Below are positions 1-38,757 of a stretch of 38,757 bases of DNA, piece after piece. The stretch spans positions 1 to 38,757 of IMG/VR virus record IMGVR_UViG_3300021373_001838. The stretch is one strand, 5' to 3'. How positions within the stretch are numbered: position 1 is the stretch's first letter; each line of letters begins with the position of its first letter. A model generated the notes under the pieces. It was not told the origin of the DNA. It was given only the letters and a program-made list of their open reading frames with translations, and did no database searches. A program made the position numbers and the translations under genes. This DNA is from a virus (Duplodnaviria; Caudoviricetes).

Positions 1-1923
1 ATGACGAGTAAGAAGATGGGTGTATATGAATCGTTCATACACAAGAGCCGCTACGCACGTTACCTCTGGGAGGAAGGTAGACGTGAGACATGGGAGGAGA
101 CAGTGTTACGCTATGTCAACTTCTGGAAAGACAAGGGGATGATTAACGAGAAGGAAGGTATTGAGATAGCCAATGCTATTGAGAACCTAGAGGTTATGCC
201 TAGTATGCGTAGCCTGATGACAGCTGGCCCTGCCCTTGACCGTGACAACATGGCTGGTTTCAACTGTTCGTACATAGCAGTGGATCATATACGTGTGTTC
301 GATGAGATACTGTACGTCCTGATGTGTGGTACAGGTGTAGGGTTTAGCGTAGAGAGACAATCAGTAAGTAAACTACCAGAGGTAAGTGAAAGGTTTGAAG
401 AAACAGATACAGTTATTAAGGTTGCGGATAGCAAGAAGGGGTGGGCTAAGGCGTTCAAAGAACTCATCAGTCTCCTCTATGCAGGACAGATCCCCAAGTG
501 GGACTTGTCTAAAATCAGAGAGAAAGGTGCGCCTCTCAAGACCTTCGGTGGACGGTCTTCTGGGCCTGAGCCTTTGGATAGCCTGTTCCATTTCACTGTG
601 GGTGTGTTTAAGGCAGCTGTAGGACGTAGGCTGAACAGCCTTGAGTGTCACGACATCGTGTGTAAGACAGCCGAGGTGGTGGTAGTAGGTGGGGTACGTA
701 GGTCAGCACTCATCTCTCTGTCAAACCTCTCAGATGACCGTATGCGAGGAGCTAAGCAGGGTATGTGGTGGGAGACAACAGGTCATCGTGCTCTAGCCAA
801 CAACTCAGCTGTGTACACAGAGCAGCCTGACTTCGAGGTGTTCCTTCGTGAGATGTTAGCACTACATGAGAGCAAGGCAGGTGAGCGAGGTATCTTCTCT
901 CGTCTGGCATCTAAGACACAGGCTGCACGTAATGGGAGGCGGGACATAGAGCATGACTTCGGCACTAACCCTTGCTCTGAGATCATACTACGCAGTGCTC
1001 AGGTTTGTAATTTGTCTGAAGTGGTGGTTAGGAGTACCGATACGTTCGAGGATTTAAACCGTAAGGTACGTGTAGCAGCTATCCTTGGTACGCTACAGTC
1101 TACACTCACTGACTTCGATTATGTACGTGCTGTGTGGAAACGTAACACTGAGGAGGAACGGCTACTGGGTGTGTCACTGACAGGTATCATGGATCATGCT
1201 ATCCTCAGTGGTAAGGAGACCAAGGGTACAGCCTTTGACCACCCTAACCAGCCCAACCTAGCTAAGACATTGGAGCGTCTAAAGCAGACAGCTGTAGACA
1301 CCAACAAGAAGTGGGCTAAGAAGCTGGGCATTGAGCAGAGTACAGCCATCACTTGTGTTAAGCCTAGTGGTACTGTGTCTCAGCTAGTGGACAGTGCATC
1401 AGGTATACATGCTAGGTTCAGTGACTACTACATCAGACGGGTACGTAACGACCTGAAAGACCCTGTCACCGACTTCCTGAAGGAGAGCGGTGTACCTTGG
1501 GAGCAGGATGTTATGAACCCTGAGACTGTAGTGTTCAGCTTCCCTATGAGGGCACCTGACGGAGCTGTCACAGTGGATGAGCAGACAGCATTGAGTCAGC
1601 TGGAGTTGTGGGAGGTGTATCAGGATAGCTGGTGTGAGCACAAACCATCCGTCACTGTGTACTATAGCGATGATGAGTTCCTAGCTATAGGGCAGTGGTT
1701 GTGGGATAAGCTGGACAAGTGTAGCGGTGTGAGTCTGCTACCTAGAACAGACCATGTGTACCAGCAAGCGCCATACGAAGCCATAGACAGGGATGCCTAT
1801 GAGAAGCTCTGTAAGGACATGCCAGCCACGTTAGACTGGAGCCTGCTAGATGGTAGGGAGAATGGGGATAACACCGTAGGAGCGCAGACATTAGCTTGTG
1901 TGTCTGGTCAATGTGAAATATAG
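1..1923 (+). CDS. nrdJ: Class II (adenosylcobalamin-dependent) ribonucleotide reductase
   Basis: MPSMR, FNCSY, GGVRRSALISL, TNPCSEI (thiyl Cys), TCVKPSGT motifs and a C-terminal redox pair ACVSGQCEI. Confidence 0.93.
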   Translation: MTSKKMGVYESFIHKSRYARYLWEEGRRETWEETVLRYVNFWKDKGMINEKEGIEIANAIENLEVMPSMRSLMTAGPALDRDNMAGFNCSYIAVDHIRVFDEILYVLMCGTGVGFSVERQSVSKLPEVSERFEETDTVIKVADSKKGWAKAFKELISLLYAGQIPKWDLSKIREKGAPLKTFGGRSSGPEPLDSLFHFTVGVFKAAVGRRLNSLECHDIVCKTAEVVVVGGVRRSALISLSNLSDDRMRGAKQGMWWETTGHRALANNSAVYTEQPDFEVFLREMLALHESKAGERGIFSRLASKTQAARNGRRDIEHDFGTNPCSEIILRSAQVCNLSEVVVRSTDTFEDLNRKVRVAAILGTLQSTLTDFDYVRAVWKRNTEEERLLGVSLTGIMDHAILSGKETKGTAFDHPNQPNLAKTLERLKQTAVDTNKKWAKKLGIEQSTAITCVKPSGTVSQLVDSASGIHARFSDYYIRRVRNDLKDPVTDFLKESGVPWEQDVMNPETVVFSFPMRAPDGAVTVDEQTALSQLELWEVYQDSWCEHKPSVTVYYSDDEFLAIGQWLWDKLDKCSGVSLLPRTDHVYQQAPYEAIDRDAYEKLCKDMPATLDWSLLDGRENGDNTVGAQTLACVSGQCEI

Positions 1924-1935
1924 GAGACAGTTATG
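1892..1935 (+). repeat. 44-bp direct repeat, copy 1 (nrdJ 3' end + RBS + ATG)
   Basis: TAGCTTGTGTGTCTGGTCAATGTGAAATATAGGAGACAGTTATG; 43/44 identical to 2169-2212. Confidence 0.95.
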
Positions 1936-2163
1936 CTAGATAAGAAGTTCGAGGAACATAAGCAAGTAGAGAGCCTTTGCGAATGGTCTGAGCTAGATGA
2001 GGCTATTACAAGAACGCACGAAATGTCGATGCGCACAACGCAGGTTGAAAGGAGTGTTTACCTTGAGCACCTTCAGAAACTCCTTGAAATAGAGGAGGCG
2101 TTTTTTAGTGCAATCTGCTTACCCCGCTACTGGACCTCTACCGGACTGAACATAGCAACCTGA
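1933..2163 (+). CDS. Hypothetical protein (76 aa) between the two direct repeats
   Basis: AGGAG RBS before the ATG; ORF track. Confidence 0.75.
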   Translation: MLDKKFEEHKQVESLCEWSELDEAITRTHEMSMRTTQVERSVYLEHLQKLLEIEEAFFSAICLPRYWTSTGLNIAT

Positions 2164-2168
2164 AGTTC

Positions 2169-2212
2169 TAGCTTGTGTGTCTGGTCAATGTGAACTATAG
2201 GAGACAGTTATG
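2169..2212 (+). repeat. 44-bp direct repeat, copy 2
   Basis: TAGCTTGTGTGTCTGGTCAATGTGAACTATAGGAGACAGTTATG. Confidence 0.95.
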
Positions 2213-2383
2213 GAAGGATATGAGTTCAGCACTTACGATGAGATGATGACGTTTATGCAGGAGAGAGGGCCAGTGAGACAGTTTCAGGTATTGTATCTGG
2301 AGGGGGAGGAGGAGGAAGACCTCCCCCCTGTCTGGTCACTCACCATCCCTAACTCTGAGACAAGTGAGGCGTATGCAGATTAG
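2210..2383 (+). CDS. Small acidic hypothetical protein (57 aa, MEGYEFSTYDEMM...EAYAD), not in ORF track
   Basis: Manual translation; AGGAG RBS; stop overlaps the stop of the convergent minus-strand gene. Confidence 0.7.
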   Translation: MEGYEFSTYDEMMTFMQERGPVRQFQVLYLEGEEEEDLPPVWSLTIPNSETSEAYAD

Positions 2384-2583
2384 TCCTCATCCTCATCACT
2401 AGCTTGGAACAGTGCAACCTGAAGCTCTAGCTTAACAGCTTCCAGTGCTCCCACTATATAGGTGGGATGCACTGTTTCCATAGCATCTACTACCGCAATC
2501 CTCAGTGTCTCCTCTAGGATTATCCCCGCCTCTATAGCACTCTCTTCTCTCTTACGATCTAAGAAACTATTATCTACAGCCAT
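2380..2583 (-). CDS. Hypothetical protein (67 aa), last gene of the late arm
   Basis: AGGAG RBS upstream; follows the 146-aa gene in the operon. Confidence 0.75.
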   Translation of the reverse strand: MAVDNSFLDRKREESAIEAGIILEETLRIAVVDAMETVHPTYIVGALEAVKLELQVALFQASDEDED

Positions 2584-2592
2584 GATGTTCTC

Positions 2593-3033
2593 CTATATAT
2601 TAAACCAAACAACAACACCTGTCACTGCACCAGCCACCCAATACCACTTGTGGTAGTGCTTCTTACTATTGTCGTGCAACATTGAAGCAGCGTCTACGTG
2701 TTCTCTAGCAGCAGCTAGTCCACCCGCCTGTCTAAAGAATACATTAAAGAAAGGCCCAAAGCCTAAAAGGATTGGGGCTATCTGCCACTTCAATATAAAG
2801 GCAAGCCATGTCACACCCCAGTATAGGTTGTCTAAGAAGTTAGAAACAAACCCAACCCATATGCCTCGCGCTAGTTTGCTTGACGCTGCATTGATACCTT
2901 CTGACCTAAAGCTACGCTTAAAGGCAGGCCACCAGAGGTAGGCTATCTCTATGCAGTAGCAAAGAAAAGGAATTGTAAGTGCAATAGATACTACAGTGTA
3001 GAAATCTGACCACTTGTCTAAGAACTCCATCAA
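2593..3033 (-). CDS. Multi-pass membrane protein (possible lysis accessory or holin)
   Basis: Several hydrophobic segments; ATGA overlap with the upstream gene; two genes after a muramidase. Confidence 0.6.
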   Translation of the reverse strand: MMEFLDKWSDFYTVVSIALTIPFLCYCIEIAYLWWPAFKRSFRSEGINAASSKLARGIWVGFVSNFLDNLYWGVTWLAFILKWQIAPILLGFGPFFNVFFRQAGGLAAAREHVDAASMLHDNSKKHYHKWYWVAGAVTGVVVWFNI

Positions 3034-3287
3034 TCATTCCCTCTTGCTATCATTAAAGTTTCGATGTGCATACGCTCCATCATCTCTAGTTTACCCTTGA
3101 ACTCACCGAGTTCTTTGTTCATCTCTGCCCTAGCTTCTGCATCCAGTAGCCTAGCATTCTCACAGGACTTCCTGTCCTTGTACACCATAACAACAACCCA
3201 TCCTAATACTAACAGGCACACGACAAGGAAGCCAAGTATCCCTAGCTTCTCTGCCTCTGTTGCTACAGCGACTACGTTATCCATCAA
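3030..3287 (-). CDS. Single-TM protein with coiled-coil tail (holin/antiholin-like)
   Basis: LGILGFLVVCLLVLGWVVVMVY TM segment; start overlaps the muramidase stop. Confidence 0.6.
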   Translation of the reverse strand: MMDNVVAVATEAEKLGILGFLVVCLLVLGWVVVMVYKDRKSCENARLLDAEARAEMNKELGEFKGKLEMMERMHIETLMIARGND

Positions 3288-3994
3288 AACAGCTTAGCCT
3301 CCGCCTTTCTTCTGCTGTCATAGGCATCTTGGAAATTGTTAAGGTTGGCCTTAGCCCCCTTCCAATCACCTGTCGTGACCTGACTCCAGTAGTTCTTAGG
3401 CCATGTGCTTTTCTCTTTGTCCATCCCATACTGGAAGAACACAGATGCCACAGCTGTCTGCTTACCTGATGGCAGGTCTTCAAACTCAGTCTTAGATTCC
3501 TTATCGAACTGTGTCTTAATCTCATCTAAGATGCTGGACTTAACCTTACTGTTCAACTCATCTGTCTCTTCTTTACTAAGGGACAAGGGGTTGGCCTTGA
3601 CAAAATCTAAAGCAGCCTGCTTCTTCTTGCCGCCATAAGGGGACAGTTTGGCTATCAAGGCTTCCGAGACACCTACCTCTTTTAGCTTGTCGCTAGTCCA
3701 AGCACCTAGATCTATACCCATGCCCACGGTAGGGCCGCTAGTGCCTAGCACCTTGTTGTCCTTAGTAGGTACATACACACTTGTCTCGTTACCTTCTCGC
3801 TCAGCAATGAATCCCCAGTCAACAGAACCAGCCTCTTCCACAGGTGTGAGCTTACCTACTGGCTGAGCCTCGTCCACCACTGTCAAAGCTCCGACAGGTT
3901 GTGGGTCTTCCACTACTGTTAGCTTACCTACTGGCTGACTACTGTTCACGGACATACTTGCCACCAACAACCCTAAACTTATTACCTTCTTCAT
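3284..3994 (-). CDS. Pesticin-C-terminal-like muramidase (endolysin or virion-associated lysozyme); alternative start at 3955
   Basis: VDWGFIAEREG...YVP...SGPTVGMGIDLG and QTAVASVFFQYG...SRRKAEAKL, typical of pesticin/T4-lysozyme-fold muramidases. Confidence 0.8.
   Translation of the reverse strand: MKKVISLGLLVASMSVNSSQPVGKLTVVEDPQPVGALTVVDEAQPVGKLTPVEEAGSVDWGFIAEREGNETSVYVPTKDNKVLGTSGPTVGMGIDLGAWTSDKLKEVGVSEALIAKLSPYGGKKKQAALDFVKANPLSLSKEETDELNSKVKSSILDEIKTQFDKESKTEFEDLPSGKQTAVASVFFQYGMDKEKSTWPKNYWSQVTTGDWKGAKANLNNFQDAYDSRRKAEAKLF
3833..3938 (-). repeat. Three 12-aa tandem repeats QPVG(K/A)LT(V/P)V(E/D) at the muramidase N-terminus
   Basis: Visible in protein; exact 18-bp DNA repeat at 3849-3866 and 3921-3938. 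Confidence 0.9.
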
Positions 3995-5834
3995 CTTGTA
4001 GTAACGTCCCTTCAGGTTCTATTAGTGGGCCTTGTCCTGCACCACCGCTCTGCTGTTCATTCTCGCTAGGCACATCTCCAAACTGAGGGGCTATATCTTG
4101 CAGGTCTTCTATGTTTGCCAGACCATACTTAGCATACTCTGAATACAGCTCAACAATACCCCTAACCATATTCTCGCTTACCTTTCTACGATAGAAAGCA
4201 TTTGCATCGTTAAACACTTCGTCTGGTACAGTTTGTATAAAGACTGGAGTGATAGAACCGTCATTGTTCTCTTGCAACCTAACCTCGGGTGCTCCAACCC
4301 AGTCTGTTATTTGACCCTTTACGCGATTAAGTTGTGCTCTCAGTGTACCAGAGACAGCATCTCTAGCCTTAGCCTCGTTACCATGTTCACTCTTAGAGTC
4401 TGCTGATATTTTCCTAGCCTTGCTTTTAAGACTATCCATAGCCTCGATAAATGTACCGTCATCTTTTATCTGAGCAGACGCTCGGTACCCATCTATGAAG
4501 TCAAGCTGTGCTCTGAATGCAGCACCCGATATAGGCTCTGTACGTGCCGTACCAAGCGATGCCACCATAGTAACAAGGGATGGGTTAGTCTCACCTATGT
4601 CCTGTGTCTCCTGCAAGGTCACACCTTCCGTAGTTTGCTGGACAATAAGCTCCATTGCTTTAGCTTGCATGTCCTTCACAGCCCTTGCATTGGCACCAGC
4701 GAAAGCCTCTTCTCCCATAAGTCTTAGGAAGTTCTGAGATACCTGTGGGTCAAGGATGTCGAACGCTAGCTTCTGACCACCAACACCTAGTACACCACCT
4801 GTTGACAGACCCTGTACCTCGGCAGAGGTCAGTGGAGTCCTAAGCTCAGTGAGTTTAATTCGGAGGTCTTGAGCATCATCTGCTTGTTTCTTAGTATCAA
4901 AATCGTTTAACATATCGAAGTGAGTAACCAACCAATACTCTTGCTCAGCATCTAACTCTTCATATAAAGACTTAACTAAAGCAGGGTCTACTATCTCGCC
5001 CCTCTCACCCGCAGCGGATACCATCTTGCCTATATGACTACGTGCTTCCTGTATAGTCGCAGCAACAGTAGCCTTATACTCTAACTCTGCCTCACCCTTA
5101 CGCAAACCACCTGCCTCAGCTATTGATTGACTCAATGCCCTAGCAGCAGTATCGTTTATAGCTGTACCTATTGAGGCAACATGCCCACTTATCTCAGACA
5201 AGGAGCGACTACCTTTATTAACCATCTCCTGTACGTACATCTGCTTGCCAACAAAGATGGCTTCCTCAGCAGTTCCCCAAGAACCTACTCCGTATTGTGC
5301 ATCAAGAGATGCCTTCATCTCTAACCTAGCACCAGCTTGCGGGTCTTGATATGTGGCTATGCTGCTGCCAAATATCTGATTGACATTCTGCTGCAACCCT
5401 AGATGCTGTACGTTGTTAAGAGACTCCTTCCATAGAGAGTTCCGTCTTATATTATAGGCAGTCTCGTTCAACATCCCGCTTTTCTTTGCGCTGTCTAATC
5501 TATCAACATCCCTCTGTACTGTCTGTAGCCACTTTTTATCAGCTTCATCGAAACCCTCTGCATCGTTAGCCCTACTAGCTATCTGTGCCTGTAGGTCAGC
5601 ATCCTCTTGGCGTAACATCATGCGCTCAGTGTCCAAGTCTATCAGAGATTGTGTAGCAGAACCTATGGCTTCACCTCTAGCAACGACCTCTTGCTCTGCT
5701 CGTACCTCTGCCTGCTTCTGTGCGGCAAAGCCAAATAGATTAGACAAAGCCCCTATGCCCTGAGCCACTGTGTTGTCTTGTACGCCACGTTCTGCTCGCA
5801 TGTGTCTTACGTCTGCTTCTGGTAGATATGCCAT
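3939..5834 (-). CDS. Putative internal virion (ejection) protein, 631 aa
   Basis: Ala/Gln-rich helical composition; position after the largest virion protein. Confidence 0.65.
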   Translation of the reverse strand: MAYLPEADVRHMRAERGVQDNTVAQGIGALSNLFGFAAQKQAEVRAEQEVVARGEAIGSATQSLIDLDTERMMLRQEDADLQAQIASRANDAEGFDEADKKWLQTVQRDVDRLDSAKKSGMLNETAYNIRRNSLWKESLNNVQHLGLQQNVNQIFGSSIATYQDPQAGARLEMKASLDAQYGVGSWGTAEEAIFVGKQMYVQEMVNKGSRSLSEISGHVASIGTAINDTAARALSQSIAEAGGLRKGEAELEYKATVAATIQEARSHIGKMVSAAGERGEIVDPALVKSLYEELDAEQEYWLVTHFDMLNDFDTKKQADDAQDLRIKLTELRTPLTSAEVQGLSTGGVLGVGGQKLAFDILDPQVSQNFLRLMGEEAFAGANARAVKDMQAKAMELIVQQTTEGVTLQETQDIGETNPSLVTMVASLGTARTEPISGAAFRAQLDFIDGYRASAQIKDDGTFIEAMDSLKSKARKISADSKSEHGNEAKARDAVSGTLRAQLNRVKGQITDWVGAPEVRLQENNDGSITPVFIQTVPDEVFNDANAFYRRKVSENMVRGIVELYSEYAKYGLANIEDLQDIAPQFGDVPSENEQQSGGAGQGPLIEPEGTLLQDEEGNKFRVVGGKYVREQ

Positions 5835-8800
5835 TACCTTTCCTCGTTCAATAGTGTTCCAGCTTCAAGAGGCATAGTACCTCCGTTGCCGATATAGTCT
5901 TTAGTGAATGCTTCCGATTGCTTGGTGAACATGCTATCGCCAGACACTGTGCTTCTGTTAAAGTTTCTGTCTATTGTTCTGCCTGCTTCTGTGTTAGCAT
6001 ACGGCCCCATGATGGCAGCCCTACGTGCTCTCCATAGTTCAACATTCCCTGTTATCATAAAGCTCTCATACGCATGTCGTAGATCCTCTGTGGTTTGTCT
6101 AATAGAGTCCCTGCTTTCTTTGTTGTACTCATACGCTCTCCACAATGCGTTCTCAATGTCTGTCTCAAAACCAAAAGCTCTTGCCATAGCTGTCTGCCAG
6201 TTAAGACCAAGCTCTTCAGTAGTAAGTATGACAGTGCCACGCTTACTTCTCAAACCCATGCCGTAGTGTTTTGCGAACATTGCCTTACGTGCGTTACTCC
6301 ATGTAGAAGTAGTAGAGGCGAGGCCGTCCAACACACCAACAAGCTCTTGACCAAGGGTAGCAGGTGAGGGGTATGTGTAGATGTTTCGAGCAGCCTCGTA
6401 TGTCCTAACTACTGCATCCTTTCCTCTCATTATGCTGTTACCACCAGCACCCAGTGCTACATCTATAACATCCACATCCACATCGTTGCCTGACATGTGG
6501 TCAACAAAAGCAAGCACAAGCTGTGTTGCTAAGTTAGACTTCAAACCAGCCAGCAAGTTACCACTCTCTGAAAAGTTATTCTCAATACCTAGCGTGTCCA
6601 GCATAACTCCCCAAACACCTTCCTCAAGACCCTCCATCACTGTAGGGTTGTCCTTTTCAATCTCAAGAGGTGTTGTGCCTAAAGCCTCTGCACCAGCAGC
6701 TAGGAAATCTTCAGCAAGAGGTACACCTACAGTGCCATACAAAACTATCTGACCTGCAAGTACGCTAAGCTTCTCCTTGTCTGTCCACTTACCTGTCCCA
6801 CCTTTTGTAGCTGGAAGCATGTTCTCTGCAAACTTAGCGAACACCTGTTGGAACTGGGTAGGAACACCGAGTACATTGGTCTGCCATACAGCAGCGTTCT
6901 CAGCCTGTAGGTTCATGTGCATACGCAGTGTCTCTTCAGACAAGGACTTAGGTGTTACCTCTTTACCCTCATCTCTTAGGTTCCTCTTGGCTATGTTCCA
7001 AGCAATCAATCGGCCAGACATCTCACCTTCTTCGTAGAAGATACGACCAGCCTTAGCTGCCTTCCTAAAACCTTGGAAGGTACTGCTACCTATACCAGCT
7101 ACGTTAGCATCAAAGTCAGCAGTACGCACAATAGCGTCAAGAATACCGCTATCCTTTATGCTCTTTATGTTCTCTACGAACTTGGCCTCATCCATCTTAG
7201 CTCGTCTGGCAACCTCTCTCCATACATCTGGGTTGTCACTAAGGATAGCAGCCCTTGTTGGTAGGTATTCTGCTACGGCCTTAGCACCATTGATAGGGTG
7301 CATACTTAAAGCTAACGAAGCATTCTGTGCCTGTACCCATAACTGTCTTACGTTAAACCAACCCAAGTGCAGGTTGAAAGTCAAACCTTTCAGCGCCCTA
7401 ACTGGGTCTTTGTGTATCTGGTTAAGCACCCAATCGCCCCCTTTGTTCAAGGAACTTGAGCTGCTTCCTTCCATTATGTTACCGATGTCTCGCATAGTGT
7501 TGGAGAAAAAGGTTTCTTGTTCAGAAGGTATGTTCAAAGACCTGCGTAGGTATTCCCTAGCATCGTTCATCAGCTTTGTAGAGTGTGGCGATAGGTTTAG
7601 CTTAGCATCGAAACCGTCTGCCTTAGACAGGCTCCAGTCCCGACCTTCCATCTTAGCTATCTGGTTTACTGTATTCCTCCACTGCTCCACCATAGACATA
7701 CGGTAGGTATTGGTAGGCATTATATCACTGATACCTTGTATGTACCGTTGTGTTGCCTGAGCAGCACTCAGCCTCTCTGGTCGGAAGTCCTCTGCTCCGT
7801 CTATACCCTTAACCATGAGAGGGGATGTCTTACGGTGGCTAGTGTACAACCCTCCATAAGAGTCAGCATTGTTGTTCAGCTTCTCAAACTCACTAAACTC
7901 TCTGTCCTCTCTTACCTGTAGCTTCTCGTATCCAGAGTTAGGATCAGCATGTAGTTCGTCTACGTACTTCTGAGCATCCGCTTTCTTCTGGAAGGCATAC
8001 AGTGTTTCGTTGTGTACCCCGTCCATGTTCTTAACAAAGTAGTAACCAGATCGGTAGATACGTGGGACATATCCTGCACTGTAGTTAAGCACCTGTTTAG
8101 GCAAGGCAGTCACTCTTTCCTCACGAACCAAAGCCCACGTAGCTCTGCCTTTCTCCCCCTTCTTAATAAGCATAGGTTCTGCTAACTTTACAGCCTTGTA
8201 CCCTGCATCTGTTAGCTTCTTCTTGCTGTGCTCATTCTTAGAACCAAGAAACCTAGCCTCTTTGTTGAACATGTTGTCTATTACAAACACATCAGCATCG
8301 TTAAGCTGCTTAGCTATACCACGAGTGTCCTCGTAGACTTTACCCATCATCTGTAAAGAAGCGCCACTCTTGCCATTGTAGTTTATGTTCTTAAAACCCA
8401 TGAACTTGAACTGGTTGTACATCATGTCATTTCTGAACATGTGCAGCTCGTCATAGAAGGCTCGCTTCTTGTAGTATGCTCTTATCACATCATCGCTATA
8501 CTCTTTCTTTATACCCTGCTTGTCGAGGTGTATCTCTTTCATACCGTAACGAAGTTCTTTGTATGTAAATACCGTAGACTCCTCATCACCTAGCTGCATC
8601 AATGTATCTACATCAATACCGTCCTGCTTAGACAAACCCTTCTCAATATCTTTATACTTCTTAGACAAGGTGTTAGCCAGCTTAGCTGACTGCTGACCTG
8701 CATAAGTTATATTGCTTATGAACTCACCTAGCATCTCTCTCCACACTACGTCAGGAGAGAACACCTTACGCAGCGCAGGTATTACATTACTCTTAGCTAA

Positions 8801-10684
8801 TTCGGGGTCGCTTACAAGAGAGCCGCTGTCAGACAGCTTGTAGTCATACTCAAAAGTAGAATCAAGACCATCATCTGTCACAGCCTTTATCTTGAAACCA
8901 GTAGGTGTACTGTCTGTTAACTCAATAGACTTGAACACCTTACCAGTGTTAGTCATTCTCTTCTTCAGAGACTCTACTGCCTCCTTCTGAGCTACACGCT
9001 GCATCTCAGGAGACAATGCTTGTATTGACTCCCTCTCTGCTATCTCAGCAGCTTCCCTCATTGGCTTTCTTACAGAGTCTACAAGTGTATCTACAAACTG
9101 AGGAGTCAATCCGTACAGCTCAGGGCTGTCTAATACAGAGGGGTTAGCTAAAGCCTCTACTATATCTTCTTTAGCAGAGTCAGGTGTACCGTTACGCGAA
9201 GCACCCACCTCAGCCTTCAGGCTATCTGCCTCTCTTGTCTTAATAGGTCGAGCAAGCTTAGCAGCTTCAGCTGATACCATCTGGTCGAACGTACTCTTGA
9301 GGTTCTCAGGTACGATACCTTGCTGTAGCCTAGATATGTCAGCAGCTGCCTGAGCAGATGCTTTGTTACTAGCTGTCAGTGCATCTACGCTTTCAAGTTG
9401 CCCCACCAACAGACGCTTACGGTCTTCGAGGGATGTAATCTGCCTAGTAGACAAAGCCTTCTCACCCAGCTTGGCACCTTCAAGGTTCTTCAGCTGTCGG
9501 TTTATCTTCTCGATGTCGTACTCAATACCTTGCTTCTTTGCCCGAAGCCTTTTAGCAGCACCCTTGCTTATCTTATTACCAGCTGAAGGCAGTAAGTCTT
9601 CTATGATGCGGTCGAGTACAGCCTTCCTTGTTTCTTGTGCAGGAGCAGATACACCATCTACAGCACCATTAGGTAACTCATCAATCCCTTTTGTTGGGCT
9701 GGCTGTAGTGCCTGCGTCTACTGTGTTCATGTCCATTGTCTTAACAGCTTCACCAGTCTTATCAGCACCTGTTAGTAATGTCTCAGCACCTGCTTGATCG
9801 ACATTACCTATGGCTACATCTCTTGATACAGAAGACCTACCTGCCTTGACTCTTTTACCTAGCTTCAGTAAACCACCAAGTATAGGGCCGACATCAAACA
9901 AAAGGACTGAAGCATCAAGTGCTCCCTTCACTGTCATATCCTGAACGATGTCATCGCTGTAGTACATCTCAATCATAGAGCGAACAACGAAAGGGTTGTT
10001 GTCTGCTGCTTTAGCAATAAGAGGAAGGCGCTCTTCCATTACTACCTTTTGCTCTTCAGCATCTAGTGACTGGAAGTAGGACATCTCAGCAAGCATACCG
10101 TTCCAATCAGTACCTATCATCTTAGCGTAATCAAAGAAGTCCTTGATCTCATCAGGCGCAAGCAGGTCTGCTACAAAGTTACCAGCAGTTTCTGCTACGT
10201 TGTTTTCCTCAAACAAATCCTCGGCTAAATCATAGACGTAAGACTTAGTTACCTCTTGTCGTTTACGGTAGTCGCTTATGTCCTCACTAGCAAACAGTTC
10301 ACTATATAGGAGGTTGGTTCCGTCATCTGGGTCAGAGATAGCCTCGTTCTCTAGCTCATTCATCTTTATATAATTTGCTGCTGTCTCTTGATAGTCAGGA
10401 CTAGAGGCACCATTAAGCAAATAATCAAACTTTTCTTTATTCTTCTTATCTAAATAGTCTTGCTTCTCCGTGTCTTCCAATGCTTTAATGTCAGCACCGT
10501 TCTCAGTAGCTGCCATTACATCGTTGAACTCATTAAGGAGGTCGCTGCCCCTGTTTTTCGAGCGTATCTTAGCCAGCTGTAGGGCATCCTTCCTTCTCTT
10601 TCTATCAGAAGAAACAATTTGCTTTATACCAAACACACCTTCTACCGAGGGAGTAGGGCTTGAATCAAACATGTTATCAGGCAT
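5834..10684 (-). CDS. Large internal virion (ejection) protein, 1616 aa
   Basis: Size and position after tail and core genes, as in podovirus ejectosome modules. Confidence 0.7.
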   Translation of the reverse strand: MPDNMFDSSPTPSVEGVFGIKQIVSSDRKRRKDALQLAKIRSKNRGSDLLNEFNDVMAATENGADIKALEDTEKQDYLDKKNKEKFDYLLNGASSPDYQETAANYIKMNELENEAISDPDDGTNLLYSELFASEDISDYRKRQEVTKSYVYDLAEDLFEENNVAETAGNFVADLLAPDEIKDFFDYAKMIGTDWNGMLAEMSYFQSLDAEEQKVVMEERLPLIAKAADNNPFVVRSMIEMYYSDDIVQDMTVKGALDASVLLFDVGPILGGLLKLGKRVKAGRSSVSRDVAIGNVDQAGAETLLTGADKTGEAVKTMDMNTVDAGTTASPTKGIDELPNGAVDGVSAPAQETRKAVLDRIIEDLLPSAGNKISKGAAKRLRAKKQGIEYDIEKINRQLKNLEGAKLGEKALSTRQITSLEDRKRLLVGQLESVDALTASNKASAQAAADISRLQQGIVPENLKSTFDQMVSAEAAKLARPIKTREADSLKAEVGASRNGTPDSAKEDIVEALANPSVLDSPELYGLTPQFVDTLVDSVRKPMREAAEIAERESIQALSPEMQRVAQKEAVESLKKRMTNTGKVFKSIELTDSTPTGFKIKAVTDDGLDSTFEYDYKLSDSGSLVSDPELAKSNVIPALRKVFSPDVVWREMLGEFISNITYAGQQSAKLANTLSKKYKDIEKGLSKQDGIDVDTLMQLGDEESTVFTYKELRYGMKEIHLDKQGIKKEYSDDVIRAYYKKRAFYDELHMFRNDMMYNQFKFMGFKNINYNGKSGASLQMMGKVYEDTRGIAKQLNDADVFVIDNMFNKEARFLGSKNEHSKKKLTDAGYKAVKLAEPMLIKKGEKGRATWALVREERVTALPKQVLNYSAGYVPRIYRSGYYFVKNMDGVHNETLYAFQKKADAQKYVDELHADPNSGYEKLQVREDREFSEFEKLNNNADSYGGLYTSHRKTSPLMVKGIDGAEDFRPERLSAAQATQRYIQGISDIMPTNTYRMSMVEQWRNTVNQIAKMEGRDWSLSKADGFDAKLNLSPHSTKLMNDAREYLRRSLNIPSEQETFFSNTMRDIGNIMEGSSSSSLNKGGDWVLNQIHKDPVRALKGLTFNLHLGWFNVRQLWVQAQNASLALSMHPINGAKAVAEYLPTRAAILSDNPDVWREVARRAKMDEAKFVENIKSIKDSGILDAIVRTADFDANVAGIGSSTFQGFRKAAKAGRIFYEEGEMSGRLIAWNIAKRNLRDEGKEVTPKSLSEETLRMHMNLQAENAAVWQTNVLGVPTQFQQVFAKFAENMLPATKGGTGKWTDKEKLSVLAGQIVLYGTVGVPLAEDFLAAGAEALGTTPLEIEKDNPTVMEGLEEGVWGVMLDTLGIENNFSESGNLLAGLKSNLATQLVLAFVDHMSGNDVDVDVIDVALGAGGNSIMRGKDAVVRTYEAARNIYTYPSPATLGQELVGVLDGLASTTSTWSNARKAMFAKHYGMGLRSKRGTVILTTEELGLNWQTAMARAFGFETDIENALWRAYEYNKESRDSIRQTTEDLRHAYESFMITGNVELWRARRAAIMGPYANTEAGRTIDRNFNRSTVSGDSMFTKQSEAFTKDYIGNGGTMPLEAGTLLNEER

Positions 10685-10699
10685 TTATAAGAATCCTAA

Positions 10700-11209
10700 T
10701 TATTTAATAGTGAAGCGTTGTGAAGGAGCAGGGCTTGAGACAGCTCCTGTATTAGGATCGACAACCCCTTTAGGTGCAGACGTACCCCCGTCAAACAGCC
10801 CTGACTGAGCACCCTGCATAGCTAAGCCAGCCAAGGCACTGTATGTACCAGCTTGGCTCTGCGCTCTAGCAGCCTTGATATTCTGCTGACCTATGGCACT
10901 GGTGAATGCAGAGGATTGATCTATGAAGTTCAGGTTCTCTGCCCTCTCTTGCGCTATGTTCCCACTGATACCAGCTGTCCTAGATGTCTGTGCTGTACCC
11001 TGAGCAAAGGCTGTAGCACGTAGCTCAGCCTGTGACTGTCGAGCAGCACGTATCTGCTTACGTCTTTCACGAGCTGTCTGCATAGCCTGTTGCTTCTGCT
11101 GTATCTTCTGTGCTCGCTCTTGAGCCTTGTTAGCCTTCTGACCCTGCACTACGCTGGCTGTTGTTCCAACTGCTGAGATAATAAGGGCCGTAGTTACTGG
11201 ATCACCCAT
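10700..11209 (-). CDS. Small internal virion protein (T7 gp14-like position and composition)
   Basis: MGDPVTTALIISAVGT N-terminus; Ala/Gln-rich coiled coil. Confidence 0.7.
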   Translation of the reverse strand: MGDPVTTALIISAVGTTASVVQGQKANKAQERAQKIQQKQQAMQTARERRKQIRAARQSQAELRATAFAQGTAQTSRTAGISGNIAQERAENLNFIDQSSAFTSAIGQQNIKAARAQSQAGTYSALAGLAMQGAQSGLFDGGTSAPKGVVDPNTGAVSSPAPSQRFTIK

Positions 11210-11508
11210 TACAATACCCTCCGATACAATGTACTGTCTTGAAACTCTAACAACGGTGTTAGTCCGAACATATCCTGAAACCTCTCTATCTTATCATCTT
11301 TAGGTATTAGTGAGAACACTTCATCAATCCCTCTCTTCTTAAACTCTTCTAGTATCCCCACCCATACACCCTTCATATCCTTGTACATCTTGACATTCCA
11401 CATGTAGGGCTGTACATCCATGTGCAGCATGACTGATCCAGTGCTGGCTACCTCTACTGAGAACACCCAGCCATCACCTTCAGCCATAACCAGCCTCTCA
11501 TCAGACAC
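11209..11508 (-). CDS. Putative GNAT-like virion assembly protein (T7 gp13-like position)
   Basis: Position between nozzle and ejection genes; C-terminal ERFQDMFGL motif. Confidence 0.5.
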   Translation of the reverse strand: MSDERLVMAEGDGWVFSVEVASTGSVMLHMDVQPYMWNVKMYKDMKGVWVGILEEFKKRGIDEVFSLIPKDDKIERFQDMFGLTPLLEFQDSTLYRRVL

Positions 11509-13984
11509 TTTGTACTCCAGTAATGGGCATACCCCATCCTAATATCTGACAATCCTTAGCTGCTGTTGTCTCGAATTTAAAACTTACGGCTACCCCGCTA
11601 CCTCTTATCTTAGTTTTAGTAGTCACCACAGAGTAGCCGTAATCGAAGCCATCCTCTACGTCTGAAGGAATATAATTCCTACGTAGACGGTACGCCTCAA
11701 ACTGTGTACCCCACTTACCGCTAGTGGCACTGTCTGCAAAGTCCCATTGTGCCTGTACTTTACAGCTAGATGGATTAACTGCCTCCATCTCCCCATCTAC
11801 TTCTTCAAAGCCTGTCTCAGAACGATTGAAGTGCATGGTTAGGTATGGGACTTGCTTGTTACGCTGTGTGTCACCACCTAGCTCGTAGCCTGTGATTAAG
11901 TAAGCGGGACTGTCTACCTCACCCCAATCCAAATAATCTACCTGACCGTATAGGGAGAAGCTAAACTCATACGTACTGCCTACACCTGTAGGTGCTAGTG
12001 TCAGGTATTTAGTTACGCTATTACCACGCCCTCTTGTAGGTGTAGTTATTACAACATCTTCACCGTTCACCTGTACCTGCTCACCATCCACCACTACACT
12101 CTGTACATCATTCACCACGATGAAGTTCTCTGTCTCTACATAAGCAGCCAGATACTTACCTTCAGATGAATCACCTATAGCGTGTACGTAGAATGCCTGT
12201 AACACTGTGTCGTACACCAGCTCTTTGTTATACTTGTTCTGGAATGTAACACCGTTGTAGCTGTCTTCATCGTTATACAACCATGTGATCTTACGGTTGA
12301 CTGAATCAAACCTACCCTTAACAAATGTCTTAGCTACATTCGAGATGTCATTGTAGAATGTCTGGATGGTAGTCTCTGTAATGTTCTGAGCATTCAGCTT
12401 GCCACTAACCTGATCTGCTGTGAGTGCATAGATGCCGCCCTCAGCCCAGTATATCACTGTGTCCTCTGCCACAACTACGCTGTCAGGGCTAGAGCACCCG
12501 ATGTTAGTGACCTGTGAGATGCTGTACTCGTCTGCCTTGAACACACCATCTGGGCCTGTGATCTCCCATACACCGTTCTCTGCTATAACAACAAGAGATG
12601 CACGAGCTACCACTAGCTTAACAATGTTAGCAGCTTCAGCTATCTTAATGAAGCCACCATCTGTAGCTACAAGAGCGAAGTCATCCTCAGATGTAGGATC
12701 TGCTGTTTGATAACACTTCTCGAACTGTTGGAAGTTATCTATGCTCTGAGTAAAGAACAGACACCCTGTATAGTCAGGGCTTTGATCTTGAGGTTCATCT
12801 ATATCGCTATCTACTCCAGCGTAGAACAACCTGTTAGCATAAGACACAACCTGAGAGATGTTGGATTTTTCAGAGTCTGCTCGTAGGTCGGTTACTGAGC
12901 CTTCGCTTACCCTGCTTGCTCCTCTGTCAAAAGCATCTATTATGTACCGACCTCTAGGAGCAAACGAGGTTGTAACACCTTGCAAATCAAGAAGGTCGGC
13001 ATCCCAGATAGGGTCGCCACTGCTGTTAGTGCTGTTACCTGTGAACCTTATATCGCAGTTGGCAGGGTATCCTAGATCACCAGATGTGACGGTAACTAAG
13101 GTCGCTCCAGTGTAACCTCCCACCCCGTATTTGCTATCCAGTTCAGCTTTTTGCTCATACTGTCTTTTGGTGCCGCCTAGGTATGCCGATCCTTTATACC
13201 TCGTAACGGAGTTAGGCTGACCAGCTGGGCCGTTTTTAGTAAACAAACCGGGGTATAGATCGGCAAGTGTCTTAGAGCCTACAACTATGTCTAATCTTTT
13301 GAGTGCTTTAGGAATACCTATACTTGCGCCAGCCCATCCTTGGTTCTTCAGGTTGTATTCATGGGCCGGTGTTAGTTCTGTAGGTCTTTCATCTACAGGC
13401 AGTCCGTCCTCTACACCCCATAGATCCCTGACTTTAATACGGATAGCAGACGCATTAACTGCACCTACTCCATCTTCCTCCCCTAAGTATTCTAAGTAGA
13501 CTGGGTAATCCATTTCTTTACTGGCTACAACAAGCACACCGCCTATAGAGGCGAATGACATAGGCTCGTTACCAGAGATAGAGACAGGTAGAATGCTTGT
13601 ATCAAACACTACAGGCTGTATATTACCTGAAGCATCTGTACCCTTCATCGCTGTCGATAGTGTGTCAGAAAACAGGTCAGTGAACCACAACCGATTACCT
13701 ATCTGTATCACACCAATAGATAAAGTGGGATCATTATTAACATTAGTCCACTTGTAAGTCTGTATGGCATAGTTACCCACTGAGGTAGCTGTACGCTCAG
13801 TGTCTATAGTTGTACCTGTGCCCTCAATAGCCATCCCCAATCTACGCTTAATACTGCCATCCCTATTCAACTCAAAGTTCTGTAGGTCAATGGCAGCATT
13901 CTCTGGGAATGTTAGGGCTGTAGCTTCTGTAATCAAACCTCTTACAAAAGAATTACGCTCTATACTACTCTTCGCTATAGGCAT
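11501..13984 (-). CDS. Tail tubular protein B (nozzle)
   Basis: NSFVRGLIT...NFELNRDGSIKRRLG N-terminus, YANRLFYAG beta-propeller-like motifs, 827 aa. Confidence 0.85.
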   Translation of the reverse strand: MPIAKSSIERNSFVRGLITEATALTFPENAAIDLQNFELNRDGSIKRRLGMAIEGTGTTIDTERTATSVGNYAIQTYKWTNVNNDPTLSIGVIQIGNRLWFTDLFSDTLSTAMKGTDASGNIQPVVFDTSILPVSISGNEPMSFASIGGVLVVASKEMDYPVYLEYLGEEDGVGAVNASAIRIKVRDLWGVEDGLPVDERPTELTPAHEYNLKNQGWAGASIGIPKALKRLDIVVGSKTLADLYPGLFTKNGPAGQPNSVTRYKGSAYLGGTKRQYEQKAELDSKYGVGGYTGATLVTVTSGDLGYPANCDIRFTGNSTNSSGDPIWDADLLDLQGVTTSFAPRGRYIIDAFDRGASRVSEGSVTDLRADSEKSNISQVVSYANRLFYAGVDSDIDEPQDQSPDYTGCLFFTQSIDNFQQFEKCYQTADPTSEDDFALVATDGGFIKIAEAANIVKLVVARASLVVIAENGVWEITGPDGVFKADEYSISQVTNIGCSSPDSVVVAEDTVIYWAEGGIYALTADQVSGKLNAQNITETTIQTFYNDISNVAKTFVKGRFDSVNRKITWLYNDEDSYNGVTFQNKYNKELVYDTVLQAFYVHAIGDSSEGKYLAAYVETENFIVVNDVQSVVVDGEQVQVNGEDVVITTPTRGRGNSVTKYLTLAPTGVGSTYEFSFSLYGQVDYLDWGEVDSPAYLITGYELGGDTQRNKQVPYLTMHFNRSETGFEEVDGEMEAVNPSSCKVQAQWDFADSATSGKWGTQFEAYRLRRNYIPSDVEDGFDYGYSVVTTKTKIRGSGVAVSFKFETTAAKDCQILGWGMPITGVQSV

Positions 13985-14153
13985 TGTTAGATTTTCTCAC
14001 ACGTTTCTTAGGAATGTATGCAGCTATGGCAGCCTGTGCTCTTGCTTTCGAGGTGTAGTATCCACCTAGTTCCTTTGGCATCTGACCGCCTCCCTCGTAG
14101 TGTACGAAGAAGCCATATGGCCCTTGCTTTACCTGTAACTGTTTACTCATCAT
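13965..14153 (-). CDS. Small hypothetical protein (GGGQMPKELGGYYTS)
   Basis: Overlaps both neighbouring genes in the operon. Confidence 0.7.
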   Translation of the reverse strand: MMSKQLQVKQGPYGFFVHYEGGGQMPKELGGYYTSKARAQAAIAAYIPKKRVRKSNNAYSEE

Positions 14154-14965
14154 AGATCCTGAATGTCAACTAGGTTAGTGAATGAAGGGTTCCTACCACT
14201 ACGACCTTTACGGCTAGACCTTGCATAGTTTGGCATACGTATCCCGCCAGCTGCTCTCCAGCTCTTACGTGACATGGCATTACGCTGACGTATAGCTTGT
14301 TGCTCTGCCTTGTTGTCTGTCAACTGCTTTAGCCGTGAGAAGCAAGCAGCCTTCGCCTCAGCGAGAAGACGAGAGAACGCCTCATCGGGTAGGTCTGGTA
14401 TGAAATCGTTGCTGAGAGTCCATGAGGGGCTTCTGTAGGCCACACACTGACTCTTGCTAGACTGTAGTGTACTGTCCACTGCACTGTCGAAGCTGTTGAA
14501 CACCACCCACTCGTCATCGAAGCTAGTCCAATAGGTAGGGGCTTGGTCATTCTTAACAGCTATAGCCACACCTGAGTAGTCAGTCACTGCTTGTACAGCA
14601 GCATCGTCTATGTTGTAGCCATTCACTATGTGTAAGAACTCATCAGGATATTTATACTGTACATCCTGAAACTTAGTGCGTGTCTCACCTGTCTTAACCT
14701 TGTTATACTTTAACACCTGTAAGCTCTTAACGTTATCAGGGAGCTTCATGTGTGTAGGCTTAGCCGTATCACCACTGGCATCTAATGACATCAGTGTACG
14801 TAGGTGAGGCCAGCTGTCCTTGCTGTCGATCATATCGTAGAACGAGCTACGTATAATCTGTACTACCTGTAGACTATCGGGTGTATCGTTTATATCATTG
14901 ATTTCATCGCTATCCATGTCGGACATGATGTCTTGAGTCATCTCAAGCAGCGTCATCTTAGGCAT
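14150..14965 (-). CDS. Tail tubular protein A (head-tail adaptor)
   Basis: MTLLEMTQDIMSDMDSDEINDINDT N-terminus; position upstream of the nozzle. Confidence 0.8.
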   Translation of the reverse strand: MPKMTLLEMTQDIMSDMDSDEINDINDTPDSLQVVQIIRSSFYDMIDSKDSWPHLRTLMSLDASGDTAKPTHMKLPDNVKSLQVLKYNKVKTGETRTKFQDVQYKYPDEFLHIVNGYNIDDAAVQAVTDYSGVAIAVKNDQAPTYWTSFDDEWVVFNSFDSAVDSTLQSSKSQCVAYRSPSWTLSNDFIPDLPDEAFSRLLAEAKAACFSRLKQLTDNKAEQQAIRQRNAMSRKSWRAAGGIRMPNYARSSRKGRSGRNPSFTNLVDIQDL

Positions 14966-15573
14966 TATATATATTCCGGAGTTCGTTTATTTGTTCGGAC
15001 ATACCAACCGTTAGTATCTATTGAATCTGCGTTTGTTCCACAAAGAATGTACACCTCTGCTGGGTTGTCTCTTGTGTTAGTGTCCCCCATATAGACACTG
15101 TACCACGCAGTAAACTGATACGTTCCTGCATCTCTCCACTCCAACCTCTTAACAAGAAGGTCGTAAGGACTTGCCCCTACTCCGGGTCGAAATATAATAC
15201 TAACATCGTCGTTAGCGCCGCTTGTAGTGACAATAAAGTCAAAGCGTATATCTACAGAGTCACCTAAATCTAAATGACTAAAATCAAACTGGTTTGTAGA
15301 AGTATTCCATATGTCGGGGTAGGCAGGTATCTTATAGGTTTTGTTTGTAAAAGAACCGTTGCCATCGTTTAATACTTTCTCTGCGACACCTGTTGCTGGT
15401 GTAAGAGTTGGAGAAGACAGGTCGTTATAATCCTCTACACCTGTGGCATAGGGTGTTTTCCAAGAGCCACTTCCAGCACCATCGGCTACATACACCTGAT
15501 CGGCTGTAGCTGAAGCAACACCTTTAGGCTCATGTAGGTTGCCTGTGCTTATTGTACTATGCTCTATAGCGAT
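14965..15573 (-). CDS. Virion fibre-like structural protein; probable ATC start at 15573 (ORF track starts at 15666)
   Basis: AIEHSTISTGNLHEPKG...QVYVADGAGSGSW resembles a recurring podovirus fibre N-terminus; GGAGG 8 nt before ATC. Confidence 0.65.
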   Translation of the reverse strand: MAIEHSTISTGNLHEPKGVASATADQVYVADGAGSGSWKTPYATGVEDYNDLSSPTLTPATGVAEKVLNDGNGSFTNKTYKIPAYPDIWNTSTNQFDFSHLDLGDSVDIRFDFIVTTSGANDDVSIIFRPGVGASPYDLLVKRLEWRDAGTYQFTAWYSVYMGDTNTRDNPAEVYILCGTNADSIDTNGWYVRTNKRTPEYI

Positions 15574-15577
15574 TTTG

Positions 15578-16060
15578 CTATCCTCCCACTGGCATATCTG
15601 GCCAGTATCTGTTACTTTTGCTTCTGTTGAGTTCTGAAGGAATACACCGCAGGTTAGCAGGCACATGTAGTCCAGAAACTATGTTACTTACTAGAGGTAC
15701 TATGTGGTCTACTTCTAAACCTTTTTCTCTAGCAAGCTCGTATATATGATCTATCTCTTTCAAATCAGCCCAAGGCGGGGTTGCGTTCTTTTTACTAGCC
15801 CTCCTTCTGCCCTCGTTAGCTGTTCTTTTAGCTCTGTGTTTCTTATTGTACTCAGATGCGTGGTATGCAAGCCGGTCTTTGTTATCAGCAGCCCACTCTC
15901 TACACATCCTTCTGTGAGAAGCTCTGTTGTTTTCTCTCCATCTGGCAGTCTGCTCTCTGTCACAAGGCTTGCACCTATAAGACAAGCCATCTTTGGCACT
16001 CTTTAACCTACCAAAAGACTCTGTTGGTTTCTGTTCCTTACACTGAGAACATACCTTCAT
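15578..16060 (-). mobile_element. Free-standing HNH homing endonuclease with N-terminal Cys4 zinc finger
   Basis: CSQC...CKPC; VDHIVPL...GLHVPANLRCIPSELNRSKSN. Confidence 0.85.
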
Positions 16061-16076
16061 TTTACTTTCCTATGTT

Positions 16077-16105
16077 AAAAGGATTGGGAGGCCCGAAGAC
16101 CTCCC
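16077..16105 (-). terminator. Probable intrinsic terminator after the capsid genes
   Basis: Minus strand GGGAGG-TC-TTCG-GG-CCTCCC (cUUCGg loop) followed by AATCCTTTT. Confidence 0.65.
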
Positions 16106-16119
16106 TCCCCTAATGGTTT

Positions 16120-16632
16120 TTAACTACCGTCTTGTGCTGAGCTGAATCGTGAGTAACGAATTACAACTCGTGCTCGACCGCTACCAGCAGTAACCGCAGC
16201 ATCTGTACCTGATACAAGAACAGATACAGCACTGTCAGCTGCTAATGCAGCAGTAGGTACGTAAGTACCGCTACCTGTTGCATCGATTTCGATAGCAGCT
16301 ACGTCTGGTTGTGCTACAGCAAAGCCATTTGCAGCTGGGTCAGCAGAATCACCGATGCTGAAAATGTTATCAGCATTGCCTACAGTAAAGGCTTCAGTAA
16401 TTTCTGTAACACAGTTAACAACTATGCTGCCAGCAGGGAGTACAAGGTCAGTGGCAAAAGAAGTAGTACCGTTGAAGTCGTCGCCAGTGATATACACTAC
16501 CGCTTCCTTAACTGTACCACCGTTACCAGCAACCTTACCACCTGATACAACACCAGCTTCGGTATCACGAACACCGTAGTGATTGTTCGAGCTTCCACTT
16601 GTTAATGGAAATGCGTTATTTTCGTATGACAT
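16120..16632 (-). CDS. Putative capsid decoration / minor head protein
   Basis: Directly downstream of the capsid gene, before the terminator; beta-rich, LPAGSIV and GRARVVIRY motifs. Confidence 0.65.
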   Translation of the reverse strand: MSYENNAFPLTSGSSNNHYGVRDTEAGVVSGGKVAGNGGTVKEAVVYITGDDFNGTTSFATDLVLPAGSIVVNCVTEITEAFTVGNADNIFSIGDSADPAANGFAVAQPDVAAIEIDATGSGTYVPTAALAADSAVSVLVSGTDAAVTAGSGRARVVIRYSRFSSAQDGS

Positions 16633-16646
16633 TATAATTTCTCCTA

Positions 16647-17627
16647 TTACGCGTTAGATTCAGTTAAGGTACCATCGACGTAGATAACACCCAGCGAATC
16701 TAAACGCTGAACACCATCACCCCAACGAGTCTTAGTTACAAACTCATCACGACCTTTGCTGATGTCACGGTCTGTTTCAGTAGAAGGAGTTTGTCTCCAA
16801 GCTACCATTCCGGGCTTGCACTGGTCGTCAGCTACACACATAAAGATGTTAGCAACACCAGCACGAGTGATAGTGTTACCATCAATGTCAGTGCCAGCAG
16901 CTGCTGTAGGTAGACGGTTAGAAGTCCAGATAGACCAACCGTGGATGTCAGTAACAAACTTGTGATCCTTGTCAAAACCATCTTTAACAAGCTGTTGGAA
17001 CAACGGGCCTGAAGAACCGATACCAGCGTTAGAAGTCAACTGGATAGTTTTCGAGAATGTTGCAGCAACAATAGGATCAACCAAAGCAATACGACCGTTC
17101 ATAGGTACGTTAGCTTTGTCGAATGCTAAACGCATGTCGATCAAGTCAGATTCCAACATTACTTGGTTAGTACCACCAGATCCGATAGATCGGTGAGCAA
17201 AACCGTTGATGTTGTTAGGATCACCAGCAGTCTGAGCAGCATCTAGTGTAGCAAGGAAGCGTGATTCAAAAGTTTCTTGAATAGCACGAGTACCTTCTGA
17301 TGCTCGCATTGACAACAGCTGCTCTACTTGAGCACCGTCTTGACGCATGATGTCAGTCACATAGAAACCATCACCGATGTAGTCACTGATTTGAAGCTGG
17401 ACATTACCAGACTCAATCGGGTTGTAAGTGATGTCTTCGTCTTCAGTGATTTCCTGAATGGTTGCACTACCAATGGTCTTGATGTTGAGAGTGGTTCCGT
17501 TAGGGAAGTCAGTTACGTTACGATATAGGGTATTTGGTAACAACCCGTCATGCAGATTCTGCAAGATGAAGGTCGAATACTGTGTCGCCTCGATGAAGGC
17601 GGGGTTACTTGAGCTAGTGATAGCCAT
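16647..17627 (-). CDS. Major capsid protein
   Basis: FIEATQYSTFILQNLHDGLLP, FPNGTTLNIKTIG, FDKANVPMNGR motifs; follows scaffold and portal. Confidence 0.9.
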   Translation of the reverse strand: MAITSSSNPAFIEATQYSTFILQNLHDGLLPNTLYRNVTDFPNGTTLNIKTIGSATIQEITEDEDITYNPIESGNVQLQISDYIGDGFYVTDIMRQDGAQVEQLLSMRASEGTRAIQETFESRFLATLDAAQTAGDPNNINGFAHRSIGSGGTNQVMLESDLIDMRLAFDKANVPMNGRIALVDPIVAATFSKTIQLTSNAGIGSSGPLFQQLVKDGFDKDHKFVTDIHGWSIWTSNRLPTAAAGTDIDGNTITRAGVANIFMCVADDQCKPGMVAWRQTPSTETDRDISKGRDEFVTKTRWGDGVQRLDSLGVIYVDGTLTESNA

Positions 17628-17639
17628 TGTATTTCTCCG

Positions 17640-18383
17640 TTAAGTTAATTTAGACATTGCTTCAGCTTTAGCTGCTGCCCACTTGTCTGCTGTTGTAGTA
17701 TCACCTTGCGAGAACTTACGCATGTAATCTGGTTGAGGCTTCTCTACAGGTCGGGCCGAGATGTTTACACTACTACCTGTAGTGGGTTGTGGATCTCGGA
17801 CAGACGGTGCATTGAATAGCTCCATTACCAGTTGAGGTGATGACTTCGCTAGTTCAGTCAGTTGGCCAACGGACATGTTTAGTTGTTTAGCTCTGCCTTC
17901 AAACTCAGCAGAAGCTCCTTCCCCAAACTTACCCGATAGTGCATTACGCACTTGTGCAGCATTAGTTTCAGCTACGTCCTGTTGGGCTTTAGATTGTAGC
18001 ATGTTCGCTACTACGTTTTCTATAGCAGTCTCATCTAGCCCTGCAACGGAGGGTTGTTCCGTAACTTGCTGTTGTGACTGTTGTAGACTAGCAAGTAGTT
18101 CTTCAGCACCTTGACGCTTAGCCACTTCTTCCTCTAGCTGCTTAACCTTATTAGTGAGTTCACTGATATGGCCTTGTGCATGAGGGATAGAAGCCAACGC
18201 TGTTGGTACATCCGAATACTTCTGCCTACCATCGTCGGTCGTAATGCTTGAGAGCTGGTCAGCAAACAAACTATTAGGATCAACTTGCACACTTTGTTCA
18301 ACTGGTGCTTCAGTTGGTGCTGCTTGGTCGGCTGGCACTTGTTGATTTGCTTCACCGTTAGGGTTACTAACTTGGTCATTCAT
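17640..18383 (-). CDS. Capsid scaffolding protein
   Basis: Low-complexity acidic N-terminus, coiled coil, immediately upstream of the capsid gene. Confidence 0.8.
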   Translation of the reverse strand: MNDQVSNPNGEANQQVPADQAAPTEAPVEQSVQVDPNSLFADQLSSITTDDGRQKYSDVPTALASIPHAQGHISELTNKVKQLEEEVAKRQGAEELLASLQQSQQQVTEQPSVAGLDETAIENVVANMLQSKAQQDVAETNAAQVRNALSGKFGEGASAEFEGRAKQLNMSVGQLTELAKSSPQLVMELFNAPSVRDPQPTTGSSVNISARPVEKPQPDYMRKFSQGDTTTADKWAAAKAEAMSKLT

Positions 18384-18384
18384 T

Positions 18385-18636
18385 TTACTTTTCCTCTATG
18401 TCTATAAGACTTATGATAGAACGAAGAGCGGTCTGCTCTCCTAGATAGTGCGCCATCTTGTCTTCCCAACTATTGCTCTCAAAGTGTTTACGAGATGACA
18501 TCTCTTTTATACTTTGGTCTAAGTCTTCCTGAACTAGGACGGCTAACTGTTCAAGCACCAGCTTAGCATTTTTTACTTGCTGCTTCACTGCTGCTCTCTC
18601 AGATTCTTTGTAGGCTTTAAGCCAACGTGTGTTCAT
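18385..18636 (-). CDS. Hypothetical protein between portal and scaffold
   Basis: ATGA overlap with the portal stop. Confidence 0.75.
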   Translation of the reverse strand: MNTRWLKAYKESERAAVKQQVKNAKLVLEQLAVLVQEDLDQSIKEMSSRKHFESNSWEDKMAHYLGEQTALRSIISLIDIEEK

Positions 18637-20399
18637 ACTGGTGGTTCCTCACCCTCGATTGGTGTCTGGGCTTCCACTTGTAGGTCTTCTTGTGCTTGCT
18701 GTACGAAGCGTTGGGTCTCAACCTCCTCGAACACCTGAGCATTGTCACTGAATAAGTCAAAGCGTTGCAGCTGTAGGCTGTCCTCGATGAGCTTAGCCAG
18801 TGCTTTGTTAGACACATGCTTAGAGATACCAGCCCAGATGCCGCTGTTGGCTACGCCTGACAGGTTCTGTAGCAGCTGTGCTCTAGCACTGAAGTGTCTA
18901 GCACCAACAGGACGCAGCTTACCTTTAGCTGTGATGTCCTCTTTAGTGATCTTCATAAACTCTGTTACACCTAGATCATCGTCCATAATACGGACAACGT
19001 CTGCACCATTGAAGTGTCGCTTAGCTACCTCTAGCATATTGTTAAGCAGCTTCTCCAATAGCTCTATCTCGAACTGTGTGGTCTTCTCTTGGAAGATACG
19101 ACCTGCTGCATTCTCTAGGCTCTGCACCTCAAAGGCTGTCTTTTCGCCCGGAGTACGTATACCCATAGCTTGCTTAGGAGCACCCGCCATCTCTTCCATT
19201 AAGTTGAGGATGCGGTCTATCTCGAAGTTAGCAGAGAATGCCTGAGCTGCTGGAGCAAGAGGTTGTACATCCCCACCCTCTCCTACGTATATCTCTGAGA
19301 ACGGTGCCCACTCAAACTCATCTACATCCCCAATGATCTTAATAGGGGGTGCTAATATCATATCACCGATGTCAGCCTTGAGGTTCTCAAGATGGTCGAT
19401 GCGATACTGTAAGCCCACTAGGTTGTCCAGTGGCCCCATACCGTACAGGTTGTCTGGTCGCTTACGCCATGTAGTCATAACCTTGTAGCCGCCACGCTTC
19501 CACGCAGGGATAGGCTCTTTACGGATAACGCTGGTACGATCCATGATGGTGATGATGTAGTCGTCTAGCAACTCACCTGTGTTCTTGTCGTACATTGTTC
19601 CTTCAAACTCTAGCAGCTCTACGTAGCCACTGCCGAAGTATTCATACAGATCCCCGAAGCCATCTACGCTGAATGCTTGTGCTTTGTTGAAATCATCTGA
19701 GCTGTAGTAGCCATTGTGGTTGGCTCGTATCTCAGCTGATGCACGTACAGCATCCTGAAACTGCTTGTCTTCACTGTGCAACGCTTGCATCTCAATCTCA
19801 CCGAAGGTCTTAATGCTTCGTGTGATCTTAGGACTCTTAGCGAAGTCTGTAGCTAGTGGATCAAATACAATATCCTCTGGGCTAACACGTACAGCACGTG
19901 GGCCTACGTATCCAGCAATCACTTCCTCTGTCTCTGGGTCAGTCTTAGTCTCATCTACCCAGATGACATCAGCGATAGCAATGCCGTAGTCTATGTAGTC
20001 TAGCACTAGCTTGCTGGCTACAGTGCGTAGGTCGCTTTCACGTACCTTGTTGCTCATGTATGCTTGGATAGCTTTCTTCTTCTGTAGCTCCTCAGCGTCT
20101 AGTGTATACCCTTCCCACTTCATCCAGTCATCGTTAGGGAACAATGCACTGTTGTAATTGGCGTGTAGGTTGTCCCTGATCTGGCACAACTTAGGCAGCG
20201 TAGTCTTGTTCTTCCAAGGTAGGGAAGAGTTAGTAGTAGTAGCTGTATCTGTAGCGAACACATAGTTACGAATCTCCTGCTTCTCATCCAACCATGTACG
20301 TCTTTGATTGTTCCAGTTGTCCCACTGCTGTGTAATGTTAGCAGCCAGATCCTCTGGATCAAGTACGCCTTCTAGTTCTAATACGCGATCTTCAATCAT
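18633..20399 (-). CDS. Portal protein
   Basis: 588 aa after TerL; RPDNLYGMGPLDNL and GIRTPGEKTAFEV motifs. Confidence 0.9.
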   Translation of the reverse strand: MIEDRVLELEGVLDPEDLAANITQQWDNWNNQRRTWLDEKQEIRNYVFATDTATTTNSSLPWKNKTTLPKLCQIRDNLHANYNSALFPNDDWMKWEGYTLDAEELQKKKAIQAYMSNKVRESDLRTVASKLVLDYIDYGIAIADVIWVDETKTDPETEEVIAGYVGPRAVRVSPEDIVFDPLATDFAKSPKITRSIKTFGEIEMQALHSEDKQFQDAVRASAEIRANHNGYYSSDDFNKAQAFSVDGFGDLYEYFGSGYVELLEFEGTMYDKNTGELLDDYIITIMDRTSVIRKEPIPAWKRGGYKVMTTWRKRPDNLYGMGPLDNLVGLQYRIDHLENLKADIGDMILAPPIKIIGDVDEFEWAPFSEIYVGEGGDVQPLAPAAQAFSANFEIDRILNLMEEMAGAPKQAMGIRTPGEKTAFEVQSLENAAGRIFQEKTTQFEIELLEKLLNNMLEVAKRHFNGADVVRIMDDDLGVTEFMKITKEDITAKGKLRPVGARHFSARAQLLQNLSGVANSGIWAGISKHVSNKALAKLIEDSLQLQRFDLFSDNAQVFEEVETQRFVQQAQEDLQVEAQTPIEGEEPPV

Positions 20400-21925
20400 C
20401 TAAATGAAACCCCACCGAAACGTCCATCAAATTTAACCACATTACTTCTCTCTCTATTCAGCCCTGTACGTTGCTTAGGCTTCACACTTATTTCGATACA
20501 AGAGGCTAGACAGTCTTTTATATCATCGTGCTGTGGTCGTGCTAATAGTAATTCTTCTTCTAGTGCTGGGATGTACCCGCCCTTGTAGTGCCACACCGAG
20601 AGGTTCTCATAGCGTGGCTCTAATACAGCAGCCATCCTTTCAATCTTGCTACCTTGATGACGGTTAGGACGGTGGTCGTCTATCGACAAGCTGTCCCCGT
20701 TCTCCCGCACCTTATCCTTCAGATCCCCTACGATGATACTCTGTGCTGCTGTTACCTCAGCTCGCATCTTACGGAATCCCCATCTTGTGTGCATCTCACT
20801 GATCTTGTCGTAGTACACACTGATCTTGTCAGTCTTAAACCTATCTATGTCTAGAACGTAGATGTGTCCATCTGATGCCATACCGATCACTACGATAGCT
20901 GTGTAGTCAGCTCGTGCATTCATAGTGTATGCAAAGTCAATAGCTGCATAGACGTTTAACACACGTTCTTTATAGAACCATTTGCCACTCTGATTAGTTA
21001 GGTGGCGCTTGTCGTAGTATTGAAACCTTGAATGGTCTAAGCGATTAGACTCAGGATCATTAGGGTCGTTGTAATACTGTGCAAAGAACTGTGTACGGTC
21101 TGAATACATGGCACTGATACGTGCAAGCTCTCGCTTATCAAAGCCAAAAGTCTTACCGTCATCCCTTGATGCTCGTGGCCACAGGTACACCCCGTCTACT
21201 TCTACCACTTCCTCCATGATCTCCCATAGAGGCTCTTCTTCTAGTACCTCTCCAGCGTCATCGAACACTGGTATTACTTGTCCTTTCCAAATACTGTACT
21301 GGTCAGCTGCATGGTAACGTGTACCACATGCCTTAATCATCCCACCTGTATTCAGGATAGATGCCATCTGGCTCATAGCTGCTGCTGTCTTCCTACGTCC
21401 GTCTGCTGTGTAAGCATTGTCAGGAACAACAACGTCATCCGGTACAATGATGTCTGCGTGCCAACCAGTAGTGTTAGTGGTTAGGCCAGCAGTGCGTATA
21501 GTGTAGTCCCTTACGCCTTCTTCCTTCCTCGTCGGGTGATCTACGGCAATAGCAGTTGTAGCCCACTTCTCTCGCTTACCTTCTTCTGGGACTATCATCT
21601 CAGGCCAGTATCTCTGGTACACTGGTGAGGCTATCATGTTCTTTATTGCATAGAGCTGTGTCTCTGCTAGGTCAGCAGTTGCTGATAGGTACAGGATGGT
21701 AGTCTCAGGGTGCTTAGTCACCCACCATGCTGCCCATACAGCTAGACAATGGCTCTTCAAGTGTCCACGAGGCAGCAGCAACAGCTGATTAGGATGGTCT
21801 GTCTTCATCAACCACTTAAATACCACCCGATGTACGTCCCCGTACAGGTATTTAGGATTAACCAAGGCTGCAAACGTAGCTAAGTCCTGCTCAGCCAGCT
21901 CTCTGATCTCTTGTTTAGTGCTCAT
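20396..21925 (-). CDS. terL: Terminase large subunit
   Basis: PRGHLKS Walker A, TGWHADIIVPDD Walker B, GTRYH coupling motif, IDFA...DYTA and HDDIKD nuclease motifs. Confidence 0.95.
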   Translation of the reverse strand: MSTKQEIRELAEQDLATFAALVNPKYLYGDVHRVVFKWLMKTDHPNQLLLLPRGHLKSHCLAVWAAWWVTKHPETTILYLSATADLAETQLYAIKNMIASPVYQRYWPEMIVPEEGKREKWATTAIAVDHPTRKEEGVRDYTIRTAGLTTNTTGWHADIIVPDDVVVPDNAYTADGRRKTAAAMSQMASILNTGGMIKACGTRYHAADQYSIWKGQVIPVFDDAGEVLEEEPLWEIMEEVVEVDGVYLWPRASRDDGKTFGFDKRELARISAMYSDRTQFFAQYYNDPNDPESNRLDHSRFQYYDKRHLTNQSGKWFYKERVLNVYAAIDFAYTMNARADYTAIVVIGMASDGHIYVLDIDRFKTDKISVYYDKISEMHTRWGFRKMRAEVTAAQSIIVGDLKDKVRENGDSLSIDDHRPNRHQGSKIERMAAVLEPRYENLSVWHYKGGYIPALEEELLLARPQHDDIKDCLASCIEISVKPKQRTGLNRERSNVVKFDGRFGGVSFR

Positions 21926-22061
21926 CGTTTACCACCAAGCTGCCAAAGTCATAGCTTTCTATCTTCCCTGCCTCTTTCTCGGCCTCAGCAAGTATTGCTT
22001 TCTTCACAAACTCGTAAGGTAGGTCGGGATTATCTTCCATGATTTCTTTTTCAGTGGACAC
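21915..22061 (-). CDS. Mini-protein resembling the C-terminal half of ParD-like antitoxins (48 aa from GTG 22061, or 41 aa from ATG 22040); not in ORF track
   Basis: Translation MSTEKEIMEDNPDLPYEFVKKAILAEAEKEAGKIESYDFGSLVVNDEH; AGGA 6 nt before GTG; overlaps terS stop and terL start. Confidence 0.7.
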   Translation of the reverse strand: MSTEKEIMEDNPDLPYEFVKKAILAEAEKEAGKIESYDFGSLVVNDEH

Positions 22062-22560
22062 CACGTATCCTTGCTAGGTCATCGTCAATAGTTTGCTTAA
22101 TGTTAGCGTGTGCCTTACGTTCTCGCAACACTTCTTCCTTGGTAGGCCTACCTGCTGTACGCTTCTCTACCCAGCCTTTGTCAGCCAGCCACTTGGCAGC
22201 CTGTAGTGCCCCCTTACCTTCACTGTATGCTTCCATCATAACGCCTCTCACGCCCTGTGAGCGTAGCATTACCTCAAGCTCCTCTCTCCATGCGTTAATG
22301 TAGGGATGCAGACGAGTGGTGCTGTCGCATAGACGCTTCCAATGTGACCATCCACCTAGATGTTTAGTAGCAAACTCATATTCAGTAGGGTCTGCTGTCT
22401 CTAGGTAGAGGCGCTTGATGGAGATGTACGTCTTACCATTGTGCTCGTGGTCATCATCCTTCAATGTGAACACAGCGTTCTTAGGGTTTTCATAACAGAA
22501 CTCTAGGAATAAAGATTGTGTTAAGAAGTTACCTGTTACCTTGTCTCGAAATATACTCAT
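22051..22560 (-). CDS. Putative terminase small subunit
   Basis: Position upstream of terL; DPTEYEFA...GGWSHWKRL...W.EELE and AAKWLADKGW...GRPTKEE motifs. Confidence 0.7.
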   Translation of the reverse strand: MSIFRDKVTGNFLTQSLFLEFCYENPKNAVFTLKDDDHEHNGKTYISIKRLYLETADPTEYEFATKHLGGWSHWKRLCDSTTRLHPYINAWREELEVMLRSQGVRGVMMEAYSEGKGALQAAKWLADKGWVEKRTAGRPTKEEVLRERKAHANIKQTIDDDLARIRGVH

Positions 22561-24723
22561 TTAATATCCTATGGCTATGTATGTAAACTCATATGTGCCA
22601 GAAAAGCCCCCATCAGGGTCAACAGTGAACTGAGAAGTAGTTACAGGTGTAGCTTGAGAAACCGCTAAGACCGAGGTTGGGCCTTCATCTAGCCTAGTTA
22701 GCTGGATGCTGCCCACAGCTGTAGGAAAAGTCTCTGAGAATGTTACATTTAAAGGAGAAGATCCTGTGAATTGTACAGAACCCCACTGTACTAATAAAGG
22801 CCCGACATACGCATGTCCTTTTGCATAACCACCTGATGTAGCTGCTGGTGTTGTAAGAATGTCACCAGTTAAGCTGTCAGCTGTATCATTCACTACTACC
22901 TTAGTAACACCTGATCCGAACTTAGCCATTAACTCATACGTGCTGTCATTAGAGTAGAGCTGTGTTACATCTGTAACAGTAGATGGGTTAGATGCCGTTT
23001 CGTCTATCAAAACCCCACCCGCTTCTGGTGCAAGCAGCACACCAGACAGGTCGATAATACTGCCTGCTGTGTTGTATTCAAAGTCAACAGTGTTGCCAGA
23101 TGTTGTACCGCCATCTGTGTCTATAAAGCTACCTTCTATTGCGGAGAAACCTGTCACACAGTTTTTGACATCTGTACCTGCAGCAATTATTGTAGCTGAG
23201 CTTGCACTCCAAGCTCTTACACCGTACTGGTACCCGTCTACCTCAGCAGACCCTTTTATGACAGAGGACTCCAAGTAGTATCCTTCCGAAGAAAGAGTGT
23301 TATCGTGATATTTTGCAATAACATTTACATTCCCCTGCGCCCTTTGTCCCCAAAACACTCTTGCGTTAGTACAGTAAACACTTCCAAGAAACGTGCTATC
23401 AATAGCGAGAACGCCACGACCACCTCCTGCTATATAAACATTACCTGAAGCATAACAGTTCTCTCCTAAAGACAAGCCATCAAACTGACACCCTCCGGTT
23501 ACAACAGTCCCTAGTGCGAGCGTAGAAGCATCAGCAGTAACAGCACTTAGGTTCATATTTGCTACATACAGCAGTTCGGAGGTGAACACTGTGTTCTTAC
23601 CACAGACTATGCCGTAGAAAGGGCTGCTACCTACACTCACACCTGTCGTGTGGTTGTAATCACCAATGATTGCTATGTTGCCAAAAGTTATGTCTCCACC
23701 TTCTATGTAGAAGCAAGCATTCTTATCGCCAGATGCTGTGTAGCCATCATCAAACTGTAACTGTAAGCCTGTACGAACAACAGTCATGGATGTAACAGTC
23801 ATTGTAGGCCAAGCTGCTGCATCACTTGTGTTCTTTATGGTGATAGACACGTTCGGAACTATTGCTGTAATCTCCCAACAGCCTCGCATGTATTCGTAAT
23901 CACCAGTGCCTGCTACAGACCATATTGACACAAACTCCCCAACATTGAGGTTGGCTGTATCGTCAGAAGACATATCAACAGTTACTGACCAGTTCTTAGT
24001 AGCACCTACAGCACCTGTTATCAGGCTGCCTCCAGTCAATCCTTTATTCTCTGTAGCCCCAGTGCCTTGTATAGTAAGCTCACCAACAAGGGACTTGATA
24101 GAAACGCCCGTAAGCCCTGTGTACAAGCCTGTATCTATATCTATAACAGCAGCGTTACCTACGATGTGTGCATCCGCAAAAGAAGGCAAACCTGTTACAC
24201 GATAAGTCTTACCTGAACCAAACTCTACAGTCTTACCTGTAGCTAAAGCAGCGTTGATTGCGGCAAGATCATCCGTAGAGTTATCACCCGCAGCTCCGAA
24301 GTCTTCAGGGGATACAGTTTCTCTTAGCTTATCGCCAATAGTACGTCTTGTGCTGCTTGCTGCATTCTGATCGAAAGAGAGGACATCTCCGTCCCTAAGT
24401 ACAAAAGTGTTACCACTAGAGTCTACACTTAAAGCCTGATCGTCTGTGCCAGTGCTAGGTGTAGGCAATACAGTACCAGTAGTGGTAACACCTGCCAGTA
24501 CATCTGACAACCTAGCAGCGTCTGTACTCGAAGCAGGAGCTGGTAAGTTACGGATACGGTTGGAGTTCATATCCAACTCGTTCTGCATCTGATTCGGCTC
24601 ACCCTCAGGGTTATCCCGATACAACACCTTATTGTTTAGGTCGTCTTCTATCTTATCAAAGTTAGTGATAAGTTTAGTTACAGACTTAAAGCCTGAAACA
24701 ATACTGTCAAGTGTGATTTTCAT
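22561..24723 (-). CDS. Tail fibre / tailspike with beta-helix region
   Basis: N-terminal anchor LDMNSNRIRNLPAP, VSPEDFGAAGDNSTDDLAAINAALA beta-helix cap, C-terminal LLVQWG...VTFSETFPT domain. Confidence 0.85.
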   Translation of the reverse strand: MKITLDSIVSGFKSVTKLITNFDKIEDDLNNKVLYRDNPEGEPNQMQNELDMNSNRIRNLPAPASSTDAARLSDVLAGVTTTGTVLPTPSTGTDDQALSVDSSGNTFVLRDGDVLSFDQNAASSTRRTIGDKLRETVSPEDFGAAGDNSTDDLAAINAALATGKTVEFGSGKTYRVTGLPSFADAHIVGNAAVIDIDTGLYTGLTGVSIKSLVGELTIQGTGATENKGLTGGSLITGAVGATKNWSVTVDMSSDDTANLNVGEFVSIWSVAGTGDYEYMRGCWEITAIVPNVSITIKNTSDAAAWPTMTVTSMTVVRTGLQLQFDDGYTASGDKNACFYIEGGDITFGNIAIIGDYNHTTGVSVGSSPFYGIVCGKNTVFTSELLYVANMNLSAVTADASTLALGTVVTGGCQFDGLSLGENCYASGNVYIAGGGRGVLAIDSTFLGSVYCTNARVFWGQRAQGNVNVIAKYHDNTLSSEGYYLESSVIKGSAEVDGYQYGVRAWSASSATIIAAGTDVKNCVTGFSAIEGSFIDTDGGTTSGNTVDFEYNTAGSIIDLSGVLLAPEAGGVLIDETASNPSTVTDVTQLYSNDSTYELMAKFGSGVTKVVVNDTADSLTGDILTTPAATSGGYAKGHAYVGPLLVQWGSVQFTGSSPLNVTFSETFPTAVGSIQLTRLDEGPTSVLAVSQATPVTTSQFTVDPDGGFSGTYEFTYIAIGY

Positions 24724-24730
24724 ATGCTAC

Positions 24731-25003
24731 CTATGCGTCGTAGTTCAAAGCAGTGGTTACTTCTGTTGCTGACATTACAAACTTGAACCGTCCCGGCCCT
24801 GAGATGATGGCTGAAGGCTCACCCTCGCTGAGTGCTCGGCCTACAAAGACATCTACTGTATCGTCGTCTGTACGATAGACATCGACAGTCTCACGAAAGC
24901 CTAGATTGGGTACGGTGTATATCTGAATGCTTGCACCTGCCGCTACGCTGATGTAGCCAGATGGCCCACCTGCGGTTGTAGTTGGTATTGCTTCTGTTGA
25001 CAT
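24731..25003 (-). CDS. Small beta-rich putative virion protein (90 aa, start MSTEAIP)
   Basis: GAGG RBS before ATG 25003; the upstream start would overlap the previous gene. Confidence 0.65.
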   Translation of the reverse strand: MSTEAIPTTTAGGPSGYISVAAGASIQIYTVPNLGFRETVDVYRTDDDTVDVFVGRALSEGEPSAIISGPGRFKFVMSATEVTTALNYDA

Positions 25004-25014
25004 TGTTTTTTCCT

Positions 25015-26517
25015 CTAGTGTTTGATAATGTTGTGAGAGATGATGGACTGCTCTCCTGTGCCGCCTGTTAAGCCCCCTTGCCAAACTGCTTCTATTTCTA
25101 TCAACGAGCCTACTGCGTAAACATCTCCAGATGTATGGGCAATAGTCGCTCCTAAAACTGGCTCTGTCAGAGACAAAGTGCCACTAGCGTCTGTTGTGTC
25201 TTCTATTAAGGATATAGACCCTGTGGTCAAGTTATAAAGGGCTTTTCCGTTGTGCTGGTCATCCACCCAAGAAGATGCCGTATCTATCAGAAGGAGGCCA
25301 TCTGCGGTTGTAGTTGTGACAGTCCCTCCTTCCCCGTTTGTAACCATAGCTGTAAGACAACCAAGCTCTGTTCCTGCGCCCAACTGAAAGATTACAAAAT
25401 TAGGTCGAATATTAGGTTCAGATATTTGACTTTTAGTCGCTGCCTGTAAATCAGAAGCGCTTAGGGTTCTTGTTGTAGCTCCATCCACCTTAAAAGAAAG
25501 GCTTATGCTGTCAGGCCAGTCGTTTATACTGTCATCAGCTATAAGAGCGCTTCTGTCTGTATCAATAACTATGTAAGGAACATCGTTTTTTAAATCTCTG
25601 TCCCCAAACCCTACAATACATAAGTCCTCTGTTGCCCCATCTGAGTTAACTAGTATTAAATCTAAACCATAAGAAGATAAAGCACCCTCATAATTAAAGC
25701 CTACAAACATAGATGCCTGACCAGTCACTACGTTACCGCTTGCGTCAAAAGCTCCATCATTAAAACCTATAATACTTTTGTGTTTTACCGTTGCATTTCC
25801 TGCCATTGTGCTCACCCATTCGTAAAAATTATACTCTCTTTGATCCGCAAAAAGAATGCCAGCCCTCTCGTAGTGGTTGCTTCCGTCTATAGGCTGCCCG
25901 CTTAGATCAATATAGACCCTGTTTTTATTTTCTAAGGCAAACTTTTTCAGACCGTCTGTTACATTAGTGTAGCCGCTTTCAGTTCTTGCGGCTGGCTGCA
26001 AAAGAGCAAAAGGAATGTTATCGTTTAACTCTGGTATGTCAGCCTTCATCTGCTGCCAGTAGTAACTGAGGTCTGTGTAGTACGTAGTAGAACCCTCTAC
26101 TGAGTCTTTCTCCCCATGCCAAAAGCTAATAAGAACAATCCTGTTACCACTGTCTGTTGCTATTGCAGTGTTAATTGTATCTTTTGCCAATTCGTAATTA
26201 GAGTTATTAGGGTACAAAGTCCCAACTCCATCCTGAAAACCAGAACCACCAAAGGCGGCACACACAAACAGCAGCTTTCTACCAGCCTCAAGGTTGTTGG
26301 CTTCGTAGTTTTCCGCAAATACTTTCCACTTACCCATTGATGTTGGCAAAGCTGCTACATGCTCAAGGGGGTGCGTAGCAGCTTTTATGGACTGCGTTTG
26401 GTAGGAGAATTGGTAAGTGTTGGGTATTGCCGAGTAGTCCTCATCATCTACCAATCTTGTTGCTCTGCCCTTATTGTTGCTCTGGCCTATCAACAAAACA
26501 ATATCATAATTTGACAT
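25015..26517 (-). CDS. SGNH-fold carbohydrate esterase (sialate O-acetylesterase/SASA-like) with C-terminal extension
   Basis: LLIGQSN catalytic Ser motif, AFGGSG, FWHGEKD, DGSNHY. Confidence 0.8.
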   Translation of the reverse strand: MSNYDIVLLIGQSNNKGRATRLVDDEDYSAIPNTYQFSYQTQSIKAATHPLEHVAALPTSMGKWKVFAENYEANNLEAGRKLLFVCAAFGGSGFQDGVGTLYPNNSNYELAKDTINTAIATDSGNRIVLISFWHGEKDSVEGSTTYYTDLSYYWQQMKADIPELNDNIPFALLQPAARTESGYTNVTDGLKKFALENKNRVYIDLSGQPIDGSNHYERAGILFADQREYNFYEWVSTMAGNATVKHKSIIGFNDGAFDASGNVVTGQASMFVGFNYEGALSSYGLDLILVNSDGATEDLCIVGFGDRDLKNDVPYIVIDTDRSALIADDSINDWPDSISLSFKVDGATTRTLSASDLQAATKSQISEPNIRPNFVIFQLGAGTELGCLTAMVTNGEGGTVTTTTADGLLLIDTASSWVDDQHNGKALYNLTTGSISLIEDTTDASGTLSLTEPVLGATIAHTSGDVYAVGSLIEIEAVWQGGLTGGTGEQSIISHNIIKH

Positions 26518-26518
26518 A

Positions 26519-26947
26519 TCAAATTATCCCAAATCTGTTTAGAAGTTTATCTGCCCTCTCGCTGTAACAGTGTGTCGTACCGTAAAGCTCGTAGGAATCA
26601 GTCTTGTACACAATATTTCCACCACGAGCACTGTGGTTTGACATGCTAATCAAAGGTGCTATATAGTCTCCCTCCATTGCGTGTGCTAGATAAAAAGACC
26701 TATCTATAGTTCTTCCTAGCGCCTTATGTGGTGCAACCCAGCTCTCTAAAGATTTAGGTATTACAAGAGAAAGTTCTTTGTTACTAACGCCTTCTAGCCT
26801 GAACGCGCCATAAGGGTGTTTTCTGTCGCAGTAGAATTCAAGGGAGGGGTGTACAAAACCCCCCGCCTCTATTACATCTTTAATAGTATCCTTTAGTATC
26901 TTTTCAACAACACCGCAGTCACTCTTTATTACTGGAGTGCTTGCCAT
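26519..26947 (-). CDS. Minimal SET-domain-like protein (putative protein-lysine methyltransferase)
   Basis: GGFVHPSL...YGAF...ELSLVIPKSL...IAPLISMSNHS...CYS...LLNRFGI follows the motif order of Rubisco-LSMT/SETD6-type SET domains. Confidence 0.55.
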   Translation of the reverse strand: MASTPVIKSDCGVVEKILKDTIKDVIEAGGFVHPSLEFYCDRKHPYGAFRLEGVSNKELSLVIPKSLESWVAPHKALGRTIDRSFYLAHAMEGDYIAPLISMSNHSARGGNIVYKTDSYELYGTTHCYSERADKLLNRFGII

Positions 26948-26967
26948 TCTTATCTACCTATGTATGT

Positions 26968-29388
26968 TTATCGACGCTTCTTCTTGTCATCCCACTTCAT
27001 TTTAACCTTCTTCTTAGGAGCAGCTGCTGGGAGACCCTGACCTGATCCATTGAACAAGAGGTTGTCTGTAGTGGCTGTCAACTGGACAACAGTTTCCTGC
27101 AAGTTCGGTACGCTATCCTCTGCTACGATGTAGTAGTCGTATGTGGTGTTCTTAGCACCAGAGCTGAATATAAAAGAACACGACTGTCCAGCCACTGCTG
27201 CTACACTCTTAGCCTCTGGCGCTGCTGCTCCTAGTGAGTCAGTACCTGCCTTGACTTGAAAAGGCTCAGGGTAGCCTGACCCTTCTGGCAACCTAACACC
27301 GTACACAGTCCCGTTCTCGTTAATTGTTTGACGGATAGTGTGGCCTGAGATTGTTGTCTTAGCTTTATCAGGAGCAGCTGTGAATACAGGAGGCTCGTTG
27401 TCGGTAGATGATGTGTTATTAACTACAGCATCTGTAAACGTAGCAAGCTCTATACCCGTTGTGCCATCTGTGAATGTACCACCTGCCTGCGTGAAGCTAA
27501 GCGACAATACATCGTTATACTCAACAGCTGGGCTTACTGTAAAGACCCCAGTGTTAGCAGGGATAGCTGCGTTAGTGAATGTATACACCCCGCCTAGTGT
27601 ACCTGTCAATGTAAAAGGAGAGTGTGCAGGGGTTGTCTGGTTTGCAAGACTAGCTGATGAGAACACAACCGTCAATAGCGTACCTGTTTCATCTACTGTA
27701 GGATCACCCACCACTACAGGAGCTGTCGCTGTAGATTGGCTAGACACTAGAGCATCAGAGAAAGCCTCTACGTCTGTACCACCAACCGTTGCCTCTATTA
27801 CGTTAGCTCCACCTGCAAAGTTTAGAATCTCTCCACCACCACCTGCTTGTGCATATGGAGATATTGTGTAAACGATTGTGTCTGTAGTAGAACCGCTAGA
27901 GTAGGTGAGAGTTTCGCCTGTACTGAGCGTCAACCCTGTGGCTGCTGATGTTGTAACAGCTTCGCTAAATGTCAACGTCAAAGTGCTACCTGTAGAGTCG
28001 ATAACAGGTAGGTTAGGATTCATGGCTCCTTGTTCAAGAGTAGGTGCCGTTAGGGACTGTGTAGTGAATTGTGCTGACGTAGCTATGTTTGATTCGCTTG
28101 AATCTGCGCTTACATGTAAGAAATGAATGTAGTATGACGTAGCAGGAGACAAACCTGTAGCCGACACAATCTGACTACCTGTAGCTGATACAGCCTGTGT
28201 ATCACCAGCAGATGTAGCGTCTGATATGAATGTTGCATTAGGCGATGTAGGTGTAGCGCTTGCTGCTACTTCCCAGTACAGCGTACCGTCACTTTTATCC
28301 GTAGTGACAGTGCCTGTAGCTGTTGTGTTGCCTGTCGGAGTACCGATAGGGCTGGTCAGTGTTGGCGACCCCCCTGTTGTGCTTGTTGGGAAAACATCTG
28401 TTGATGCTATGTATTTATTACCAGAAGCATCTGTTCCCAGATCCGCTTCATTAGTGTGAACTACAACACTGTCTATGTTTAATGCTTGATCCTGATAAGG
28501 CTCCGTTCCTCTGGTTGAAGGCCACTGGCTAGTGTCTTTACCACCGTTCCAATAGGTGAAAAGGTACATAGATGTCACGGTATCAGTAGCACTGTTAAGT
28601 GTTCTAAAATCACCATTGGCTGTAGTTGCACTAAAGTTAGCTGTCTGCCACCCGCTGTCGTACCACCTCGCCGTTATCGTGCCGTTAGTCTCTCCTATTT
28701 GTTCGTAGGCTAGTTCATCATTGACCCAAAGTCTTTTTCTAAGCTCTGACGAGACATCACTGAGGTAGGCCGAGAATGCAATAAAATTCCACTGGCCTCT
28801 TATTAAAACTCTCGATGAATCGCGTAGGGTATCTGATTGCTGAGAAGTCTGGAAACGCTCATCTTGTAAGTTCCAACCTGTCTGTGAACCATCGCCGCCT
28901 GCTGGTGAACCAACCTGAACTTCCATCAGTTGTCCGCTATTCACACTGCGGTTAAAACGAAGCGTCTTTAAAAAACCGGGTGCTGCTCTGAAATCAAAAT
29001 CCGCAGGGACATACATCCACACCCCAGCGTGCATTGTTTTCCCTTTGTCCAAAGGTGTATCAAAGGTGAGTATACCACCAAACTGCCCTGATGTCGGTCT
29101 GGCCACAGGGTCAGTCCAAGGTGCAAATTGCAACCCTAATCCATCCCAACCTTGTGCTATAGCTAGGCGAGCAGAGCTGTCTCTTAGCCCGCCACGGGTG
29201 ATGCCTGTATCGCCCTCTGTTCCGTAACCCGCTAAGTCACCCCTACCCTTCTCACCCCACGAGGTAAACCTTTTAGCCGCAGGGGTAATAGGGTCTTGTA
29301 TATCTGTGGAGCCTGAGTAACTGCCAATGTTCTGCCCGTCTGTTAAGCCAGAAAAGTCTTTGTCTAGTGTATCCCAGTTAATCGCCAT
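26968..29388 (-). CDS. Multidomain putative virion protein: polysaccharide-lyase/ConA-like domain plus Fn3/Ig-like repeats
   Basis: WMYVPADFDF...RGQW...RLWVND...YWNGG...IDSVVV jelly-roll pattern; ATGLSPATSYYIHF and NTTYDYYIVAED Fn3-like motifs; TLTLTFSEAV Ig-like motif. Confidence 0.6.
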   Translation of the reverse strand: MAINWDTLDKDFSGLTDGQNIGSYSGSTDIQDPITPAAKRFTSWGEKGRGDLAGYGTEGDTGITRGGLRDSSARLAIAQGWDGLGLQFAPWTDPVARPTSGQFGGILTFDTPLDKGKTMHAGVWMYVPADFDFRAAPGFLKTLRFNRSVNSGQLMEVQVGSPAGGDGSQTGWNLQDERFQTSQQSDTLRDSSRVLIRGQWNFIAFSAYLSDVSSELRKRLWVNDELAYEQIGETNGTITARWYDSGWQTANFSATTANGDFRTLNSATDTVTSMYLFTYWNGGKDTSQWPSTRGTEPYQDQALNIDSVVVHTNEADLGTDASGNKYIASTDVFPTSTTGGSPTLTSPIGTPTGNTTATGTVTTDKSDGTLYWEVAASATPTSPNATFISDATSAGDTQAVSATGSQIVSATGLSPATSYYIHFLHVSADSSESNIATSAQFTTQSLTAPTLEQGAMNPNLPVIDSTGSTLTLTFSEAVTTSAATGLTLSTGETLTYSSGSTTDTIVYTISPYAQAGGGGEILNFAGGANVIEATVGGTDVEAFSDALVSSQSTATAPVVVGDPTVDETGTLLTVVFSSASLANQTTPAHSPFTLTGTLGGVYTFTNAAIPANTGVFTVSPAVEYNDVLSLSFTQAGGTFTDGTTGIELATFTDAVVNNTSSTDNEPPVFTAAPDKAKTTISGHTIRQTINENGTVYGVRLPEGSGYPEPFQVKAGTDSLGAAAPEAKSVAAVAGQSCSFIFSSGAKNTTYDYYIVAEDSVPNLQETVVQLTATTDNLLFNGSGQGLPAAAPKKKVKMKWDDKKKRR

Positions 29389-29411
29389 TCTCTATACCTG
29401 TGTTTGTTGGT

Positions 29412-29456
29412 GGGAGGAAGTCCCTTAGCTATCTTGCTGAGAGGGACTAGCCTCCC
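29412..29456 (-). promoter_or_regulatory. Long bulged intergenic hairpin (possible RNase III or mRNA-stability element)
   Basis: GGGAGG/CCTCCC and AGTCCCT/AGGGACT nested stems; no U-tract on the coding strand. Confidence 0.5.
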
Positions 29457-29463
29457 CCCATTC

Positions 29464-29868
29464 TTATCTGACTTGACTTGATCCGAAGTAGAACCCTAAC
29501 AATGCTAACATACCTTGTCTAACTTCTGGCAAGAGAACAAACCCTTTCATCTCTGTCACCAATGGCTTAGTAAACCCTAAGAAGCCTAACAGCCCACCCC
29601 TAGCCTCGTCTATCACTGTAACAGGTATATCAAAGAACGCTACAATGAATGGGGCTACAATCATAGCAAAGAGGATGGTGAAGGCTATGACACGCCTAAC
29701 TAATACACCACCCCTAGCGGCTGCCTTCTCAGCTGAGGCATCTGCTACCTCCTGCTTACGAATCATCATATCCACTTGGCGCTGTTGAGCCTCAGCCTGT
29801 GATGCTATCAACTTCATCAAGAAGCCTGATACACCACCACCAAGCATAGCAAGAAGTTCGATACTCAT
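29464..29868 (-). CDS. Holin-like membrane protein
   Basis: Hydrophobic N-terminus, VRRVIAFTILF TM segment, C-terminal LLGFYFGS as in 3TM (GTA-type) holins. Confidence 0.6.
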   Translation of the reverse strand: MSIELLAMLGGGVSGFLMKLIASQAEAQQRQVDMMIRKQEVADASAEKAAARGGVLVRRVIAFTILFAMIVAPFIVAFFDIPVTVIDEARGGLLGFLGFTKPLVTEMKGFVLLPEVRQGMLALLGFYFGSSQVR

Positions 29869-29960
29869 ATCTTCTTCTTCACTGATTTCTTCTTAGCCAC
29901 AGCTTTCTTCTTGGGGGCTGCTTTCTTAACCTTAGCCTTCTTACCGTATCCGCTCTTCAT
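29865..29960 (-). CDS. 31-aa Lys-rich peptide MKSGYGKKAKVKKAAPKKKAVAKKKSVKKKI
   Basis: GGTG RBS before ATG 29960; ATGA overlap with the next gene. Confidence 0.7.
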   Translation of the reverse strand: MKSGYGKKAKVKKAAPKKKAVAKKKSVKKKI

Positions 29961-29964
29961 AATA

Positions 29965-30249
29965 TCACCACTTAGTTTTATCAGCCCAATATGCTGCTGA
30001 CATCTTACCCTTCTTAATGTTCTTAGCATGTCTGGCTTTAAAACTAGCCCTCTTCTTCTTAGCTGCTTCACTCTCACCCTTCTTAGGCTTACCAGCTGTC
30101 TTAGCCCCCTGCTCTCCAAACCTAATAGTCTTAACCTTATCCCCTTCCTTAGCTACAACTACATGACTCTTCTTAGGATGGTTGGGTGTACGCTTAGGCT
30201 TGTTGTAGCCGCTAACACCTGCTCTCTCTAATCTTGGATCTTTAGGCAT
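29965..30249 (-). CDS. Basic phage protein (94 aa, YNKPKRTP.HP.KSH...IRFG...FKARH...SAAYWA)
   Basis: Start MPKDPRL right after the previous stop with an AGAGG RBS; motif recurrent in phage proteins. Confidence 0.75.
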   Translation of the reverse strand: MPKDPRLERAGVSGYNKPKRTPNHPKKSHVVVAKEGDKVKTIRFGEQGAKTAGKPKKGESEAAKKKRASFKARHAKNIKKGKMSAAYWADKTKW

Positions 30250-30250
30250 A

Positions 30251-30535
30251 CTATTTCCTCTTACCCTTACGACCACCAGCTGCCTTCCCTGCCTTACTGC
30301 CAATCTTACCACCGTGGCTTCTATTGGAGGAACGACTCTGTACCTTTGTATTCTTAGTAGACTTAGAACCCCCTGACTTCAGAGACTTCTTATGTCCTAC
30401 ATCCTTACCATCACCCTTCTTCACCTTCCCTGCCTTAATAGCAGCTCTCCTAGCCTTGTTCCTAGCAGCCCTATTCTTCTTCTGCTTCTCTGAGGAATGA
30501 TATTTATATTCTTGATTATAGTTTCTAGTAGGCAT
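30251..30535 (-). CDS. Basic HNH-like small protein, first gene of the late arm
   Basis: GAGG RBS; GDGKDVGHKKSLKSGG...NTKVQSRSSNRS is a degenerate HNH motif. Confidence 0.65.
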   Translation of the reverse strand: MPTRNYNQEYKYHSSEKQKKNRAARNKARRAAIKAGKVKKGDGKDVGHKKSLKSGGSKSTKNTKVQSRSSNRSHGGKIGSKAGKAAGGRKGKRK

Positions 30536-30804
30536 ACCTCTACCCCCTGATATGTGGATGTATACAAATATGTATACTTGATATGTATACTGCTCCGCAG
30601 CCAGCTACTGCTGAGAGTGCTCATTCGGGAAACACCTGCGAGGTACGAGCGTGTTTTCCAGCCAGATGAATGACTAAGTAATGATAACTACCTGAATCAG
30701 TGTTATCGATATCAACCCCCGAATAGCTCATAGCTACCATTACTTAATCATTCTCCTGCGGAGCAGCTACTCCTTGCGGAGCAATACTAAGGTGTTAAAA
30801 AACT

Positions 30805-30851
30805 ATACCTTATATTAATAGATGTCCAAAAATGAGTGTTTTTGGGTACTA
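30805..30851 (-). promoter_or_regulatory. Candidate phage-specific promoter, copy facing the late operon
   Basis: Minus strand TAGTACCCAAAAAC-N7-TTTGGACATCTATTAATATAAGGTAT; matches 35701-35748. Confidence 0.7.
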
Positions 30852-31020
30852 AATTAGGAAAATAATTTAAATTAATTTTTGGTGTGTAAGCACTCCTTAG
30901 TAATATCAAGCATTTATCTGAAATGTCAAAATTTCTCATAGATTTTTTTAGGTTGTAATGCATACAAGAACACACCCCCAACCCCCCTAGCCACCCCTAG
31001 ACAATATTCCCCTACATACT

Positions 31021-31036
31021 TGGCACATTCTTTGCA
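31021..31036 (+). promoter_or_regulatory. Sigma54-like -24/-12 site
   Basis: TGGCAC-ATTCT-TTGCA, exact consensus and spacing. Confidence 0.5.
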
Positions 31037-31323
31037 TATGTACAGCTATTTCTAGACTCATGAGTCCACTTGACATCTGGTGACAGGGGTGTCTTATACA
31101 TCCCGTACATTCCCACTTGTATATGATGAGCATATACATTGCATATCAACCACTTAGACTCCTTAGTCTAGTGACCATTGTTGTCACATTGTGCCGTATA
31201 TTGTCACTTATGTCTGTAAGCTCCTGTAAGGCCTTGTACGGGACGATAGCCATACCCTTACTATTGGCATTGGCACAACTTTATTATTGTTTTAGCCTAT
31301 ATTGTGAACAGCTCATGCATAGT

Positions 31324-31339
31324 TGGCATGGTAGTTGCT
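31324..31339 (+). promoter_or_regulatory. Second sigma54-like -24/-12 site
   Basis: TGGCAT-GGTAG-TTGCT. Confidence 0.4.
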
Positions 31340-31421
31340 TGTTGTGTTCTTACTTCTACTTATACGTAATTGCTTAGGAATCATTCTCGTTTAACTTTAC
31401 ATACCTTTACATAACTATTTG

Positions 31422-31449
31422 TTGACAATGGTTTGGTATGCTGTAAACT
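31422..31449 (+). promoter_or_regulatory. Host sigma70-type early promoter P1
   Basis: TTGACA-N16-TAAACT. Confidence 0.7.
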
Positions 31450-31501
31450 TGTTACCAAGTCGAGGCAATACAGCCAAAGCGAAAAAGATTTAAATAAAGT
31501 G

Positions 31502-31529
31502 TTGACAGGTAGTGAATAGGGTGTATACT
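31502..31529 (+). promoter_or_regulatory. Host sigma70-type early promoter P2
   Basis: TTGACA-N16-TATACT with an A/T-rich upstream element. Confidence 0.8.
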
Positions 31530-31894
31530 GTTAACAAGTCGGGGCAAACAGGGTGTTTAGCCAAAGCGACTAAAGAAGTGTGGGACTGATAGCGGGCTGC
31601 TGAAAAGATAGGCAGCTACTTAAACGCGAGAGCAGCTGGTAGGGGACTCTATAAAATCTTTACCATACCATGCGGGAGTGGTACTAAATCATCCGCAGCC
31701 ACCGACAGGGGCAGAGTAGCTACACTCACGAGACAATCAAACAAAACTCGGGAAGTAGTAAGGGACGTAAGCAATCCCGCAATGATTAGTTAGGGTGCTC
31801 TAGATATAAGGTTTGGTAGCAGTGCTGCGACACTTCACTGGATACGCTAGAGCATCTTATAGTGATCATTAACTAACTAGTATGGGGTGGTATC

Positions 31895-32083
31895 ATGAAC
31901 AGACAGCAAATGGAATACAGGCAGAAAGTCATAGCGGCTAGGAACAAAGCACCAGTTAAACGTGGAAGTCACAAACCAGCACCATTAGAGTGTACGCAGC
32001 TGGGTTTGGGTGTAGCCTCTTTATTCAAAACAGGTAACAGTCGGCCATTGTTTGGGGCGGGACGTGGGCTACCATTACATTAA
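31895..32083 (+). CDS. First early hypothetical protein (62 aa)
   Basis: GGGGTGG RBS; first ORF after the early promoters. Confidence 0.65.
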   Translation: MNRQQMEYRQKVIAARNKAPVKRGSHKPAPLECTQLGLGVASLFKTGNSRPLFGAGRGLPLH

Positions 32084-32096
32084 ATGAGGTGATATT

Positions 32097-32285
32097 ATGA
32101 GAATAGAAGTCATTAGCGAGTTTATGGGCACTGTTGACAGTGAGCTGGTAAGAGGTGATAAATTCCTCGTTAGGTTTTCGGACGGTTCAGAGCAGACTTT
32201 TAATTGTTGTAGCTTTTCGTCATTGGTGAGTCTTTTAAAGTACGAAAATAGGCTTTCAGAGGTAACATACCTGTCCGATTGTTAA
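32097..32285 (+). CDS. Early hypothetical protein (62 aa)
   Basis: GAGGTG RBS. Confidence 0.75.
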   Translation: MRIEVISEFMGTVDSELVRGDKFLVRFSDGSEQTFNCCSFSSLVSLLKYENRLSEVTYLSDC

Positions 32286-32322
32286 AAGGACGGCCAACAA
32301 TCAATTAAATAGAGGTGACACA

Positions 32323-32448
32323 ATGACTATCAATGAGAAACATACACACTTGCAACATGCGGTAGAGTATTGTAAGCTGTCGCTATGGATACTACTAATG
32401 TGTAGTCCTGCCTTTGTGATAGCACTGGCAACAACAGAGAGATTTTAA
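32323..32448 (+). CDS. 41-aa early membrane peptide (MTINEKHTHLQ...), not in ORF track
   Basis: Manual translation; repeat-motif RBS; one hydrophobic segment. Confidence 0.65.
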   Translation: MTINEKHTHLQHAVEYCKLSLWILLMCSPAFVIALATTERF

Positions 32449-32474
32449 ACAACCAATCAAATAGAGGTGATATT

Positions 32475-32684
32475 GTGATTATTTTTGATGGCATTTTAGA
32501 AGGTTGGGAAGTAGATAAGGAGCAAGGCGCTTTAGATTATGCTCGCGGCATGGTATGGAGTGAGGTAGAAACAAACGAGCAGGATATTAGCCATAAGCGT
32601 TACATAGGTACGGTTGACGGCATAGGCGTGTATTATGATTATGGGGCTGATTATTATTTCTTCACTGACGAAACAATTAAATAG
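32475..32684 (+). CDS. Early acidic hypothetical protein (69 aa)
   Basis: GAGGTG RBS, GTG start. Confidence 0.75.
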   Translation: MIIFDGILEGWEVDKEQGALDYARGMVWSEVETNEQDISHKRYIGTVDGIGVYYDYGADYYFFTDETIK

Positions 32685-32695
32685 AGGGTAACACC

Positions 32696-32944
32696 ATGAA
32701 AATTGCACTAAGTAACAATGCAGAGCTGATTATACAAGCCAATGTAAAAAAAGAAGGCGACTATAAAAAAGCAATGCAAATAGCTGAAAGAATGGAGGAG
32801 CTTGGTTATGTCGATTGTGTTGTAGCAGCATGTTGTCACTACGAGCAATGGATTCACGTGTCTGCCGTTTGGCGTGAATCTCAAGCAGAATGGCTAAGAG
32901 CGGCATATTACGCTGCAAAAAAACACGTACAATCAATCAATTAG
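32696..32944 (+). CDS. Early hypothetical protein (82 aa)
   Basis: GAGGG RBS. Confidence 0.75.
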   Translation: MKIALSNNAELIIQANVKKEGDYKKAMQIAERMEELGYVDCVVAACCHYEQWIHVSAVWRESQAEWLRAAYYAAKKHVQSIN

Positions 32945-32955
32945 AGGGTGATATT

Positions 32956-33159
32956 GTGAACCATTTACAGAAAGAACTACAGGAAAAGACCGAGCGCCTA
33001 GCGCACGACATCATAAGCCGCGACACTGGCAAGGATATTAGCGATTTTGGTGGGGAGTTTGGTTTGTTAGAGTGGCTTATTGCGGAGGGCTGCCAAGACC
33101 ATGCAAGGCTGCTGCTGTCCCTGCCGAATAGAGAACACTTAGCCGTAATACTTTTATAA
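32956..33159 (+). CDS. Early hypothetical protein (67 aa, GTG start MNHLQKEL)
   Basis: GAGGGTG RBS before GTG 32956, a better start than 32890. Confidence 0.7.
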   Translation: MNHLQKELQEKTERLAHDIISRDTGKDISDFGGEFGLLEWLIAEGCQDHARLLLSLPNREHLAVILL

Positions 33160-33186
33160 TCAATCAATTAAATAGAGGGTAACAAA

Positions 33187-33510
33187 ATGAAAACGACACT
33201 AAGCACAACACAAGCAACTGACCTGCTAATGGAGTTCGAGGCATTCGGTACAGGTAGCGACGCATACACACTGTGCTACCATATGGTGCATTACCTTGAG
33301 CAATTCGAGGATGAGACAGGGGAGGAGATATATCTTGACCCCGTGGCCATTCGCTGCGAGTATAGGGCCATTACACTGGATGAAGCGGTAAGTGACTACC
33401 AAATACCGCCACACTTTGACGGCCATGAGGGGGTGCTTCAATGGTTGCAGGACAGAACAGAGGTGATCGAGACAGACTTCAAAAACACTTACATTATACA
33501 GGAGTTTTGA
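33187..33510 (+). CDS. Early acidic hypothetical protein (107 aa)
   Basis: GAGGG RBS; YLEQFEDETGEEIYLDPVAIRCEY motif. Confidence 0.8.
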   Translation: MKTTLSTTQATDLLMEFEAFGTGSDAYTLCYHMVHYLEQFEDETGEEIYLDPVAIRCEYRAITLDEAVSDYQIPPHFDGHEGVLQWLQDRTEVIETDFKNTYIIQEF

Positions 33511-33512
33511 GC

Positions 33513-33602
33513 ATGAGATTGTACGTTATTGGAACAGCTTGTATTGTATTGTTCTATAGTTTAGTTATCAACGAGATGTTTTTTAATAGCATAATGCTAT
33601 AA
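33513..33602 (+). CDS. 29-aa hydrophobic peptide (MRLYVIGTAC...)
   Basis: Manual translation; GGAG RBS. Confidence 0.45.
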   Translation: MRLYVIGTACIVLFYSLVINEMFFNSIML

Positions 33603-33622
33603 CACAGAGAGAGGATAGAGAG

Positions 33623-33781
33623 ATGGACTTGATTATATTCACAATGGCAGCGGTAGTAATGGGCTTTATTAGTTGGCTAGTTGTACCGATAGTGCTGGGG
33701 CTAGTGGTGACAGCGTTTGTACTAGTATTTTGGAGCATACGATTCTTACTTGAACTAATCAGAGGTGACGACAATGGATAG
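33623..33781 (+). CDS. 52-aa membrane protein (MDLIIFTMAAVV...)
   Basis: Manual translation; GAGG RBS; long hydrophobic stretch. Confidence 0.65.
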   Translation: MDLIIFTMAAVVMGFISWLVVPIVLGLVVTAFVLVFWSIRFLLELIRGDDNG

Positions 33782-33935
33782 CGAATACATGGCATACTTG
33801 TACCTGCAAGGGTACACTGGCAGCGATAACAGCAACCAATACCCCATAGAAGAGGGCGACATTGATGATAGTAGTACGTGGGAGCTATTACCTGTACGTC
33901 CACCTAAGGAGGGAGAAGGGGAGGCAGTAGGGTAG
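33774..33935 (+). CDS. 53-aa acidic hypothetical protein (MDSEYMAYLYLQG...)
   Basis: Manual translation; GAGGTG RBS. Confidence 0.6.
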   Translation: MDSEYMAYLYLQGYTGSDNSNQYPIEEGDIDDSSTWELLPVRPPKEGEGEAVG

Positions 33936-34009
33936 CTAGGGTAGAGGGTGTAACGTGGCGTGTGCGTCCATACAGGAGCACACAGGACATAATACAGAGA
34001 GGGTGAGGT

Positions 34010-34183
34010 ATGTATCAAGTAATCTGGAGCAGAGAGGTAGAAGGGGAGGACTTCCCCATTCATGAGGTGGTGTATGAGGCGAGTGAATGGCAGCAATGTT
34101 ATGAGAAATTAGTTGACAATGCGAAGGCTGACATCCATACTGTTGGCTGGTACTCTATACTTGAGAAGGAGGAACGGCTATGA
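34010..34183 (+). CDS. 57-aa acidic hypothetical protein (MYQVIWSREVEG...)
   Basis: Manual translation; GAGG RBS; ATGA overlap with the next gene. Confidence 0.65.
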   Translation: MYQVIWSREVEGEDFPIHEVVYEASEWQQCYEKLVDNAKADIHTVGWYSILEKEERL

Positions 34184-34413
34184 TAGAATATACAGTAAGG
34201 GTTTATGACGATGGTACTAAGTATTGGTATCTGAATGGTAAGAAACACCGAGAAGATGGGCCAGCTATTGAACGGGCTAGTGGTTATAAGGCTTGGTATT
34301 TGAATGGGGTACACCTAACAGAAACAGAGTTTAACAACCGTATGGACAAGTCTTGTAGTGGTAAAGTGGTAGAGATAGAAGGTGTTAAATATAAACTAGT
34401 GGAGGTGGTATGA
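34180..34413 (+). CDS. Protein with an HREDGPAIE / WYLNG beta-hairpin repeat unit
   Basis: GTKYWYLNGKKHREDGPAIERASGYKAWYLNG; GGAGG RBS. Confidence 0.8.
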   Translation: MIEYTVRVYDDGTKYWYLNGKKHREDGPAIERASGYKAWYLNGVHLTETEFNNRMDKSCSGKVVEIEGVKYKLVEVV

Positions 34414-34709
34414 AACACGATCAAGAAGTGTACGACAAGGCACGTGATGAAATGCTGGCAGACATGCTAGATTATATATCCGAAGGCTTACTGGCTGAGG
34501 TGTTAGCAGATGAATGGGTGTTAAGCAAGCACCCCGTGGCTTTCGCAGCGGCCCTTCATAACGCCCTGTGTGATTGTCTGGAGGACAGTACAGTAGAGCA
34601 GTACATACGGTATGGTATGGACATCGAAACGCCTGAGGAGACACGAGAGAGACTAGAGGGAGATAGATTGGACGCACTAAGAAAGGAGGGCATTGCTAAT
34701 GGTAACTAA
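34410..34709 (+). CDS. Acidic hypothetical protein (99 aa)
   Basis: GGAGG RBS; ATGA overlap. Confidence 0.75.
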   Translation: MKHDQEVYDKARDEMLADMLDYISEGLLAEVLADEWVLSKHPVAFAAALHNALCDCLEDSTVEQYIRYGMDIETPEETRERLEGDRLDALRKEGIANGN

Positions 34710-34875
34710 AGAAGAAGTAGAGAGAGCTAAGGCTGCTGCTGTTGCTGCTTATGATGCTGCTGTTGCTGCTTATGATGCTGCTGATGCTGCTTATGATGCT
34801 GATACTGTTGAGGCTGCTGATGCTGCTTTTGATAAATACCGTAAACTGAAAGAGGCATTCGAAAATGGTAACTAA
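34699..34875 (+). CDS. Ala-rich tandem paralogue 1 (MVTKEEVERAKA...FDKYRKLKEAFENGN)
   Basis: GGAGG RBS; termini shared with paralogues 2-4. Confidence 0.8.
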   Translation: MVTKEEVERAKAAAVAAYDAAVAAYDAADAAYDADTVEAADAAFDKYRKLKEAFENGN

Positions 34876-35029
34876 AGAACAAGTAGAGAAGGCTAAGGCT
34901 ATTTATGCTAAAGCTGCTGATGCTGATACTATTGCTGCTGCTGCTACTATTGAAGCTGCTATTGCAGCTGCTGACGAGGCTTGGGATAAATATCTTAAAC
35001 TAAAACAAGAGTTTGAAAATGGTAACTAA
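34865..35029 (+). CDS. Ala-rich tandem paralogue 2 (MVTKEQVEKAKA...WDKYLKLKQEFENGN), not in ORF track
   Basis: Manual translation, 54 aa; GAGG RBS. Confidence 0.8.
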   Translation: MVTKEQVEKAKAIYAKAADADTIAAAATIEAAIAAADEAWDKYLKLKQEFENGN

Positions 35030-35219
35030 AGAAGAAGTTGAGAAGGCTAAGGCTGCTGCTAAAGCTGCTGAAGCTGTTTATGAGGCTGCTACTTTTGCTG
35101 TTGATGCTATTTATGCTAAGGCTAAGGCTAAGGCTGCTGCTTTGGATAAGGCTGCTGACAAGGCTTTTGATAAATACGTTAAACTGTATCGGGAGTATGA
35201 CAATGAAAAGGGTAACTAA
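35019..35219 (+). CDS. Ala-rich tandem paralogue 3 (MVTKEEVEKAKA...FDKYVKLYREYDNEKGN)
   Basis: Same junction and termini as paralogues 1-2. Confidence 0.8.
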   Translation: MVTKEEVEKAKAAAKAAEAVYEAATFAVDAIYAKAKAKAAALDKAADKAFDKYVKLYREYDNEKGN

Positions 35220-35355
35220 AGAAGACGTTGATAAGGCTGAAGCTGAATGGCACACTGCTTTTGATGATGATGATGTTGAGAAGGCTGATGCTCGTGCGGC
35301 TTGGGATGAATACGTTAAACTCTGGCAGGAGTTTGAAGATGGAAGTGGAGAGTGA
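35203..35355 (+). CDS. Tandem paralogue 4 (MKRVTKEDVDKAEA...WDEYVKLWQEFEDGSGE)
   Basis: GGAG RBS; homologous termini. Confidence 0.75.
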   Translation: MKRVTKEDVDKAEAEWHTAFDDDDVEKADARAAWDEYVKLWQEFEDGSGE

Positions 35356-35521
35356 ACTACTAGAACTGGGTTATAAATTAGAGTATGGTAAGGGGTGGAT
35401 GGCCTGCGACAGAGGAGAGAAGCCACCAGCAGATGCTAACCACATATATCTTAATGGGTACGCTGACAGGTATGCAAGAGAGCAAGCACTAACCAATCAA
35501 TCACTAATGAACGAGGTATGA
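35339..35521 (+). CDS. Hypothetical protein (60 aa, MEVESELLELGY...)
   Basis: GGAG RBS before ATG 35339. Confidence 0.65.
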   Translation: MEVESELLELGYKLEYGKGWMACDRGEKPPADANHIYLNGYADRYAREQALTNQSLMNEV

Positions 35522-35522
35522 C

Positions 35523-35699
35523 ATGAACAATTCAATAGATCCAATCAATAAAGATGCAGCTAAGGCATGTGCTAAGCCTATCACTGAGCCGCAAGGTTAT
35601 AACTTCGAGCAGTGGTATGCGACAATAGGTTGGAAGCTACGGCCTGATGACGATGATGAAGAGGGTTTAAAGTGTAAAGATAGTGTAAAGATATGTTAA
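35523..35699 (+). CDS. Hypothetical protein (58 aa, MNNSIDPINK...)
   Basis: Manual translation; GAGG RBS. Confidence 0.55.
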   Translation: MNNSIDPINKDAAKACAKPITEPQGYNFEQWYATIGWKLRPDDDDEEGLKCKDSVKIC

Positions 35700-35700
35700 G

Positions 35701-35748
35701 TAGTACCCAAAAACGTGTCAATTTGGACACCTAATATATACAGGGTAT
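35701..35748 (+). promoter_or_regulatory. Candidate phage-specific promoter, copy facing the sigma/replication operon
   Basis: TAGTACCCAAAAAC-N7-TTTGGACACCTAATATATACAGGGTAT. Confidence 0.7.
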
Positions 35749-35844
35749 GTATTTCTACGGAGTAGTAGTGGTATTTCGGACAATTCTTACCAAGCGTTAG
35801 CGCAGGTGAATTCGTCCAGCCATATATAACTAAGAGGGTACAAC

Positions 35845-36405
35845 ATGAAGACGGACAACAACGGTAAGGTAATTGATTTTAGAGACTATGAAGGTAAGGT
35901 AATGAATCTCACTTACGACTATGCCACTACCAAAGAGTATGAACTAGATCATAGTGTAGAGTTTGATGATGTACATCAAGAGGTTATGATTAGTTTCTTC
36001 AATGCAGTTGAGCAGTACGATAGCAGTAAGGGTAGCTTCCCTAGTTTCTTCGAGCTAGTAGCTAACAACCATATGAAGAAGTTTCTAAGATCAATCAGAG
36101 CTAGATACACAGAGAGTTATGATGTACCGATAGAGGAAGCAGTGTTTGAACTAGCACCTGATACGATAGACAACCTAGAAAGAGAGGAAGCAATCAAGAG
36201 TGCTGTATTTAGCACACTATCAGAGAGGGATGGTAATATACTGCTAGAATACTTTGGGGTTGGTGTGCTAGGCGATAAGGGTTTGACACAGCAAGAGTTA
36301 GCACCCAAGTATAAGCTATCAAGAGAGGGCGTAACTAAGGTGATACAGAAAGCGTTAGCTAACCCTGAACTCAAAGCAATACTTCAATCATCGTTCACCA
36401 GTTAG
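35845..36405 (+). CDS. Phage-encoded sigma-70-family RNA polymerase sigma factor
   Basis: Region 2-like DDVHQEVMISFFNAVEQYDSSKGSFPSF...NHMKKFLR; region 4 HTH LSERDGNILLEYFG...LTQQELAPKYKLSREGVTKVIQKAL. Confidence 0.85.
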   Translation: MKTDNNGKVIDFRDYEGKVMNLTYDYATTKEYELDHSVEFDDVHQEVMISFFNAVEQYDSSKGSFPSFFELVANNHMKKFLRSIRARYTESYDVPIEEAVFELAPDTIDNLEREEAIKSAVFSTLSERDGNILLEYFGVGVLGDKGLTQQELAPKYKLSREGVTKVIQKALANPELKAILQSSFTS

Positions 36406-36413
36406 GAGGCAGT

Positions 36414-36563
36414 ATGTACATTGAGCTATTCGAGAAGGTACTAGAGGCAGTGCATGACATACAATCAGAGACAACCAACCACACAGAGCAAGCACTAGCC
36501 TCTGAGATACAGGTGCTAGTCGATGAACTACTAGAGCATTACATACAGGAGGAAAGGGCGTGA
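36414..36563 (+). CDS. 49-aa acidic helical protein (MYIELFEKVLEA...), not in ORF track
   Basis: Manual translation; GGAGG RBS; GTGA overlap with the primase gene. Confidence 0.7.
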   Translation: MYIELFEKVLEAVHDIQSETTNHTEQALASEIQVLVDELLEHYIQEERA

Positions 36564-38215
36564 GCTGCATAGAGAAACTACCTCATAGCTGTGGCAGCAG
36601 TGATGCACTACAGACATTCGAGGATGAAGGGGGAGGATACACAGGCTACTGCTTCGCATGTCACACTTACGTACCCGACCCATACGAGGAAGGCTACACA
36701 CCACCAACAGCTAGGGTTGGAAGGTCAGTGGATGAGATCATGCGGGATGTCCATGAGATACAGGCTGATTGGGGCTGTATGGATCTCTCAGGGCGATGGC
36801 TTGAGGCTAAGGCATTGGACTACTTCGGTGTTAAAGTTGCTGTGAGTGAGACTGATGGCGTTACACCCACACTGGCAGCACTGCCCATCCATAGAGATGG
36901 TAAGTTGGTGAGCTATAAGCTGCGTGATCTGCAAGAGAAACGCATGTTCAGCCTTGGCAATGGTAAGCAACCCGATATGTTCGGATGGGCGCAAGCCGTA
37001 GCTAGTGGAGCACCACGCCTCATCATTACAGAGGGCGAGATGGATGCTGTAGCTGTATACCAAGCACTCAAGAACCTGAGCAAGCCTGAGTATGCAGCAT
37101 TCAACCCTGCTGTCGTGTCTCTCACTAATGGCAGTGGTGGTGCTAAGAAGGAGATCATGCGTCACCTGCCTGAGATCAAGCGTAGCTTCCGTGATGTGGT
37201 GTTAGCTTTTGACATGGACTCAGCAGGTGACAAGGCAGCAGAGGAAGTGTGCAAGATACTGCCCTCAGCTATGCGAGCACACCTGCCAGCTAAGGATGCT
37301 AACGCATGTCTTGATCCAGCCCACTACTTAGGTAAGGCATTAAAGAATGCGGTGATGTTCAAGGCAGCAGTGGCTAAGAACAGCAAGCTAGTGTACGGGA
37401 GCAGCCTCAGAGAGGCAGCACAGCAAGAAGCAGAGTATGGCAAGAGCTACCCTTGGCCTCAGCTAACAGCTCTCACAAGAGGTGAGAGGAAGGGTGAGGT
37501 GTGCTACTGGGGTGCAGCTACTAAGATGGGTAAGAGTGAGATACTCAACGCACTATCAGCTCACAACATACTAGAGCATGGGCAGAAGGTGTTTATGGCT
37601 AAGCCAGAGGAGGCTAATGCCAAGACATACAAGCTATTGGTAGGTAAGGCGGCGGGTAAGATATTCCATGACCCCACTGTACCCTTCGATCACGAGGCAT
37701 TCGAGAAGTATGAGCCTATGATTGGGGATAACGTAGCAATGCTTGATCTGTACCAACACTTGACATGGGACTCAGTGAAGCAGGACATGCTACATGCAGC
37801 AGGAGAGGGGTACACTACCGTCTACCTTGATCCTATAACTAACTTCACCAATCAGGTGAGTGCATCAGAGGCTAACGAGATGCTGATAGCGATAGCAGCA
37901 GAGGCAAGTGCAATGGCACATGACCACAAGCTATCCATTCACTTCTTCTGTCACCTACTGAAGCCACCATCAGGCAGTAAGCCACATGAGAGGGGAGGTA
38001 AGGTGCTGTCCAATCAGTTTAGCGGTAGTAGGGCTATGATGCGGAGCTGTAATTACATGTTCGGTATCGAAGGCGATAAGTCACCAGAGCTGGATGAAGA
38101 CGAGAGAAACATGAGACAGATCGTACTACTAGAAGATAGGGAGTTTGGACAGGTTGGTAGTGTACCCCTGTTCTGGGACAAAAATACTGGTTTATTTACG
38201 GAGGTATCACGATGA
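36560..38215 (+). CDS. T7 gp4-like DNA primase-helicase
   Basis: Zn-ribbon CGSSDA...CFAC, TOPRIM ITEGEMDA and FDMDSAG, KDAN, SF4 helicase GAATKMGKS and SGSRAM. Confidence 0.93.
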   Translation: MSCIEKLPHSCGSSDALQTFEDEGGGYTGYCFACHTYVPDPYEEGYTPPTARVGRSVDEIMRDVHEIQADWGCMDLSGRWLEAKALDYFGVKVAVSETDGVTPTLAALPIHRDGKLVSYKLRDLQEKRMFSLGNGKQPDMFGWAQAVASGAPRLIITEGEMDAVAVYQALKNLSKPEYAAFNPAVVSLTNGSGGAKKEIMRHLPEIKRSFRDVVLAFDMDSAGDKAAEEVCKILPSAMRAHLPAKDANACLDPAHYLGKALKNAVMFKAAVAKNSKLVYGSSLREAAQQEAEYGKSYPWPQLTALTRGERKGEVCYWGAATKMGKSEILNALSAHNILEHGQKVFMAKPEEANAKTYKLLVGKAAGKIFHDPTVPFDHEAFEKYEPMIGDNVAMLDLYQHLTWDSVKQDMLHAAGEGYTTVYLDPITNFTNQVSASEANEMLIAIAAEASAMAHDHKLSIHFFCHLLKPPSGSKPHERGGKVLSNQFSGSRAMMRSCNYMFGIEGDKSPELDEDERNMRQIVLLEDREFGQVGSVPLFWDKNTGLFTEVSR

Positions 38216-38754
38216 AGTATTCAACTAAGAAACCTAAACCGCTGCCATCACTTGAGTATCTAAAAGAGTGCTTTGATTACAACAGCGAGACAGGTGTCTT
38301 AACTTGGAGGGTGCGCCCTCTCGATCACTTCAGTAAGGGCAGCACAGAAAAGATGTGGAACAGCAAGAACAGTGGCAAGGTGGCAGGTAGTTTAAACCAA
38401 GGCTACTTTAAGGTGGGGCTGGATGGCATCAAGTATCAGGTTCACCGACTGTGCTACTACTTAGGGTCTGGGTGTGAGCCACACAATATCGACCACATCA
38501 ATGGATACACAAAGGACAACAGGTTGTCTAATCTTAGGGACGTTGTTCACAAGGACAACATGAGGAACGTGGCCAAGAGAAAGGATAACAAGACAGGGTG
38601 TGTGGGGGTAGGTCGTCACAAACTGACAGGCAGGTGGTATGCAGAACTAGGTAACACACAGTTGGGTACTTACACCGACAAGATAGGCGCTATCTATGCA
38701 AGGTATTGGGCTGAGCGAGATGCAGGCTTTCACGAGAATCATGGGAGAGAGTGA
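38212..38754 (+). mobile_element. HNH homing endonuclease with AP2-like C-terminal DNA-binding region
   Basis: YNSETGVLTW, VHRL...IDHING..KDNRLSNLR, NKTGCVGV. Confidence 0.88.
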
Positions 38755-38757
38755 TGG

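Follow-up and report, generated by a model that had tools for sequence, protein, structure and literature searches.

A host-derived PF11903 antitoxin fragment as a candidate toxin-binding mini-gene at the putative terS-terL junction of a Zobellviridae-like marine phage

Phages have acquired several proteins that act against the toxins of host toxin-antitoxin (TA) systems. The T4 protein Dmd reportedly neutralises a host TA toxin. Neutralisation of a host TA toxin by a phage protein is also described for AdfB/Gp145 of ICP1 (PMC11481870) and TifA of T4 (PMC13728456), and proceeds by binding where the mode of action is shown. In T-even phages, the orphan DarG1-like NADAR protein AdfN is described as an enzyme removing ADP-ribose from DNA (PMC11825919), while the lytic aquatic cyanophage S-CREM1 encodes the type II antitoxin-like proteins YefM, TacA and MazE, for which a role in counter-defence was proposed (PMC9964418). 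Type II antitoxins are considered hard to spot as orphans (PMC11825919). That a short antitoxin peptide can suffice in this superfamily has precedents in the structure of RelE with residues 47-79 of RelB (PDB 2kc8) and in residues 3-22 of VcHigA2, which neutralise HigB2 (PMC5416850). The PF15781 toxins, the partners of the bacterial PF11903 antitoxins, are listed in a superfamily review with unknown activity, and their clustering points to mRNA cleavage (PMC11980606).

The DNA considered here, referred to as the window, is a stretch of 38,757 nucleotides of an IMG/VR virus record. Its terminase large subunit gene (terL, 509 aa; 20396..21925, minus strand) encodes a protein with 65% identity to that of Vibrio phage ICP2 (Zobellviridae) and 57% to that of CW02, and the PHROG types of the window match the Zobellviridae kind. 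This comparison, which covered terL, portal, capsid, primase-helicase and RNR and was made by terL identity and PHROG types, is compatible with a Zobellviridae-like marine phage as the source. Elsewhere in the window, four tandem small Ala-rich paralogous ORFs (34693-35355, plus strand), which share a VTKE start and overlap head to tail, suggest that a gene of the early region was locally amplified. A sigma-factor-like protein (PHROG 351, E 3e-12) is encoded at 35845-36405 (plus strand), and two ORFs of 500 and 806 aa (25015-26517 and 26968-29388, minus strand), which have no PHROG match, lie upstream of the tail-fibre gene.

A conserved gene of 169 aa (22051..22560, minus strand) precedes terL, and an earlier note on this DNA had proposed that a hidden ORF with a ribosome-binding site lies between the two and overlaps both. 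Such an ORF is present. A mini-gene of 48 aa (21915..22061, minus strand) runs from GTG at 22061 to TAA at 21915, shares 11 nt with the 169-aa gene (22061-22051) and a further 11 nt with terL (21925-21915), and is preceded by a Shine-Dalgarno-like (SD-like) AAGGA (22068..22072, minus strand) located 6 nt before the GTG, within the upstream gene. The name terS, which the note had given to this upstream gene, is a label by position alone: the gene matches PHROG 8035 (unknown function), Atlas returns unnamed viral clusters and an HTH family is a weak lead. The mini-gene is composed of 7 codons of the old terL (22041..22061, minus strand), which include the ancestral terL start, a core derived from a host antitoxin (residues 6-40; 21942..22046, minus strand) and a new tail of 8 residues, with Glu-Ile (E-I) common to the first two parts. 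The proposed peptide is thus real as an ORF, but its first 7 residues are the old terL N-terminus and are not host-derived. Because of this origin, GTG 22061 is the likely start; a second in-frame GTG is found one codon upstream, at 22064. Positions 21700-23000 were scanned for promoters and terminators; no terminator emerged, and the single promoter-like site is fewer than the 1.6 expected.

The note had recognised the peptide as the C-terminal half of a ParD-like antitoxin, and a homologue search confirmed this similarity, with 130 of 130 candidates at E <= 0.01. After three clusters of 48-aa phage peptides, the best homologues are 73-aa PF11903 proteins, which share 83-91% of 35 residues with it and reach an E value of 1.9e-12, and peptide residues 6-40 align to the final 35 residues of these proteins (residues 39-73). 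As the note had stated, the similarity stops at YDFG, which is also where the host protein ends. Pfam on its own did not reach the same answer, since the 48-aa peptide matched PF11903 with 12.9 bits (E 0.11) over model positions 39-65 only, under the curated cut-off of 23 bits, whereas full-length host proteins reach 60-61 bits; an assignment by Pfam alone was discarded. The peptide also matches PHROG 16013 (E 5.6e-7). Host residues 1-38, which form most of the ribbon-helix-helix (RHH), are absent from it, and no toxin gene lies beside the mini-gene, whose neighbours are the 169-aa gene and terL. It therefore departs from PF11903 members on three points (cut-off, RHH and adjacent toxin) and joins them by homology to their C-terminal half, the homologue search making the PF11903 origin of the core clear. 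Among 33 longer homologues, all PF11903-annotated and two of them viewed in full, no fused form was evident. Cultured phage records contained no match to the peptide, to its DNA or to the full-length host antitoxin, and a PDB sequence search with the antitoxin gave two chance rows and no relative.

A profile of 125 toxins revealed no PF15781 toxin in the 38,757-base contig, where its best match had an E value of 6.8, in agreement with the claim that the window lacks a toxin gene, and gave no match in five carrier records that are 9-21% complete. This absence is limited to the contig because the 38.8-kb record is linear, shorter than its 45-50-kb cultured relatives, and may be incomplete. In host genomes, 189 loci with a full core match were collected (some contigs counted twice), of which 178 hold a full-length antitoxin, followed in 157 of the 178 by an overlapping downstream ORF of 85-115 aa. 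At the one locus where it was scanned, this ORF is a PF15781 ParE-like toxin (E 2e-37), and the top Foldseek rows of the toxin model (pLDDT 75) are HigB2, RelE and YoeB toxins, at E values of at least 1.9e-3 with none below 0.001; the host neighbour, with its RelE-fold model, is thus of the ParE/RelE type expected for the partner. The PDB held no relative of the PF15781 toxin in a sequence search, so that by sequence the PF11903/PF15781 pair is without a solved structure.

The model of the host antitoxin (pLDDT 89) contains helices at residues 10-22, 27-43 and 49-63. Its first 48 residues, with the first two helices, match RHH proteins weakly but repeatedly (Z 3.3-4.4), and the missing N-terminal half is predicted to be an RHH domain, as had been anticipated. 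From the helix positions in this model, the part retained by the phage would begin near the end of the second RHH helix and include the third helix and the tail. Most named genomes with donor-like genes belong to marine Gammaproteobacteria and a few to Desulfuromonadia. Among the fetched loci, the host DNA closest to the core is 82% identical to it, with pS of at least 0.56, suggesting that either the exact donor is unsampled or the fragment was acquired some time ago.

The 48-aa peptide, aligned with host C-terminal halves, was folded by ESMFold2 with the toxin of host locus L091, whose own antitoxin is 89% identical to the phage core. The predicted complex reached an ipSAE of 0.62, against 0.32 for the best of three controls, the runs agreeing in at least 84% of contacts with a partner pLDDT of at least 71. 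The mark used for ipSAE is reached by 116 of 157 solved pairs and 2 of 215 mismatched pairs, rates that are only rough for our own alignments, and the likeness to RelB/RelE-type complexes, which are common, may help the score. Confident contacts are confined to peptide residues 6-40, placing the whole predicted toxin interface inside the core (21942..22046, minus strand), which is consistent with the proposal that the phage retained the toxin-binding half. In the prediction, peptide residues 34-37 lie on the first strand of the toxin, residues 18-28 touch toxin residues 65-67 and 79-81, and the toxin face of the interface extends to the invariant His85. Close cousins of a true partner pass such a test as well, and the model is best read as the C-terminal half of the family fitting the toxin, not as binding of the phage peptide in the cell.

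Comparison with relatives makes the history of the locus legible. Relatives without the ORF have an otherwise identical junction: in L027, L029 and L033, terL starts with the same GTG at which the mini-gene starts and overlaps terS by 11 nt. The AAGGA motif is found in these empty-site relatives too, where it would serve terL, and records P0124 and P0142 begin with the exact ancestral terL N-terminus. The insert amounts to 136 nt. Its first 15 nt resemble the 5′ end of terL and are followed by the host core (105 nt) and a tail of 16 nt (21926..21941, minus strand); 6 nt ahead of the new ATG of terL, this tail contains an SD-like GGTGG, which reads GGTGA in L004. The Glu-Ile codons common to terL and the host gene constitute a microhomology and mark the likely crossover. 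Across the 83 terL loci examined, the insert is present in 6 and absent from 77; at the nine loci with a terL at least 90% identical, six carry it and in three terS and terL overlap directly by 11 nt, as terS and terL of ICP2 also overlap directly. A DNA-pattern scan of viral contigs returned the same four carriers and two chance matches. A contig from RNA run X15 that covers the insert was set aside as expression evidence, since contigs cannot show transcription. It is also worth mentioning that L027 combines a window-like terS (94% identical in DNA) with an L002-like terL (96%) and has no insert; judged from such sequences, the terS-terL region is a recombination mosaic.

The mini-gene is probably a minimal captured antitoxin, produced by coupling with the packaging genes, which binds free PF15781 toxin and protects late translation. 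Recombination at the Glu-Ile microhomology would have placed the host fragment behind a terL start already coupled to the upstream gene, the 136-nt insert taking over the ancestral terL start and first codons, while the SD-like site of the tail and a new ATG would have restored terL. The mini-protein would then be translated together with the packaging genes through translational coupling and, according to the model, would bind the first strand of the toxin and the region up to His85. Lacking the RHH, it would neither dimerise nor bind and repress the host operator. Decay of the host antitoxin during infection would free a toxin that probably cuts mRNA, and the mini-protein would mop it up. 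Among the observations that count against this reading, one carrier contig was binned with Flavobacteriaceae, unlike the mostly gammaproteobacterial donor-like genes, and defence-system domains are rare around the host loci (see below). The interpretation of the earlier note, of which this is an extension, is supported, each computational check that it had proposed being favourable except for Pfam alone.

An alternative, which we consider unlikely, is that the insert is a relic, i.e., an open frame captured by chance, useful for passing ribosomes on from terS to the relocated terL start or for shifting the terS:terL ratio, with amino acids that are irrelevant. The two overlaps of exactly 11 nt and the new SD-like site for terL imply that coupling is needed whatever the peptide does, and the empty-site relatives persist, even in the same sample, where run X11 holds the empty allele (loose end at 22053) besides the insert. 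However, a pure coupler needs no conservation of its amino acids, and the 35-codon core of six carriers shows 10 changes at 22 synonymous sites but 7 at 83 replacement sites, a synonymous excess (binomial p 0.0007, and 0.009 if a transition bias of 6 is assumed) that was obtained from 17 changes among related carriers with one tie scored against the hypothesis. Similarly, pN of the core between the two main lineages is 0.02-0.04, against 0.15 for terS and 0.085 for terL. One lineage carries the non-conservative changes E30K, A31E and L24F, in keeping with a relic; Ala31 is otherwise invariant, and neither position 30 nor position 31 belongs to the predicted interface. The distribution of variable positions (5 of 23 in the interface and 4 of 12 elsewhere) is uninformative on the interface, as is, on 35 codons, the GC3 of the core (0.49, against 0.42-0.49 in phage genes). 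Between lineages, the insert is more similar (91-94%) than terS and terL are (80-82%). This was considered as a sign of a sweep and rejected, since terS itself has patches of 97-100%; in a recombination mosaic, such identity does not prove that a sweep took place.

A second capture, in another gene and another phage group and away from the terminase, also argues against a relic. In the IMG/VR contig L005 (4745-4996, plus strand), host residues of about 35-70 lie in frame inside a small CxxC...CxxC zinc-finger-like gene, and the fragment is absent from seven of seven other loci with this gene (L248-L254). Alignment of six of these empty loci with L005 revealed a 9-nt microhomology at the right junction. 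The net gain is 117 nt, and the fragment has 88% DNA identity to the best hosts. The fusion, a protein of 83 aa, is not a single chimera because six protein records (P0197, P0296-P0298, P0198 and P0300), on 44 contig entries, carry it. None of five records of its relatives matched the window terL, and one 35-kb relative has a different terminase type, a DNA polymerase I and an RNR nearest to those of Roseobacter/Lentibacter podophages. On these sequences, two separate phage groups kept nearly the same antitoxin half in independent captures, which is the strongest argument against chance retention, the L005 carrier contig itself being only 7.5 kb long.

Many other proteins of 45-80 aa lack the RHH part and have N-termini unrelated to one another, yet end in this C-terminal module (P0191, P0203, P0212, P0216, P0218, P0222-P0227, P0237, P0249, P0251, P0252, P0254, P0257, P0258, P0264, P0268, P0273, P0278, P0291, P0292 and P0294). 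Additional captures, antitoxins that act alone and broken genes may all be among them; one such module, used as a query, had no match in viral contigs.

A further explanation, less likely still than a relic, accepts that the peptide binds the toxin and places the benefit elsewhere: a stressed or starved host could keep translating, or the toxin could be titrated off the operator complex, altering TA expression. The predicted binding fits this equally well. In addition, the literature search found no paper showing anti-phage defence by the PF11903/PF15781 pair, and the host loci resemble general mobile TA clusters, with other TA modules and transposases in their neighbourhood and a defence-system domain among the nearest ORFs in 2 of 41 loci (JetD and ThsB). 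On the other hand, the phage orphan antitoxins with a tested role are described as countering TA defence (PMC11825919, PMC11481870), as proposed for the captured antitoxin. Finally, the window is a metagenomic virus record, yet an assembly chimera of phage and host DNA is so improbable that it can be set aside, since four runs, each from a different study, yielded single contigs that cross the insert, whole or nearly so, without indels, the best host match among the fetched loci is only 82% in DNA, and the protein collection holds, with redundancy, 25 carrier records, 21 of them distinct variants, on 109 contig entries.

On a broader scale, we tentatively suggest that lytic marine phages might repeatedly graft the toxin-binding halves of type II antitoxins onto their own starts or small genes as counter-defence peptides. 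In that case, the two captures would suggest that marine Gammaproteobacteria use PF11903/PF15781 as an anti-phage system that has so far escaped notice, and looking for short host-like inserts in phage genes could be a general route to such systems. Annotation would miss a gene such as this one, with its 48 aa, its overlaps on both sides and a Pfam score under the cut-off, and none of the literature titles and abstracts searched (few subscription journals, supplements excluded) reports the mini-gene or a truncated PF11903 antitoxin in a phage. The mini-gene also offers a cheap test of anti-phage action by a common, uncharacterised TA family.

Compared with the bacterial PF11903/PF15781 type II systems, the mini-protein shares 35 residues, as many as 91% of them identical, and the prediction has it bind the same toxin, but it lacks residues 1-38, has no toxin nearby or in the contig, and resides in a packaging operon with a phage-derived N-terminus. 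We know of no homology between AdfB/Gp145, TifA or Dmd and a host antitoxin, whereas the mini-protein is a piece of a host gene. The S-CREM1 antitoxins resemble it as type II antitoxin-like proteins of a lytic aquatic phage; unlike the mini-protein, they were reported without homology to the host's own copies, and the parts of that report that describe them give no evidence of truncation, junction, selection or binding (PMC9964418). A further parallel is AdfN, described as a homologue of a host antitoxin that lacks an N-terminal part and was co-opted more than once (PMC11825919). AdfN is an enzyme, however; the mini-protein has no enzymatic nature, derives from a type II antitoxin of which it is a fragment, scarcely differs from the host copies and shows visible capture junctions. 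The origin of phage anti-TA proteins is usually untraceable; here, the birth of one can be read from an empty allele, a donor family, a microhomology junction, a start codon put to new use and the parallel event in an unrelated phage group.
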